From a virus (lineage: Duplodnaviria > Caudoviricetes), in IMG/VR virus record IMGVR_UViG_3300048625_000096, positions 1-61,779 of that record: a DNA stretch of 61,779 nucleotides; one strand, given 5' to 3'. Each line of letters opens with the position of its first letter. The stretch's first letter is position 1. The notes under the pieces are model-generated. The model did no database searches. It had not been told where the DNA came from and saw only the letters and a list, made by a program, of their open reading frames with translations. This document shows, piece after piece, positions 1-61,779 of the stretch. The translations under genes were made by a program, and so were the position numbers.

Positions 1-134
1 GCAGGCTGAAACGCAGGCATCTGCTGCATAGGCTGCTGTGATGGAGGCATAGGAGGCATATCCATTGGACGACCTACTGGTGCCTGTGGCTGTGTCTGGG
101 CTAGACGTGCTGCCCACCAATCTGCATTGTTCAT
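1..134 (-). CDS. hypothetical Pro/Gln-rich protein, runs off window edge
   Basis: ATG at 134 overlaps TGA of the upstream gene (ATGA); reads MNNADWWAARLAQTQPQAPVGRP... Confidence 0.7.
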   Translation of the reverse strand, partial: MNNADWWAARLAQTQPQAPVGRPMDMPPMPPSQQPMQQMPAFQP

Positions 135-541
135 TTACGCTTCCTTGGAATCTCTAGTAGACCCATGTCTACAAGTTGCGATACGGTACCTAGCAAAGCA
201 GATAGGGTTACCTGCTCCATCATTTTGCGGCTCTCCTGCCAAATCTCAGCAGGTAGTGCCTTTAGTTCTTCTGGAAGGTTTGACCGCTGAAACTCAACGG
301 AAGCCTCCGAAAGCATGTGAGAGTATGCGTACAAGATTGGTACAAGGTAATCTACCTTCTCGATACGCTTGTCGCTCTCCTGCTCCTCGTGAATCTGTAG
401 CTCTTCACTCAAAGCACTGCAACCCAGAATAACGCTTAGCTCATGTCCGTCTTGAATCTGTGAGTCCATAATGAACGCACGTAGACGACCTGACATCTCT
501 GCGATAGATAAAGGGTTTGGCTTTTTCTTTTTCTTAAACAT
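131..541 (-). CDS. hypothetical protein
   Basis: ORF track 131..559; likelier start is ATG 541, coupled to the polymerase stop (TAATG). Confidence 0.75.
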   Translation of the reverse strand: MFKKKKKPNPLSIAEMSGRLRAFIMDSQIQDGHELSVILGCSALSEELQIHEEQESDKRIEKVDYLVPILYAYSHMLSEASVEFQRSNLPEELKALPAEIWQESRKMMEQVTLSALLGTVSQLVDMGLLEIPRKRK

Positions 542-2547
542 TATTTTGCTTCTCCCCATTTATCAACAATGTAAACCTCAGCCTTTAGAGGAACAGTAAT
601 CTGTGGAAGGCTAATACCCTCCATAGATACACGGATTGCTTCTGCCACTTCTTCCGCCTTGTCCTCTGGTGCAATGGTTACCAATTCATCGTGAACTGTC
701 AAGATAACATTAACATCCTTCTCACCTATAAAGCAAGAGTGGGCACGTACTAGAGCCAGCTTCATAAGGTCAGCTGCTGAGCCCTGAATCATAGTGTTAA
801 ATGCCTGACGTTCTGCACGTCCTAGTGGACCATACTCCTTAGCCTTTAGCTCTGGAATGTAGCGACGACGACCAAACATTGTCTCTACGTAAGGTACAGG
901 GTCAATCTGCTTAGCGTCACGAACTACCTTGGCTTTGTACTTAGCGATAGAAGAGAACTTCTCCTCAAATCGGTTTAGCAAGTCTTTAGCCTCTTGCAGA
1001 GTACAGCCGATAGATGCAGCAATCTTGTCTGGACCTACACCATATGAGATAGCAAGAACAAGAACCTTACCAGCCTTACGGTCTACGCCCATGGTGTCAC
1101 CAATGGTTGTATAAACGTCTCCACCAGTTAGGTAGTTCTCCATAAGAACTGGGTCCTTAGAAAAAGCAGCAATGATGCGTGGCTCAATCTGAGAGTAGTC
1201 AGCTACAACCAGTTTGTATCCTGGAGGAGCAACAAACAGATTACGAACCAACTTACCGTAGTCACCAGATGATGGGATGTTCTGTAGATTCGGCTCTGAT
1301 GAACTGAAACGTCCAGTCTCTGCACCATGTGCTTTGAAGTTGGTGTGTACACGTCCATTGATTAGAAGAGACTTACGCTGAGTAATCTTTTCTTTGCCGT
1401 TGGTTACACGCTTAACTTCTCCACCAGTGTACGGAGTTACGTAAGTAGTCATCAACTTGTTCAAGTCCTGATACTCAAGTAGAGCGTTAACAAGTTCATC
1501 TTTTCCACGGTAGTTCTCTAGCGCATCCGCAGATACTGAACAGTGGGTTTCGTTTAGCTTGTCGCCAGCCTTGTGAGCAGCGTGACCTTTAGGAGTAAGA
1601 GACGCTTTGAACTTAGGGTTAGGGAAAGTAAGACGAGGCTTACCACCGTCCTCCTGTGGGCCAAAGAGAAGCTTCTGCTTAGCAGGTACCGAGTTGATGG
1701 AGAATGCTTTGCCAGCCTCTTTGTAGCAACGAGCCTCAGCAGCCATCTTGCCCTTCTCAACTTCTTCTGCAAGAGTCTTGAGTGCATCTTGGTCTAGGTA
1801 AGCTCCAGCTAGCTCCATGTCGCACAATGCGCCAAGGACATCCATCTCCAGCTTCCATACCTTCTTAAGGTTTCCAGTAATCTTCTTATCTAGAACCTTG
1901 TACAGTTTCCAAGTTACCTCAGCATCGATGCCAGAATACTTAGCGACTTCTGAGAATGAGTGTAGAGCAACGTTCTCTCCAACACCCTTCTCCACTTCGA
2001 TACCTAGCTCACGCTTTACACATGCGGCAAGACCTAGCTCGAACTTGTTTAGGTTATTAACGATAAACGCAGCCATAAGGGTGTCGAAGTGTGGCTTTGA
2101 TGGAACCTGTCCTTTGTAGTATTTAGCTACAGACTTAAGGTCGAACTTAGCGTTGTGCGCCACTTTAAGAGCAGGACCAAACATGATTGGTTTGATTGCG
2201 GCAAATACCTCAGCAGGGTTCAACTGCTTAGGGGCTTCACCAAACTTAGCAATCCACTTCTTCTGGTCTTTTGAGTAGTGAGACTCTAGTAGAGGCTTAC
2301 CCTCTGCTAGGCGACGCTCTCCTGCAAGCATTAGTGGCTTTTCCCACTCAGTGAACTCACCATTAGGGTGGCCCATTGGGATGACATCTGTGCGACCCTC
2401 AGTCGCAAAAGAAATCCAGCATACGTCATTGATGACTGGGTAGATTCGGTCTTCACCGATAGTTTCAACGTCCCACGCAAATGCGTCCACGTTCTTGTAG
2501 AAAGCGACGAAATCGTCTAGCTGTTCCTGTGTTGTAATGATGTTCAT
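541..2547 (-). CDS. polA: family A DNA polymerase with 3'-5' exonuclease domain
   Basis: ExoI DVET, ExoII HNAKFD, TGRFSSSEPNLQNIP, motif A DYSQIEPR, motif B RKAGKVLVLAISYG, motif C TVHDE. Confidence 0.97.
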   Translation of the reverse strand: MNIITTQEQLDDFVAFYKNVDAFAWDVETIGEDRIYPVINDVCWISFATEGRTDVIPMGHPNGEFTEWEKPLMLAGERRLAEGKPLLESHYSKDQKKWIAKFGEAPKQLNPAEVFAAIKPIMFGPALKVAHNAKFDLKSVAKYYKGQVPSKPHFDTLMAAFIVNNLNKFELGLAACVKRELGIEVEKGVGENVALHSFSEVAKYSGIDAEVTWKLYKVLDKKITGNLKKVWKLEMDVLGALCDMELAGAYLDQDALKTLAEEVEKGKMAAEARCYKEAGKAFSINSVPAKQKLLFGPQEDGGKPRLTFPNPKFKASLTPKGHAAHKAGDKLNETHCSVSADALENYRGKDELVNALLEYQDLNKLMTTYVTPYTGGEVKRVTNGKEKITQRKSLLINGRVHTNFKAHGAETGRFSSSEPNLQNIPSSGDYGKLVRNLFVAPPGYKLVVADYSQIEPRIIAAFSKDPVLMENYLTGGDVYTTIGDTMGVDRKAGKVLVLAISYGVGPDKIAASIGCTLQEAKDLLNRFEEKFSSIAKYKAKVVRDAKQIDPVPYVETMFGRRRYIPELKAKEYGPLGRAERQAFNTMIQGSAADLMKLALVRAHSCFIGEKDVNVILTVHDELVTIAPEDKAEEVAEAIRVSMEGISLPQITVPLKAEVYIVDKWGEAK

Positions 2548-2568
2548 GATTGCCCCGTAAAGATTATT

Positions 2569-2612
2569 GAAGGAGGCTGGAGACCTGAGGGGGGTAGGCT
2601 CCAGCCTCCTTC
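2569..2612 (-). terminator. 14-bp stem-loop between SSB and polA (terminator or processing hairpin)
   Basis: GAAGGAGGCTGGAG / CTCCAGCCTCCTTC perfect inverted repeat, C-rich loop, weak U tract. Confidence 0.6.
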
Positions 2613-2625
2613 TAGATGGAAGTGA

Positions 2626-3282
2626 CTATGAAACGAGAGTACGTGCCAACTCTAGCAGTTCTTCGCGGGGGCTCACGTAAACTGCGGTCTGGTCGTACTT
2701 AGTTACAGTAGCTGTAACTGCATCGATTTCATCTGCGTCCAACTCCCATTCTTCAGCAAGGTCGGTAGCACGTACACGTTCAACGGTGTACTGTGTGTCA
2801 CGGCCAGTGCCAAGACGAGACAAAGCCCAGTAGTGCTTGGTCAAAGGGCCACGACGTGGGTCGTCGTTTGCCGCACGAAGCTGACGTGCCAAGGTTGGCG
2901 GTGCAGTCAGAATCTGTACGTTTGGCTCTTCGTCCGAGATTACTAGAACGTTGAATGAGAACTTCGGGCGTGGCTTGTCGCCAGCGATGGTACATAGTGG
3001 ACACTCGTCGCCTAGACATACGAATGAACGCTTACCTTCGGTACGGTCAACCCAGTGCTCTTCGTAAACGATGAATGGAGCGTCGTCTAGGAAACGGACT
3101 AGGGTTGGCTGCTCTGAGAAACGGAAGTTGGTAGCGTATGCACCAGACTTCTCCTTTGGCTTTAGCTTCTCGTCTGCTGCGCCCCAACCTGCCTGAACAG
3201 TGGTGCCGTGCTTTGGTGCTGCTGAAACGCTGTCTTCTACCATGTAGCTGTTAGCGTCTACTGAAGGTTGTGCAATGGTCAT
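2626..3282 (-). CDS. single-stranded DNA-binding protein (gp32-like, putative)
   Basis: VRFLD, HW, CLGDECPLC Zn motif, SRLGTGRDTQY; located in replication module. Confidence 0.7.
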   Translation of the reverse strand: MTIAQPSVDANSYMVEDSVSAAPKHGTTVQAGWGAADEKLKPKEKSGAYATNFRFSEQPTLVRFLDDAPFIVYEEHWVDRTEGKRSFVCLGDECPLCTIAGDKPRPKFSFNVLVISDEEPNVQILTAPPTLARQLRAANDDPRRGPLTKHYWALSRLGTGRDTQYTVERVRATDLAEEWELDADEIDAVTATVTKYDQTAVYVSPREELLELARTLVS

Positions 3283-3302
3283 GTTATTTCTTCTTTCGGT
3301 CG

Positions 3303-3346
3303 GAGGCCTTACGGCTCTCGGTTAGGTTGGAGGTCTTTCGACACTC
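3303..3346 (-). promoter_or_regulatory. twin bulged GNRA hairpins in the SSB 5' leader
   Basis: GAG-T-GTC-GAAA-GAC-CTC and GAG-A-GCC-GTAA-GGC-CTC, 27 nt apart, just upstream of the RBS. Confidence 0.6.
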
Positions 3347-3821
3347 ATTTATCCAAGGAAATCTTCCAGCGGTTAATAATAGCCTCTGTTAAATCTCCTT
3401 GTTGATTCCATTCTACACGAGCGGAACCTAAAAGTCCACGACGCTCGAACTCTTCGATACAAATTTCAATAAGTTCCCGTGTGTAAACACGATTACCATT
3501 GACCTTCACACCATTCAAGTTCTTTGAACGTAGACGGTAGGGAGCGATTGGGATATACCCTTTCTTCTCCCATAGGCGAATAGTTACAATCTTCTTCTCC
3601 AGAGCGTCAGCTAGTGCTGAGATGGTGAAGACTTCTGTCTCTACCCCATTGAGGGTCTTAAGGATGGGATTTGCATCCCAACCGTTAGACTCACCCATGG
3701 CTTTTTTACGACGCTTATCTGCTACTGGAGTAGATTCACGTCGAAGTTGTTTTGAACCTGGTACGCGGTCAAGACCCTCAAAAGCTTTGAGGACTTCTTC
3801 TTCACTACGCATTCCTGGCAT
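3345..3821 (-). CDS. MerR-like HTH DNA-binding protein
   Basis: FTISALADALEKKIVTIRLWEKKGYIP...GNRVYT matches the MerR HTH pattern. Confidence 0.75.
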   Translation of the reverse strand: MPGMRSEEEVLKAFEGLDRVPGSKQLRRESTPVADKRRKKAMGESNGWDANPILKTLNGVETEVFTISALADALEKKIVTIRLWEKKGYIPIAPYRLRSKNLNGVKVNGNRVYTRELIEICIEEFERRGLLGSARVEWNQQGDLTEAIINRWKISLDK

Positions 3822-3825
3822 GGTA

Positions 3826-4254
3826 CTAGCCTATCTGATTTGAGTACTCAGGGCAATAGGCTGATACACCGCCACCAATCATGGCTCCTGCAAACTCCCA
3901 GTAAGAGTCGTCCTCAGTACCGTCTGCTGAACCAACAAGGTTAAGCATAATGTCCTGAACAGTTGCACCTGAATCTAGAGTGCTACATACCTGCTTGCCT
4001 AGGGCAATCAAGTCAGCATCTGTGTTAGCTTCGATGATTGGGTTGTTGAATGAGTGCAGTACCTGAAGGTAGATATCATCAGTAGTTAGCTCTGGAGCTA
4101 CTTCTACAGACTGAGTTTCCTGTGGAGCTGGTGCTGCGTCAGTGGTTGCTGGCTTGTTTGCTGAACCGATTAGGTAAACGATTACTAGCAGTAGACCAAC
4201 TACAACAAATGCGAATCCACGACGTTTTGTCAGTGGGGTTTTTTCTTGTTCCAT
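3826..4254 (-). CDS. membrane-anchored DUF732-like protein
   Basis: N-terminal TM helix; DDIYLQVL...LIALGKQVC...L..G...AYCP signature. Confidence 0.8.
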   Translation of the reverse strand: MEQEKTPLTKRRGFAFVVVGLLLVIVYLIGSANKPATTDAAPAPQETQSVEVAPELTTDDIYLQVLHSFNNPIIEANTDADLIALGKQVCSTLDSGATVQDIMLNLVGSADGTEDDSYWEFAGAMIGGGVSAYCPEYSNQIG

Positions 4255-4701
4255 TTACTTTACCTTTACTGTGCGTAGAGCCCAAGTGACTGTAGATGGG
4301 AACATCTCATCCAATTGGTCTTCTGTGATTTTCTCTTCATAGAATGCTGCCATAAGAGCGTCCTCGTTGAGAACCTTCTTAAGTTCGTAAACCTCATCTT
4401 GCAAACCTAGCTCTTCGATAATCATCTCAGCTTTAGGCTCGTTTAGTTTACGGACAGTGCGACGCTGTTTTTCAATGCGTCCGATTCCTTCGACAGCAGT
4501 ATCCAAATCAAACTGGATATTACCCTTCTCATCTTCGTAACCTAGTTCGTCTAGGGTTGCGAAAAGTTTTTCACGAAGTTCTTTGGCACGAGTATCCATC
4601 AGGTCGATGGTCGCCTTTACTTTGGCGTACTCGCGGATTTGAGAATTAACATCGTCTGGGTCTGCCAGACGAGATGACTCCTCTGGAATAATGTTTGCCA
4701 T
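4255..4701 (-). CDS. hypothetical protein
   Basis: 148-aa ORF with AGGAGGG RBS, in operon. Confidence 0.75.
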   Translation of the reverse strand: MANIIPEESSRLADPDDVNSQIREYAKVKATIDLMDTRAKELREKLFATLDELGYEDEKGNIQFDLDTAVEGIGRIEKQRRTVRKLNEPKAEMIIEELGLQDEVYELKKVLNEDALMAAFYEEKITEDQLDEMFPSTVTWALRTVKVK

Positions 4702-4710
4702 GGTGCCCTC

Positions 4711-6279
4711 CTATACAAGTTGATTCGTAATAAAGTTTATCAGCGAACCTACTGTCAAGTCAACACCCCCCTGGGCATTGATGTTGGAGCCATCTAAAAT
4801 AGCTCCTGCAATGTTTCCTTTTTGCTTCAACATGTCGTACTGTCTCTGCTCAATAGAATCTTTAACCAAGATATCTTGAATCGTAATACTTGGCCACTCA
4901 CTCGATGTACGGTTAATCCTACCATTACGTTGGACAGCAAGTCCAGAGCTCCATGGCTGGTCGTAATTAACTAAGAGGTTAGCTTGTGGTAAGTCAACGC
5001 CGTAGCCGCCAGCATCACTACTAACCAGTACACGGATAGTTGGAGTCGTTTGGAACTTAACTTTGGCTTCTTCTTTTTTGATGGCATTCATCTCTCCTGT
5101 ATATGCAACGGCTCCATAGCCCTTGGCGTTTAGTCTTGCGACAATCTCAGACACTGAGTCTAAGTATGATGCGAATACTACGGCCTTGTAGGTTTCGTCA
5201 ATATCTAGGTGGTCTCTCAAATAATCGATGATGGCATCTAGCTTCGGTGTTTTAGAGATGCTGTGTAGGAGGTCGCCTAGAGAATGTACGTAGGCACTTC
5301 CTTTACCAGTGTGGTTATCGAAGTTGGTGAAGCTACTCATAAGAACGTTAGGGCTAGAGCACAACATTCTCATTGCGCCAATTCTTGACATTACTTCTCC
5401 ACGTAACTCATTGGCTGGGTCACCTGGGTCGTACATAGCTCCATAATGAGCTGCAAGGTTGAAGCTGCTTCCAAAGGTTTCGCTTGCCTGCACTAGAACA
5501 GAGTGGAGGTCTTGCGCAATATGGTTGTAGAGTTTCTGGCTTGGGTTGTCCAGCTTTACAAGAATAGGCTCACGGTAGATGGCCTCTGGAAGGAACGGTT
5601 TAACGTCCTCGTCGTTCTGCGCTTTACGCACCGTGTGCTCCATAAGAATCTTGTGAAGTGTTGGAAGGTTTCTGTATCTCTGTACTCCACCAAAATGATT
5701 TCTAACAATGAAGGTCTTGTCAAACAAATCAAATCTTCCGAGAACCTTTGGGTCTACGAATTGCATAATAGAAAATACTTCTTCTGGTCTTCCGTTCTCA
5801 ATCGGAGTTCCAGTGAGTGCGAATCTAACTGCAATGTTTTTTGAGAGCTCCTTTACTTTCTTAGCTCTCTTTGCTTTGAATCCTTTAATGGCTGTTGCTT
5901 CGTCACAGACGATTGCATCAAACTCCATAGTCTTCAATGTTTCCCAGTCACCGACTACTTGTTCATAGTTCATAACAATGTAGTCGTAGTCTCTTGACTG
6001 GGCGTACTGCTCTTGACGTTTTGTAGGAGTTCCGTCAATCACTAGGGCGGTTGAGTTACTGAACTTAGTAATCTCTTTTTGCCACTGGTATTTCAAACTG
6101 GCAAGGCAGAGGACTAGAGTAGTGCCCTCTACCTCACCAGCATCTCTTAGCTGCTCTACAGCAGCAATAGTCATGGGGGTTTTACCTAGACCCATTTCGT
6201 AGGCGACCAAGATGTGCTTGGTCTCGACCATCTTTTCGACAGCCTCTACTTGGTAGGGTTTGAGTGTTCCATTAAACAT
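4711..6279 (-). CDS. SNF2-family helicase/ATPase
   Basis: LKPYQ, EMGLGKT, DEA, LTGTPIEN, GGYGVDL, QRNGRINR; likely start ATG 6279. Confidence 0.93.
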   Translation of the reverse strand: MFNGTLKPYQVEAVEKMVETKHILVAYEMGLGKTPMTIAAVEQLRDAGEVEGTTLVLCLASLKYQWQKEITKFSNSTALVIDGTPTKRQEQYAQSRDYDYIVMNYEQVVGDWETLKTMEFDAIVCDEATAIKGFKAKRAKKVKELSKNIAVRFALTGTPIENGRPEEVFSIMQFVDPKVLGRFDLFDKTFIVRNHFGGVQRYRNLPTLHKILMEHTVRKAQNDEDVKPFLPEAIYREPILVKLDNPSQKLYNHIAQDLHSVLVQASETFGSSFNLAAHYGAMYDPGDPANELRGEVMSRIGAMRMLCSSPNVLMSSFTNFDNHTGKGSAYVHSLGDLLHSISKTPKLDAIIDYLRDHLDIDETYKAVVFASYLDSVSEIVARLNAKGYGAVAYTGEMNAIKKEEAKVKFQTTPTIRVLVSSDAGGYGVDLPQANLLVNYDQPWSSGLAVQRNGRINRTSSEWPSITIQDILVKDSIEQRQYDMLKQKGNIAGAILDGSNINAQGGVDLTVGSLINFITNQLV

Positions 6280-7249
6280 AGGCCTTTTCACCGAGTATTG
6301 AAGATTTAGCGTTAGCGATGCCCCACGCAATCTCCTCATCGGTTAGGTCGCCTGGGTCTTTCTTTCCACTATCACCATAGTTGAAAAAGGCAACATTTAA
6401 ACCGTATTTGCGAGCAAATTCACGCATCTCGTCAGATGCCTTCTTGCCAGCCTTGTCTACCTTCGGGTTATCAAACGCACAGATAATACGGTCCGAGTAA
6501 CGGAGAAGCTTTATCTGGTCGTGTGATGCAGTTGAGCCACAGATGGCTACCGCACCGTGAACCCCAGCAGAAGCAAGACGCAAGCAATCGAGAGGAGACT
6601 CAACGACAACAACCACGGATTCATTTTGATTCTCAATTCCAAATAGTGTTTTAGATTTCTGTAGACCTGATGGACGGTTGAAGAAGGTGCGCTGAAGTGT
6701 GCCCTTCTCCTGCCATCCCATCAAGCGATTAAAGTGTGGCTCACGTAGTGGAAGAATCCAGTTGGCTTTCTTCTCATCCCACATTACGCCGTAGTCCTCA
6801 GCAGCTTTGGGAGTAATGTTGCGAGCATCCAAAGCGTCTGCTGGTGGAGCGACGAAAATTGCTAGGCGTGCCTCCGACATCTCCAATGGTTTTGGTGAAG
6901 CCTCAAGACGGTTAGGAAGATTCTTTACAATCTCCTTTAGCTTCTCGATTGGAATCGAAGAAACTTGTCCTAACCAAACCTGAGCTGCATCGTAGTCGTA
7001 GGTGTACTCGTCGTTCCAACCCTTGGTGTAGAACTCGTTGACATCACAGACAAGTTGAATCAGGTTGCCCTTGTAGTGGCACGAGAAACAAATGTGCTGT
7101 CCGCTGTCTAGGTTAATCCACCATGATGGAGAGTTGTCCTGTTTGCCTGTGCGCTGTTCGTGCATTGGGCAAAGAGCGTTAGCCTCGTGGTTGTGCTCTG
7201 TGTAGTCAACGCCTAGTGCATCTAGTGCGGCTTGTACGTCAAGTAACAT
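6272..7249 (-). CDS. DNA primase (CHC2 zinc finger + TOPRIM)
   Basis: CPMH...CFSC; VVVESPLDC; FDN..D.AG; KDPGD; start coupled to helicase stop (TAATG). Confidence 0.92.
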   Translation of the reverse strand: MLLDVQAALDALGVDYTEHNHEANALCPMHEQRTGKQDNSPSWWINLDSGQHICFSCHYKGNLIQLVCDVNEFYTKGWNDEYTYDYDAAQVWLGQVSSIPIEKLKEIVKNLPNRLEASPKPLEMSEARLAIFVAPPADALDARNITPKAAEDYGVMWDEKKANWILPLREPHFNRLMGWQEKGTLQRTFFNRPSGLQKSKTLFGIENQNESVVVVVESPLDCLRLASAGVHGAVAICGSTASHDQIKLLRYSDRIICAFDNPKVDKAGKKASDEMREFARKYGLNVAFFNYGDSGKKDPGDLTDEEIAWGIANAKSSILGEKAYV

Positions 7250-8496
7250 TACATACTCCAAGGGGTGCAGTACTTACAGGTAATCTGCTTTGACTCGTCG
7301 TGGAAGCAACCAGTGTCCCAGTTCCAAGTAATAGAGGTTTCAGTTGGAGGACAGTTACGAGCCTGAACAACCTTAAGGAGACGTACTGTATCGTCTTCTT
7401 CTACTGGCTCTAGACCAAGGATTACGTCTGAGTCTTGGAAGAATGATGATGAGTAACCGATTGAGTCAGCAGAAACTTTGCCACCCTTCATCTTCCATAG
7501 AAGAGTCTGAGTAGAGATTACTACTGGCTTATCCAAACGCTGAGCCATACGCTTCAATGCACGAGTGATGTTGGTCAACGCCTGTGGGGTGTTGGCCTCA
7601 CCAGTGATTGAGTCAAGCATCAAGTACACACCATCTACGAACACGATGTCTGGGTTTAGCTGTTCAGCCTTTGCCATCAGAGCGTCCACTGTAAGGCCGT
7701 TGACGGCATCAACTAGGTGGAATGGTACTTCGGTCTTCAAAGAGTCAATGCGGTCCAGCAAGCGGTCTTCTTCGGCTGCTTGGAGCTTACCACGACGCAA
7801 GCGTGCGTTAGAAATGTGCGATGACATCGACATGTAACGCTGAGTCTGCTCGTGGTTGTTCATCTCGAAAGACTGGAACATGATGACCTTGCCAGCGTCG
7901 TGGACGTTAGAAGCCATCTGCAAACAAATCTGTGACTTACCAGTCTTAGGTGGAGCAATCACGGTAATCAGCTGACCGCCCTGCAGTCCAGCAGTTGCCT
8001 CGTCAATCTTGTCAAAACCAGTAGATACACCAACAAGTTTGTTGTTCTGTACGTTCTGGTATTCTTCCCAGAACTTGTCAGGGTCTGTGGTTACGTCAAT
8101 GTGAGTGGTGCCTTGAATGCCCTGCTCGTTTACGAGTGTGACAGTCTTAGACATCTCATTGAGCGCACCCTCGTGGTCATTGATGTCAATCTTGTGTACA
8201 ACATCTTCGATACCGTTACGGGTAATGGTGCGACGACGGTACGCAACCATGTTGTCAATAAGATACTCAATGGTGTCTTCAACATCGATGCAACGGAAGT
8301 TAGGGAAGTTGTCTACAACCGCTACTAGTGAAGGAACTTCACGGTAGTTTCCGTAGTGCTCACGAACGAACTTGTACACACGGCGTAGGTCGTCGTCTAC
8401 AATCCAGTCGTCTTTGATTCCACGCTCGATAACAGGAATGATGTTGCGGTCTGCAATCACCTTGCTTACGAGGCGGTACTCGTTGTCATATGCCAT
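7249..8496 (-). CDS. DnaB-like replicative helicase
   Basis: STGFDKID, Walker A APPKTGKS, SFEM, VFVDGVYLM, QDSDVIL. Confidence 0.93.
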   Translation of the reverse strand: MAYDNEYRLVSKVIADRNIIPVIERGIKDDWIVDDDLRRVYKFVREHYGNYREVPSLVAVVDNFPNFRCIDVEDTIEYLIDNMVAYRRRTITRNGIEDVVHKIDINDHEGALNEMSKTVTLVNEQGIQGTTHIDVTTDPDKFWEEYQNVQNNKLVGVSTGFDKIDEATAGLQGGQLITVIAPPKTGKSQICLQMASNVHDAGKVIMFQSFEMNNHEQTQRYMSMSSHISNARLRRGKLQAAEEDRLLDRIDSLKTEVPFHLVDAVNGLTVDALMAKAEQLNPDIVFVDGVYLMLDSITGEANTPQALTNITRALKRMAQRLDKPVVISTQTLLWKMKGGKVSADSIGYSSSFFQDSDVILGLEPVEEDDTVRLLKVVQARNCPPTETSITWNWDTGCFHDESKQITCKYCTPWSM

Positions 8497-8515
8497 TTTG
8501 CCCTCTTCTAAAATT

Positions 8516-8932
8516 CTATAAGTTGTCTAGTTCAATTCCCCATGAACCGTACCTAGCAACCCTTTGCTGTAAATCTACCACACCTTTGAGATTACTGCGA
8601 TACGGCAACTCACCAATGAAGTCGTCAATGTCGCTGTAAAGCTCTGCGTAGTTAAACGGGTTACCGCCACGGCGGTCTAGCTTATCCATGAACTTATCCA
8701 AATGTTCTTGGGTCCATAACTCTGATTCAAAGCCAGCAAGTTCTACAGAGAGTCCGTACTTGTCGGAGATGTTCCAGAGGTGGGATAGAGCTAGGTGATT
8801 GAGCGATTTAACTTTACGCTCTGAGACTGCACGCAGTAGCTTTCGGCCATCTTCGATTTCCGAATTAGCTACAACGTCAATCACGACGATGATGCGTGGC
8901 GACGTCTCGTTTGAGATATCGCCTTTTATCAT
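8516..8932 (-). CDS. hypothetical protein
   Basis: 138-aa ORF, ATGA-coupled to the upstream gene. Confidence 0.75.
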   Translation of the reverse strand: MIKGDISNETSPRIIVVIDVVANSEIEDGRKLLRAVSERKVKSLNHLALSHLWNISDKYGLSVELAGFESELWTQEHLDKFMDKLDRRGGNPFNYAELYSDIDDFIGELPYRSNLKGVVDLQQRVARYGSWGIELDNL

Positions 8933-9237
8933 TCGATTACCTCTACCTTGCCGTACTTAAGAATGAACTCACGGAAGTCTTCAGCGGTTGCCATTGCCTT
9001 GATAGCCTCTTCGTCTGGGATGTCAACAGGAATTGAAACAGAGTAGTGTCCATCGTTCTGCTCCATCTGCTGCTTAACAAACTTGACGTGCTTGCAACGT
9101 GCTGAGTTCCCAAAGGCTGGACAGGTGCAACGAGCCTTCTTGTTATTGGTCTGGTCAACCTCAACCTCAAACACACCAGCAGTCTCTAGAAATACCTGTA
9201 CGGTACGCCAGTTAATATCCATCTGTAAACCTTTCAT
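8929..9237 (-). CDS. SWIM zinc-finger protein
   Basis: CTCPAF...CKH motif. Confidence 0.8.
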   Translation of the reverse strand: MKGLQMDINWRTVQVFLETAGVFEVEVDQTNNKKARCTCPAFGNSARCKHVKFVKQQMEQNDGHYSVSIPVDIPDEEAIKAMATAEDFREFILKYGKVEVIE

Positions 9238-9959
9238 TATTTACGCAAGTCCTCTCCTAGGATACGCACACGAGTGAATGCTTCAAAGGCAAAACTGCCC
9301 ATGGCCTCACCGTACTGCTTCTTCCAGTTTTCACGGTTTACGTTAGTAGTAATAATAGTCGGTAAAGCCTTGTCATAGCGAGCACGAAGAACTTCATCGA
9401 AAGAAGTGTCATCATACTTTGAGCCATACTCTTTACCCAAGTCGTCAAGTACCAAGAGACGAACGTTCAAGTGGTCAAACTTTGAGCGACCGTGGAAGCC
9501 TTCCATCTCCTGATACAAGTCTTTACGAGAATCGCTATCTGCATCAATCAAAGCCTTCTTGCGAGATAGAAACTCTGGGAAGGTCATGTAGTAGATAGGG
9601 CGAGACTGCATACCGTAATCTTCAGCTTTCTTGATTCCAAGAATCTCACGAGCCTTGTCATCGTTCTCAGGAAGCTCACGAGCGAACTCCATAAGAGTTG
9701 TTACAGCGTGAGTGGTCTTACCAAGTCCAGGGCCACCATCAAACAGAAGCCCAGTACCTGTGATACCGAGGCCACCAATCTTCTTGATGATTTTACCTTC
9801 GATGGCTTGCTCTAGCCAGTTGTCAATCTCTTCTGGGAAAGTCCCAGTCTTCTTAACGATGTCTGCTGGTTCCAGTCCTAAAAAGCGACTTGGAATGTTT
9901 GCCCCACGCAGTAACCAGTGACGTTTCATTGGTGACAGCGTACTAATGTCATATGACAT
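9237..9959 (-). CDS. DnaC/IstB-like AAA+ helicase loader
   Basis: Walker A GGPGLGKT, Walker B LLVLDDLGKE, PTIITTN. Confidence 0.9.
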   Translation of the reverse strand: MSYDISTLSPMKRHWLLRGANIPSRFLGLEPADIVKKTGTFPEEIDNWLEQAIEGKIIKKIGGLGITGTGLLFDGGPGLGKTTHAVTTLMEFARELPENDDKAREILGIKKAEDYGMQSRPIYYMTFPEFLSRKKALIDADSDSRKDLYQEMEGFHGRSKFDHLNVRLLVLDDLGKEYGSKYDDTSFDEVLRARYDKALPTIITTNVNRENWKKQYGEAMGSFAFEAFTRVRILGEDLRK

Positions 9960-10963
9960 TATTCCCTCCTCAGTTTCTCCTCATAAAGTTCCAACGCCTT
10001 GCGCCCTGGCATTGAGTTGTCGAATCTTTTACCATCCGTAGCATAAACATACTCCGAAGCCTCGATGATGTCAACTACGGTTTCTTCTTCAAAGCCCAAG
10101 TTGTCAATCGCTTGCTTACCGTGGGTAGACAAAAGCTTCAGGTACATACGCCAAGCGTTGTGTGGTTCTTTCTTAACATCTGCCAAACGACGCTCATCGC
10201 CCATCAGCATATTCAAGACCTCAAGCTCAATCAAAGCGTTAGTGCCATGGTCTTTACGACGCTTACCCAGAATCGGAGCAAGCTTTGAGATGTTAATCAA
10301 ACCAGGGATACCACGAATCTTGTCATACAGCTGAGATGAAAACTCTGCAGCAACATCTGATGGTGTCCACTCTTGCTGAGGACGCTGGTGACGAGTCCTG
10401 GCGTCACGCTTGCTAGGTACAGGCTTCTTCTGAGAAGCAGGAACCTCACCATCCAGTAGACCAAACCCACCAATGCTGTCATCGTCATCTGACCAACGAT
10501 TAACCATCTTTACCTCCTTAAATCTTTCAACATTCAATTTTGGGGCATCGCCCCATAAAGAATACGAAGTATTCTTTACTTTAGCTTTAACTAACTTACT
10601 TGTATTACTAGTAGTTATATAGTCAGCTGTTGATGTTTCATTTTTGAAACACGGCAAAACAGCCATTTCTTTGATTTCAACCTCCCGAGTTTCAGATTTG
10701 AAACACGGTGACAACAACTGATATTTGTTCTTGTAGAACTTACCCAAGTTGCGTTTTGTACGGTGAGTATCGACTAGGCCCTTCTCTTCCAGACCAGACA
10801 TGTCACGCCAAATGGTAGTGCGAGATGAGCCTGTCAAGTCAGACAGACTCTCCATAGTTAACTCGACAACACCAGCAGAATTGCTGTGTCGGAACAGAAC
10901 AGCGAGCAGGTAGAACTCGCTAGGCTTTAGACCTAAATCTAAAACCTCATCTGGAATATTCAT
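9959..10963 (-). CDS. HTH replication initiator (putative)
   Basis: N-terminal wHTH (LSDLTGSSRTTIWRDMSGLEEKGLV) directly upstream of the DnaC-like gene; carries internal repeats. Confidence 0.7.
   Translation of the reverse strand: MNIPDEVLDLGLKPSEFYLLAVLFRHSNSAGVVELTMESLSDLTGSSRTTIWRDMSGLEEKGLVDTHRTKRNLGKFYKNKYQLLSPCFKSETREVEIKEMAVLPCFKNETSTADYITTSNTSKLVKAKVKNTSYSLWGDAPKLNVERFKEVKMVNRWSDDDDSIGGFGLLDGEVPASQKKPVPSKRDARTRHQRPQQEWTPSDVAAEFSSQLYDKIRGIPGLINISKLAPILGKRRKDHGTNALIELEVLNMLMGDERRLADVKKEPHNAWRMYLKLLSTHGKQAIDNLGFEEETVVDIIEASEYVYATDGKRFDNSMPGRKALELYEEKLRRE
10635..10708. repeat. two iteron-like palindromic repeats GTTTCA-N4-TGAAAC-ACGG (candidate origin)
   Basis: Copies at 10635-10654 and 10689-10708, adjacent to an AT-rich tract at ~10560-10620. 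Confidence 0.6.
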
Positions 10964-10971
10964 AGACCCCT

Positions 10972-11229
10972 CTATCGTCGATTAGTTAGATTAGTAACAC
11001 TAACAGGTCTATTGACGATAAGCAAAGCGAATAGGGCAAAAAAAGCAGCCGCGAAGGCACCGACGAACAGCTGAACTCCCAAATAGCCAAGCAGCCAAAG
11101 GCTGAGCACGCTTAAAGGGAGCGTAAGAATCATTTTGATAAGTTTTGGATTAGATACCAAAGATGAAAGAAGTTCGGTGATGTACCCTACGGCCATACCA
11201 GTAATTACGATTGAAATTAGAATGTCCAT
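10972..11229 (-). CDS. small membrane protein
   Basis: 85 aa, about three hydrophobic helices. Confidence 0.75.
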   Translation of the reverse strand: MDILISIVITGMAVGYITELLSSLVSNPKLIKMILTLPLSVLSLWLLGYLGVQLFVGAFAAAFFALFALLIVNRPVSVTNLTNRR

Positions 11230-11241
11230 AAGGACATCCTA

Positions 11242-13320
11242 TTATGAGATGCCTTTAAATTCTAGGCCAGAGTAAGTACTAATTGTGTAAGGTGTGAACA
11301 TCGGGAGATAGTTGCGAATCTCAGACACCAAACGAGGAATCTTAGTTACACGGTTAGGGTACAGTGCCGAGATAGAAGCGTGTGCGTCTCCACTCCAAAC
11401 TGCTCCGTTAAATACTCCTAGAGAACCATCAAAGTAGTCAGTTGGACTATAGCTGCTCTCAATTTGAGCATCATCAATATTCACTACATTTCCTGTAGTA
11501 GTTCCAGAAATAGTGCCTCTAATAGCTGCCGTAGTAAAATCTATTTCGTTAGGTAAGTGGATGGTTACTTTATTTCTAGTCCATTCAGACGAAGCGGTGA
11601 ATGGTGCTGATGTGATAGTTTGTGTTGGATTAAATCCATCGTCTACGGTCAAGGACATCGTCAACACCTCATCACCAGAAGGTGCGTTGAAGTATGCTGA
11701 GAATGTAAAGAATGAGTTAGGTAATATGGCTTCACTCACAGACTCTGTATAAAGCTCTGTAGTACCTACGTTGGTAGTTAGTTCTGCCATGTAACTCTCC
11801 CCATAAGCACCTACTAAAGTAGTAGCCACCTGGTCAATGGTTCCGTCAGTAGTCCAATCTACAAAATCAGTTCCAGCCCAGTTTTCAAAAGAAGGATTTT
11901 TAACAAGGTTGAGTTTATTAGGGTCTAGGAATACGTTAACAGCACGAGCCTCTTCGTATGAAGTAGCTGCCACTGGCCCACATTGAACCATGTCAACATT
12001 AAATATTCCCACAGAATCAAAAGTAATCTTAAAGCTAGCAAACACCGCCTCCGTAGGAGCAGTAGCTGCCATAGTATCGTCTTTTGCCCAAGTAGTGGTT
12101 GAAGTAATTCCAGTCCCAACGTCAGTAGAGATAGCTGCACCAAATTGGTCAAACCAAGTAATAGACGGCACTACACCTCCAACACCTTTTACGTAGTATG
12201 AGAATACATAATCAAAATCAGGGGTTACAGGGGTACCACGCGTAAATATGTTGATATCGCCATTGCTGATGTACGCCCCTGGAGCCGCTACATCTACTTT
12301 TCCTGTCCAATACAGGTCAACTGCTAAAGCTTCTGTAACTGGCACAGCTGTTGTATTGTCTGCCTCTACGGTAGCGTCATTGCTCGCAGTCCAGAATCCA
12401 ACACCTTCAGTGAATGAGCTGTCTTGGTCAGTTAGAAGGATGTTGTTAGAGAGTGTGATTGTTGGGGCGTACCCAGTAAGGCTTTCCACCATAGTTTCTA
12501 AAGCAGTACGTGTACCCTTTCGAGAATACATGTAGCGTGCTTCACGAATCATTCTCTTCTGAGATTTAGTTGCAATAAATGGCTCAAGAGTTAGTCCGAG
12601 CTGATTGGCCTGTAGCTGCAGGATAGCGGGGTTACTAGAGCGGCCCGAATGCTGAGGTTTTAATAAGTCAGCGTAGGTAGTAGTTTCGTCAAAAGAAAGG
12701 GCCAAAGCACCCAGGAAACGATAGAGAAAGGACTCTTTATCAACAGCGTCCAGAGGCGATTGAGATGCAGAAGTAAATACTCTAGGAAGAAGGTCTACCA
12801 TCTTATCGTGAGTACTTAATAGGTCTAAGCTAGAGTACTCGCGTGCTTCACTGGTGACTCCCTCTGAAGGGTCGTGGTCTTCGATACCAGTTCTAGTGGT
12901 TTCTCTAGAAGTCTTAGAGGAATGTTCTGTAGGGATAAGTACGTAAATATCTCCAGCTGGGTACCAGACATGGTCAGACTTTTTTAGCCAAGCACGGTAG
13001 TAGGCAAAACGACCAGTAACAAATCTTGGATAAGAGTTATTAACTGAGTCTTCAAAACTAATGTCGCCAATTGCAGGGTCATTATACTTATCGAATACAA
13101 TAACCCCATCTTCAGGGGTCTCTGGAAATACATCCTGGTTGCGAACTATACGCATCTGAGAGAACGTTCCAGTAGGGAGTGTCCAGTCCAAACGAACCAG
13201 ACCAGAGTCAGCCGTGTGGTCCAGTACTACTGCTGAAAAAGGATTGATAGTGTATGCCAGCTTAGCTGGGGTAGCACCATACGTTGCTTGGGAGTATTTA
13301 AACCGAGAGTATTTTGACAA
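11242..13320 (-). CDS. baseplate/tail protein (P2 gpI-like region with carbohydrate-binding-like repeats)
   Basis: R.MIREARYMYSRKGT..ALE gpI-like segment; NLVKNPSFE...; QIE...PTDYFDG. Confidence 0.7.
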   Translation of the reverse strand: MSKYSRFKYSQATYGATPAKLAYTINPFSAVVLDHTADSGLVRLDWTLPTGTFSQMRIVRNQDVFPETPEDGVIVFDKYNDPAIGDISFEDSVNNSYPRFVTGRFAYYRAWLKKSDHVWYPAGDIYVLIPTEHSSKTSRETTRTGIEDHDPSEGVTSEAREYSSLDLLSTHDKMVDLLPRVFTSASQSPLDAVDKESFLYRFLGALALSFDETTTYADLLKPQHSGRSSNPAILQLQANQLGLTLEPFIATKSQKRMIREARYMYSRKGTRTALETMVESLTGYAPTITLSNNILLTDQDSSFTEGVGFWTASNDATVEADNTTAVPVTEALAVDLYWTGKVDVAAPGAYISNGDINIFTRGTPVTPDFDYVFSYYVKGVGGVVPSITWFDQFGAAISTDVGTGITSTTTWAKDDTMAATAPTEAVFASFKITFDSVGIFNVDMVQCGPVAATSYEEARAVNVFLDPNKLNLVKNPSFENWAGTDFVDWTTDGTIDQVATTLVGAYGESYMAELTTNVGTTELYTESVSEAILPNSFFTFSAYFNAPSGDEVLTMSLTVDDGFNPTQTITSAPFTASSEWTRNKVTIHLPNEIDFTTAAIRGTISGTTTGNVVNIDDAQIESSYSPTDYFDGSLGVFNGAVWSGDAHASISALYPNRVTKIPRLVSEIRNYLPMFTPYTISTYSGLEFKGIS

Positions 13321-13323
13321 TTA

Positions 13324-13941
13324 CTATGCCCCCATCAATAGGAACCCTAGTTCGTAGCCAAACTCACCTGCAGGACCAGTAGGTCCTACAAATTCATTTG
13401 TAGCTTCAAACCAAGCCGATACTCCATCATAAATGTAGAGACGTCCGTCAGTAGTGTTAAGCCAAGCCATACCAGGAACTGGAGAGGAAGGAGCTGTAGT
13501 AGAGATTACATAGTATGATTCAGGGCCAGTTGGGCCAGTTGGTCCAGTAGGGCCAGTAACGGCAGGTCCTGTAGGGCCCGTAGGACCTCCAGAAGGACCA
13601 GTAGGGCCAGTAGGGCCAATTGAACCTGTTGGGCCCGTAGGGCCAGCAGGGATGGCTGATATGGATGTATCTACGTAGTCCGTAGTAGCGTAATCTGCAA
13701 AGAGGGTGTAAACACCGTGCTCTAGATTTTGAATACGGTCTCGTACAGTTCCCCAGTTAGTAGTGGTGCTGTTAAAAGTTCCGCTACCCCAAACAGAGCT
13801 GATAGCAGGATTGAGCCCAACAGTACTAGCAATCGCAGTAACTTCGTCATAAAGGACGTTTACATCTGCCGCTAGAACAAGGTCACGAAGGTCTACTCTT
13901 TGAGAAAACGTGACCGTTGTATTTGGGTAATTCGCTGCCAT
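13324..13941 (-). CDS. short collagen-like tail fibre/adaptor
   Basis: GPT repeats, TAPSSP..G..W module, C-terminal FLLMGA. Confidence 0.75.
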
Positions 13942-13994
13942 AATATCTCCTAGGTCTTTATCTATTTTGACGGTTATTGTAGGTTTTTACTGCC

Positions 13995-14423
13995 TTAACC
14001 GAGTGCGGCAATAGCCGCTTCAAGCTCTTTAATCTTTTTCGCCATAGCTACTAGGGATGCTGTTAAGTCTAGTTCTGTGGTTCCATCAGAAAACTTTGAT
14101 ACAACTAGCGGTTCTGGAGCTGACTTTATTGGCTTAATGAGTACGTGGTTAGACTTCTCCACATTCTTTCCAAAAGTACCGACCCAAATTGGGTGTGAAG
14201 GGTCTCCACCTTCAAACATCACCCATACACCTTGACCAACAGCAGGAGACTGCACTTTAGTACTAGCAGTTTCCATAGGCCATGCCCACTCAGTTACTTG
14301 GTCGTTTAGTACTTGTGGAACCTTTAGTCGTATGCGTCTCTTATTAAGTGGGTCCTTACTGCTATGGACTACACCACGGTATACCCCATAGAATTTACGT
14401 GCTCCTGATTCGTCCTTTATCAT
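13995..14423 (-). CDS. baseplate spike gpV/gp5 N-terminal OB-fold protein
   Basis: GVYRGVV...DPLNKRRIRLKVPQV...WA.P...P.VGQGVWVMFEGGDPSHPIWVG. Confidence 0.9.
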   Translation of the reverse strand: MIKDESGARKFYGVYRGVVHSSKDPLNKRRIRLKVPQVLNDQVTEWAWPMETASTKVQSPAVGQGVWVMFEGGDPSHPIWVGTFGKNVEKSNHVLIKPIKSAPEPLVVSKFSDGTTELDLTASLVAMAKKIKELEAAIAALG

Positions 14424-16516
14424 TAGGCCGCTCTAGTGAGTGTGATGATGTAAACGCGAGTAGTCACTCCATCTTCAGCGGTTACTGTGATGATTACAGG
14501 CGTAGTTCCCACAGGGGTTAGTATGGCTCCACTAGGGTCACCAGACAATACTGCTGTGCCATTTACATCGATAGTAGATAGCGCAGACGCTACTTCTGGG
14601 GTTACTGTGATATCTGTAGTGCCGTCTGGTAAAGCCACAGCGTAGTTGACCACTGATGGATGGAATGTTGGTGCCAAAGTTCCATCACTAAGTATTAGTG
14701 AGGATAGTGCTGTAGATGAGTAGATAGTCATGTCATCTTCTTCAAAAACAAATAACTCATTAGCTCCACCGACAAGTAGTTCACGAGCTGGTGGGGTAAG
14801 AGGAGGAACTGCAGCTCGATACAGTTGCTTAACTTGAACAGACGCAACACCCTCTACCGAACGTAGCGCGAACTCTACGTCTTCTGGGTAAATTAGTGCT
14901 GAGAAAGTAGCGTTAGAGTAATCAAATATAGATGCCAGCGCGCTCTTGATGTTGCTGGTAACGACTTCATCCGTAAACTGAGGAAGTTTATTGAACTGGA
15001 TTTCGATAGCGACAGATGCATACACTGGAGGAGCTACGGTTAAAGTAGTTCCAATCTGTAGCTTGTCACTAAGCTGAGAAAGTACGGCATCTTTTAAGCT
15101 GAGCCATGCTGGAGTGAGTTGTCCACCATCAGCAGGTCTTGCATCATATCCTGGAAATTGGAATGGGTCAGTAGGGTCTGGGTTAGGTCCTACGAAAACA
15201 GTTACTGCCTGACGTGTCTCAGCTACAGCACTGGTCTTTCCAACTTCACTTACAGACAATGCAAGGTTTGCATAGTCCTGGACAGTGACTGCTCTATTCT
15301 GTGCCGTAAAAGCAATAGGCGCAGCAAAACGGATATTGTCGTTGCTCTCAGGCTCCGAACCGCCAAGGCCAGCCGTATTCTGTAAAGTACACACTGAGCT
15401 AATAGTTGAAATCTCTTCAGGAGTCTTGCCTGGGATGTTAAAGATATCGTAGATAATTCCAGCAGGTACGTTACCTAACACACCTCCACCAATTAGATAG
15501 TCTACTTTAATGTTGGTTAGATTTGAAGGGATAGCTCCAGATACTCCATCACCGAAATTGATGTAAACAAAATTGTCAGCGTCTGTAGTAATGTAGTAAA
15601 CAGCTTCATTAGGTCCAGAGTCTGTGATATGGGTTACTTGGGTCCATTGCTGGTAGGTATCTCCGTTTTGTACGTAGACTTTGGTAGTACCTTCTACAAC
15701 CTGATTTTCTGCTAGCTGGTACACCTGGTCTGGAAGACCATTTGAGGTACCAATCCATTCACCAGCTACATCGAAGTCATCTTGTGGCAAGTTTTCTGTC
15801 CTGGACCCCGCCCATTCACCATTAATGGCTGGAACTACCGAGACTTGTTGGTCAGCAATAAACACATCTTCAGTAGTAGTAAAGAATAGCTGTCGTACCT
15901 CATCCTCACAAACCACGTCAATAGAGAACTGAGTACCAGTAGGCAGAGTAGTTGCGATGGTGTAAGTATCAGCAGTTCCAGATACAGAAGCAGATGGAAC
16001 GTCCGTGTTGGTCACCGCATAAGAAATGGTGTCTAGTCCTACAGTAGTAATCGTGAATACCCCATCAAAAGGAGCTCCAACAGAAGTAACCTGTACTTCA
16101 TCACCAACAATGAACTCATGTTCGATAGATAAGGTTAGGGTAACTACGTTGCTAGTTAGCTCTGCAGTAGTAACTGCGTATCTGGTTCCTGCGGTATTAG
16201 TGATTGTTACATCTAATGTAGAGGCGAGGTATCCTGTAGGTAGATATCCCAAGCTAGAGGCAATCTCTAGTATGCTCTGTCTTTGTGTAGCCGTAGCTAG
16301 GTAATTCTCATTAGCTACTCGGTCAACATAGTAGTTTAATTGGTCACCCATAAAGGCGAACGCCTCAATAAGCGCCACACCGAAGTCAGCTGAGTCAGTA
16401 CCCGTCCACTCAGGTACACGAGATTTGACTCTGGTAACCAGTTCTTCTCGCAAAGCATAGTAATCTCTACTTGTGTAGTCTGAAGAAACGGGAATGTTGC
16501 TTACTGGGGATGTCAT
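14423..16516 (-). CDS. baseplate wedge protein (J/gp6-like) with C-terminal cadherin-like domain
   Basis: DYTSRDY, DFGVALIEAFA, FGDG..G.IP, ESND.IR, RAVTVQDY; C-terminal VTAEDG.TTRVY. Confidence 0.9.
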   Translation of the reverse strand: MTSPVSNIPVSSDYTSRDYYALREELVTRVKSRVPEWTGTDSADFGVALIEAFAFMGDQLNYYVDRVANENYLATATQRQSILEIASSLGYLPTGYLASTLDVTITNTAGTRYAVTTAELTSNVVTLTLSIEHEFIVGDEVQVTSVGAPFDGVFTITTVGLDTISYAVTNTDVPSASVSGTADTYTIATTLPTGTQFSIDVVCEDEVRQLFFTTTEDVFIADQQVSVVPAINGEWAGSRTENLPQDDFDVAGEWIGTSNGLPDQVYQLAENQVVEGTTKVYVQNGDTYQQWTQVTHITDSGPNEAVYYITTDADNFVYINFGDGVSGAIPSNLTNIKVDYLIGGGVLGNVPAGIIYDIFNIPGKTPEEISTISSVCTLQNTAGLGGSEPESNDNIRFAAPIAFTAQNRAVTVQDYANLALSVSEVGKTSAVAETRQAVTVFVGPNPDPTDPFQFPGYDARPADGGQLTPAWLSLKDAVLSQLSDKLQIGTTLTVAPPVYASVAIEIQFNKLPQFTDEVVTSNIKSALASIFDYSNATFSALIYPEDVEFALRSVEGVASVQVKQLYRAAVPPLTPPARELLVGGANELFVFEEDDMTIYSSTALSSLILSDGTLAPTFHPSVVNYAVALPDGTTDITVTPEVASALSTIDVNGTAVLSGDPSGAILTPVGTTPVIITVTAEDGVTTRVYIITLTRAA

Positions 16517-16929
16517 AGGTTCTCCTCATTCAAAGGCTTGTTTTTAGAAAGGTTAGCAAGTCCAATAACTTCAGTAGCCTCTTCCTCATTAGGAAGGCTG
16601 TAAACTATGTTTGCTGTAATTATTTGGGTGTAGTCATCTAGGACTACGGTCACTTCATCCAAAGTCAAGAGCGGCAATTGGGTAAGGAATACCCTTTCAA
16701 TCTCTCGTTCAATGTTGTCTATCACCATGTCAGAAGTATCCCATAACATATTAGGTACATTAGTGCCCAACTCTGGATGCATAACCCTCTCAGAGTACAT
16801 AGTTCCAATAATAGAACGAACACGGTCTGCCCAAATTTTGTTCTGTTGAGTGCTGATAGTGACATTTCCGTAGTAATCTACAGAAAAAGGGAGAGCAATA
16901 GTCTTCTCAGCAATAGGCTTATTAATCAT
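16513..16929 (-). CDS. gp25/GPW-like baseplate protein
   Basis: LPF, T...ERVMHPELGT motif. Confidence 0.85.
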   Translation of the reverse strand: MINKPIAEKTIALPFSVDYYGNVTISTQQNKIWADRVRSIIGTMYSERVMHPELGTNVPNMLWDTSDMVIDNIEREIERVFLTQLPLLTLDEVTVVLDDYTQIITANIVYSLPNEEEATEVIGLANLSKNKPLNEENL

Positions 16930-18209
16930 TAGCAGACCCTCCTAGGACCTTCATTATTTGCTTTCCATAAAGAAGGAGTTCTGTTGAATCCCTGTGATGA
17001 CTCAATGTAAACTTCGGCTTTACTAATTAATTTTACCGTAGAGTTATTAGTAGTTATGGTCTTGTTCTCTAAAGCTGCAGCTATGTCTACTAGTCCTTTA
17101 GAGGACCTAGGAGCGGGCCTCTTCTTAGAATTAGGTCCTGTACCATCAGTACTCAAAGTTAGGTCTGCGGTATATACGCCTTTTCCATTAATATGGTGCT
17201 TCACAGAATTAATAATCCAGTAACCATCAGTCTCAATGCCTGTTCCGTCAATGTACACAGGAGAGAAAGGCTTAAGTCTTGGGTCTCCTTGTGCACGAGC
17301 CTTGGCTGGAATGTTTAGTCTAGCTAGGGCAGCAGACGCTACAGCAGTATGTTTTGATGAAGCCATGTCATTAACTACTTGAGAGCTCATGTGCTCTTCA
17401 AAAAGAACGTCACCAACTTTTGCTCTAAGATTCTTACCCAGCACCTTAGGATTTTGTTTAGAGGAGAATGCTCTATTAGTTAGTGGGTTAACTCCAGCTA
17501 CACTCTTATTAGTTCGTAGCACTCTATTAGCCTCAATGTTTTCACCATTAAGTACTTCAAAGTGGTCCAAGGTCTTATCTAAAAAGAGAGTTCCACTAGG
17601 CAACTGGTTATTAAAGCTACTAAGTACTGCTGAGTTAGAGATAGATTGGTCAAGTAGCTTATCTAACGGTCTAAACACTAGCGTAACGCCATCCATCATA
17701 GCGCCATAGCCAATGCGTGCTGCTTGCTCTTGAATCCATTCCCAGTAAGAATGTCCAGAGATAGTTAGCTGTGCAAAACGTCTCGGATGTGATTCCCCTA
17801 CAAACTTTAGCCCATGCTTACGGGCAATCCAAGAAACTGCCTCGGTGATAGTCTTGTTTTTAAATACTTTATTTGAGCGTTCTTTAAGTGGGTAGGACGC
17901 ACCGATACAGCGAATTTTAAACAGCACTCTTCTTTGAGAAGTAGTTGTTTTTTCTACGTGAGAAACGTACGCGTGAATTGTTCTAGACTGAGTGCCTTGC
18001 TTCCACGATGCCACTACTGGAACACCTGTCTTTAGTACTTTAAATACTTTTTCACTAGAGGTTAGGTACTCAATCGTAAGAACATCATGGCTACCCATTT
18101 TCTGAATAATATCGATACTATTTGGCTTTACCTTTATAGACGGTACAGTAGGAAATTTAATTGAAAAGGTAGTACTTCTACGATATTTTGAGACTAAGTA
18201 TTTAGACAT
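16929..18209 (-). CDS. baseplate hub (gpD/gp27-like)
   Basis: IARKHGL, SYWEWI, GDPRL.P...IDG.G...DGYW....V.H; synteny. Confidence 0.8.
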   Translation of the reverse strand: MSKYLVSKYRRSTTFSIKFPTVPSIKVKPNSIDIIQKMGSHDVLTIEYLTSSEKVFKVLKTGVPVVASWKQGTQSRTIHAYVSHVEKTTTSQRRVLFKIRCIGASYPLKERSNKVFKNKTITEAVSWIARKHGLKFVGESHPRRFAQLTISGHSYWEWIQEQAARIGYGAMMDGVTLVFRPLDKLLDQSISNSAVLSSFNNQLPSGTLFLDKTLDHFEVLNGENIEANRVLRTNKSVAGVNPLTNRAFSSKQNPKVLGKNLRAKVGDVLFEEHMSSQVVNDMASSKHTAVASAALARLNIPAKARAQGDPRLKPFSPVYIDGTGIETDGYWIINSVKHHINGKGVYTADLTLSTDGTGPNSKKRPAPRSSKGLVDIAAALENKTITTNNSTVKLISKAEVYIESSQGFNRTPSLWKANNEGPRRVC

Positions 18210-18477
18210 TAGGAATCCTAAGAATTGTACCTACTTGTATATCTGAAGGGTTTAGAATCTCAGGATTAAAGTCCATGATTTGCCACCAAGCGTCAGCACT
18301 ACCTAGAAACTTATTGGCAATGATGTCCAGTCGGTCACGTTCTACCCATGTATAGTAAAAGAACTTAGCAGTTTGCTCGGGGAAAGAGCGGAGTACAGTT
18401 ACCGAGTAGTTGCCTTTTCTAGCGTCATTAGCTTTAAATATGCGGCCATCAGCATACCTACTATTTGAGAAAATCAC
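18202..18477 (-). CDS. LysM/gpX-like baseplate protein
   Basis: DRLDIIANKFLG...WWQIMDFNPEILNP..I.VG..LRIP. Confidence 0.88.
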   Translation of the reverse strand: MIFSNSRYADGRIFKANDARKGNYSVTVLRSFPEQTAKFFYYTWVERDRLDIIANKFLGSADAWWQIMDFNPEILNPSDIQVGTILRIPNV

Positions 18478-18496
18478 GGTTTTTCCTATCTTAAAG

Positions 18497-19846
18497 TTAC
18501 GCTGATGTAGGCAAGACTGCGTAGTCTGGCAAACGGTTAGCTGCGATGTTTACTGTGCTAAATACGGGGACCATTCTTTCATCAAAGATTACGTGGTTAA
18601 CCGTGAATGCATCAATAGTCACCCAATAGCGCATTCCCACACCTAGGTGGAGCTCAACAGGCATAGCTCCTGTCCAACCAACATCGGCTGTATTTCCTCG
18701 GAACTGAGTCGGTATTGTAAATCCCATAACAGTACGAAGGAAAAACTCTATGTCGTACATAGTGCCTCGGTTGTAAATCATCTCTTGCTCATTAAAGAGC
18801 TTCTTTACTTTAGCCGTATCTGCTTTTCCATAAGGGTCACGGTTTACATACACACCCTTTTTTAGAAGCTTTCCAGTTTTATCATAGTACTTCATGTCAA
18901 ACATGCGGTTAAGTACTAGCTCAAACTGAATTGTTCCACCATATGTGCTTCCACTCCATGCAGAATAGTCTTCTGTACCTGAGGTGTACATAGTTACGTC
19001 AATAGCAGGGCTTCCCTTATACGCCATAACAATTTGCCCAGGGTTGTATTGGAATTGGAAAGCGTACTTATTTGAATCCTGGGTAAGTTGGTCAGACCCA
19101 ACGTTAGTAGAGCCAGGAGGATTGGATACTCCCTGACCTGTAGTAGGTGTCCAAGTAGAAATCATTCCCTTATGGTTGGAGCTATTCTTCCATAAGTCCA
19201 TAGCTTTAGCAATGTCTCGCTTAGGTAGGTTACCGTAAGCACTCATTAAAACGTGTCTTTGGATGGTATCTTTAGGGTCATCAGTCTTTGTGTTAAATAC
19301 TTTCTTCTCAGCAGTAAAGTAGGCTTCCTTAACACTTCCAACGTTGTATACAAGAGGACCTGTTTTAGTAGCTACAGTAGCTGGCGGAGGAGTAGTGGTG
19401 TTGTTTACTGTTTTTGTATCATTATTAAAGATTGTCGAGTTGTAAGTACTTTGAGGGTTGGTATTAGGGTTGCCATCATAGCGAAGGATATCATCCTTTA
19501 GGCTAGAGATTCTTGCCTCAACTAGACCTATATTTGTGTTGATATTAGCGTAGCTCAGGCAGTACCGTGCCTTGGCTCCAATAGGTTCCACTGGAATAAG
19601 ATACTGGGCACCAGTAAATCTGGCAGAAATGTTCCTACCAGCACTGTCCGAAATAACGTATCTACTTACCGTAGAAGGGCTCATAGCATAAGCGTGGTAA
19701 AGTACTGCTCGACCATACCTCTTTGCGTTTTTTAGGGCCTTCAGTTCGGCCTCAGCCGCTGCAAGGTTAGCTCTTGCAGTAGATAATTTAGCCGCCATAG
19801 ACGTATCCGCGTTATAGTTTCCAATGTAACTTGGTGTAGTACCCAT
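18497..19846 (-). CDS. tail tube initiator/baseplate-associated protein (putative)
   Basis: C-terminal FQFQYNP...FD.RMVP domain; lies between tape measure and LysM genes. Confidence 0.6.
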   Translation of the reverse strand: MGTTPSYIGNYNADTSMAAKLSTARANLAAAEAELKALKNAKRYGRAVLYHAYAMSPSTVSRYVISDSAGRNISARFTGAQYLIPVEPIGAKARYCLSYANINTNIGLVEARISSLKDDILRYDGNPNTNPQSTYNSTIFNNDTKTVNNTTTPPPATVATKTGPLVYNVGSVKEAYFTAEKKVFNTKTDDPKDTIQRHVLMSAYGNLPKRDIAKAMDLWKNSSNHKGMISTWTPTTGQGVSNPPGSTNVGSDQLTQDSNKYAFQFQYNPGQIVMAYKGSPAIDVTMYTSGTEDYSAWSGSTYGGTIQFELVLNRMFDMKYYDKTGKLLKKGVYVNRDPYGKADTAKVKKLFNEQEMIYNRGTMYDIEFFLRTVMGFTIPTQFRGNTADVGWTGAMPVELHLGVGMRYWVTIDAFTVNHVIFDERMVPVFSTVNIAANRLPDYAVLPTSA

Positions 19847-19847
19847 A

Positions 19848-22100
19848 TTAGAGTCTTCCCATCTTATCTACGTGCTTGTCTTCATCTAGGTACTTTTTTA
19901 CCATAGTAGCTAGTCTTCTTGCCTCATCATCAGATGCTTTAGCGATGTTCACATTGATAGTCACATTCGCCCCAGAACTATTTTTATTAGATAGGCTGTG
20001 AGACTTCCACTCAGCAACTTGTTCAGCCGCGGCGTTTGGTTGAGCAACAGTGCTACCTCCCAAGTCTCCACCACCAGTGCCCGTACCTGCAGCACTGTAA
20101 GTAGCCGCACCTGCGTTACTGCCAGAACCTAGTGGGGAAGAAGATGACGCTGCATTGTTACTTTGATGTACTGCACCAATTTGCTGACTTACTGAGGTTG
20201 CACCACCGACAACACCAGCTAAGTTTGCACTAACCAAGCCAGAAGCACCAATGTAGTGCTTAGACTCTGAACTACTCTGGTCTGCGGATGCGCTACCAGA
20301 ATCCGTTACAGAGGTATTTATTGGGGCTCCACCACCCATATACGGAGAAGGGTTAGTAGGGCTTCCATTTTTCTCCAACTGGAAGTGCAGGTGAGGTCCA
20401 GTACTGAATCCAGTACTACCTGAGTACCCAATTACCTGTCCAGACTTAACTTGAGCACCATTTTGCACAGTCCATCTAGAAAGGTGAGCGTAAAGAGTTA
20501 CAAAACCATTTCCATGGTCAATCTTGACGTAGTTACCGAAAGAGCGACCTCCACTACCTCGCTGAGCTGCGATGACCCTACCATCAGCAGCAGCTTGTAC
20601 GGGAGTTCCTTCAGCAGCCCCAAAGTCAATGCCATTGTGGCCTCCTGGGTGGTTACCATCCTTAACTCCAAAACCAAGCGTAATAGCCGCAGATACTGGA
20701 CGAATTAACCGAAACACTCCATTATTCTGGCTACCACTGGTATTCTCGGCCCCACCGCCGCCAGCGGTATTTTGGGTCCCACTACCACCAGCAGTGCTAG
20801 GTCCAAGAGCGTTATTAGTACCATCACCACCAGAACCAGCAACTGCACCAATGAGGCCTCCAGCAACTGCACCAATAGCAGTTCCGACTCCTGGAGCAAT
20901 CATCGTACCGAGAGCTGCACCGCCAAGGGCTCCAGTAAGAGCGCCTCCAGCCATGTTACCTACAGCACCTACTCCCTGTAGTACTCCCTGGCCACCTCGG
21001 CTGCCAGTAACAGTCTGAATCATAGCGTTCAGGTTACCAACCTTAGAGGCAAGGTCTCCAAACTGGTCATTAAGAGCCTGTACCAAAGGTACAGCATCCT
21101 TCATTCCTTGGATATACTGGTCCGAAGCTTTTCCATACTGCTCTGTTTCAGAGGCATTTAAGTCGTAAGAACTACCCAGAGGATTATCCCCACCCATGCC
21201 CTTTAAGCCATTCTTCCACTCCCCAGCTTTTCCTCCAGAACGGTCAATCATGTATTGGGCAAATAGGGATTGCTGCTCCGAAGAAAGTCCAGAGTTTCTG
21301 ATAGCCTCGCCTAGTGCACCTCTACGGATAGAGTCACGAGTACGGTCGGGGGTACTTTTACGTACAGTAAGTCTTTTAGCAAGTTCTTCAAAGATTTGCT
21401 GCATAGGTTTTTCTTTACCAGTAGTTAGGTCAGCGGTAAAGATACCGAATTTCTTCATAAGGTTAGAGGAGCTTTGTCCTCCAGTAAGGTCTGCAACGGC
21501 CTGTGTAGATGCTTCTACAGGCATGTTTAGGTATCGGCTAATTCCAGCACCCATGCTCACTGTCTGCATGTATGTACTTCCAGCTGCACCGCTAAAGTTC
21601 ATTCCTCTACCAGCAAGCATCGAGGCTACTCTTTGGTCAGCACCAGCAGAAGTCATACCTCCTGCACGAGAGATTGCTCCAAAAGTAGCTTGCTGCATTA
21701 CTTTGCGGTTAGCTCCGCCCATAATTCCAGCGTTGTAGTACCCACCAGCATAACCAATAGTTGCTTGGATATCTGGCATACCAGTAGCAGCTGCCTTAGC
21801 AAGGCCGCCAATACCACCGAAACCTGTAGGGATTCCTCCCATGCTTTGCCCAGCTGCTGATGGTGTAGAGAAGTTAGCCATACTGCCAGACATAAGGTTC
21901 TGGGTTCCCCCAGAAACGCCTAGCTGCTTCTGTCCCGTACCGCCGATGCTTCCACCGACGTTACCCATCTTTCCGCTAAGTTTAGAAAGAGTACCGCCAA
22001 TTTTATCTAGCGTAGTACCAAACTTAGTCCACTGAGAGAGCATCTTATCTGTTTTAGAGATAAACCCATCAATGGACTTGGAGAGGTCCTTTTCAGCCAT
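19848..22100 (-). CDS. tape measure protein with M23 peptidase domain
   Basis: Gly/Ala-rich helical N-part; HNGIDF, YAHL, STGPHLHF. Confidence 0.88.
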   Translation of the reverse strand: MAEKDLSKSIDGFISKTDKMLSQWTKFGTTLDKIGGTLSKLSGKMGNVGGSIGGTGQKQLGVSGGTQNLMSGSMANFSTPSAAGQSMGGIPTGFGGIGGLAKAAATGMPDIQATIGYAGGYYNAGIMGGANRKVMQQATFGAISRAGGMTSAGADQRVASMLAGRGMNFSGAAGSTYMQTVSMGAGISRYLNMPVEASTQAVADLTGGQSSSNLMKKFGIFTADLTTGKEKPMQQIFEELAKRLTVRKSTPDRTRDSIRRGALGEAIRNSGLSSEQQSLFAQYMIDRSGGKAGEWKNGLKGMGGDNPLGSSYDLNASETEQYGKASDQYIQGMKDAVPLVQALNDQFGDLASKVGNLNAMIQTVTGSRGGQGVLQGVGAVGNMAGGALTGALGGAALGTMIAPGVGTAIGAVAGGLIGAVAGSGGDGTNNALGPSTAGGSGTQNTAGGGGAENTSGSQNNGVFRLIRPVSAAITLGFGVKDGNHPGGHNGIDFGAAEGTPVQAAADGRVIAAQRGSGGRSFGNYVKIDHGNGFVTLYAHLSRWTVQNGAQVKSGQVIGYSGSTGFSTGPHLHFQLEKNGSPTNPSPYMGGGAPINTSVTDSGSASADQSSSESKHYIGASGLVSANLAGVVGGATSVSQQIGAVHQSNNAASSSSPLGSGSNAGAATYSAAGTGTGGGDLGGSTVAQPNAAAEQVAEWKSHSLSNKNSSGANVTINVNIAKASDDEARRLATMVKKYLDEDKHVDKMGRL

Positions 22101-22265
22101 TACTGCTTCCTAACTAACTTTCCGTCTTCTCTAGCTATTTCTAGCCAGTTCTTACGCTCTCGGTATGAGAGTTCCATAATCTCTGTTAGAGACCAACTAC
22201 TATATGCAGTTACTAGGGCCCTAAATTCTCCAACTAGTAACTCATATGGTACAAATCTAGAACCG
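22100..22265 (-). CDS. gp51-like chaperone segment, probably reached by +1 frameshift
   Basis: WSLTEIMELSYRERKNW motif; no convincing start or RBS; overlaps end of upstream gene in the +1 frame. Confidence 0.6.
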
Positions 22266-23072
22266 AAACAAAGTTCCGAGACTAATCGGAACCTCCACCT
22301 CTCCGCCACAGGTTTGGCAGGCTACGGTGGTGTCTTCAAACTTTGGTCCTGATGCGCGTTCAGCAATTGCTTCTGCTACATCACGACGGTCAGTAACACC
22401 CATGTTTAAAACTTGTTGTGGGCTTAGTACTGAACGCCCATCAATCTCCAAAACAGTTCCCTGTAGAAGGATTGTGGTTAGTTCAGCCATTGATTTATCT
22501 AGGCTAGTAGAAATCTCACGCTGAACTGCACCGTTAGGCAGAGTAACTAGGTACTCGTGCTTACGGCTTGAAACTGTGAACGTACGGTCTGTCTTAGGGT
22601 CTACAAGAACTTTAGACTTAATGTCTTCGTCTACGTTTACCTCAACTTCTACAGGCTCATTACAGCCAGCACAGAAGCTGTTTACAGTCGCTGTGTTACC
22701 GAAGGTAGCCTTGTAGATTCCTAGCATTAGTGCATCACGGTCACCAGCAAGAAGGTTGTCTAAGACAGCCTCAGTTGCTTTAATGTTTCCGACACTAACT
22801 ACGCCACGGCCAAGGATTGCTGAAAAGACACGTCCAGGGTTACCACTCTTAGCGATAATCTCTTCATCCCTACCTGTTAGTTCACGTACTTCTGCGGTCT
22901 TGATGACCTCCCCAGCGTCTGAAATGTAGCCGCCAGGGAGGTGCACCAAGGTATCCGAAGGAGGGATAATTGTTGCTGGTTCCGTTGTTGTAGCTTGAGC
23001 AGACATGGCCTGGTTAATAAGGCCATTAGCTAGTGATGGATTGTCTGCTGCTTTGATTGATTGTGTAGTCAT
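22257..23072 (-). CDS. tail assembly chaperone (T4 gp26-like)
   Basis: VRELTGRDEE, two CxxC pairs; between tube and tape measure genes. Confidence 0.75.
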   Translation of the reverse strand: MTTQSIKAADNPSLANGLINQAMSAQATTTEPATIIPPSDTLVHLPGGYISDAGEVIKTAEVRELTGRDEEIIAKSGNPGRVFSAILGRGVVSVGNIKATEAVLDNLLAGDRDALMLGIYKATFGNTATVNSFCAGCNEPVEVEVNVDEDIKSKVLVDPKTDRTFTVSSRKHEYLVTLPNGAVQREISTSLDKSMAELTTILLQGTVLEIDGRSVLSPQQVLNMGVTDRRDVAEAIAERASGPKFEDTTVACQTCGGEVEVPISLGTLFRF

Positions 23073-23093
23073 GTTGTAGTCCTTTTACTTTAA

Positions 23094-23711
23094 TTACTCG
23101 AATGAAGGTGCTGAAGATTCGGTTGACGATGCCCAGTTTAGGTCGAAACCTTCGTGTACAAGGGTCAACTGCTCAACGAAAATAGCGTTGTCACCAGCGT
23201 TTAGGTCTGAGTAGGCCAACGATGTAATCCAAGCGTTGTAGACGTTGAAACGCATTGCTACGTGGTCGTCTCCAGCAGTTGAGTTAGTGTCGTTTGCACC
23301 AGAACCTGCAATAGGGTGTGAAAGCACCTGAATCTCAACGTCACAGCGGAAGTTGTTCTTCAAAGTGTTAGTGGTTGATGGGCCACCCTGAACGGTTGCG
23401 AATAGCTTACGCATCCACTTCCAGTGCTGGTCAGAACCTAGAACCACACCACGCTGAAGCGTGATAGGTGCAAAGGTAGTCTGTCCAGGAATCTGGTGAA
23501 CAGTGGTGTTGTAGCCACCCTCACGATAAGGGATTGAGTCAGTGGTTACTGACATTCCCGAAACCGAGGTGAAACCTACGGTGGCACTCTTAATACCAGT
23601 ACCTAGCCAGTCTGAAGCAGCTGGGTCTAGAGGCTTAAAAGTAACCAGGAATCGGAAATTTCTGATTGGGTCCGTTGCCAGTGTGGAACGGTTGTTGATA
23701 ATGGTTGCCAT
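23094..23711 (-). CDS. tail tube protein (T4 gp19-like)
   Basis: DPIRNFRF, YREGG, IPGQTTFAPITLQRG, NAW, LVHEG. Confidence 0.93.
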   Translation of the reverse strand: MATIINNRSTLATDPIRNFRFLVTFKPLDPAASDWLGTGIKSATVGFTSVSGMSVTTDSIPYREGGYNTTVHQIPGQTTFAPITLQRGVVLGSDQHWKWMRKLFATVQGGPSTTNTLKNNFRCDVEIQVLSHPIAGSGANDTNSTAGDDHVAMRFNVYNAWITSLAYSDLNAGDNAIFVEQLTLVHEGFDLNWASSTESSAPSFE

Positions 23712-23729
23712 TACTTATTTCTCCTTCGG

Positions 23730-25265
23730 TTAAACGCCAGTAGTTTGGCTTAGGTTGATAACCACGAACTCAGCTGGGTACTGCAAAGCAACACCAACCT
23801 CGATGTGAACCTCACCGTTAGCAATAGCGTTTGTGCTGTTGTTTTCTGCGTCACACTTAACGTAGAAAGCTTGCTGAGGTGTAGTTCCACGAAGACCACC
23901 CTGGTTGCGGTAGTCGTTTAGGAATGAAGCTACAGAAGTACGTAGCTTTGCCCATAGACGCTCGTCGTTGTTCTCAAACAAAGCGAAAGTGGTGATGTCC
24001 GACAACTGCTCCTTGATGTAAATCAATGAACGGCGCATGTTGACGTACTTGTTAGCAGTACCATCCTGAAGAAGGGTACGAGCACCCATAACAACTACGC
24101 CAGCACCTGGTAGGTTACGGATAGCGTTAACAGGAGCAGTAGATGCGTTCAAGCTGTCTAGTTCTGCAGAAGTGAAAGCCTTCTCCAAAGCTACGACGCC
24201 ACGAAGCTGTGCACCAACACCTGCAGGAGCCTTGAAAGGACCAACTTCACGGTCAGTTGACAGGTAAAGACCTGCAACAGCACCAGCTGGACCAATCTTA
24301 CGTAGAGAAGCATTGCTGCGACCTACTGGGTCTGAGATGTACACGTTAGGGTAGTAGACTGCAGCGTGGCTTGACTCCTGGAAACCAGCAGCGTATGAAA
24401 GAGCCTGAGCAACAGTTAGGTTAGGAGCAGTGCCATCAAGAGCCTGGTCAGTATCGATAACAACAAACGCGTTGTTCAATCCAGCCCAACCAACTACCTC
24501 GTCTAGAACAGTCTGACCATCAGTTGCACCAAGCTGTGCGATAACCTCAGGAACGAATACTACTAGAGGGCGGTTAAGAATCTCGAACTCAGCTAGAACA
24601 GAGTTAGAAGTACCTAGGTAGTCTCCAGCAACTGGAGTAGTGCCGTCAAGGCCGCCAGTTAGAGGAAGGATAGCTAGTGAAGGAAGAGCAGTGTTGTCTG
24701 CAACTACTGAGATGGTGATGTACTTTGAGTTAAGGTTTACAACAGTCTCAACGAAGTCACCAGAAGTAGGAGCATCGAAAACAACGTTAGTGTAGCGCTC
24801 TAGTAGAGTGTCTCCAGCTAGAGTACCTGAGTTGTTTGCGGTACCTTCTTTGTATACTGACAGGTTGTGGTATGAAGTAGTGCCTACACGCTCAAGCTGA
24901 ATACGTAGGTTGTTGCCTTCAGTTCCGAAGCTTACTGCTTCAATAGTAGCAACTTCAGGAGTGTCGCCTTCTTCTACTAGAGTAGCGGTTGCCTTAGCTG
25001 CATCGCTGTGTACTACACGGCGAACGTAAAGCTCTGAACCACCATTCTTGAAGAATGAGCCAATTCCAAAAGTAGCTGGATAAGCTGCGTCGTAACCACC
25101 AAAAGTACGAACAAAGTCATACCATGAAGTTACGCGGGTTACTGCGGTTGGTCCCTGTGCAAATACACCGATTGCGGCACCTGCAGCGTCTGCAGTACCT
25201 TCGGTGTTGATAGCAGCAGGAAGTAGGCTCTCATTAATGTAGATGCCTGGACGTTGGTACGTCAT
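23730..25265 (-). CDS. tail sheath protein
   Basis: RPGIYINE, AVYYP, KAPAG, GART, FENND..LW, FYVKCD, PAEFV. Confidence 0.96.
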   Translation of the reverse strand: MTYQRPGIYINESLLPAAINTEGTADAAGAAIGVFAQGPTAVTRVTSWYDFVRTFGGYDAAYPATFGIGSFFKNGGSELYVRRVVHSDAAKATATLVEEGDTPEVATIEAVSFGTEGNNLRIQLERVGTTSYHNLSVYKEGTANNSGTLAGDTLLERYTNVVFDAPTSGDFVETVVNLNSKYITISVVADNTALPSLAILPLTGGLDGTTPVAGDYLGTSNSVLAEFEILNRPLVVFVPEVIAQLGATDGQTVLDEVVGWAGLNNAFVVIDTDQALDGTAPNLTVAQALSYAAGFQESSHAAVYYPNVYISDPVGRSNASLRKIGPAGAVAGLYLSTDREVGPFKAPAGVGAQLRGVVALEKAFTSAELDSLNASTAPVNAIRNLPGAGVVVMGARTLLQDGTANKYVNMRRSLIYIKEQLSDITTFALFENNDERLWAKLRTSVASFLNDYRNQGGLRGTTPQQAFYVKCDAENNSTNAIANGEVHIEVGVALQYPAEFVVINLSQTTGV

Positions 25266-25309
25266 ATGGGTTTCTCCTAACTAGGGTTGATTAAACAGTG
25301 GGTAACGAA

Positions 25310-25969
25310 TTATGCCGAATTGGAAATCTGTCCTACACCAATAAAACCATCACGAGTGAGTATTGGTTCATCGACAGTAACTGACAGTGCCTTGTATAGC
25401 TGCTTATACGAGTCGAGCGAAATCTCACTAGAGACTCGCACGCTTATTACATTTACGAACAAACGCTTTGCCTGTTCGGTGCTATCTCTCTTCGAGCTAG
25501 CTAGGACATCTAGACGACGCATTGTGGAAGTTGTAGTAGTAGTTTCTCCATCTACTACAACATTCTCAATAACCTCTAGTGCCCCAAATCTAATTGGTAG
25601 CTTTTCAAACAAAATTTGAGTAAGCATTTCACGGTCGTGACGTGGGTGACGAGCGTAGGTTGTAATCTGGTAATCAATGTTTACAGGGATAGGCATGTGA
25701 ATGACCCAGCCCTGCTCAGGAGTCAATCCTTCTGGAGCTAGGTACTCTGGGTCTACTAGACCACGGTGCTCACGAGTAGTGTCTCGGTTGATGTCTACCA
25801 TGTCGATAGTTACATAAGGAAAGTTCTGAGCACGTACTTCTTGGTCAGGCTGACCGAACCAAACACCAACCTGACGTGGAACATCTTGTCCATCAGCCTT
25901 CTGGTCGTGGACAGTAATACCCTGAAGTTTAAGTCGAAGGGCTTTATCTTCACCTAGTAGGAATGTCAA
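25310..25969 (-). CDS. tail terminator/completion protein (putative)
   Basis: P.PVNIDYQITTYAR; immediately upstream of sheath. Confidence 0.65.
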   Translation of the reverse strand: MTFLLGEDKALRLKLQGITVHDQKADGQDVPRQVGVWFGQPDQEVRAQNFPYVTIDMVDINRDTTREHRGLVDPEYLAPEGLTPEQGWVIHMPIPVNIDYQITTYARHPRHDREMLTQILFEKLPIRFGALEVIENVVVDGETTTTTSTMRRLDVLASSKRDSTEQAKRLFVNVISVRVSSEISLDSYKQLYKALSVTVDEPILTRDGFIGVGQISNSA

Positions 25970-26277
25970 AACTTACCTCCCAAAATGTCGTTAAGGCTTT
26001 TAACAAAAGCAGACTCTGCCCCAGTAGGATTGTTGGAGTACTTAAGAAGAACTGAAGTAGGACGTGATTTAGGAGTTCCGTACTCATAGTCAAATGCTTC
26101 AGTAGCGTGCTCTTCAGGAACTACAGCAGACATGACAGAGCCATCGTAGGATACAGAGATGCTGTCAGCCACTTCAGGGGCCCAGTTACTTGCTAGAGCA
26201 GCAGCACGCAGGTCAGCTTGTGCTTGAACTGCGGCGGCATGTGATGCCTGCTCAATAGCGTCTAGGACGTGCTTCAT
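25966..26277 (-). CDS. neck/head-tail protein (putative)
   Basis: DYEYGT..RP motif; synteny. Confidence 0.55.
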   Translation of the reverse strand: MKHVLDAIEQASHAAAVQAQADLRAAALASNWAPEVADSISVSYDGSVMSAVVPEEHATEAFDYEYGTPKSRPTSVLLKYSNNPTGAESAFVKSLNDILGGKF

Positions 26278-26492
26278 TACTCCTGCTTGCCTGTGTGGGA
26301 CTTTGGTGATGCAAATTTCCGACTCTTGTAACCTGCTACCGCACCAAGCATTTTTGCTTGTCGTGTATAGGTGGGACGCATCCAGGCTGTGCCGCCATAC
26401 TGGCGAACAGAAGCTAGGAACTCTTCCCTTTCCTCGTGAGATTCAAAGTCATTGACTTGTTCCCACCAGGGCTTGAAGTTGTCAGAAAACAT
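26277..26492 (-). CDS. hypothetical protein
   Basis: AAGGA RBS, ATG 26492, TAATG-coupled to downstream gene. Confidence 0.65.
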   Translation of the reverse strand: MFSDNFKPWWEQVNDFESHEEREEFLASVRQYGGTAWMRPTYTRQAKMLGAVAGYKSRKFASPKSHTGKQE

Positions 26493-26618
26493 CAGCAAAA
26501 TCCTTATTACAGGCGCAGGTCTGGTCGAAACCAGGTAGACTTCCGCACAGATGCCTACCCATTAAGAGTAAAAGAAAACCCCGCCAATGGCAGGGTAAAC
26601 TTTTTGTTTGTGTTGGGA

Positions 26619-26687
26619 CTACTTGCCAGAAGGAGCCTGAGGGATAGGCCTCTTCTTTTTAGTGCAGTTACAGTCTTTAATAGACAT
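26619..26687 (-). CDS. 22-aa basic micropeptide MSIKDCNCTKKKRPIPQAPSGK
   Basis: Start overlaps upstream stop (TAATG); below ORF-track cutoff. Confidence 0.4.
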   Translation of the reverse strand: MSIKDCNCTKKKRPIPQAPSGK

Positions 26688-26983
26688 TACTTGCGGCCAG
26701 TCTTCTTTTCACGTTTGTCTTCACGTTTTTCGCCAGCTTTGCCTTCACGCTTCTCGTGAGCAGCTTCCTTGGCTTTAATCTTGCGAATAATACCAGCGTC
26801 AATCTTCTTGTCTTCAGCCATAGTCTTTGGCTTCTTCTTGGCACCGTGAGCGTCGTCAGCTTTCTTGAAAGCCTTCTTCTCATCTTTTTCAGTTAGACCA
26901 GCTTTACGGAGCATTGCTGCATCCTTCTTCTTGTCTTTAGCTTCAGTGTACTTGCCTTTTTCGTAACTTGGTTTAACAGCCAT
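26687..26983 (-). CDS. small Lys-rich protein
   Basis: 98 aa, highly charged, TAATG-coupled. Confidence 0.75.
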   Translation of the reverse strand: MAVKPSYEKGKYTEAKDKKKDAAMLRKAGLTEKDEKKAFKKADDAHGAKKKPKTMAEDKKIDAGIIRKIKAKEAAHEKREGKAGEKREDKREKKTGRK

Positions 26984-27285
26984 TACTTCTTTCCTACTCG
27001 TCGTTTGTTCTCTTTAGCGGTGTTTTTTCCATGTGCCAATGGTCTTAGGTTACTCTTACGGTCATCAGAATGGTTATTGTTCTTGTGGTCAACATCAACA
27101 TTCTTAGGAAGTTTCTTTCCAGAAGATTTCTCGTAATCTGCACGAGCCTTGTTCTCAGAAGTAGTCTTCCAAGTACCATCCGCTTGCTTAGTCTTAGTCA
27201 CGTAGATAGGGCGTCCACCGTTAGCGGCTGAGCCCTTGTAAGGACCGAACTTCTTTTTGGTGCCTACTTTAACAGTCATTACCAT
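26983..27285 (-). CDS. small basic HNH-like protein
   Basis: DVDHKNNN..DD..SNLR motif. Confidence 0.7.
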   Translation of the reverse strand: MVMTVKVGTKKKFGPYKGSAANGGRPIYVTKTKQADGTWKTTSENKARADYEKSSGKKLPKNVDVDHKNNNHSDDRKSNLRPLAHGKNTAKENKRRVGKK

Positions 27286-27581
27286 TTAACCTTATTGGCC
27301 CAGTATGCTGCTGACATCTTGCCTTTAGCAATGTTCTTAGCGTGACGAGCCTTGAAAGATTCACGACGCTTACGGTAAGCCTCAGACTCATGCTCTTTTT
27401 CAGGAGACCCTTTAACACCCTGTTGACCAAAACGAATGGTCTTAATCTGGTCACCTTCTTTAGCCACTACTACGTGTGACTTAGCAGCACCAGGGGTAGC
27501 TTTAGGTTTGTTGTAGCCAGTAACTCCTGCACGAGCTAGTCGTGGGTCTTTCTTAGATGCTGGTTTCTTCTTCTCAGCCAT
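27279..27581 (-). CDS. small basic protein
   Basis: IRFGQQG...RRESFKARH...SAAYWANKVKW. Confidence 0.75.
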   Translation of the reverse strand: MAEKKKPASKKDPRLARAGVTGYNKPKATPGAAKSHVVVAKEGDQIKTIRFGQQGVKGSPEKEHESEAYRKRRESFKARHAKNIAKGKMSAAYWANKVKW

Positions 27582-27699
27582 TCTTCTTTACCTTTTTTGG
27601 TAGGGATTTAATACTAGTGGTTTTAGCTGCAAATTCCTTTGCTAGCTTAGGTTTATTAGCGTATAGGAACTTCATCTGGGCCAGTGATTTAAAAGGCAC
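27574..27699 (-). CDS. 41-aa basic protein MPFKSLAQMKFLYANKPKLAKEFAAKT...
   Basis: GTG overlaps upstream TAG; fills the gap exactly; missed by ORF track. Confidence 0.7.
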   Translation of the reverse strand: MPFKSLAQMKFLYANKPKLAKEFAAKTTSIKSLPKKVKKNG

Positions 27700-28148
27700 T
27701 AGTCCCACCAGATGTTGTTGCCCGCAAAAATCCAGTCGTCTGTGCCAATCTTAATCAACTTAGTAACACCTGTTCCTGTAAACCCCATGTAGTCAGTCCC
27801 CGTTCCATGTCCCTCGCCGTAAACATTAGACTGCGTTTCGGAGCCTTCATCAAACCCTTCACGCAGCATAACCGCGGCATCAATGGTCACAAAAGTAATC
27901 ACAGTCCCAATAGGGAAGGGCACAGCTGCATTTGCGGGAACTCTAAAGCCCTGTGTGTAATTATTCTCATCTTTAGTTACATAGATGAAGGTCCCTGCAT
28001 CCGACAAAGCCAAAACGATGTCTGGAATTGATGAGACAATAGGGTTTCTAGTACTAGCCTTAAGAGAATTAGTGTCTAGATAATCTAAAGCAGTATTTAG
28101 GGTTGTACCCCAATTTGACTGCCCAACAGTAGGTTTAGTAAGTGGCAT
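27699..28148 (-). CDS. virion structural/fibre-associated protein (putative)
   Basis: N-terminal MPLTKPTVGQSNWGTTLN; C-terminal LIK.GTD.W...G. Confidence 0.6.
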   Translation of the reverse strand: MPLTKPTVGQSNWGTTLNTALDYLDTNSLKASTRNPIVSSIPDIVLALSDAGTFIYVTKDENNYTQGFRVPANAAVPFPIGTVITFVTIDAAVMLREGFDEGSETQSNVYGEGHGTGTDYMGFTGTGVTKLIKIGTDDWIFAGNNIWWD

Positions 28149-28150
28149 GA

Positions 28151-28765
28151 TTACTCTCCGTAAAGGTCAGAGCCATAGCCACCGTAGCCATAGCCGATTG
28201 TTCTAGGCTCTGTCTTAGCTACAGCAGCATAGTTGGTGAATTGTGGGTCGTTAACAAGCTCATCAGGGTTCACCTGGTTGCAGTCAACAGTTACTACAGC
28301 CCAGCGGTTTGCGAAAGAACCACGAGGCAATAGACGAGTAGGAACAAACACTTCACCACGGTAAATAATGCGGTCTTTAATGTGGTTGTTTGAATCGGTA
28401 ATAAGACTAGGCAGCATACGTTGGACATCTCCGACGTTTAATACTAGGCGCAAAGTATCGGTTACATAGAAACCGCGTTCATTCATAATGTTAGTACCAC
28501 GAATAAACTGAGCCATAACTACAGGCATCTTAAATGGAAGCATCCATCTACGACCTCCACCAGCTACGGAGCTAGATACGTCATAGATGTCATCTACGAT
28601 TGTGTTGTAGTTGTCGTCTAGGTAGTATTCTTGCCAACGCATCCAGTCAACTTCAACACCAACAGTACCGCCAAGGTCCTCTGCAATGCCTTCATACATA
28701 GACTTACTTTCGTAGTCCATATTGAAGCGGCTGTTTACATCAGCACCTTCGTTACCACCGCGCAT
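28151..28765 (-). CDS. head closure/neck protein (putative)
   Basis: 204-aa ORF with GAAAGG RBS; C-terminal YG repeats; synteny. Confidence 0.55.
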   Translation of the reverse strand: MRGGNEGADVNSRFNMDYESKSMYEGIAEDLGGTVGVEVDWMRWQEYYLDDNYNTIVDDIYDVSSSVAGGGRRWMLPFKMPVVMAQFIRGTNIMNERGFYVTDTLRLVLNVGDVQRMLPSLITDSNNHIKDRIIYRGEVFVPTRLLPRGSFANRWAVVTVDCNQVNPDELVNDPQFTNYAAVAKTEPRTIGYGYGGYGSDLYGE

Positions 28766-28785
28766 TTAAAGCCTTTCCTAGACTT

Positions 28786-29832
28786 CTATTTTGACTGATA
28801 GTGGGCTAGGTTTGTCGTTAAACGTTCATTGGTAGGGTCTAGCTCTAAAGCTTTTTCTCCGTACTGAATAGCTTCTTCAACAAAACCTAGGTTCCATGCG
28901 CTAATAGCCGCGAGGTCATACGGAAGCTCATTCCATGCAAATTCTTCGCAGAGATAGTCGAGAGGCTTCTCTTCAATCTTGATTGCATCTAGCGCAGTCC
29001 AATAACAGTTCTGGAAGTCTTCTCTATTGTAGAAATACTGTGCTAACTCAACCACAGGCTCACGACGACCAGGAGCTTCTTTAATCGCCTTCTCTAGCCA
29101 TTCCCGTGCATTCTCAGGCTCACACTTGGCGATGTAGCGCATAGAGGCTGCACGTTCTGGTGGCCATACTGCCTTAGGTAGAGACAAGTGTCGCTTTAAT
29201 TCAGCAGATGCTTCTGCGTATCTTTGATAGAAGAAATACTCACGGCCTAGGTAGAACGCATTGCGGTCATCCATAGGGTCTTCTTTAGTAGAAAGCTCCA
29301 GTAGAGGAAAGTACTGTCCACGACTCTTTGTATTGTCGGGATGGTGATGGATTTCTAAACCAATAGTTTCTTGCGTCTCTACAATACGGTCAGTAGTAAT
29401 CACTTCGTGTACAGGGTGCTTCCATCGATAACCGTGACGTGCATGAATCTTATCTCCGTTGTATTGTAGCCCAGGGATGCCTTTTTCTTCGTCTACCCAA
29501 GACCATGTGTATTTATATCTCGGTCTAGTAGTCGTGGCTTTTTCAAGTTCTTTACGCCAACCAGGTTGGAGAACTTCGTCCATATCCAGCGCAATACAAT
29601 ACTCAACATCATCTGGGAGAAGAGCAAGAGAAGCATTACGTGCATCATCAAAACGCCAAGGTGCGATAGATACCGAGTGGACAGTAATGCCCAGCTCACG
29701 TGCCTTAGCCACAGTATCATCAGTACTTCCAGTATCTGCAATAAGAAGGTAATCCGCTTCTTTGGCAGATTCGTACCAGGATTGAACGAACTGGCTTTCG
29801 TTTTTAGCAATCGTGTAAATAGCGATTTTCAT
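28786..29832 (-). CDS. family 2 glycosyltransferase with TPR-like repeats
   Basis: IAKNE, DTGSTD, FDDARN, LDMDE, HPVHE, helical C-terminal repeats; start ATG 29832 with GGAG RBS. Confidence 0.93.
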   Translation of the reverse strand: MKIAIYTIAKNESQFVQSWYESAKEADYLLIADTGSTDDTVAKARELGITVHSVSIAPWRFDDARNASLALLPDDVEYCIALDMDEVLQPGWRKELEKATTTRPRYKYTWSWVDEEKGIPGLQYNGDKIHARHGYRWKHPVHEVITTDRIVETQETIGLEIHHHPDNTKSRGQYFPLLELSTKEDPMDDRNAFYLGREYFFYQRYAEASAELKRHLSLPKAVWPPERAASMRYIAKCEPENAREWLEKAIKEAPGRREPVVELAQYFYNREDFQNCYWTALDAIKIEEKPLDYLCEEFAWNELPYDLAAISAWNLGFVEEAIQYGEKALELDPTNERLTTNLAHYQSK

Positions 29833-29899
29833 ATCTGCTCCAAATAGTAAAGGCCCCACCAATAATGATAGGGCCTTTACGTATACCTTGTCGGGTAAG

Positions 29900-30178
29900 T
29901 TACTCTGAAGGTGTTTCCTCAATAGGAACTTCTTCTAGAGCCACAACACGAGGCTTAGTCGGTTCCTCTGGCCCATCTCCAGCAAGTAATTCAGACTCTG
30001 GGTCTACTAGCGCAGTAATGAACGCTTCTGCCCATGCAGACGCTTCGGCCTTACTCTGCCATTCAGTTCCATTAGGCCATGTGGGTTGTAGAAGAATCGG
30101 TGCATCTACCGATGAGTCAACATAGTCCGTCCAGATTTTAACTGCCTTAGAGGAGTCCACTTTGTAAATAAATCCCAT
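29900..30178 (-). CDS. hypothetical protein (possible fibre chaperone)
   Basis: 92 aa, AAGGAG RBS, follows beta-propeller gene. Confidence 0.65.
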   Translation of the reverse strand: MGFIYKVDSSKAVKIWTDYVDSSVDAPILLQPTWPNGTEWQSKAEASAWAEAFITALVDPESELLAGDGPEEPTKPRVVALEEVPIEETPSE

Positions 30179-30199
30179 AATTCTTACTCCTTCTTACTT

Positions 30200-32224
30200 T
30201 TAAATACTAGAAATCGGTTTAAATACTATCGCTTTAGTAGGGGTAGTATCTTTCATGTAGTACGTTCCTTGACTAAGGTATCCACCAATAACTACTTTGT
30301 CAGGACCTTCTACCATTGCTGATGGATACGTTTGGGCAGTATGTCCTGACACTGTTGTGGCAAGAGTCGTCCATGTAATACCATCTGCTGATGTGGCTAG
30401 TGAACCACCACTGGATGCCACAAAAAACTTACCATTAATAAACCTTACTTTAGTAAGCGTACTGCTTCCAAATATGTTCGGATTATTAGTAGTTGTAGTA
30501 GCCCTTCCAGAAGCAACATTCCAAACAGTTCCATCTGCAGAGGTCAGGACTACGCCGCCATCACCAACAGCTACAAATGTACCATTCCCAAAAGCTACTG
30601 AGTTGATAGCTACGTTAGTAGTAATCTGTCTGCCGCTATTCCATACTACCAAGTCCTTACTGGTAGCCATTTGGGCTGATGTACCAACTACTACGTAAGT
30701 ACCGTTACCGTAGGCCATGTCTTTCGCTATAACTGTGGAGGAAAATCCTGTAGGCGCACCTTTAGAAGCCCAGTTAAGACCGTTAATAGATGTGTAAAGG
30801 TCACCCACACTCGAAATTAGAATGTATTTTCCGTTTAAATAGTAGACTCTGTGTCCCGACGTATCGGTAGCAGAAACGGTAACAAAGGACCAAGTAACTG
30901 CATCTGTAGAGTAGTACATACTGCTTCTAGTGAAAAGTATAAACTTACCATTACCAAAAGCAATATCGCCTGTAGTGGATGTAGAGGTCCAAGGAGTAGC
31001 TCTGTGAGTCCAGGTTATGCCATCACTAGAGGTAGAAAGGTCACCGTTATCTGAGACGGCTGCATATACACCGTTACCATACGCTAATCCTAAAATTTTA
31101 GAACTGTATTTTACGTTAAATCCTGTAGGAGAAGACATGGTTCTAGCTAGATGAGAAGCACCGATATTTAAGCGTTTTAGGTAGTATACTCCCGCAGCTT
31201 CAGCTACCTGTGAAGTAATCGTTCCATCACCCGCACTCATGGTTACTCCGTCATTCCAACTAACGCCATCAGTAGTGGCAAACCCGTAGTTATTGCTAGC
31301 TTGTGCAATTAGGGTATTTCCTACTTTAATAAGAGAGGAGATAGTAGTAGAGGTAAATGCGTTATTAACTGAAGTCCAAGTAACTGCATCTGTAGAGTAG
31401 TAAGTAGTGCTAGTAGTACTAGAGAGCACAGAAACAAACTTCCCACCAGCCTCACCAAGTAAGTAGCTACTGCTACCCTGTGCGGAAGACCTCGCTGTCC
31501 AGTTTACTCCATCTGTTGAAGTATTGTATGAGGCTGTTGACCCTTGAGTAATCCAAGTACCATTAAGGTAGTATAATGTTCCTCCTGAAGCAACGTTTGT
31601 TGTAGCTCCTGAAGCTAGTGTTGTCCAGGTTACCCCATCTGTTGAAGTGAGGTAAACTGGAGTAGTAGTTGCGTACTTATACGCTATCCAACGAGTTCCT
31701 CCGAAAACAATTTGTCCTCCAGAAAAAGATGTATACCCAGTAAGGTCAGCTGTCAAACTCCAAGTAACTGCATCTGTAGAGGTATATAGACCGCTAACTC
31801 CACCTACAATACCCGCTACAACAAACTTTCCAGCACCATATGCTGCGGCGTACATGGCTGTAAACGCATTAGTAATGGTTACCCAATTGTCGCCATCAGT
31901 AGAACTAGAAGTTTGGCCTGTGGTAAAAGCGTATACCGTATTTCTATCAGAAATCAACTGTGTTATAGTATGTCCTGGACCATCAATTGGTTCAATACCG
32001 ATTGGCTGAGGATAGGATAAAAGCTCAGAGTTAGACGTTACGGTCACAGCTCCCGAGCTCACTACCACTGAGCCATTAGTAACAGACTTATTATTTACTT
32101 TTACACCGACACCGTTTGAAGATACTTCATAGGCACCTACTGGAAGAGTTAGTGACGTATTGGCCGCACCAGTCCAAGTATAGCTTTTTGCAGAACCAAA
32201 TCCGCCAATAGTCTGAATACCCAT
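30200..32224 (-). CDS. beta-propeller repeat protein (putative receptor-binding fibre tip)
   Basis: Many S.DG.TW and AYGNG.YV.VG repeats. Confidence 0.8.
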   Translation of the reverse strand: MGIQTIGGFGSAKSYTWTGAANTSLTLPVGAYEVSSNGVGVKVNNKSVTNGSVVVSSGAVTVTSNSELLSYPQPIGIEPIDGPGHTITQLISDRNTVYAFTTGQTSSSTDGDNWVTITNAFTAMYAAAYGAGKFVVAGIVGGVSGLYTSTDAVTWSLTADLTGYTSFSGGQIVFGGTRWIAYKYATTTPVYLTSTDGVTWTTLASGATTNVASGGTLYYLNGTWITQGSTASYNTSTDGVNWTARSSAQGSSSYLLGEAGGKFVSVLSSTTSTTYYSTDAVTWTSVNNAFTSTTISSLIKVGNTLIAQASNNYGFATTDGVSWNDGVTMSAGDGTITSQVAEAAGVYYLKRLNIGASHLARTMSSPTGFNVKYSSKILGLAYGNGVYAAVSDNGDLSTSSDGITWTHRATPWTSTSTTGDIAFGNGKFILFTRSSMYYSTDAVTWSFVTVSATDTSGHRVYYLNGKYILISSVGDLYTSINGLNWASKGAPTGFSSTVIAKDMAYGNGTYVVVGTSAQMATSKDLVVWNSGRQITTNVAINSVAFGNGTFVAVGDGGVVLTSADGTVWNVASGRATTTTNNPNIFGSSTLTKVRFINGKFFVASSGGSLATSADGITWTTLATTVSGHTAQTYPSAMVEGPDKVVIGGYLSQGTYYMKDTTPTKAIVFKPISSI

Positions 32225-32556
32225 TATGCAATCTCGCTTCCGAATGCCTGAAAGGTTAGTGCGTTAGCAGTACCAGTGCGTACTGTAATAACATCAGTAG
32301 CCGCTAGTGTTAGGCCCAAAGTAAGTGCAGTAGTAGAGTTAGCTGCAATAGAAGTGTCATAAACTAGGGCGTTGCTAGCAGCTGCAGTAGCACCAGCAAC
32401 ACGGATAAATACACGTGCAGTGGCTGCAGTAGCAGTTACGTTAGAGATAGAAAGTGTAGACACTACAGCTGACTTACCAGAACCAACTGTGTATAAATCA
32501 GCGTTAGTAGTACCAGTAGGGGCTGATTGGCCCAAAATCTTATATGTTGTTGCCAT
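32224..32556 (-). CDS. small virion structural protein
   Basis: 110-aa Ala/Thr-rich ORF with AAGGA RBS, coupled to propeller gene. Confidence 0.75.
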   Translation of the reverse strand: MATTYKILGQSAPTGTTNADLYTVGSGKSAVVSTLSISNVTATAATARVFIRVAGATAAASNALVYDTSIAANSTTALTLGLTLAATDVITVRTGTANALTFQAFGSEIA

Positions 32557-32618
32557 TATTTTCCTTTATGTCGTAGGAAAGTAGTTATATAAATAACTAT
32601 TCTCCACTAGTTTACTAA

Positions 32619-32762
32619 CTAAGCCCCCATTAAGAGGAATGAACTCAAGGGTTCTTCGTAAGGAAGGACCGCATCCCACACAGTACCTGTCCATACCCAG
32701 GAGTTTGAGCCTGAAGTATAGACCTGACCTACTGTAGGGCTGCTAGGGAAGGTCATTGCCAT
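32619..32762 (-). CDS. 47-aa fibre adaptor micro-protein
   Basis: MAMTFPSSPTVGQVYTSGSNSWVWTGTVWDAVLPYEEPLSSFLLMGA; both ends match other fibre proteins in this window. Confidence 0.8.
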   Translation of the reverse strand: MAMTFPSSPTVGQVYTSGSNSWVWTGTVWDAVLPYEEPLSSFLLMGA

Positions 32763-32770
32763 TTGTAGGC

Positions 32771-33844
32771 CTACTTACCTTCTAGAGCGGCTACTCGTGC
32801 AGTTAGGGCTGCAATCTGAGCCGCTTGTTCACGAGCCACAGCTTGAAGAGCAACAACGTACATTGTGTAGTGAACACCTTGCACATCTCCTTCTTCTGTG
32901 TAGTCTACAAAGTCTGTTAGACCAGCATCGTGCAAGTCTTCTGCAATGAAACCAGCCTCAACAGGAGCTGCTTCTCCATCGCGCTCTACAGCGGCAATGT
33001 ATCGGAAGTGCTTAGGCTCAATCGATAGTACCGCTTCTGTGTCGATAACGGCTTTAACAATGTCCTGCTTCTTGGTACGAGATGATGACGCCCAACCAAG
33101 CTGACCTGCAGATGAAATCCACATAGCGTGTCTAGTTGTGGTGATGTCGTTTCCATAAGCACCAGGAACGTACACATAGCTAGAAGTATCGCTAATGGTT
33201 ACGTTTCCACCCTGAGTGTTAAGGATGAGGCTAGCAGCAGCACCGTTATCAACTGCCATAATTTCACCGTTGTCCATACGGAGGTTAGCTCCAGTAGAAG
33301 GGCCAATCTGAAAACCGTGGGCAGTACTTGAAAGGCTAACGTCATTAGTGGCTGAGGCGCGTACCGTAGTAGTAGTCACATTGTTAGCGTCAATGTTTCC
33401 CGCACCAGCTGTGCCATCGGCATAAAAAGTGTACATGTTAGTAGAGTCAGTAAAGTCTACTTTGTCATTTGCGCCAAAGAAAGCCTGAGAAGTACCGAAT
33501 GTTACGTCTCCAGTAAATGTGGCACCAGCCAAAGGAGCGTAGCCAGACACGTCAACTGCAGGACCAGTTGGGCCAGTAGCTCCTTGAGGGCCAGTCGGGC
33601 CTGTAACAGAAGGGCCCGTAGGACCAGTAGGACCAGTCACGGTAGAAGCAGCACCAGTCGCACCAGTAGGTCCTGTTGGTCCAGTTGGTCCACCTTCTGG
33701 TCCAGTTGGGCCAGTAGGGCCTGTGGCACCAACTACGGTAGCAGTAGCATTAGCCTGCCATACAGTTCCAGTCCAAGTCCATGACTTGCCACTATACGTG
33801 TATACATCGTTTACTGTTGGTGAGGTTGGAAAGCTCAGTGCCAT
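32771..33844 (-). CDS. collagen-like fibre with C-terminal intramolecular chaperone (peptidase S74-like)
   Basis: GPT repeats; SSRTKKQDI...GFIAEDL...coiled coil. Confidence 0.85.
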
Positions 33845-33899
33845 TAAAAACTCCTTAAGTCTTTTACTAGTTTACCTACTTAGTAAACTACGTAGTTAG

Positions 33900-38053
<4,154 letters not shown>

Positions 38054-38054
<1 letters not shown>

Positions 38055-39112
38055 TAAAGGATTACCTCACTGGCCTTTTCAACGAAGAAGTCTCCACCTA
38101 CAATCTCAATTACTTCACCAGTAGTGTCATCTACACTATTAATCTGCCAGTGTGTACGGCGAGCCAAGCGTAGAGTCTGGTCTACAGTTAGAGAAATGGT
38201 TGCAACAAAAGTAGTGTCATCAGTAGTAGTTACAGACAGCTCGAAGTTTTGAAGCACCTGAACGCTACCACGTTGGGCTAGAAGACGTGCAGTGAATGAT
38301 TTACCAGTGAAGTCACCAGAGAAGGTAACCTGACCAGTGTAAGCGAAAGTCTGGTACGCAGTAAGGTCTGGTCCAGCAGTAGGCCACTCAGCAGGCTTGT
38401 CTCCGTAAGTAGGAGTCCCAATGTGTACTCGCTGTGGCCATGAACGGTCATCAACTTCTTGAGGCTTGTACTCAGGTACGTAGCGGTTAGTGGTCTTAGA
38501 AATGCGACGTAGTGAGAATACGTCAATGGTGTATAGACCAATACCAAGCATAGAACAAAGCTCACGGTACTGGTCTTTACGAGTCTGTACCATCTCCATA
38601 AGCTGGCGGTAACGCTGAGCTCGTGGGATAGACACACCATCTGGGGCCTGAATATCAATGTCGAAAGAGGCGTCTGTAGCAAGAGTGTACAGAGCCAAAG
38701 TAGTAGCGTGAACAGCTACAGGATATTCCTCCACCATAGGAAGGCTAGCCGCAGTAATTGTACGCCCTAAAGTATCAGTGTGGTTTGCGCTGTGCTGAGC
38801 AATAGCGTTCTCCACAATCTGAGTAAGCTCTGCACCAGTGAAATAGCGGTAGTACATACCACTAACAGTCATCTCGTCACCATCAGCTGGAATAGCGTCA
38901 GTAACTAGAACACCAGTAGATTCCTCAACAGAAGAGGTAGAAGTAACGTCAATACCGTTCACAGTCACTACAACAGTAGTGGCGTCAAGAGGTGAGTAGT
39001 GGAGCTTAAAACGGTTTGTGCTTCCATCAGCTACAAATTGGGTAACGAAAGATTTGCCTACGTCACCGAGCTCTACACGGACTCTATCAACAAGGCTTGA
39101 GATGGTCGCCAC
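38054..39112 (-). CDS. head-tail connector/neck protein (putative)
   Basis: VRVELGD motif; position downstream of capsid genes. Confidence 0.6.
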
Positions 39113-39172
39113 GAATCCTCCAAAAGATTTAGATACATTTATGTTCTCTTACTTTGCGCCTAAAAACAGCAT

Positions 39173-39221
39173 AAAAAAGTCCGCCCTGCTGGTGAGGAGG
39201 GCGGGTACCAGCAGGACGGAC
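39173..39221 (-). terminator. intrinsic terminator
   Basis: GTCCGTCCTGCTGGT...ACCAGCAGGGCGGAC followed by TTTTTT. Confidence 0.85.
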
Positions 39222-39236
39222 AGATTGTGGTCTGGA

Positions 39237-39605
39237 CTAGTTAATCCAGATGTAACCTAGGCGCTCTAGATAAGCAGCTAGGTGGCGAGGTACTGAGTAC
39301 TTCACACCCTGCTTGAAGTTGTAGGTATTGCCTACACCATAAGTCATATCTTCGATGTCGCTGTTGGTACGGATAATGACCATGTCATTGTTGACAGAAA
39401 CGCCTACAGTCTCAATCTCATCAATCAAGATTGGCTTGTCTGGGGTCTTTGGGTCAAATACGTCTCGAGCTAGGCTGTCAGCCTCTGCTGCACGAGAGAT
39501 AGAAATCTCATCTTTACGCTTAGCAAGTTCTGCTGCGTTACGCTTGGCTGCATCTTCTGCAGCGCGTCCTGTTGCGTCCATTGGACTGGTTGGTTTATTT
39601 GCCAC
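39237..39605 (-). CDS. hypothetical head-associated protein
   Basis: 122 aa, AGGAG RBS. Confidence 0.7.
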   Translation of the reverse strand: MANKPTSPMDATGRAAEDAAKRNAAELAKRKDEISISRAAEADSLARDVFDPKTPDKPILIDEIETVGVSVNNDMVIIRTNSDIEDMTYGVGNTYNFKQGVKYSVPRHLAAYLERLGYIWIN

Positions 39606-39692
39606 GGTGTTTTTCTCCTAGTTATTTGTTTTTTTGTTTGTGTTGGAAGCAAACGTTTAGCTCCCAACAAGTGTTACAGATATAAGTGTTTC

Positions 39693-40430
39693 TTATTCTG
39701 CGGGTGTTGTCTCACTAAACTTTTCAAGATAAGCGATTGCATTTTGTAAGATTTCTATGTTGTCCTTGAACTGTCCAAGTCCAGTGTTACAGTGATGACA
39801 AAGAAGTCCGCGAACTTTACCTGTTTCATGGTCATGGTCCACCCTGGGGGTTTCAATAAATCCCTGTTCACAGATAGCGCAAGTACCCCTTTGGTCTAAA
39901 AGCATACTCTCTACATCTGATTCTTCAAGCCCGTATGCACTCCTCAACCCGCGTAGTTTGCTGCATTGCTTACACTGACGAAAGTTAGGGTAGTGGTAGG
40001 TATTATCCTCCGTAAATTCATGGCCTCGTTTGCAGTGGGTCTGCGAGTATTCTTTTCGCTGTTGCTTCTCCGCTTTAATGGCGTTGCGCTCTTCTAAAGA
40101 TAACCAGCGCTTACGGTCAGGATTAGTTCTATTTCTGTAGGCCTCTGTACGTTCTCTTTGACACGCTTTACATACCTGGATACCGTCTGCACGAGTACGT
40201 CCAAACTCAGCGTAGGCGTGACCATTCCTACAATGAGTTCGTAAAGCACGTACCTTAGGTTCATCAGACCTACCAGGATTATCTATGTTGTGACGTGACC
40301 GCCATTTAGTAGGGTCTGGTTTGGGACCAGGCTTGCGTAGACCTCTGGATTTACGTTGCTCTTGACGGTAATGGTTTTGGCACAATCCTTTTGAGTGTAC
40401 TGCACTTTCGCAATTTTCAATACTACACAT
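39693..40430 (-). CDS. free-standing endonuclease VII-type HNH (homing) endonuclease
   Basis: CAIC...VDHDHETGKVRGLLCHHCNTGLG.F.DN; THC.NGH/THCKRGH repeats. Confidence 0.92.
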   Translation of the reverse strand: MCSIENCESAVHSKGLCQNHYRQEQRKSRGLRKPGPKPDPTKWRSRHNIDNPGRSDEPKVRALRTHCRNGHAYAEFGRTRADGIQVCKACQRERTEAYRNRTNPDRKRWLSLEERNAIKAEKQQRKEYSQTHCKRGHEFTEDNTYHYPNFRQCKQCSKLRGLRSAYGLEESDVESMLLDQRGTCAICEQGFIETPRVDHDHETGKVRGLLCHHCNTGLGQFKDNIEILQNAIAYLEKFSETTPAE

Positions 40431-40463
40431 AGAAAAACTCCCAGTTAATGATTTAGTATTTCT

Positions 40464-40491
40464 ACTATACCACTAACTGGGAGTTAGTCAA
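40464..40491 (-). promoter_or_regulatory. sigmaA-like promoter for the HNH gene, inside an RBS-sequestering hairpin
   Basis: TTGACT-16-TATAGT with extended TG; inverted repeat 40436-40450/40471-40485. Confidence 0.7.
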
Positions 40492-40520
40492 ACGTTACTC
40501 ATAAAGAGTAACAAATAGGG

Positions 40521-41639
40521 TCAGTTGGTGTAGACTTTCACGATTGCCTGGTCAGTGATGATGCCTAGACCCCAGATAGCATACCATGCAAGAGCGTGCT
40601 CACGACCGAAGTCTAGAACACCACCATCGCGTAGCTCAACTGGAAGCGAGATAGCGTGACCGAATGCGTTGTCACCAATCATGATTGACTCGTAAACATC
40701 AGCAGTGAAACCAGTACCTGAAGTAGCAGAAGCTGACAGGTTCTCTGGGTTACCGCCTAGACCAGGACCAGTGTTAGCCTTTACAGGAACTTCGGTCTGG
40801 GTTGCAGGTGCGCCAACAAGTGAGCTGTAGTTTACAGTCGAGTTAGCAGCAAGTAGGTTAACCTGAGTGGTCTCGATGAATACTACGTCGTATAGACGAC
40901 CGATTTCACCTAGCATGAAGTTACCAGGAGCAGCGTACTTGGTTACTTCGATGAACTCTGGGTTCGAGCGAAGGTCACGAGACTGCTTCGGGTGGATGAA
41001 CTGTACGTAGGTCTCACCAATACGAGGGATGTTCTTTGACGCCAAGGTCAGAGCAGCATCCTTGATTGAACCAGTGGTCAGCTTGAAGTTACCGTCTAGG
41101 TCTGAAAGCTGAGTACCAGCGGTACCCTCGTGGTAGGTGTTGTAGGTGGTTGCAGATGTCAAGCCTGAACGGTCGTAACCATAAACAGCTGAAGTAGCAG
41201 CTGAAAGGGTGTTACGAGCCTGTACGTCTAGGTACTGTGCCATGTGGCGACCTAGAAGACGTGAAGCAGAAGCCATGATGTCATCGAATGAGGCGTTTAG
41301 CAATAGCTCTGAAACAGCTACAGCATAACCGTGCTCAGCAACGGTGATAGCAATCTGCTCTGCAGTCAGAGCGTTGGTGGTCATACGAACACCTTCGGTC
41401 AGTGGAGTTGCGTCCACTGCGAAGTTCTTGTAACGAAGGAAGTTCACACGAAGACCTGGTGCAACACCAAGTTCAGTCTTCTTAACAGCGAACTGCTCGA
41501 AACGTAGGATAGGCATGGCCTGGAAAAGGATTTCCTTTGACCAGATGGTCTGAATAGCCTGTGAAAGCTGGCTGTTAGAACCTGAGTAAGCGGTAGGGGC
41601 TCCAGCAAGCTGGCCCGAACCTGTAATAGCTGACGCCAT
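40521..41639 (-). CDS. major capsid protein (N4-gp56-like)
   Basis: LTEGV, GEIGRLYDVVFIET, DFGREHALAWY; GAAAGGAG RBS before ATG 41639. Confidence 0.92.
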   Translation of the reverse strand: MASAITGSGQLAGAPTAYSGSNSQLSQAIQTIWSKEILFQAMPILRFEQFAVKKTELGVAPGLRVNFLRYKNFAVDATPLTEGVRMTTNALTAEQIAITVAEHGYAVAVSELLLNASFDDIMASASRLLGRHMAQYLDVQARNTLSAATSAVYGYDRSGLTSATTYNTYHEGTAGTQLSDLDGNFKLTTGSIKDAALTLASKNIPRIGETYVQFIHPKQSRDLRSNPEFIEVTKYAAPGNFMLGEIGRLYDVVFIETTQVNLLAANSTVNYSSLVGAPATQTEVPVKANTGPGLGGNPENLSASATSGTGFTADVYESIMIGDNAFGHAISLPVELRDGGVLDFGREHALAWYAIWGLGIITDQAIVKVYTN

Positions 41640-41677
41640 TGAGGTTGCTCCTTTCAAGAGCGGTTAGGTTAGGTAGG

Positions 41678-42466
41678 TTAGTTACCGAACAATCCCTGTC
41701 CACCACGGTTAGTGCTGCCCAAAAGCTTTGAGCGATTTTTTGCATAATCTGCCAGAGACATGTTTGCGATGCTTTCTGGTGATAGATTAGCTTGCGCCGA
41801 GTCGTTATCGAGGGGTCCAGAAGCAGGAACAGTAATACGTGTTCCCACCATTTCCTTGCGAGTCTGCTGTGAGGCCTGAGCCACAGAATCGAAGATTCGG
41901 GTAGAACGTTCCTTTAGGCCAGCAATGCTAGCTTCAATTTCGTCCTTATCATTTCCAGAAATAAGGTCAACTAGTTCTGGGATGATGTTTGCGCGTTCTG
42001 CCTCTAGTCGCTGCTGGCGGTAAGCCGATAGCTCCTGGAAGTCACGTTCACGCTGTAGTAGAGCGAAAGCCTTTTCACGCTCAAGACGTTCTGCCTCAAG
42101 CTGAGAAGTGAACTCTTGCTCCTTCTTGCTTAGAAGCTCTTTGAAACCAAGTTCGGCTTCTTCCTGCTTCTTCTTTTCAGCAGCAGCTTCTGCTTCACGA
42201 GCCTGACGTGCTGCACGACGCTCAGCGTCCTTTGCTTCACGCTCAGATTCCTTCTGCTTCAGAATTGCAAGCTCTTCCTGTAGCTTCTCTACAGTGCCGT
42301 ATACCTTCGACTTCTCCTGTTGACGTGCCTTCGCAATGTCATCAGCAGTGTACTTTCCAGTAGCGGTGCTTGCGTCATCTGCGGCTGCGTTAAACGCATC
42401 CATAGAACCTGTTGCTAGTTCGGCTGCTTCTAGAGCAACCTCAGGGTTGGTGTCCTTGTTAGGCAT
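41678..42466 (-). CDS. scaffolding protein
   Basis: Coiled coil, C-terminal MSLADYAKNRSKLLG; between portal and capsid. Confidence 0.8.
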   Translation of the reverse strand: MPNKDTNPEVALEAAELATGSMDAFNAAADDASTATGKYTADDIAKARQQEKSKVYGTVEKLQEELAILKQKESEREAKDAERRAARQAREAEAAAEKKKQEEAELGFKELLSKKEQEFTSQLEAERLEREKAFALLQRERDFQELSAYRQQRLEAERANIIPELVDLISGNDKDEIEASIAGLKERSTRIFDSVAQASQQTRKEMVGTRITVPASGPLDNDSAQANLSPESIANMSLADYAKNRSKLLGSTNRGGQGLFGN

Positions 42467-42599
42467 AACCTATTCTCTTTTCATTCTCAGGGTCGTTTTC
42501 CGTATTAGTAGCACATGACCGTATCAGTATTTCGGAACTAGTTAATTACATAAATAACTAACAATGTTCCTTAACTCAATGATTACATTGAATTTTTTA

Positions 42600-44321
42600 T
42601 TATTCTTTGTCAACTGTTCGACGTTGAGGAATATTTGTTCCATACGCTTCAGTTACCAAAGTATTTCTAATCTCTTGTTCAGCCTGTAGCTGCTCAGCAC
42701 TAACTGCTGCGTCGCCCTGTGCATCAGTGCCTGGAGCACCTAGCTGACCGTCACCGAGAACATCTCCATCACCCATCATTGCAGGCTCCATTGGAGTAGC
42801 AGTTCCATCTGGGCTAACCATCATTCCAGTTAGGTCCATTAGCTGCTTTGAAATCTGAGCCTTAACAAGGTTAAGAGCTCCATCAGACTGAGCATCCTCA
42901 ATAAGCTCACGACGAATCTCAGTAAGTTTCTCACTAGGGAACTCTTCACCAAGGGCACGCAAAGCGCCTTCCTTAGACTCAAGACCCATAGCAATCTTCT
43001 GTGAAAGCTCATTAAGAAGAACAAGCTTGTCTAGAGGTAGCGGAGGTGGGAAGTGTGCGTAGTTTACGTAAGTGATTGGGTCATTAGGGTCAAGCTGAGG
43101 TAGCTGACCGTTCTTAATAGGACCGTCAGTTTCTGGGTCGTACTTAAGAGTCTCAGGCTCTTTAACCGCAAGGTTAAGGATAATGAGCTCATTAATCTTT
43201 TCTAGACCAGAGCCATACTGTGCAATCTTCTGAGTCCAACGGTTCATTAGAGGCTGGAACTGGATAGAAAGAGCTACACCAGATGTGTTAGAGATTGGCT
43301 GAACTTGTCCAAGAGCAGTCTCAGGGATGTTCATAAGCTCGTGCATAGAACGCTTTAGCTGTTCTAGGTACTGCAAAGCACCCTGAATACCAGAACCTCC
43401 ACCTTCAAGGTTGAAGACCTGTGCGTCCTTAGGAAGGCCTCCCCAGACCTTCTTGGCACCCTTTTCAAGGTTAGACGCTTTAGCGCCTACAATGACCGTT
43501 ACAGGGGCTGCGTGGTAGTTAATAATGTCCGCGATGTCGGTAGAAATCTCGTTGTATGCACGGTTAATCGCAATGATGTCGTGTGCATCCGAAAGTCCCC
43601 AAGGAGAACCAGAAACTGGAATGTTCGGAATGTGAACAACAGGAATCAAACCAAGTGGGTTTGGGCGTGAGTCAATAAGTTCGTCGTTGATGTATTCTTC
43701 AATAACATCGTCGGTAAGAATCTCGGTGTAAGTAAATACCTGACGAGTTCCTTCAAGAGAGGTTCCCCAGAAACGGTACTTCTGCTTGAAACGAAGCAAA
43801 CGAGTACGGTCGTGAGGGTGAAACTCAGGGAAAGCAAAAGCAGGGTTTAGAGGAAGAACACGTACACGACCTGGGTGTAGGCGACCAATAGAGTCTTCCC
43901 ACGCTTCTTCATAAGCTACCTTAACGAAACAGTCACCAGTGATTCCACCAGTCTGTGCCATTTCAAAAAGCACACGCTGCTTGTCGTTGTCAATCTCCCA
44001 CACACGCTCTAGAAGAGCAGGGACGATTGCTTCAGTAGACTTTGGAGAACGGAAGTGCACGCCATTACCGAAAGTAAAGCGAGCCAAGTAATCGAGCATT
44101 GCACGGTAGTAGTTAACCGCAATCTGCATCTCACCCTGTTCACGACGGTAGCCCCAGTGGTGACCAAGGTACATTGCCCAGTTAAGTGAGTAACGGTTTA
44201 GACGAGGACCGTGAACCTCGAACTCTTCATCAGCTAGCTCTACAAGACCTAGTGGAGAGATGGAAATTGTTAAGTCAGACGATGCTGCTCTATAGCTCGG
44301 TGGAGAAAAGTCCATAGACAT
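42600..44321 (-). CDS. portal protein (SPP1 gp6-like)
   Basis: IPVVHIPN...WGLSD, SNTSGVAL; position. Confidence 0.9.
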   Translation of the reverse strand: MSMDFSPPSYRAASSDLTISISPLGLVELADEEFEVHGPRLNRYSLNWAMYLGHHWGYRREQGEMQIAVNYYRAMLDYLARFTFGNGVHFRSPKSTEAIVPALLERVWEIDNDKQRVLFEMAQTGGITGDCFVKVAYEEAWEDSIGRLHPGRVRVLPLNPAFAFPEFHPHDRTRLLRFKQKYRFWGTSLEGTRQVFTYTEILTDDVIEEYINDELIDSRPNPLGLIPVVHIPNIPVSGSPWGLSDAHDIIAINRAYNEISTDIADIINYHAAPVTVIVGAKASNLEKGAKKVWGGLPKDAQVFNLEGGGSGIQGALQYLEQLKRSMHELMNIPETALGQVQPISNTSGVALSIQFQPLMNRWTQKIAQYGSGLEKINELIILNLAVKEPETLKYDPETDGPIKNGQLPQLDPNDPITYVNYAHFPPPLPLDKLVLLNELSQKIAMGLESKEGALRALGEEFPSEKLTEIRRELIEDAQSDGALNLVKAQISKQLMDLTGMMVSPDGTATPMEPAMMGDGDVLGDGQLGAPGTDAQGDAAVSAEQLQAEQEIRNTLVTEAYGTNIPQRRTVDKE

Positions 44322-44569
44322 TATTTTTTACCGTGCTTCTTATCGTCTTTTTTAGCCTCAAGTTTGTGCTCTTCAGCGTGCTTCTTGTATTCTTCAATCA
44401 TACGTTCACGCTTGGCGACTTCGCCTGAGTCTTGAAACTTACCGCCTAGCTCAATGTAGCGGCGGTGAACCCAGTGCGAGGCACCTGGGGATGGGTAAAC
44501 TCTGTATTTAGCTTTAGCCTGGAATACGACCATGGCGTAAAGTTTTTCATTTACGGGTACTTCTGACAT
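44321..44569 (-). CDS. small conserved-looking phage protein
   Basis: P.NEKLY...AKAKY.VYPS.A...Y..LGG.F; AGGAG RBS. Confidence 0.75.
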   Translation of the reverse strand: MSEVPVNEKLYAMVVFQAKAKYRVYPSPGASHWVHRRYIELGGKFQDSGEVAKRERMIEEYKKHAEEHKLEAKKDDKKHGKK

Positions 44570-44590
44570 TAAAATCTCCTCACTAACCGC

Positions 44591-44634
44591 GCCTTATGTC
44601 CCCACTCTAATTACTTAAAGTGGGGACGTAAGGC
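44591..44634 (-). terminator. long intergenic stem-loop
   Basis: GCCTTACGTCCCCACT / AGTGGGGACATAAGGC. Confidence 0.55.
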
Positions 44635-44649
44635 TAAACAACAAAAAGA

Positions 44650-45045
44650 TTAGTCGTTTACTACGGTTGGGTTAAGGCGCTGTGTACGACCACCTGAAAC
44701 AAGCTTGGTCTCTACAACCTGCTCAGCGTTGTTGCTGAACGAACCGTGTGAGAACTCGCCTAGGAATGTCGGTGCCTCAATCCATGCAGCTGAACCTACG
44801 TGAGCACGCTCAGATAGGGTCTCAGCAGCTGGCTTCTGCCATACTGGAGCGTTGCGGTTTGGACGGCCTGGAGCAGCAGAAAAACCATTCTGAATGCCAA
44901 CCTGGAAGTCATTTGGAACGTCAGTGTCGGTAGCGACACCTTCTTCAAAACGTAGTGGACCACGACGTTCTTCGTTGCCTGCTAGCTTGCGCTCGTAAAT
45001 CTGAGGCGCACGCTCTGGGAACTGCGGTGCTGGGGATAGACCCAT
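44650..45045 (-). CDS. hypothetical protein
   Basis: 131 aa, AAGGAG RBS, between terminase and portal. Confidence 0.8.
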   Translation of the reverse strand: MGLSPAPQFPERAPQIYERKLAGNEERRGPLRFEEGVATDTDVPNDFQVGIQNGFSAAPGRPNRNAPVWQKPAAETLSERAHVGSAAWIEAPTFLGEFSHGSFSNNAEQVVETKLVSGGRTQRLNPTVVND

Positions 45046-45139
45046 GGGTAACTCCTTTAAAGTAGAGATGGAAAACTCGAGTATTTCCTCTACTAGTGTG
45101 AGAGTTTTCTAGGAATAAATAATGGTGAACTCAAACTTT

Positions 45140-46750
45140 TTATCCAAAGAACGGGTTAGAAGTCACTGAAACCTCAGGCATAACCAGTTCTTGGGTAAGA
45201 GAGCACGCAATAGCCAACGAGTCAACGTAGTCATCGTGTGCGTAAGCCTCTGTTGGAGCAGAAACCATGAAGTTAGCACCCTTGTATTGAATTTCAGCAT
45301 CAGTCATCTGTTGCATAAATCTCTTGTGCATACGTAGACGTCTAGACTTAGCGTGATTAGGGAAACTAAGCATACGACGTTGAATAAGGGCTAGTAGGTG
45401 CTTGAATCGCTTTGACTGTTCTGTAGGAGAAGACGTTAGAGGAACAACCTCAGAACGAGGCATTAGGATTTTGAGGCGTTGAGCAACAGCGTCACCGACA
45501 CCGTTAGCGTCCACGCCAATAGCGAGGACGTCGTAATTAGAAAGAAAGTTAACAATCTGGAAGTACTGCTCTTCCCAGTCATCGCCTTGTAGCTCCAACC
45601 AGTTGAGGACTCTATGGTCGAAATAGCCAAACTCATCGGGACGGTCCCAGTCAACCCAGACAACTGTGACAACTGTGGAGTCCATCTTTCGAGCAGGGTC
45701 GATTCCGACCACAACAGGGGTTTGATGCCACGCTTTGACGAGTTCTTGTGATGTATCACCAAGTTCATCCATGACACTTGATGTGACAAACATGCCTCGC
45801 TCAAGAAGCCATTTGCAGTTGTACGACATCTGAAATTCATCCGAGTCTTCTCCAATACGAAGCATCTCCTTCTTAATGTGGGTTGCATAGTCTGGGTTAA
45901 TCTTTGATACTTCTCGATAGTCCCACTGGAAGTGGTTTTGGCGAGCACGACGTCCAGTCTGGCGACGCTTATTAAGCTGAATAGATTTGTAGAAGTTGTT
46001 CTTAGAAGTTGTAGGGGTACCTGTCTTAACCATGGTACCCGCGTAATACGCCATCATCGGAGCAATAGACTTGTTAACAATGAAGTCATCCGCTTCTTGA
46101 CACTCATCGATAACGATAAGGTGGAACGACTTAGACTCAATCTTCGCTCTAGGGTTAGCTGTCATCATGGTCATAGTGGAGCCAAGCTTCTTTAGCTTAA
46201 CGGTCTTGGTTACACCAGAAATTTTGGCAGCAACGTCGTCAATCTCAGGGTCTTGCAGAATCTCTTGAGCAGCCTCAGATGTTAGGCGCGTAACGGTTCT
46301 AGAGAATAGAGTTTCTGCCTGTCCTTCTGTAGGAGCAAACAAACCTACCCAAAGGCCATTCTTAAACTTACCTAGAAGGTCTGGGTACATCTTTGCCAAT
46401 AGTGGGAGCATAATCATCAAGGTAGATACTGTGTTAGCAATAACCTCAGACTTACCAGACTGACGTGCAGCAAGAGCAGTTACCTCTTCACCATCACCAA
46501 TGATGACAGACTCCATGATTCTTCTTGAAAGAGGCTGCTGGTATGGGTGCAGCTTGTGGCCTACAAGAAGCTCCATAAACATGAACAGCTTATCGATAAG
46601 ACGGTCAACGAATGCTTGAGTGAGCTCGTCTACTTCATCTTCTTCTACAAATTCAGGAAGGTCTTCGTCGTGCTCTTCCTGGAAAAACTCAGGACTAATC
46701 TCTTCAAACTGAGACTCTTCTTCTTGGTACTCTTCTTCGTTAGAACTCAT
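45140..46750 (-). CDS. terL: terminase large subunit
   Basis: Walker A ARQSGKS, Walker B LIVIDE, GTP coupling motif, nuclease GIDPAR..D and HDDYVDS. Confidence 0.95.
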   Translation of the reverse strand: MSSNEEEYQEEESQFEEISPEFFQEEHDEDLPEFVEEDEVDELTQAFVDRLIDKLFMFMELLVGHKLHPYQQPLSRRIMESVIIGDGEEVTALAARQSGKSEVIANTVSTLMIMLPLLAKMYPDLLGKFKNGLWVGLFAPTEGQAETLFSRTVTRLTSEAAQEILQDPEIDDVAAKISGVTKTVKLKKLGSTMTMMTANPRAKIESKSFHLIVIDECQEADDFIVNKSIAPMMAYYAGTMVKTGTPTTSKNNFYKSIQLNKRRQTGRRARQNHFQWDYREVSKINPDYATHIKKEMLRIGEDSDEFQMSYNCKWLLERGMFVTSSVMDELGDTSQELVKAWHQTPVVVGIDPARKMDSTVVTVVWVDWDRPDEFGYFDHRVLNWLELQGDDWEEQYFQIVNFLSNYDVLAIGVDANGVGDAVAQRLKILMPRSEVVPLTSSPTEQSKRFKHLLALIQRRMLSFPNHAKSRRLRMHKRFMQQMTDAEIQYKGANFMVSAPTEAYAHDDYVDSLAIACSLTQELVMPEVSVTSNPFFG

Positions 46751-46982
46751 CTTCAGCACGTTTCTTTAATTCTCGAACGATAGCAAGCAATGCCTCAGCA
46801 CCAAGCTCAGCTTCGTATAGCTGTTCAATACCATCGCGTTTGTAGTGGACAACTCCTTTACCAATAGAGTAAAGAGAGTTCTCTACCCACGTAACTAACT
46901 CAGGTGTAGAGATGCCAGCTATCCTCTTCTCCAGCTTGCTCTGGGGCTGGTTGCCATCCTTTTTCTTCTGAAAAATCGTCAT
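46740..46982 (-). CDS. hypothetical protein
   Basis: 80-aa ORF overlapping terL start. Confidence 0.65.
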   Translation of the reverse strand: MTIFQKKKDGNQPQSKLEKRIAGISTPELVTWVENSLYSIGKGVVHYKRDGIEQLYEAELGAEALLAIVRELKKRAEDEF

Positions 46983-47223
46983 CAGTTAGTATCCGTATTC
47001 CAGTAGCCTTCATCAAGGCTTCTTCTTCGTCTAGTTGTCCAATCCATTTACCGATAACAAGTGTTCGGTAGAACGGTAATCTAATCATAATTGGTTTAGC
47101 TAATCTGTATGGCTCAGTAATCTCCTGAGTTTCTCCACGAACAACTACTTTCCATCCCCAAGCAACTGGGTTTCTAAATAGCTGAACAAAATGCTGTTTT
47201 CCGATGTTGTGTACCTTTGGCAT
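46900..47223 (-). CDS. hypothetical protein
   Basis: 107-aa ORF, AGGA RBS. Confidence 0.65.
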   Translation of the reverse strand: MPKVHNIGKQHFVQLFRNPVAWGWKVVVRGETQEITEPYRLAKPIMIRLPFYRTLVIGKWIGQLDEEEALMKATGIRILTDDDFSEEKGWQPAPEQAGEEDSWHLYT

Positions 47224-47229
47224 ATTTTC

Positions 47230-47856
47230 CTATTTGTGAGGGTTCTTTCCACCCTTTGATGTGTTCTTTCCAAGACTTTTAGAGGTCGCACTCCGTGGGC
47301 TTAGTTGAGCTTTAGCTCTTGCGGCCTTAGGTACGGTTCCTTTATACTTCCCTACGTTACCAGAGTATGCAAATTTAACTTGGCTAGTTCTGGCTACACG
47401 ATAAATTTGTGCCATTACTTCTGGGTCTACATTAGAAACATCTGCGAGTCCGCGGTTCTTACCGATGAAGATACCGTCTTGTGCTTGCTTAGAGTTAGCC
47501 CTGTTAAGACCAGCTTTACCTTTTGAAATGGCGTTGTGGAAACCAAGCCACTCATCTGGGCTTACGTCATAGTAGTTGTAGATAGTTCCATCACGGAATA
47601 CTACCGTCATAGTCTGGCGAGATTTATCGTAACCAGCAGCTACAGTGCGAGGCCTACTTACATCAGTGGATGATGTAGGGATATCTGTAAGTCTTGCAGG
47701 AGCTTCTGTACTTACAGCATACTCTTCTTCCTCATCGGAAGTATCTGGTTCATTCTGTGGAGCATAACCAGAGTAACTGTCGGGCACTCCACCAGTAATT
47801 TGGGTAAAGATGGCATTTAGTCTATTGACCTCATTTTGGTCATAACCTCTAGCCAC
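47230..47856 (-). CDS. KTSC domain protein
   Basis: GYD..RQTMTVVFRDGTIYNYYDV...W..F..A.SKG. Confidence 0.85.
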   Translation of the reverse strand: MARGYDQNEVNRLNAIFTQITGGVPDSYSGYAPQNEPDTSDEEEEYAVSTEAPARLTDIPTSSTDVSRPRTVAAGYDKSRQTMTVVFRDGTIYNYYDVSPDEWLGFHNAISKGKAGLNRANSKQAQDGIFIGKNRGLADVSNVDPEVMAQIYRVARTSQVKFAYSGNVGKYKGTVPKAARAKAQLSPRSATSKSLGKNTSKGGKNPHK

Positions 47857-47877
47857 GATACCTCCTACAAAAACTAA

Positions 47878-47919
47878 TAGACCGCACTTCCTAGAAACAA
47901 GTCTAGGAGGTGCGGCCTA
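47878..47919 (-). terminator. stem-loop/terminator
   Basis: TAGGCCGCACCTCCTAGA / TCTAGGAAGTGCGGTCTA. Confidence 0.6.
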
Positions 47920-47933
47920 CTAAATGTTGCTTA

Positions 47934-48581
47934 TTAGCTAGCGGCAGCGTAAGCAGCGATGGTGATGGCGGTGCCAACAACCTTTTCATCTGCTCCAGCA
48001 GCTACTGACTGGGTCTTGATGGTACCAGTAGCACCAACAGCAGAAGCAGTGATTTCAGTTAGAGCTAGTACTGTAGTAGCAGTACCTGATGCAGTGAATG
48101 AGCCAGAAGCAGCAGTTAGAACGGTGTAAGTACCGTTAGCAGCTGCTGAGCCTGAGTTGCTGATTACTACGGTTGCGCCTACAGGGAAGCCGTGTGAAGC
48201 TGCAGTTGCTGTAATGGTGGTCTGTCCAGCGGTGCGAGAAATCGCGGTAACAGTCTTTGCAGTCTGAGCAACAGCTGAGCCTACAGTAACAACAAGACCT
48301 GCATCCTCAAGGATGTCGGTTGCGTTAGCAGTGGTCTGGCCGATTACTGAAGGAACTACAATGAAGCCAGCACCTTCTGCACCCTCTTGACCTGGGAGGT
48401 AAAGTGGGTAGCCGTTCCAGCCTTCGTAAGCGATGCTGTGGTTGTCAAGAGTAGCGTCCAATAGGCCGCCACCATTCTCTTCACGAACGTCGTTTGGCTG
48501 TAGTGGGAAGTTACCCCATACAAAGTCAACTACTACGTTGCCTGAGTCATCGACCAAGTGGCCGTTTTCGTTTGTTGCCAT
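47934..48581 (-). CDS. PASTA-like domain protein with inserted beta domain
   Basis: VPSVIG.T.ANA..ILEDAGL...I..QS.AAG; inserted HGF.VG..V.I..S....NGTY.V. Confidence 0.65.
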   Translation of the reverse strand: MATNENGHLVDDSGNVVVDFVWGNFPLQPNDVREENGGGLLDATLDNHSIAYEGWNGYPLYLPGQEGAEGAGFIVVPSVIGQTTANATDILEDAGLVVTVGSAVAQTAKTVTAISRTAGQTTITATAASHGFPVGATVVISNSGSAAANGTYTVLTAASGSFTASGTATTVLALTEITASAVGATGTIKTQSVAAGADEKVVGTAITIAAYAAAS

Positions 48582-48640
48582 AATCTATTATCTTTCTCTA
48601 GAGTTGTTTGTTACATTCCCGTGCACGGGGAAACTTATTC

Positions 48641-48898
48641 TTACTCGTAGTACCCTTGCTCTTCATCCTCTTCACACTCGTGTGTGTCAAGCTCATAAGA
48701 GTATAGTACATCCGCACATTCCTTGCAGCGGAACATACGTACGTCATCTAGTGCTTCGTGCAAAGAGTCGGAGTGGGCAACTTCTTCCTGAGCTCTTGGA
48801 TTTTGTGCAAAAATCTCAGAAGGAAAAGGTCCTTGTGCGCGATATGCGCCGTTAGGAATCGCATGACCCTGAACGGCAAACTTACGGATTACAGGCAT
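48641..48898 (-). CDS. small zinc-binding protein
   Basis: FRCKEC...HEC. Confidence 0.65.
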   Translation of the reverse strand: MPVIRKFAVQGHAIPNGAYRAQGPFPSEIFAQNPRAQEEVAHSDSLHEALDDVRMFRCKECADVLYSYELDTHECEEDEEQGYYE

Positions 48899-49110
48899 TA
48901 CTCTGTAATTTTCTTTCGTGTAGTCTTCTTCGGAGCTACAATAGGCTCTTCAATGACTACTGGCTTTACTTCACGTAGAGGAATTAGACCAGCTACTTTC
49001 TGAGCGTGAAGAAACTTTGGTACGTGGCGAGAACAATAATCTATTCCGTATGTTGGAGTGATGGCGTAAGTGTAAATAGCACCATTCTCGCAGTTAGCAC
49101 ATTTAGTCAT
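48898..49110 (-). CDS. small zinc-binding protein
   Basis: CANC...YC..H. Confidence 0.65.
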   Translation of the reverse strand: MTKCANCENGAIYTYAITPTYGIDYCSRHVPKFLHAQKVAGLIPLREVKPVVIEEPIVAPKKTTRKKITE

Positions 49111-49120
49111 GTCGATATTT

Positions 49121-49741
49121 CTAGTCGTTGTACTGTTCTCCAGCAGGTACTGCTGAAGATAGCGTGCCGTTAGAAGGCTTTTTACGTGGTTTAGTAATTG
49201 GTTTAGTGATGGCTTCAGTAACTGCGCTAGCAGAAGTCTTGCGAGCTCTAGGTGCAGCTGGGGCTTTAACTGCTGCTACTGGAGAAACAGTCTTAGGTGC
49301 AGCTTTCTTAACAGCTGGCTTAGGCTTCTTTTCAGCAGAAGTAGTGAAAGACATACGTGAACCACCTTCAGCGGTTTCCTGTAGGTCTACTCGTCCGCCT
49401 CCACGAACACGTGAGGCTGGGTTGCTTACCCATGCTGCAGCTGAACTGTAGCGGTGTTCACGGTCCTGCTGCTTTAGCATCTGAGCGTGAGCATCTGACG
49501 AAAGACCTAGACCGTGAATGTGGTCAATAACTGCAAGCTGGTTTTCGTGGTGAACCTGAGTCATAGAGGCTTCGTGAGCCATCTGCTTCTCGTGCATCTT
49601 AGCTTGAGCACGCACGGCGTTACCTCCACCTAAGTGTTCAGTAACCTTTCCCAGTGTATCGAAGACAGCACCAACACCACCCATAGGGGCAACCTTTACG
49701 CCTTCACCCATAGTGCCGCGTACGCTTGTAAAATCACTCAT
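49121..49741 (-). CDS. hypothetical protein with Lys/Pro/Ala-rich tail
   Basis: 206-aa ORF, ATGA-coupled. Confidence 0.7.
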   Translation of the reverse strand: MSDFTSVRGTMGEGVKVAPMGGVGAVFDTLGKVTEHLGGGNAVRAQAKMHEKQMAHEASMTQVHHENQLAVIDHIHGLGLSSDAHAQMLKQQDREHRYSSAAAWVSNPASRVRGGGRVDLQETAEGGSRMSFTTSAEKKPKPAVKKAAPKTVSPVAAVKAPAAPRARKTSASAVTEAITKPITKPRKKPSNGTLSSAVPAGEQYND

Positions 49742-50085
49742 GACTTAATTGTCTCCTCTACGGTGCCCACTCGTCTCTCTAAAGCTTCAAATCTTTCATT
49801 ACCGTCCTCTAGACGGGTATTAATCTTGTTAACCACATCTTTAACGGACTTACCTCCATTGTGGCTAAGCTCTGCCTCAAGCTTAGTGATGCGCTCCAAC
49901 ACTCCAGGACGTCGTGGGTGTACGTGGTCGCCTTCTTCACCAAACCAGTCAATGGTGAAACGGTTAAGCGCGTCCATCAGTTTCTTAGTCTTTTTAAACA
50001 CAGGGGTAAGTACTTTCCAAAGCACGCCTAGTGCGCCTCCAATCACAATAATGCTGCTGGCAATGTTGATGACGGTCTGGTCCAC
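49738..50085 (-). CDS. membrane protein with coiled coil (lysis-associated, putative)
   Basis: N-terminal TM; PGVLER; NGGKSVKD.V. Confidence 0.7.
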   Translation of the reverse strand: MDQTVINIASSIIVIGGALGVLWKVLTPVFKKTKKLMDALNRFTIDWFGEEGDHVHPRRPGVLERITKLEAELSHNGGKSVKDVVNKINTRLEDGNERFEALERRVGTVEETIKS

Positions 50086-50097
50086 GATAGTGCTTTC

Positions 50098-50292
50098 TTA
50101 CTTAAATACGCGGTAGCCTCCGCCAAAACCTTCTGAGTTCTGACGTCCAGCTTGTTTCCACGTGACGATTGATGGTCGCTCGTTGTTTTTTGGGTACTTA
50201 ACAGAAATAGCCTCTGACTTCAAAGAATCAAGAAACTGTGCGCTCATCACGCCGTTCCTGTTATTTGGAGCCAGAGGCTTTCTGTCAGTCAT
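50098..50292 (-). CDS. hypothetical protein
   Basis: 64 aa, TAATG-coupled. Confidence 0.6.
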   Translation of the reverse strand: MTDRKPLAPNNRNGVMSAQFLDSLKSEAISVKYPKNNERPSIVTWKQAGRQNSEGFGGGYRVFK

Positions 50293-50666
50293 TACTTGGC
50301 TGTTGCTTCTTCTTCGATGTCGTCTTCGTCTTCATCGTCGAATAGGTCGGTGATGTCACCGAAGTCATCTAGCTCAGCCATTTCAGTAGCGGCAGTCTCA
50401 ACTGCAGCAGCTACATCCTTGTTGTCAGCGGCTTGCTTAGCAACAGCTGCACGGAAGCCCTTCTCGATGTCCTCATCTGAGATTGATGCGTCCCAAGCAA
50501 GCTGAACACCGAAGTAGATGATGATTGATGATAGAACGGTAGCAACACCGTTAAATCCACCGAGTACAGGGCCGATGCCAGTTGCAGCACCTGAAGCCAT
50601 ACCAGGGATAAATGCGAATAGAATTACACCGATAAAACGGGTAAGTAGATTCTTTAGCTTGTTCAT
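50292..50666 (-). CDS. holin-like membrane protein
   Basis: Two TM segments and acidic tail, coupled to endolysin. Confidence 0.6.
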   Translation of the reverse strand: MNKLKNLLTRFIGVILFAFIPGMASGAATGIGPVLGGFNGVATVLSSIIIYFGVQLAWDASISDEDIEKGFRAAVAKQAADNKDVAAAVETAATEMAELDDFGDITDLFDDEDEDDIEEEATAK

Positions 50667-51433
50667 TAATTAATTGCCTTCCAGGTCAATTGTCCGACGA
50701 TGCCGTCTGGTTTAGTGATTTCTTTGCGCTTCTTTTGGAACGCTACAACTGCTGCATGAGTTGTTGAGCCGAATACACCGTCGATTTTTAGACCTAGTTG
50801 CTGCTGTAGATACTTAACTGCATCACCCTTGGAGCCTGTCTTCAACTCGCCCTTTAATGTTGGCTTAACCAATTTCGAGACGGGAACTGAGGGTGATGCA
50901 GGCTTTGTTGTTGCTGGAGCGGCTACTGGAGCAGCCTTCTTTACAGCTGGAGCTGCAGGAGCAGCTACTTTAGCAGCAGGCTTTCCAGCCACTGCTTTAA
51001 TCTGGCGTTTAACGAACGCATCTGCGTCGTAAACCTTACCAGCGAAAACTGCGTCCTTGGTCATACCAAGAGTAAAGTGCAGGTGCACACCGCTTGAGAA
51101 CTTACCTGTGGTTCCAGCACCGCCGATTACATCGCCAGCCTTAACCTTGGTGCCAACCTTTAAAGGGCTTGGCTTGTGGAGGTGAGCATAGCCAAAGAAT
51201 ACGGCACTCTTCTCACCCTTAACAATCATGTTAACTTTAAGAACTACTACGTTGCCTAGACCGTCTGACCACTTGTTCTCAGCGATAATTCCGTCGCTAA
51301 CTGCGAATAGCTTGGTTCCGCCACCAAAACCATTGTAGTCGGTACCGCGGTGACCGTTTGGGTGCCATGAGTCTACGACACCAAATAGTGGTCCGTACTT
51401 ATATTTTGCAAGAGGCATTACCCATTTAGACAT
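50666..51433 (-). CDS. endolysin (M23 peptidase + peptidoglycan-binding domain)
   Basis: HRGTD, YAHL, SGVHLH; GSKGDAVKYLQQQLG..DGVFG..T...V..FQ...DGIVG..TW. Confidence 0.92.
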   Translation of the reverse strand: MSKWVMPLAKYKYGPLFGVVDSWHPNGHRGTDYNGFGGGTKLFAVSDGIIAENKWSDGLGNVVVLKVNMIVKGEKSAVFFGYAHLHKPSPLKVGTKVKAGDVIGGAGTTGKFSSGVHLHFTLGMTKDAVFAGKVYDADAFVKRQIKAVAGKPAAKVAAPAAPAVKKAAPVAAPATTKPASPSVPVSKLVKPTLKGELKTGSKGDAVKYLQQQLGLKIDGVFGSTTHAAVVAFQKKRKEITKPDGIVGQLTWKAIN

Positions 51434-51468
51434 ATTGTAGTCCTTTCAAAGATTACTTCTATTGTGAT

Positions 51469-51636
51469 TTACTCTTCGTCTTTTTTCAGTGCTAAGTTGA
51501 TTGCTCCAATAACTAGACCACCAATAAGTAGATAGCCTGTGATTGTCTTTAGAGTGCCTTCTAGAACAGCCCAAGCGATAAACATACCGATTAGGGTCCA
51601 GCGGTCTTCTACGATGTTCTTTAGAAACTTCTTCAT
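51469..51636 (-). CDS. 55-aa two-TM membrane protein
   Basis: [55 protein letters not shown]; TAATG-coupled; missed by ORF track. Confidence 0.75.
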   Translation of the reverse strand: MKKFLKNIVEDRWTLIGMFIAWAVLEGTLKTITGYLLIGGLVIGAINLALKKDEE

Positions 51637-53429
51637 TACTTTATCTTTCTGTTCATTGGTGCTGCTGCTTGGATAGCTGCTGTGGTTACCTGTGTTAGAA
51701 CCACCGCTGCTACTACTTCTTTCTTTGCTGTTTCACGTACTGCTGGAGACATGTCCGCACCCAAGTTACCCAAGGTATTCAATGCTCCAAGTACAGCTGT
51801 TGCTGCAGGACCAATCAAAGGAACTGCCGCTAGCTCTGCTGGGACTTCTGGGTCGTCTGCTTCAGCAGCTACTGCCAAAGCCTCAAGAGCTTGAACATAC
51901 TCCTCTGAACCAGGTTCAGCAGTTTCCAATGTGCTGTAAGCAGCCTCCACTAGCTGGTCAACCTGTTCTGGTGTAAGCTCATCTACAGGTACTTCCAATA
52001 GATTGGAGACGGTTTCAGATGGAACTTCAGGTGAAGGTATTGGCTCTGGCTCTGGCAATGTGGCTGTGGGCGAAGGTTCTGGTGTGGGTTGTATTGTCGG
52101 TTCCACGGGAGCTGGGGTTTTCGATGGCTCTGGTGTGGGTTCTGGTGACTTTGTTTGTGTTGGAGAAGGAGTCGGTGTTGGCTCGACAGGAGTGGGTGTA
52201 GGTGTCGGTTCTACAGAAGGTGTTGGGGTGGGCTCTGGTGATGGCAGTACTGGCTCTGACGGGGTGGGTGTTGGCTCTGGTGTTGGAGATACAGAAGGCT
52301 CTGGGCTAGGAACCACTGCTACAGGGATAATCGACCAAGTAAAGCGAGTTACCTTTACTACGCCACCACAAGGGTCTCCAAATAAACCGTTATCTAAGGA
52401 AACGGTAACAGTGGTATTACCCACCATTATCCCTTCCAAAATACTTGATACATCTGCCCCACAGTTCTTATCTGTAGGAGAGCCATACCATGCTCGTGCA
52501 GAATAGAACTCCCAGCCATCAGGTGCAGTAATTGTCACTACTCCACCCTCGTAAGTTTCTTGAGCCCACCAAGGTGGTGTAGCATCTTCTACAGCTCTTT
52601 CTAATCCTGGAATAGCAGCTATGGCGTTGTCTAAGCGTGCCTGAGCAGCATTAAGGGTATTTAGTGCGTCGTCTTTTGCGACTGTCTCTGCTTGTCCGTA
52701 TTCCGTCCATGCAGGGGTAGTTGATTGGGTATCTACGAGAACTTTTACGTTGTCTACAGCTGGACCATAGTTACCGTTCCAATAACCACCGTCAGAAAGA
52801 CGGAAACCTACATCCCAGCGCACAGCGTCAGCAGGAAGGGTATATGTCTGTGTAAGGGTCTTCCAGTCGTGGAAAGCTCCGCTGTACTGCAGGTTGTAGT
52901 AGTTTAAGCGAGTACCGTCAGCAGCGTAAGTGCGGAACTCAATACGGTAGTAGTCATACTGGGTGTTGCTGCGCTGGTTAGCGTTATCCCACACGTCTAC
53001 GGAGAACGTCACTGTTCTAACTGGGGAAGCAAAGGTGCCTTGTTGGTAGTAGAAGTTGCCTGAAGAGTAGGAGCCCCAAAGAGCTCCGTCCCTAACAACA
53101 GCAGAGCCGTAGTTGTTATACATCCATGGTTCGTACATAGTAATTCCAGACCAAGAAGAAGCGTCATGGAAATCTCCATTAGGTACGACGTTTCCAGATG
53201 CCTGTACAGTTACTTCTGGGTGCTCTACTGCTGAGGCTAACCAAGCTGCATAAGCATCATCATAGGCTACTTTGGCGTCATCTCTAGCCTGAGTGGCGTC
53301 AATAACCTCTTGTTGTCCAGCGGCTAGTGCAGCTTGAGCATCCTCTAGAGTATTGGCGTATGCAGGAGTAGAAAAAAGCAGACCACCAAATGCAAGAATG
53401 ATTGCTGCTAGAGACCTAGTTCTTTTCAT
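51636..53429 (-). CDS. secreted/surface protein with CBM-like and SUEL-type lectin domains and Pro/Thr stalk
   Basis: Signal peptide (AYA site); VPNGDF...GPAVDNV; YGSP...C...[10 protein letters not shown]; (PT)n linker; hydrophobic C-terminus. Confidence 0.75.
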
Positions 53430-53694
53430 CTTCTAGCTTCTTTTCTTCTTCAGATACGTTCTTTAGAGCAATAGTCTGACGGAAAGCAGCATTAATCTCG
53501 GCAAGAGTTAACTTACCGTCTTCAAGGAATGCTAGAGCTAGTAATTCAACTACCTTGGCAACAGCCAAGATTCCACCCATAGTTGCAGCAGCCCAAATAG
53601 GGATACCGCCAATTGCACCTGCGCCAATAACGCCAAGTGCAGAAGCGACAAAAGTCGCAATGATACGTAAGATTACGTTACCAAAAAGTCTCAT
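53416..53694 (-). CDS. small membrane protein
   Basis: Two TM helices then DGKLT.AEINAAF. Confidence 0.75.
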
Positions 53695-53756
53695 CAGTTA
53701 ACCTAAGGTGTTAGCTGTCCCCGATGTTGCTACAGATTAATGCTGAGATTTTACTT

Positions 53757-54074
53757 TTAGTAAGCGGCTGTACCGCCCTGGCTGTAGCCAGAAGTGTCTG
53801 CAGAAGGTTCCCCAGCATCACGAGCGACGTTAGCTGCGTCTGCTTCTACAGCAGAAATGTTAGAACCAGGCATGGTGCTACCTGGGTTGTACTCGGTTAA
53901 TCCACCAATAATGTTTGGATAACCCTGCCAGAACCAACCAAGACCCTGACCACCATATGTTGTACCTGAAAGTGCGCCCTTGTCGTACTTGCCCTTAGAA
54001 CCACGAGGACCACCAAACATGCCGCCAACGTCACTAGGACCGCTAGCGAATTGTCCTGATAGAGGAGCAGTCAT
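53757..54074 (-). CDS. Gly-rich hypothetical protein
   Basis: 105 aa, TAATG-coupled. Confidence 0.65.
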   Translation of the reverse strand: MTAPLSGQFASGPSDVGGMFGGPRGSKGKYDKGALSGTTYGGQGLGWFWQGYPNIIGGLTEYNPGSTMPGSNISAVEADAANVARDAGEPSADTSGYSQGGTAAY

Positions 54075-54316
54075 TAGCCTAGACGATTCGCTGAGCCAGG
54101 GCCTACGCCCATTTCTGAGTTTTCAAATGAAGATGGCATTGAAGAAGTGTATGAAGAACCTCCACCAGAAGAACCGTGCTGAGCAGAGCTCAACATGTTT
54201 CCTGCAGTGCCAGCTTTACTAGCAAAGCTAGACTCTGCTGCTCCTGCTTCGGCTGCACCAGCTGCTGCTGCACGTCCGCCCATGCTTCCAGCCATTTTTG
54301 CGATTGCTGCCCACAT
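54074..54316 (-). CDS. Ala/Gly/Ser-rich hypothetical protein
   Basis: Likely start ATG 54316 (MWAAIAK) after GGGAG RBS. Confidence 0.6.
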   Translation of the reverse strand: MWAAIAKMAGSMGGRAAAAGAAEAGAAESSFASKAGTAGNMLSSAQHGSSGGGSSYTSSMPSSFENSEMGVGPGSANRLG

Positions 54317-54317
54317 A

Positions 54318-54491
54318 CTATTGTCTCCCTGAGTCCTGTGCCTGTTCAGCACTTGCGCTTTTTGAAGGAGACGCTCCTTCAAACTTCTCACCTTGACCGC
54401 TATCGCCATCATATCGAGGGTTAGCCTTCATAGCAATACCGTCATCACCCATTGACGAGTTTTGAGCTGCGCTCAAGCATCCTACGCTCAT
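54318..54491 (-). CDS. 57-aa hypothetical protein
   Basis: AGGAG RBS; MSVGCLSAAQNSSMGDDG...; missed by ORF track. Confidence 0.6.
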   Translation of the reverse strand: MSVGCLSAAQNSSMGDDGIAMKANPRYDGDSGQGEKFEGASPSKSASAEQAQDSGRQ

Positions 54492-54609
54492 TGTGTGACT
54501 CCTTAGTTTCTACCTAAGTTTCTCAAAGATAAAAAGATTATTCAGGGTAAAAGACAACCCAGGGACCGAAGCTTATTCTGCGTCCCTGGGTATTTACACT
54601 TTTAGTGTA

Positions 54610-55197
54610 CTAGTTAGTTTCGATAAAGCGGGTATAAGTTACATAGCTATTGTTACCCGCAAATTTGCTGATTGAGGTGATACTTGTTGCTTCACCACTT
54701 CCACCACCAGCATGAATCATTTTATCGGGACTTAGATATATCCCGACATGGTAGGCAGACTGCGTACCATCATATGTAAATGCAACGATATCTCCAAGTT
54801 TCGGAGACTTCACTTTGGTGCCAGCTTCTTTTTGCTTTGAAGCTCTGTGCTCAAGGTTAACGCCAAGCTGTTCATACGCCCACATGGTCATGCCTGAGCA
54901 ATCCCATCCTGATGGCGTAGCACCAGAGAACACATACCATGTCTTACCGACACGGCCCTTGAGTTGGCTTATTACTGTATTTAGTTGTTCTGTGTTACTT
55001 GCAACCTCAGCTTTATGAGCTGCGATGGCATCCAAACGGTTTTGTTCTTTCTTCTGGGCAGTAAACCAGTTTGCACTGAATGCTGCATCAGATTTGTTCG
55101 TGACTACTGCACTAGTCTTCAATTCTGCTCCACTCGCTTGAGTGGCGCAGGTTGTCAATGCTAGTGCTATGGCACTAATTGCAATGAGCTTTTTCAT
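54610..55197 (-). CDS. secreted NlpC/P60 peptidoglycan peptidase
   Basis: Signal peptide; YVFSG.TPSGWDCSG; GDIV.F; HVGIY; MIHA. Confidence 0.93.
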   Translation of the reverse strand: MKKLIAISAIALALTTCATQASGAELKTSAVVTNKSDAAFSANWFTAQKKEQNRLDAIAAHKAEVASNTEQLNTVISQLKGRVGKTWYVFSGATPSGWDCSGMTMWAYEQLGVNLEHRASKQKEAGTKVKSPKLGDIVAFTYDGTQSAYHVGIYLSPDKMIHAGGGSGEATSITSISKFAGNNSYVTYTRFIETN

Positions 55198-55205
55198 TAG
55201 GCGAC

Positions 55206-55631
55206 TTACCTTTCTAGGTAATCAGCCAGTTTCCTTGCTAGGTCAGGATTGGATTTTAAAAATCCTTCTGCTTGGTTGCAGGAACGACAAAGTATTCCAC
55301 GGACACATTTTCCGCAGGAATACTTGCCTGGACAACACGCGTGGTCATGGTCAACACACAGGTTTTCCATAGAACCACAGACTGCACACCCCTTAGAGAC
55401 CATCTCTAAGTAAATGTCTTCAGCTAACTTGTAAAACGTCCAAACTTGAGACAAACGAACTTTTAAAGGATTTTTAGCCCTAAATGTTTGCTTGTATCGT
55501 TTTGTGGCAGACTTACTTCTGGAGGCCTTTTTACAGTCCTTGCAGTAATAAGACTTTCCATCTTTTGCTTTTTTATCAGCGTTAAATTCATCCACATGTT
55601 TATTAACGTTGCACTTGTTACAATGCTTCAC
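55206..55631 (-). CDS. endonuclease VII-type HNH endonuclease
   Basis: C..C Zn ribbon; CAVC...VDHDH.CC...CVRGILC..CN..EG. Confidence 0.9.
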   Translation of the reverse strand: MKHCNKCNVNKHVDEFNADKKAKDGKSYYCKDCKKASRSKSATKRYKQTFRAKNPLKVRLSQVWTFYKLAEDIYLEMVSKGCAVCGSMENLCVDHDHACCPGKYSCGKCVRGILCRSCNQAEGFLKSNPDLARKLADYLER

Positions 55632-55705
55632 TGGCGACTACCAATTTCTTTTCTCGGTCGTTTCTTGTACGAGCTTTTTCGCACCGATATTTAGTTGTAA
55701 GAAAA

Positions 55706-55734
55706 ACCCTACCACATGAATGGTAGGGTCTCAA
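55706..55734 (-). promoter_or_regulatory. sigmaA-like promoter overlapping an intrinsic terminator
   Basis: TTGAGA-17-TAGGGT with extended TG; hairpin ACCCTACCA/TGGTAGGGT then TTTT. Confidence 0.6.
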
Positions 55735-55749
55735 CTTGTTAACAGTAGA

Positions 55750-55920
55750 TTAACTGGAACTTCCCCAGCCACCACCCTTAAATGTTACCAATGGCGCACT
55801 AAATCCCTTAATCATCTCAACCTTACAGTTTGCACATAGTTCTGTGTGAGAGACGTGGATAGAGTGAGACACAAGTTTCTTGCCCTTGCAAGTAGGGCAA
55901 ATGTAGTCATAGTTAGGCAT
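55750..55920 (-). CDS. FmdB-like zinc ribbon protein
   Basis: MPNYDYICPTC...CANC...FKGGGW; GGAGG RBS; missed by ORF track. Confidence 0.85.
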   Translation of the reverse strand: MPNYDYICPTCKGKKLVSHSIHVSHTELCANCKVEMIKGFSAPLVTFKGGGWGSSS

Positions 55921-56227
55921 TGAGGTCCTCCAAGTTAACCAGCTTGTCTAGCTTGTCATCGTGGATTACAGCCTCTACGTTGAGCTCGTCTAGCTTCACA
56001 GCATACTTGTTACGAGCTTTTAGAAGGAACTCTTCAAGCTCCGACTTTTTGCTGCGAGTCTGTGATAGGACCTCTTCCAACTGTTCTTCAGTTAGCTCAT
56101 CCTTGTACTGCATGATTACTGCAACGGCTTTATCAATTTGTTCTGCTGCAACTGCTGCTTGTAGCTGCTCTCGTTCCCACACCATCTGGGCGTGAGCTAA
56201 GCGCTTATCTTTTTTCTTTGTAGACAT
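55913..56227 (-). CDS. hypothetical coiled-coil protein
   Basis: 104 aa, AAGGAG RBS. Confidence 0.75.
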   Translation of the reverse strand: MSTKKKDKRLAHAQMVWEREQLQAAVAAEQIDKAVAVIMQYKDELTEEQLEEVLSQTRSKKSELEEFLLKARNKYAVKLDELNVEAVIHDDKLDKLVNLEDLNA

Positions 56228-56247
56228 ATTATGCTCCTTTTTTGTAC

Positions 56248-56322
56248 TGGAGCCCCAAGTGAATTACGATATCACAACCTCCGCTTTACAAGAGCGGCGC
56301 TCTGCCGTTGAGCTATTGGGGC
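56248..56322 (-). tRNA. tRNA-Thr(UGU), atypical T-loop
   Basis: GCCCCAA/TTGGGGC acceptor, CCGCT-CTTGTAA-AGCGG anticodon arm, encoded CCA. Confidence 0.88.
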
Positions 56323-56330
56323 ATAGACAA

Positions 56331-56798
56331 CTAGTGGTCCCTAGGTGTCTGATTAACTAGAATACCACACATCATAAGGTAGTCAACAACTACCTCAGGA
56401 CTACGGTGAGCATCCTCTGGACCAATCAAGCACCGCACTTCTGCAACACCTGAGTTACTGATTAGCTTAGCGCAATTCATACATGGTGGGGCTGTAACGT
56501 AAATAGTTGCATTTTTTAATGCAGAACGGTCTACATACAGTAGAGCGTTAGCCTCCGCATGAATAGAAGGACAACCCTCATAAGCTGCTGAGAGGCCCGT
56601 AGAGCCCTTAGCACGGTCACACCAGTTCAGACATCCACCTTCAGTAGGATAGGTCGCTGCTGCCCCATTGTAGCCGTGGGAAACCATACGCTGGTCCTCG
56701 TTCACTATGACCGCACCTATCTGGGCACGGTCACAGCGACTACGAGTGGCGAACTCTTTGGCTACATTGAACCAAATCTCATTCCATGACTTTTGCAT
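56331..56798 (-). CDS. dCMP deaminase
   Basis: GYNG, HAEANA, PC..C. Confidence 0.93.
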   Translation of the reverse strand: MQKSWNEIWFNVAKEFATRSRCDRAQIGAVIVNEDQRMVSHGYNGAAATYPTEGGCLNWCDRAKGSTGLSAAYEGCPSIHAEANALLYVDRSALKNATIYVTAPPCMNCAKLISNSGVAEVRCLIGPEDAHRSPEVVVDYLMMCGILVNQTPRDH

Positions 56799-57490
56799 TA
56801 TGGAGCTACACGTCCATTTTTAATGAATGAAGCGTAAGTAGCGGGCATCTTCTCAGCAAAGTGAGCTTCCATACCTTCTGCAACCCAAGCAATCTCAGCC
56901 TGAGGGAATGATGGGTATGTACCTTGCTGCTCTGAACGTAGTGAAAGGAAGTTCATAAGAGAACGAGCATTCATAGTTACGTACATTGACGAGTAGATAT
57001 TCAAAGGAAGACACATACGAGCTACTTCACGAGCAACACCCCTCTCCAATATATTCAGGTAAGTGTTGTACGCATCAGTAGAAACACGCTTAAGGTCTGT
57101 AGGAACACTTTTCTTCTGAACATAAGTGCCTTCTTCAAAAGTGTAGGCACCAGGTTTACCCACCTGCTTTAGTTTACGGTCCTCCGAGGTTACGTAGAAC
57201 ACAGGGTCAAGCTGCTTGTAACGACCAGATTCTTCGTTGTAAGAAGCAATGCGGTGACGCATAAACTCACGGAAGACGAAGATTGGTGCCTCAACGTAGA
57301 AGGTAAAGGCATTGTGCTCGAATGGTGAGCCATGACGGTCACGCATAAGGTAGTTAATTAGGCCCTCATCCTTGCCAGAATCGTCACCAGCACCAGTTGA
57401 GACACGTGCGGCCATAACTACTGCTTTATCTGATGCCATGGCGTCTACGAGGCGTACAGTGACATCACTTCGGAATTGTATTTCTGTCAT
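56798..57490 (-). CDS. thyX: flavin-dependent thymidylate synthase
   Basis: H.SPFEH; RHR.ASYNEESGRY; AREVAR..LP. Confidence 0.97.
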   Translation of the reverse strand: MTEIQFRSDVTVRLVDAMASDKAVVMAARVSTGAGDDSGKDEGLINYLMRDRHGSPFEHNAFTFYVEAPIFVFREFMRHRIASYNEESGRYKQLDPVFYVTSEDRKLKQVGKPGAYTFEEGTYVQKKSVPTDLKRVSTDAYNTYLNILERGVAREVARMCLPLNIYSSMYVTMNARSLMNFLSLRSEQQGTYPSFPQAEIAWVAEGMEAHFAEKMPATYASFIKNGRVAP

Positions 57491-57597
57491 TTCTTATCTT
57501 TCTTTGTTGTGCATGAACCACATGGTTTACATCCTAACCCACAAGGACCAGGAGGATTCGTCTCATAACGAGTTTTGCAGCAGTCACAGACCGCCAT
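57487..57597 (-). CDS. 36-aa Cys-rich peptide
   Basis: MAVCDCCKTRYETNPPGPCGLGCKPCGSCTTKKDKK; coupled at both ends (TAATG, ATGA). Confidence 0.65.
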   Translation of the reverse strand: MAVCDCCKTRYETNPPGPCGLGCKPCGSCTTKKDKK

Positions 57598-58052
57598 TAA
57601 TCCAAATCACTATCAATTAACGCATTCGCTTTGGCTTTAGTTAGGTTCTTCTCTAGACGACGCTGATGTCCACGAATACTGTGGCAATTACCACATACAA
57701 GGTCGCACTTCTTCATCTCAGCGATAACAACCTTGATGTCATTAGTGAACTCATACCAAGAAGCGATTGTGAATAATTTTACAAATTGAGGTAGGTGGTC
57801 AAACTGCATAACAACATAAGGCCAGTATTGTTTACAGTCCACACAGTAGTTGGTTTCTTTATAGCTACGAATGAATCGCTTAATAACGTTACGGCTTACG
57901 TTAGCTTTAGCACGAGTATTCTCATTACCATTACCTACGTGGTAAGAGATAGTTGATTTCGCTACGCCTAGAAGGGAGCTGATTTCATCATATGTTTTTC
58001 CTTGTTCGCGTAAGTCACGAATCTCAGGGCCTATGTCTTTTGGTTTCGCCAT
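57597..58052 (-). CDS. HTH + HNH endonuclease
   Basis: LREQGKTYDEIS..LGVAKSTISY; CVDC...FDH...KCDLVCGNCH; start ATG 58052 (longer ORF overlaps tRNAs). Confidence 0.88.
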   Translation of the reverse strand: MAKPKDIGPEIRDLREQGKTYDEISSLLGVAKSTISYHVGNGNENTRAKANVSRNVIKRFIRSYKETNYCVDCKQYWPYVVMQFDHLPQFVKLFTIASWYEFTNDIKVVIAEMKKCDLVCGNCHSIRGHQRRLEKNLTKAKANALIDSDLD

Positions 58053-58059
58053 AAAAGAC

Positions 58060-58087
58060 AGTCTAGTACAAAATGGTCGCATGTCAA
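58060..58087 (-). promoter_or_regulatory. promoter giving a leaderless HNH transcript; -35 lies inside tRNA-Tyr
   Basis: TTGACA-16-TAGACT-7 nt-ATG. Confidence 0.65.
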
Positions 58088-58153
58088 AGAATCGAACTTT
58101 GCTAACCATTGGAAGAGATTTTACAGACCCCTGTACGTCCCAGCGTCCATGCG
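58074..58153 (-). tRNA. tRNA-Tyr(GUA), atypical (C1-G72, reduced D arm)
   Basis: GGGGT-CTGTAAA-ATCTC anticodon arm, long variable region, CAAAG-TTCGATT-CTTTG T arm, ACCA end. Confidence 0.78.
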
Positions 58154-58157
58154 TTTG

Positions 58158-58228
58158 CTGAGCGTGAAGGAATTGAACCTTCTCCTGCGGTGTTGGAGAC
58201 CGCCGTGCTACCGTAACACTTACTCCCA
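58158..58228 (-). tRNA. tRNA-Trp(CCA)
   Basis: GCGGT-CTCCAAC-ACCGC anticodon arm; GAAGG-TTCAATT-CCTTC T arm; CCA end not encoded. Confidence 0.88.
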
Positions 58229-58230
58229 TA

Positions 58231-58689
58231 GTAATCCTCGGCCAGACTTTGTGACTGGCTGTAGAGGCACGAAATAGCTGCATACACAACCGTCTCTAGC
58301 GAGAATCGTGGGATTGTCGGATTTGCACCGTTTGACATGGCTTCACCTGGAGTGCTTCCAGTTACCATACAATCCCTTCCGTACTTCGCATACGCAGGTT
58401 TCGGAGTACCTTTGACGGATGCACCCTGGTTGGCCGATTGCATGTATCCATGTTTAACCAACCAAGTGTGGTGCACTCTTTTTGAGTCATACAACTTAAA
58501 CTCTTTCGAGGTGCCGAACAATTACGAACTGCAGTTGTACATCCTCATGAAAGAATCCCGTGTCAGGGAAATTAGCCCAACTATCTTGCGGTTCTTTCAG
58601 ATTTATCCTATCACCTGCCGCAGCAAAGGGCAATAAGACCAGCAATTCCGTAGGTCGGACGAGTACTCCCATCCCATGAAAGGAACTGC
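58231..58689 (-). ncRNA. large structured non-coding RNA of unknown class (~460 nt)
   Basis: More than 12 nested helices with frequent G-U pairs, GNRA/UNCG/T-loops, bounded by two tRNAs. Confidence 0.75.
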
Positions 58690-58695
58690 TGTTTG

Positions 58696-58766
58696 CTGGT
58701 CTACCTGGAATCGAACCAAGAATCACGAGTTAACAGCTCGTCGTTATGCCTTTTAACTATAGACCA
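58696..58766 (-). tRNA. tRNA-Asn(GUU)
   Basis: TGGTCTA/TAGACCA acceptor; ACGAG-CTGTTAA-CTCGT anticodon arm; GGTTCGATTCC. Confidence 0.92.
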
Positions 58767-58769
58767 AAA

Positions 58770-58811
58770 GACCTATAGCTCTATCTGCTCTGCCGATTGA
58801 GCTATGGTCCA
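58770..58811 (-). pseudogene. 5' fragment of a tRNA closed into a hairpin
   Basis: TGGACCA-TA-GCTC-AATCGGCA-GAGC followed by GAGCTATAGGTC, complementary to its own 5' end. Confidence 0.6.
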
Positions 58812-58813
58812 TT

Positions 58814-58893
58814 AAAAGTGGGTCCCAAGATAAAACACCTCGGAACCCACTTTTGTGGGGGACTTAAGGAAGAAAGGGAAAAACCTTAAGTGG
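58814..58893 (-). ncRNA. candidate ~80-nt small RNA with pyrimidine-rich loop
   Basis: Follows promoter; hairpin ACTTAAGG/CCTTAAGT with loop TTTTTCCCTTTCTT; CCCCC; terminator-like hairpin plus TTTT. Confidence 0.55.
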
Positions 58894-58898
58894 TATTT

Positions 58899-58926
58899 AG
58901 TTTAGTACATTTTATGAACTTGTCAA
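58899..58926 (-). promoter_or_regulatory. sigmaA-like promoter for the sRNA/tRNA cluster
   Basis: TTGACA-16-TAAACT. Confidence 0.7.
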
Positions 58927-58936
58927 GTAAAACTGA

Positions 58937-59089
58937 TTAATAACCGTTTTTAACAATTTCTTTTAGTTCTTCTACTTCTTTACGCAACTTTTCAAGAAGT
59001 TCCCACTGCTGGTACTCTTCGAGTGCTCTATGAGCCTCGTGGTGTTCAGCATTGAGCTTCTCGTTTAGTTTCTTTTTAGAAATCCACAT
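58937..59089 (-). CDS. hypothetical protein
   Basis: Likely start ATG 59089 (MWISKKK), immediately after upstream stop. Confidence 0.6.
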   Translation of the reverse strand: MWISKKKLNEKLNAEHHEAHRALEEYQQWELLEKLRKEVEELKEIVKNGY

Positions 59090-59090
59090 A

Positions 59091-59399
59091 CTAGTTGTCC
59101 TGAAGCAGACGGTACTCGTATAGGCCACGTTCTTTAACACGGCGACGCTCCACAGTAAGTGCGCCATATTGTGACTTACGAAGGTCACGTAGACGAGCTG
59201 AGACTGATGCTTCTGGTGATGCAGTCTTAGCAGCTAGGTCAGAAAGCGAAATCCACTTTCCATCCTTTACTACGTCGTATACCTTTTTCATCTGCTGGTT
59301 AAGACGGTCGTAGTCAAATTCTGCTACGTAAGTCTCCCCTTGACGGTGTCCCTCTAGAACAGGTGCCTCTGGTTGTGCTTTGGCTTTAAATGGCCACAT
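59091..59399 (-). CDS. winged-helix DNA-binding protein
   Basis: W.SL.DLA..T..PEASVSARLRDLRK...G.YEYRL; AAGGAG RBS. Confidence 0.8.
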   Translation of the reverse strand: MWPFKAKAQPEAPVLEGHRQGETYVAEFDYDRLNQQMKKVYDVVKDGKWISLSDLAAKTASPEASVSARLRDLRKSQYGALTVERRRVKERGLYEYRLLQDN

Positions 59400-59422
59400 A
59401 TTATGCTCCTTATTTATTCCGT

Positions 59423-59941
59423 TTAGTTGATTTCGATTTGTTTAGGCTTCTTCTCTTCAGGAAGCTCGAGTTCAAGCTTAATGGTGAGAAGACCGTCTTG
59501 CAACTTTGCATCTTTAACCACAACGTGGTCTGCCAATGCAAAAGTATGTGTGAAGTTGCGCTGAGCAATGCCTTGGTGGATTACTTCACGAATATCTTCG
59601 CGCTCCACGTCTACACTAGATGCAACTGTAAGAACACTGTCTTTTACAGAGATATCTAGGTATTCACGCTTAAAACCTGCAACAGCCATGACGATTTCGT
59701 ACTTGTCACCGTCTTTAGTGATGTTACATGGTGGATAGGTGGCCGCTTTGGCCTGTGAGAGCGACTGTAGCTGCTCGAAGATGTTTCGGTACCCGATTGC
59801 CCACTGGTCCAGCTTAGGGAACAGAGAATCGATAGTGACAGTGGTTAGGTCACGACCTTGGTGAGGCTTTAGGTCTTTAGAAGGAATACGGTACTTATCC
59901 GTGTACTTCTGGAATTTGTTGTGGTCTGGTTCAATAAACAT
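59423..59941 (-). CDS. small heat-shock protein (Hsp20/IbpA-like)
   Basis: YPP.NI, AVAGF, HQGIAQRNF..TF.LA, DGLLTI.L, PEEKKPK.IEI. Confidence 0.95.
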   Translation of the reverse strand: MFIEPDHNKFQKYTDKYRIPSKDLKPHQGRDLTTVTIDSLFPKLDQWAIGYRNIFEQLQSLSQAKAATYPPCNITKDGDKYEIVMAVAGFKREYLDISVKDSVLTVASSVDVEREDIREVIHQGIAQRNFTHTFALADHVVVKDAKLQDGLLTIKLELELPEEKKPKQIEIN

Positions 59942-59960
59942 GCTCTATCTTTCGACTAGA

Positions 59961-60061
59961 ACTGTGCTGAGGCTAAACTATAATAAGAGATTCCTTATTA
60001 TAGTTTATTCACTGCCCGTAGCACAGTATTTGATTACAGACACCCATTTGGCGTGTCTATA
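59961..60061 (-). promoter_or_regulatory. structured 5' leader of hsp20
   Basis: Hairpin 60035-60061 and long interrupted stem 59961-60027 with a 14-bp AU-rich core. Confidence 0.6.
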
Positions 60062-60077
60062 GGTATATTACCAGATT

Positions 60078-60398
60078 TTAAAGGTTTTTATTCCTTGGAA
60101 GGCGGATTCCTAAGCTTTTTGACCATGCTTCGCCATCATATGTTCTGTCATTAGTGATTTTAGGCTTAGGAATGCCACGAGTCTCAGATAAACGAGTACC
60201 TTCGTTGAACATTGCGGTGGCTATGCCAGTACGACGGTTCTCTTTATTAACGTGAATGCCGCTGATATTTCCGCTTGGGTGTACCCAGTTGAGCTTACCT
60301 ACTACTTCACCGTCTTTTTTAGCCTCTAAGTAGTGAAGAGAGCCTACTTTTTCATAATTAAACGATAAACCGTGGAACTCTGCGTTGGAAACACCCAC
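60078..60398 (-). CDS. GNAT-family acetyltransferase (putative)
   Basis: I.V..ENRRTGIATAM acetyl-CoA motif A; RT.DG.AW. Confidence 0.8.
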   Translation of the reverse strand: MGVSNAEFHGLSFNYEKVGSLHYLEAKKDGEVVGKLNWVHPSGNISGIHVNKENRRTGIATAMFNEGTRLSETRGIPKPKITNDRTYDGEAWSKSLGIRLPRNKNL

Positions 60399-60610
60399 TA
60401 GTGGCCACCATTGCTCGTATAGCCCTTAGGCTCATGTTCTACAGGATTACCGTCATTGTCGTACTGTAGAGATAGGTTTGTAGCTACAGGAGCTCCACTA
60501 GCTAGCTTTTCTTTCTTAGCCTGCTTAGCTTTTCTAGCCGTAGCAGCTTGGGCCTTACTAATCGCTCTGTGAGCGTAATTATCAAAGCTACCCATGATTA
60601 TCCTTGTCAC
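60398..60610 (-). CDS. hypothetical protein
   Basis: 70-aa ORF, coupled to GNAT gene. Confidence 0.55.
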   Translation of the reverse strand: MTRIIMGSFDNYAHRAISKAQAATARKAKQAKKEKLASGAPVATNLSLQYDNDGNPVEHEPKGYTSNGGH

Positions 60611-60658
60611 CCCTCGGCGGGGTTTACTTTTTTGGCTTTTGTACTGTTGGCTTTTGTA

Positions 60659-60973
60659 TTATTTGCCGAATTGGTCTCTACGAAGAGCGCTGTGCATCTT
60701 TTTAACGCCTTTGTAAATAGCAGGAGCGGCTACAGCTGCGCCACCTGCAATAAGTGCGGTTGGACCTGCACCTAGTAGCCCTGCGTGTGCGGCTGCTTGT
60801 ACAGCTGCTGGAGCTGAAGTATCAACGAGTCCTCCTACGCCGATTGCTGCGCCTAGAGCGCCACCACCAGCGGCACGTACACCTGCACGCTTTACAGATT
60901 TAACTGCACGGTCTGCACGACCACCTGGAATCATTCGCATAGCCATAATGCACTTCTTTCTAAAGATTCCCAC
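60659..60973 (-). CDS. Gly/Ala-rich hydrophobic protein
   Basis: Basic N-terminus, hydrophobic core. Confidence 0.6.
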   Translation of the reverse strand: MGIFRKKCIMAMRMIPGGRADRAVKSVKRAGVRAAGGGALGAAIGVGGLVDTSAPAAVQAAAHAGLLGAGPTALIAGGAAVAAPAIYKGVKKMHSALRRDQFGK

Positions 60974-61020
60974 TATTGGGACTATTTACAGTAATTTTAC
61001 CCTTAGAACGCCCCCGCCAC

Positions 61021-61050
61021 TTGACTAAACAGTAGTGGTGTTTATAGACT
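61021..61050 (+). promoter_or_regulatory. divergent sigmaA-like promoter, leaderless transcript
   Basis: TTGACT-18-TAGACT-6 nt-ATG(61057). Confidence 0.6.
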
Positions 61051-61056
61051 TACTGT

Positions 61057-61248
61057 ATGGATGAAATAAACGGCACAGAGCCACACTTCTTCGCTATAGA
61101 CGAGGTAACCACTGTATCTCCTTTAAAACTATTCCTAGGTAAAGAAGCCTACGACCAGTTAATGAAAGAGTTGGACCTGCCTCCACTAAAATCTCCTCAA
61201 CTAGAGATTCTCTTTGCCATGTACCCACCAGAAGGAGAGAACAAGTGA
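61057..61248 (+). CDS. hypothetical protein, first in tandem array
   Basis: 63 aa ending EGENK; GTGA-coupled to next ORF. Confidence 0.7.
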   Translation: MDEINGTEPHFFAIDEVTTVSPLKLFLGKEAYDQLMKELDLPPLKSPQLEILFAMYPPEGENK

Positions 61249-61487
61249 GCAAATATTGGAGTGACGCATTAGTGCCAAAAGGTCATTACAGCGACCACGC
61301 TTACAAGATGTTAAACGACCCTGAATACGCCTACAAGCATGGGATTTCTGAAACTGAGCAACGCATTATCAAGTTGCTAGAGCGACTATGGGAAAAAACT
61401 CAAGGAACTGATTTGCCAGCGGTAGTTGTTTTGCCTGAAGCAATCGAACTTATCAAGGGAGAAACAAATGAGTCATACAGTAGATAA
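61245..61487 (+). CDS. ERIIKLL-motif paralog
   Basis: EQRIIKLLE...IELIKGE. Confidence 0.75.
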   Translation: MSKYWSDALVPKGHYSDHAYKMLNDPEYAYKHGISETEQRIIKLLERLWEKTQGTDLPAVVVLPEAIELIKGETNESYSR

Positions 61488-61662
61488 ACCTGACATGGGT
61501 TATACCACAGGGTTTTATGACGGTCAGAGGGCAGAGCGTGAACGCATTATCAAACTTTTAGACAGTAATGACGCTTGGATAGCAATTGACGCACAGTCTG
61601 TAGGCGAAAAGGAAAACACTATTCAAAACCTAATCGCTCTTATCAAGGGAGAGAACAAGTGA
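61468..61662 (+). CDS. ERIIKLL-motif paralog
   Basis: ATG 61468 after GGGAG; ERERIIKLLD...IALIKGENK. Confidence 0.75.
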   Translation: MSHTVDKPDMGYTTGFYDGQRAERERIIKLLDSNDAWIAIDAQSVGEKENTIQNLIALIKGENK

Positions 61663-61779
61663 GTGCCTTAGGCGATTACATCACCCACATAGAGGGGCTG
61701 CAAGATGCATTAACGAAACGCAATGCTCGTATCGCTGAACTCGAAAAAGGCTACAAGATACTAGCTAATGACCCAGAAA
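61659..61779 (+). CDS. partial ORF, probable further paralog
   Basis: GTG 61659; YKILANDPE resembles YKMLNDPE of 61245..61487. Confidence 0.65.
   Translation, partial: MSALGDYITHIEGLQDALTKRNARIAELEKGYKILANDPE

Follow-up and report, generated by a model that had tools for sequence, protein, structure and literature searches.

A probable tRNA-punctuated array of new small-RNA families, flanked by tRNA-Asn and tRNA-Trp, in an uncultured freshwater phage

The tRNA cluster of phage T4 contains two small stable RNAs that are not tRNAs; they are co-transcribed with the cluster and released by tRNA processing, and their function is unknown. In these respects they may be comparable to the array discussed here. 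The GOLLD and ROOL RNAs are described as encoded by phages and prophages, often near tRNA islands, and tRNAs are sometimes found within the GOLLD linker; both display many hairpins with tertiary-contact motifs, and their function is given as unknown (10.1101/2024.12.08.627333). Theta ribozymes, which are HDV-like, are described as lying ≤5 nt (±) from a phage tRNA, with processing of the tRNA 3' trailer as their proposed role (PMC10879173). In addition, Fremin et al. 2023 (PMC10690425) catalogued 8495 covariation-supported candidates from IMG/VR, 29-151 nt in length and some of them tRNA-like. Modules A, H, C, T or D described below may be among these candidates, and the part of that paper considered here mentions neither module shuffling nor a fixed register beside tRNAs.

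The window, by which we mean the whole stretch of 61,779 nucleotides analysed, is an IMG/VR myovirus-like contig of an uncultured freshwater phage, in which a gap of 466 nt (58229-58694, minus strand) separates tRNA-Asn from tRNA-Trp. Its position between two phage tRNAs recalls GOLLD and ROOL; however, the gap is shorter, and it forms a chain of reorderable local cassettes instead of one conserved architecture. We consider it rather probable that this gap is the non-coding interior of a phage tRNA operon, made of seven co-transcribed local modules in the series A-E-H-C-X-T-D (Table 1). On comparative grounds, at least A, H, C, T and D are conserved, cassette-like RNA families of uncultured freshwater phages, and in related phages these five are found in other combinations, always within tRNA islands and against tRNA ends. 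The array is most likely a tRNA-punctuated set of new small-RNA families.

Table 1. Features of the tRNA-Asn/tRNA-Trp locus in the window, in minus-strand order.
Feature	Position	Strand	Description
Promoter-like TTGACA-16-TAAACT, upstream of the array	58899..58926	-	consensus scan, 10/12 matches
Leader hairpin upstream of tRNA-Asn	58767..58818	-	read from the sequence; within the RNA-library contig over 58326-58818
tRNA-Asn (GUU)	58695..58766	-	ARAGORN; Rfam tRNA 59.9 bits; directly upstream of module A
Module A	58601..58694	-	84.2 bits with model R1; invariant AACAG start two bases past the tRNA-Asn discriminator
Module E	58543..58600	-	closed by UGAAAGAA/UUCUUUCA; holds a C-GCAA-G hairpin and a UCCC/GGGA hairpin
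Module H	58487..58542	-	three-way junction: outer stem UACAACU/AGUUGUA, invariant inner hairpin, GNRA-capped CUC-GAAA-GAG
Module C	58412..58486	-	long hairpin UUGGUUGGUU/GGCCAACCA(G), apical CAUG-GAUA-CAUG, closing stem GUGCAC/GUGCAU
Module X	58377..58411	-	proposed short GUACU/AGUAC stem enclosing a capped hairpin of 3 bp; T always follows immediately
Module T	58307..58376	-	68-70 nt, Y-shaped, tRNA-like without anticodon loop; 105 bits with model R2
Module D	58229..58306	-	three-way leader ending 3 bases before tRNA-Trp; closing stem GAUUCUCG/CGAGGAUU and two arms
tRNA-Trp (CCA)	58157..58228	-	ARAGORN; Rfam tRNA 49 bits; directly downstream of module D

An earlier note on this DNA had placed a minus-strand non-coding RNA between the two tRNAs. 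ARAGORN and Rfam agree with this placement and assign both tRNAs to the minus strand. The strand is corroborated by folding: the minus strand reaches an MFE of -157.5 kcal/mol (z -3.26), equalled or bettered by 0 of 100 shuffles, against -135.9 kcal/mol for the plus strand (z -1.63), equalled or bettered by 6 of 100. G-U pairs, to which the note had pointed, are frequent in the stems with covariation. The location in a tRNA operon is likewise borne out, and the proposed release by tRNA processing is plausible. The promoter-like site upstream of the array is a mere lead, because the region holds 3 such sites against 2.9 expected. The leader hairpin has a 5' strand similar to the tRNA half that carries the acceptor and D-arm.

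The gap matched no known family. With Rfam 15 at the gathering score, the gap had no match in a scan of the whole window, and at E ≤ 10 the regions 57900-59000 and 58040-58400 returned only the two tRNAs and matches at chance level, for example Plastid-ycf2 antisense to tRNA-Asn. No match appeared for tmRNA, RNase P, group I/II intron, GOLLD, ROOL, OLE, 6S or Ms1 in this search of 4227 Rfam families, in line with the earlier note, which had seen no hallmarks of tmRNA, RNase P or group I/II introns. The setting beside phage tRNAs, which it had compared to that of GOLLD and ROOL, is indeed shared, and neither model matched the window at the gathering score, the region 57900-59000 at E ≤ 10, or 11 homologous loci at the gathering score. 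A blastn comparison of the gap with 50,697 phage records was likewise negative.

Homologues were found piece by piece. The gap sequence matched 10 of 80 ThyX-linked loci with nhmmer at E ≤ 0.01, always piecewise (the ThyX ORF of the contig was located by tblastn). Per-module searches and direct sequence reading gave varying module orders in related contigs, including A-C-X-T, H-C-X-T-D, C-H-..-T-A and A-T-D, and both order and content differ among the 15 contigs bearing T. The complete seven-module stretch occurs in none of the 136 related loci searched, the window itself excepted. H stands alone between two tRNAs in L087, D lies ~850 nt away from T in L253, and T is usually 3' of A in the arrays, A being 3' of T in L249 and L264. 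Module-sized indels are seen in a related strain in DNA run X4. Runs X5-X20 contain small shares of the locus words and were left out of habitat claims.

Module A is formed by helix P1 (CAGCAGUUCC/GGAAUUGCUG) around a variable hairpin, followed directly by hairpin P2 with an invariant apical motif. The covariance model R1 found A once per contig, in 19 of 89 sources. Compensatory changes affect 8 of its 19 predicted pairs, the pairing of P1 having been counted over 26 distinct copies, and RNAfold returned an identical two-helix fold in 17/17 homologues. Three of its elements are invariant, namely the 5' AACAG, the CUGG junction and the apex of the hairpin. The register of A is fixed: in 17 of 22 distinct copies, its start lies no more than two bases past the discriminator of a tRNA or of an element resembling one. 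In six of the 22, the tRNA end called by ARAGORN is ≤1 base from AACAG, and in eleven a T-arm and acceptor-like sequence stands in the same register, as judged by eye. In L249 and L264 the element upstream of A is T itself, joined through CA-AACAG as after true tRNAs.

Module T has an 8-bp acceptor-type stem and one long arm, made of AUGG/CCAU, an internal loop and CUGGA/UCCAG with a 5-nt loop; to these come a 3-bp hairpin with the T-loop UGCAAAU, then an A, then an invariant C. An alignment of 15 distinct sequences shows pairing in 299 of 299 cells and double changes in 8 of 20 pairs (20 cells), a result matched by 0 of 500 shuffles. Four of the 8 bp of the acceptor stem show compensatory changes, while all unpaired columns within the fold but one are invariant. 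Per column, T shows 93% identity between contigs that have a ThyX only 65-76% identical to the one of the window, and model R2 found T once per contig. Its acceptor-type stem, T-loop hairpin and discriminator-like A are those of a tRNA or of the tRNA-like domain of tmRNA. Besides the acceptor stem it has a T-arm and a tRNA-like 3' flank. T is not a cloverleaf, having neither a D-arm nor the 7-nt anticodon loop with its U33; covariation instead supports a Y shape in which one long arm carries the 5-nt loop, and T is called neither by ARAGORN nor by the Rfam tRNA, tmRNA or permuted-tmRNA models at E ≤ 10. As a positive control, the same tools found a full tmRNA in L003 and an 83-nt version limited to the tRNA-like domain in L026. 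T also differs in its third acceptor pair, which is G-C or A-U and never G-U; tmRNA is characterised by a G3-U70 pair. A tmRNA or permuted tmRNA was rejected for the spacer, as none was found in the window by ARAGORN or Rfam. By design, T is akin to the Y-RNA-like tRNA mimics of bacteria. The T hairpin is reminiscent of a T-loop in a riboswitch class; an identification as a riboswitch was dropped, since no Rfam riboswitch model matched.

The remaining modules are documented to different degrees. For H, 14 distinct sequences have 95.1% of cells paired and double changes in 7 of 16 pairs, with 0 of 500 shuffles reaching the score; a pattern scan retrieved 21 viral contigs, 12 of which were judged true copies, and the unpaired core nucleotides are invariant while the stems vary. 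In the nine sequences of C, 89.7% of cells are paired and 4 of 14 pairs show double changes, 0 of 500 shuffles reaching the covariation score; the type of its closing stem varies between contigs, as compared by eye. Four sequences of D gave 92 of 92 paired cells, double changes in 3 of 23 pairs and 5 of 500 shuffles reaching the covariation score. These shuffle counts are a control of the covariation scores, not a probability, and some of the covariation may reflect few inherited events, because the D alignment has n = 4 and the T alignment is of low diversity. D is 3' of T in four contigs (the window, L229, L236 and L260), with a tRNA or tRNA-like sequence directly next, and in L253 it is followed by the same letters as the start of the tRNA-Trp of the window. 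E and X have little comparative support. The E domain is present both in the whole-spacer MFE and when folded alone, and its 5' part was aligned by nhmmer to a larger module 3' of A in L067, L038 and L068; it is the weakest module, covariation of its closing stem having been judged only by eye. X is weakly supported: 5 of 7 folded equivalents at the same position share its design, and the copies of the window and L236 do not, the former taking a different shape when folded alone and no clean stem in the whole-spacer MFE.

The earlier note had gone further and read the gap as a single ornate RNA of ~460 nt with two closed multibranch domains. This larger architecture is not borne out by comparison: the pieces are reordered between loci, none of which contains the whole stretch besides the window, and the closing helices clash with locally covarying stems. 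Of the 15 helices named, eight hold and six conflict with covariation-supported local stems, so that the local arms are real and the two-domain fold is unsupported. Covariation upholds CUUAUUGCC/GGUGAUAGG with its C-UGCG-G cap, and the alignments of H, C and T uphold CUC-GAAA-GAG, CUUGGUUGGUU/GGCCAACCAGG and GGGAUUGU/ACAAUCCC, respectively; the T-loop hairpin CGG-UGCAAAU-CCG is invariant in 15/15 sequences. GGAUGGG/CUCGUCC and UCCC/GGGA hold only in the MFE fold, and GUACU/AGUAC is counted as holding from the shared design of X in other contigs (5/7), being unclean in the window's own folds. For GCAGUU/AACUGC, UCAUG/CAUGA, GACC/GGUC, GUAAU..UCGG/CCGA..AUUAC, AGUUGUAU/AUGCAGCU and CCGUC/GACGG, the strands are taken by local stems, namely A-P1, the outer stem of H, and the closing stem or inner hairpin of D. 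Both strands of GGCAC/GUGCC, a contact between H and D, are invariant where the two modules co-occur, and most H copies have no adjacent D. The same note had made its call depend on an Rfam search and on covariation: Rfam has no match for the spacer even at E ≤ 10, and nhmmer homologues with compensatory changes in A, H, C, T and D were found, although only for pieces and never for the whole stretch.

The search for a wider distribution and for partners gave the following picture. By terminase, the closest cultured relative is Streptomyces phage BRock (53% identity), in which module A was not found (best match E = 0.43). A degenerate 19-mer pattern run over bacterial genomes proved too loose, with at least 120 matches; on 100 of these loci (L207-L226 left out), model R1 gave only partial, pattern-driven matches besides L107. 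The latter, the only full-length R1 match (35.9 bits), was rejected as AT-rich and coding-like with no tRNA nearby. R1 had no match in 151 sampled genomes of one actinobacterial class, nor R2 in one bacterial genome; both scans were run without a positive control and do not imply absence. Pfam revealed no partner protein, RNA-processing or RNA-repair enzyme among 33 of the 35 ORFs of ≥200 aa and the ThyX ORF, in a contig that is ~64% complete.

Transcription of the locus is suggested by contig 10 of the freshwater RNA library X3, which spans 58326-58818 with one mismatch and links the leader and tRNA-Asn to A, E, H, C, X and a part of T (51 of its 70 nt); as an assembled Logan contig it cannot show RNA ends, strand or level, and an RNA library may contain DNA. 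Because this contig bridges the tRNA-Asn/A junction, the latter is uncut in at least some molecules. An Illumina adapter lies directly at 58326 and at 58818, and the depth of the contig is 118 against 5.2 for the neighbouring contig 58903-59400, both of which are hints only. X3 has no contig over 58222-58325 or 57600-58148, uncovered parts that prove nothing.

Several other explanations of the gap have to be weighed against a series of modules. A single ornate RNA held together by long-range helices, representing a new GOLLD/ROOL-like class, would account for the better folding of the entire interval relative to shuffles, for the abundance of GNRA-capped and T-loop-like hairpins, as in large compact RNAs, and for a genomic setting that matches the one described for GOLLD and ROOL (10.1101/2024.12.08.627333); the GGCAC/GUGCC contact could also still form. 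However, 6 of the 7 proposed long-range or closing helices use locally covarying strands, the seven modules are together in none of the 136 related loci searched other than the window, their order varies to the point of C-H-..-T-A, and H and D can stand apart from the rest (L087, L253), which makes a single RNA of this kind very unlikely. Protein coding can be practically discounted. Three ORFs do overlap the gap (139 aa, 58102-58521, minus; 99 aa, 58337-58636, plus; 76 aa, 58496-58726, minus), yet Pfam at E ≤ 1 gives no family for any of them, two extend into tRNA genes, and the homologues vary by stem compensation and module-sized indels and swaps, not in a codon-like manner; the non-coding reading of the earlier note is thereby sustained. 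An HTH/HNH-type ORF (57597-58052) adjoins the array. Together with the fragment resembling a tRNA 5' half upstream of tRNA-Asn and the indels of the strain in X4, it would fit a gap made of decayed tRNA genes and scars of homing-endonuclease traffic with no selection on RNA structure. Such debris is hardly to be expected where A, H, C, D and T retain 90-100% of their pairs by means of compensatory changes, and where T is better conserved than ThyX; we give this explanation scant credence.

Two further explanations concern the tRNA ends themselves. Module A might be a self-cleaving ribozyme trimming the 3' trailer of the upstream tRNA, as proposed for theta ribozymes, which it resembles as a small structured RNA abutting a phage tRNA 3' end (17/22 copies) and with which its invariant AACAG, CUGG junction and hairpin apex would be compatible. 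Against this, A matches no HDV-family or other Rfam ribozyme even at E ≤ 10, its P1 is a single continuous 10-bp helix, so that the HDV-type nested double pseudoknot is absent, and A occurs in freshwater phages, theta ribozymes being described from gut phages. A P2-like complement, CUUUCA/UGAAAG, was seen by eye in the A of the window alone among the copies inspected, where it competes with the closing stem of E. As the RNA-library contig moreover bridges the tRNA-Asn/A junction, self-cleavage by A appears quite improbable. More serious, though still unlikely in our estimation, is that the modules are structured spacers acting only in cis, which would allow the pre-tRNAs to fold independently, guide or time RNase P, Z or E, or protect the precursor, and then be degraded. 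The modules all sit between tRNAs or elements resembling them, A keeps a fixed register past the tRNA 3' end, a tRNA or tRNA-like sequence comes next in the 4 contigs with D after T, modules are interchangeable between phages, and no partner protein was found, all of which suits spacers. However, A and T occur once per contig and not at every tRNA junction, the bases left unpaired in T, the H core and the A P2 apex are invariant while the stems vary, beyond what an insulator needs, and the RNA-library contig joins the block.

We therefore return to the co-transcribed series of modules, and to what would become of it. We hypothesise that the array is cleaved by the tRNA-processing enzymes of the host: a cut past the discriminator, made by RNase Z or an equivalent, would set the 5' end of A, and RNase P would cut at the tRNA 5' ends, perhaps also at the 5' end of T. 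Our preferred proposal, advanced tentatively and at clearly less than an even chance, is persistence of the A-to-T block (58694-58308, ~390 nt) as a single RNA. A would then serve as its structured 5' cap, T would give it a tRNA-like 3' end suited to CCA addition and to protection against exonucleases, and the middle cassettes, GNRA-capped and T-loop-bearing, may give compaction or docking. A fixed 5'-A...T-3' unit is argued against by L249 and L264, because A follows T there, unless both are permuted forms. The role in trans that we favour is that of a putative mimic or decoy for a tRNA-binding factor. It is a doubtful proposition that A-to-T constitutes an undescribed RNA class with a 5' end freed by tRNA 3' processing, a CCA-receiving T tail and swappable cassettes, potentially acting as decoy or scaffold towards a tRNA-recognising host factor, for example a tRNA-directed defence nuclease. 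If this decoy or scaffold reading were true, the RNA would be a third kind of tRNA-island RNA beside GOLLD and ROOL.

The locus represents a different design in the niche of GOLLD and ROOL, its cassettes being small, supported by covariation and shuffled from phage to phage. A tie to tRNA biology is seen in two of the cassettes, A being locked to tRNA 3' ends and T being a constrained mimic devoid of an anticodon. Were their action confined to cis, they would remain an unusually well-defined example of structured punctuation in bacterial-type tRNA operons. If they are released and stable, they would offer tractable entry points of ~70-100 nt into the roles of non-tRNA RNAs in tRNA islands, and would suggest that automated annotation overlooks a layer of phage tRNA-like genes.

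The spacer between tRNA-Asn and tRNA-Trp is shown here to consist of new small-RNA modules, conserved and shuffled, that form an array punctuated by tRNAs. The earlier note had placed a structured non-coding RNA on the minus strand of this gap, and both the location (466 nt between the two tRNAs) and the strand are borne out. The minus strand of the spacer folds at -157.5 kcal/mol (z -3.26; none of 100 shuffles folds as well), against -135.9 kcal/mol for the plus strand (z -1.63; 6 of 100 do). Rfam 15 at gathering score returned three tRNAs and no other family over the whole window, and at E <= 10 no family beyond chance-level matches over 57900-59000 and 58040-58400, which leaves the spacer without a match to any Rfam family. 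Pfam at E <= 1 gave no family for the three ORFs crossing the spacer, two of which extend into tRNA genes. It can be concluded from the fold scores and both family searches that the spacer is non-coding, forms its structure on the strand of the tRNAs and belongs to no curated family.

No match to the spacer was obtained by blastn in a cultured-phage collection. When 80 IMG/VR loci that carry a ThyX relative (65-76% identity) were searched with the spacer by nhmmer, 10 gave matches at E <= 0.01, but always in pieces rather than as the whole spacer; in L045 (L-numbers denote related loci or contigs), spacer positions 1-94 are fused directly to 212-390. Pattern scans built on conserved pieces supplied further homologues: the scans for module A gave 25 stretches in viral DNA, of which 8 were judged chance matches in coding-like DNA, and 13 stretches in metagenome contigs; those for H gave 21 stretches, 12 of them true, and those for T 10. 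R1, the covariance model of module A, detects the module in 19 of 89 sources, never more than once in a contig. In L251, AACAG is immediately preceded by sequence resembling the 3' end of a further A-type P2 hairpin, so that two A modules may lie there in tandem.

The division into seven modules was drawn from the nhmmer pieces and the pattern scans. Their arrangement is A-E-H-C-X-T-D in the window, A-C-X-T in L045 and L254, A-C-T in L257, A-..-H-X-T in L105, H-X-T-D in L229, H-C-X-T-D in L236, H-C-X-T in L241, C-H-..-T-A in L249/L255 and A-T-D in L260; L253 has A-H-X'-T and, about 850 nt from it, D, L261 and L264 carry other modules and then T, and L087 holds H alone between tRNA-Trp and tRNA-Thr. 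A related strain in the DNA run X4 shows module-sized skips relative to the window. The absence of a fixed order, together with these skips, indicates cassette behaviour and not one architecture. The spacer is thus something other than the one large ornate RNA proposed earlier, as module order and content change between contigs. Additional conserved structured modules, absent from the window, occupy the same inter-tRNA positions in other contigs, about 250 nt 5' of T in L261 and L264 and about 170 nt after A in L067, L068, L102, L038 and L026; the cassette repertoire thus exceeds the window's seven modules.

Features of the tRNA region and selected ORFs in window coordinates
Feature	Position	Strand	Basis or remark
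Module A	58694-58601	minus	
Module E	58600-58543	minus	
Module H	58542-58487	minus	
Module C	58486-58412	minus	
Module X	58411-58377	minus	
Module T	58376-58307	minus	
Module D	58306-58229	minus	
tRNA-Asn	58695-58766	minus	ARAGORN + Rfam
tRNA-Trp	58157-58228	minus	ARAGORN + Rfam
tRNA-Asn leader	58767-58818	minus	long hairpin
tRNA-like sequence	58060-58150	minus	directly 3' of tRNA-Trp
Promoter-like site	58899-58926		scan gave 3 sites vs 2.9 expected
Collagen-repeat ORF	33900-38054	minus	1384 aa; Pfam E 7.6e-77
One HTH/HNH-type and two endonuclease VII-type ORFs	57597-58052, 55206-55631, 39693-40430	minus	

Covariation supports the local folds, double or compensatory changes being present in modules A, H, C, T and D. 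Module A consists of a 10-bp helix P1 enclosing a variable hairpin, followed without a gap by hairpin P2; RNAfold returned this two-helix fold in 17 of 17 homologues tried, and RNAalifold gave 19 pairs, 8 with compensatory changes. P1 is also backed by a pair count on 26 distinct copies, in which the window's own row was mis-parsed, and no variation occurs in the 5' AACAG, the CUGG junction or the P2 apex. Module H forms a three-way junction with 95.1% of cells paired, double changes in 7 of 16 pairs and a score reached by 0 of 500 shuffles (14 sequences), although such shuffle controls are not probabilities and some of the module alignments are small or of close relatives. Module C is a long hairpin (89.7% of cells paired, double changes in 4 of 14 pairs, 9 sequences) and module D a three-way leader (92 of 92 cells, 3 of 23 pairs, 4 sequences). 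In the 15 distinct sequences of module T, all 299 cells are paired, with double changes in 8 of 20 pairs (20 cells) and one-sided changes, all to G-U, in only 4 cells; the unpaired columns inside the fold are invariant but for one. Slid-partner controls lowered the paired share to 23-48% in every case (H, C, D and T). Modules E and X are based mainly on single-sequence folds and by-eye comparison. Within H, the unpaired purines at alignment columns 15/30 (window 58530/58515) covary, being A..G in the window, L229 and L238 and G..A in the other 11 sequences, which suggests a putative non-canonical purine-purine pair within the invariant H core.

Eight of the 15 helices named in the earlier note are retained in this map. 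Six are contradicted, namely both closing helices of its first domain, the closing helix of its second, GACC/GGUC, AGUUGUAU/AUGCAGCU and CCGUC/GACGG, because their strands are taken by covarying stems, namely A-P1, H's outer stem or the stems of D itself. GGCAC/GUGCC, a proposed H-D contact, stands apart, since neither strand varies where H and D co-occur.

The modules keep a register with tRNAs. An ARAGORN tRNA ends no more than 1 base from AACAG in 6 of 22 distinct copies of A, a T-arm and acceptor-like sequence can be recognised by eye in the same register in 11 more, and 5 differ; the 11 elements look like tRNA 3' halves and are uncalled by ARAGORN. Upstream of A in L045, L068, L246, L250 and L257, several tRNAs and tRNA-like elements have a T-loop UGCAA(A/U/C) where a loop of the UUCGA type is usual; among them is an ARAGORN-called tRNA-Tyr in L045. 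Module T combines an acceptor-type stem of 8 bp with a 3-bp hairpin that bears a 7-nt T-loop; then come a discriminator-like A and an invariant C. Unlike a tRNA, it has neither D-arm nor anticodon loop, but one long arm with an invariant 5-nt loop, and it is uncalled by tRNA finders (ARAGORN; Rfam including E <= 10). In L249 and L264 the element directly upstream of A is T, so that T takes a tRNA's place. In the four contigs in which D follows T, D itself is directly followed by a tRNA or a tRNA-like sequence. Two tmRNA matches were also observed in contigs of the same phage group: a full tmRNA (139.6 bits) at L003:3024-3376 (+), just upstream of tRNA-Asn and module A, and an 83-nt 'tmRNA' at L026:9507-9589 (-), comprising the tRNA-like domain only, with a G3-U70 pair and encoded ACCA, which scores 64.6 bits against the full-length model with about 300 model positions skipped.

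The 61,779-bp virus record, of 64% estimated completeness, carries myovirus-type genes, namely those for sheath, tube, baseplate J, portal, large terminase, a family A DNA polymerase, DnaB and a primase. Its nearest cultured relatives are Streptomyces phages (terminase 53% identity, ThyX 62%), and the runs holding the spacer are labelled freshwater or aquatic metagenomes. The collagen-repeat ORF, with ten triple-helix repeat stretches, lies amid tail/fibre genes. Two of the three nuclease-type ORFs flank the tRNA region, and it is possible that such ORFs drive mosaicism. The 5' strand of the tRNA-Asn leader resembles the acceptor and D-arm half of a further tRNA and may be what is left of one that was duplicated or replaced; the relative in run X4 has 20 other letters in place of 58723-58785. 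The tRNA-like sequence 3' of tRNA-Trp, which neither ARAGORN nor Rfam up to E <= 10 calls, combines a CUGUAAA loop (anticodon GUA, Tyr) with a good T-arm (CAAAG-UUCGAUU-CUUUG) and perhaps a long variable arm; overlapping its 3' end is a promoter-like site for the HTH/HNH-type ORF downstream.

Judging from the register against tRNA ends, tRNA-processing enzymes would free the modules. The RNA library X3 contains one 537-nt contig with 1 mismatch, spanning 58326-58818, in which the leader hairpin is continuous with tRNA-Asn, modules A to X and 51 nt of T; it indicates presence only, not ends, strand or level, and an RNA library can contain DNA. As this contig bridges tRNA-Asn and A, cutting at that junction is at least incomplete. 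Adapter sequence directly at both contig ends, a depth figure of 118 where the next contig has 5.2, and the lack of cover further downstream are hints only. The reading we favour, tentatively and with well under even confidence, is that A to T form one RNA of roughly 390 nt, which would have a structured module at its 5' end and a tRNA-type end at its 3' end. A precedes T within one array in 7 of 15 T-bearing contigs, and T closes the run of modules in every case, being followed by a D leader, a tRNA, an A or other sequence; two T-A arrays, however, weaken this proposal. It can be hypothesised that T acts as a decoy or mimic. Pfam searches of 33 of the 35 ORFs of at least 200 aa on the window, to which the ThyX ORF is added by its tblastn identification, brought up neither a partner protein nor an enzyme for RNA processing or RNA repair. 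A ribozyme role for module A, like the processing next to phage tRNAs that is proposed for theta ribozymes (PMC10879173), would agree with the position of A beside a tRNA, but does not agree with its fold.

The large RNAs GOLLD and ROOL also occur in phages and tRNA islands, with tRNAs sometimes within GOLLD (10.1101/2024.12.08.627333). The spacer shares this phage tRNA-island context, but membership is rejected, as it matches neither model and has neither architecture. Fremin et al. (PMC10690425) predicted 8495 short candidate RNAs from IMG/VR, some of them tRNA-like, among which single modules may already be catalogued; a full-text literature search found no paper on these modules, their shuffling or their tRNA register. 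The spacer modules are real and new to curated families, and they belong to a kind already known, the tRNA-island non-coding RNAs.
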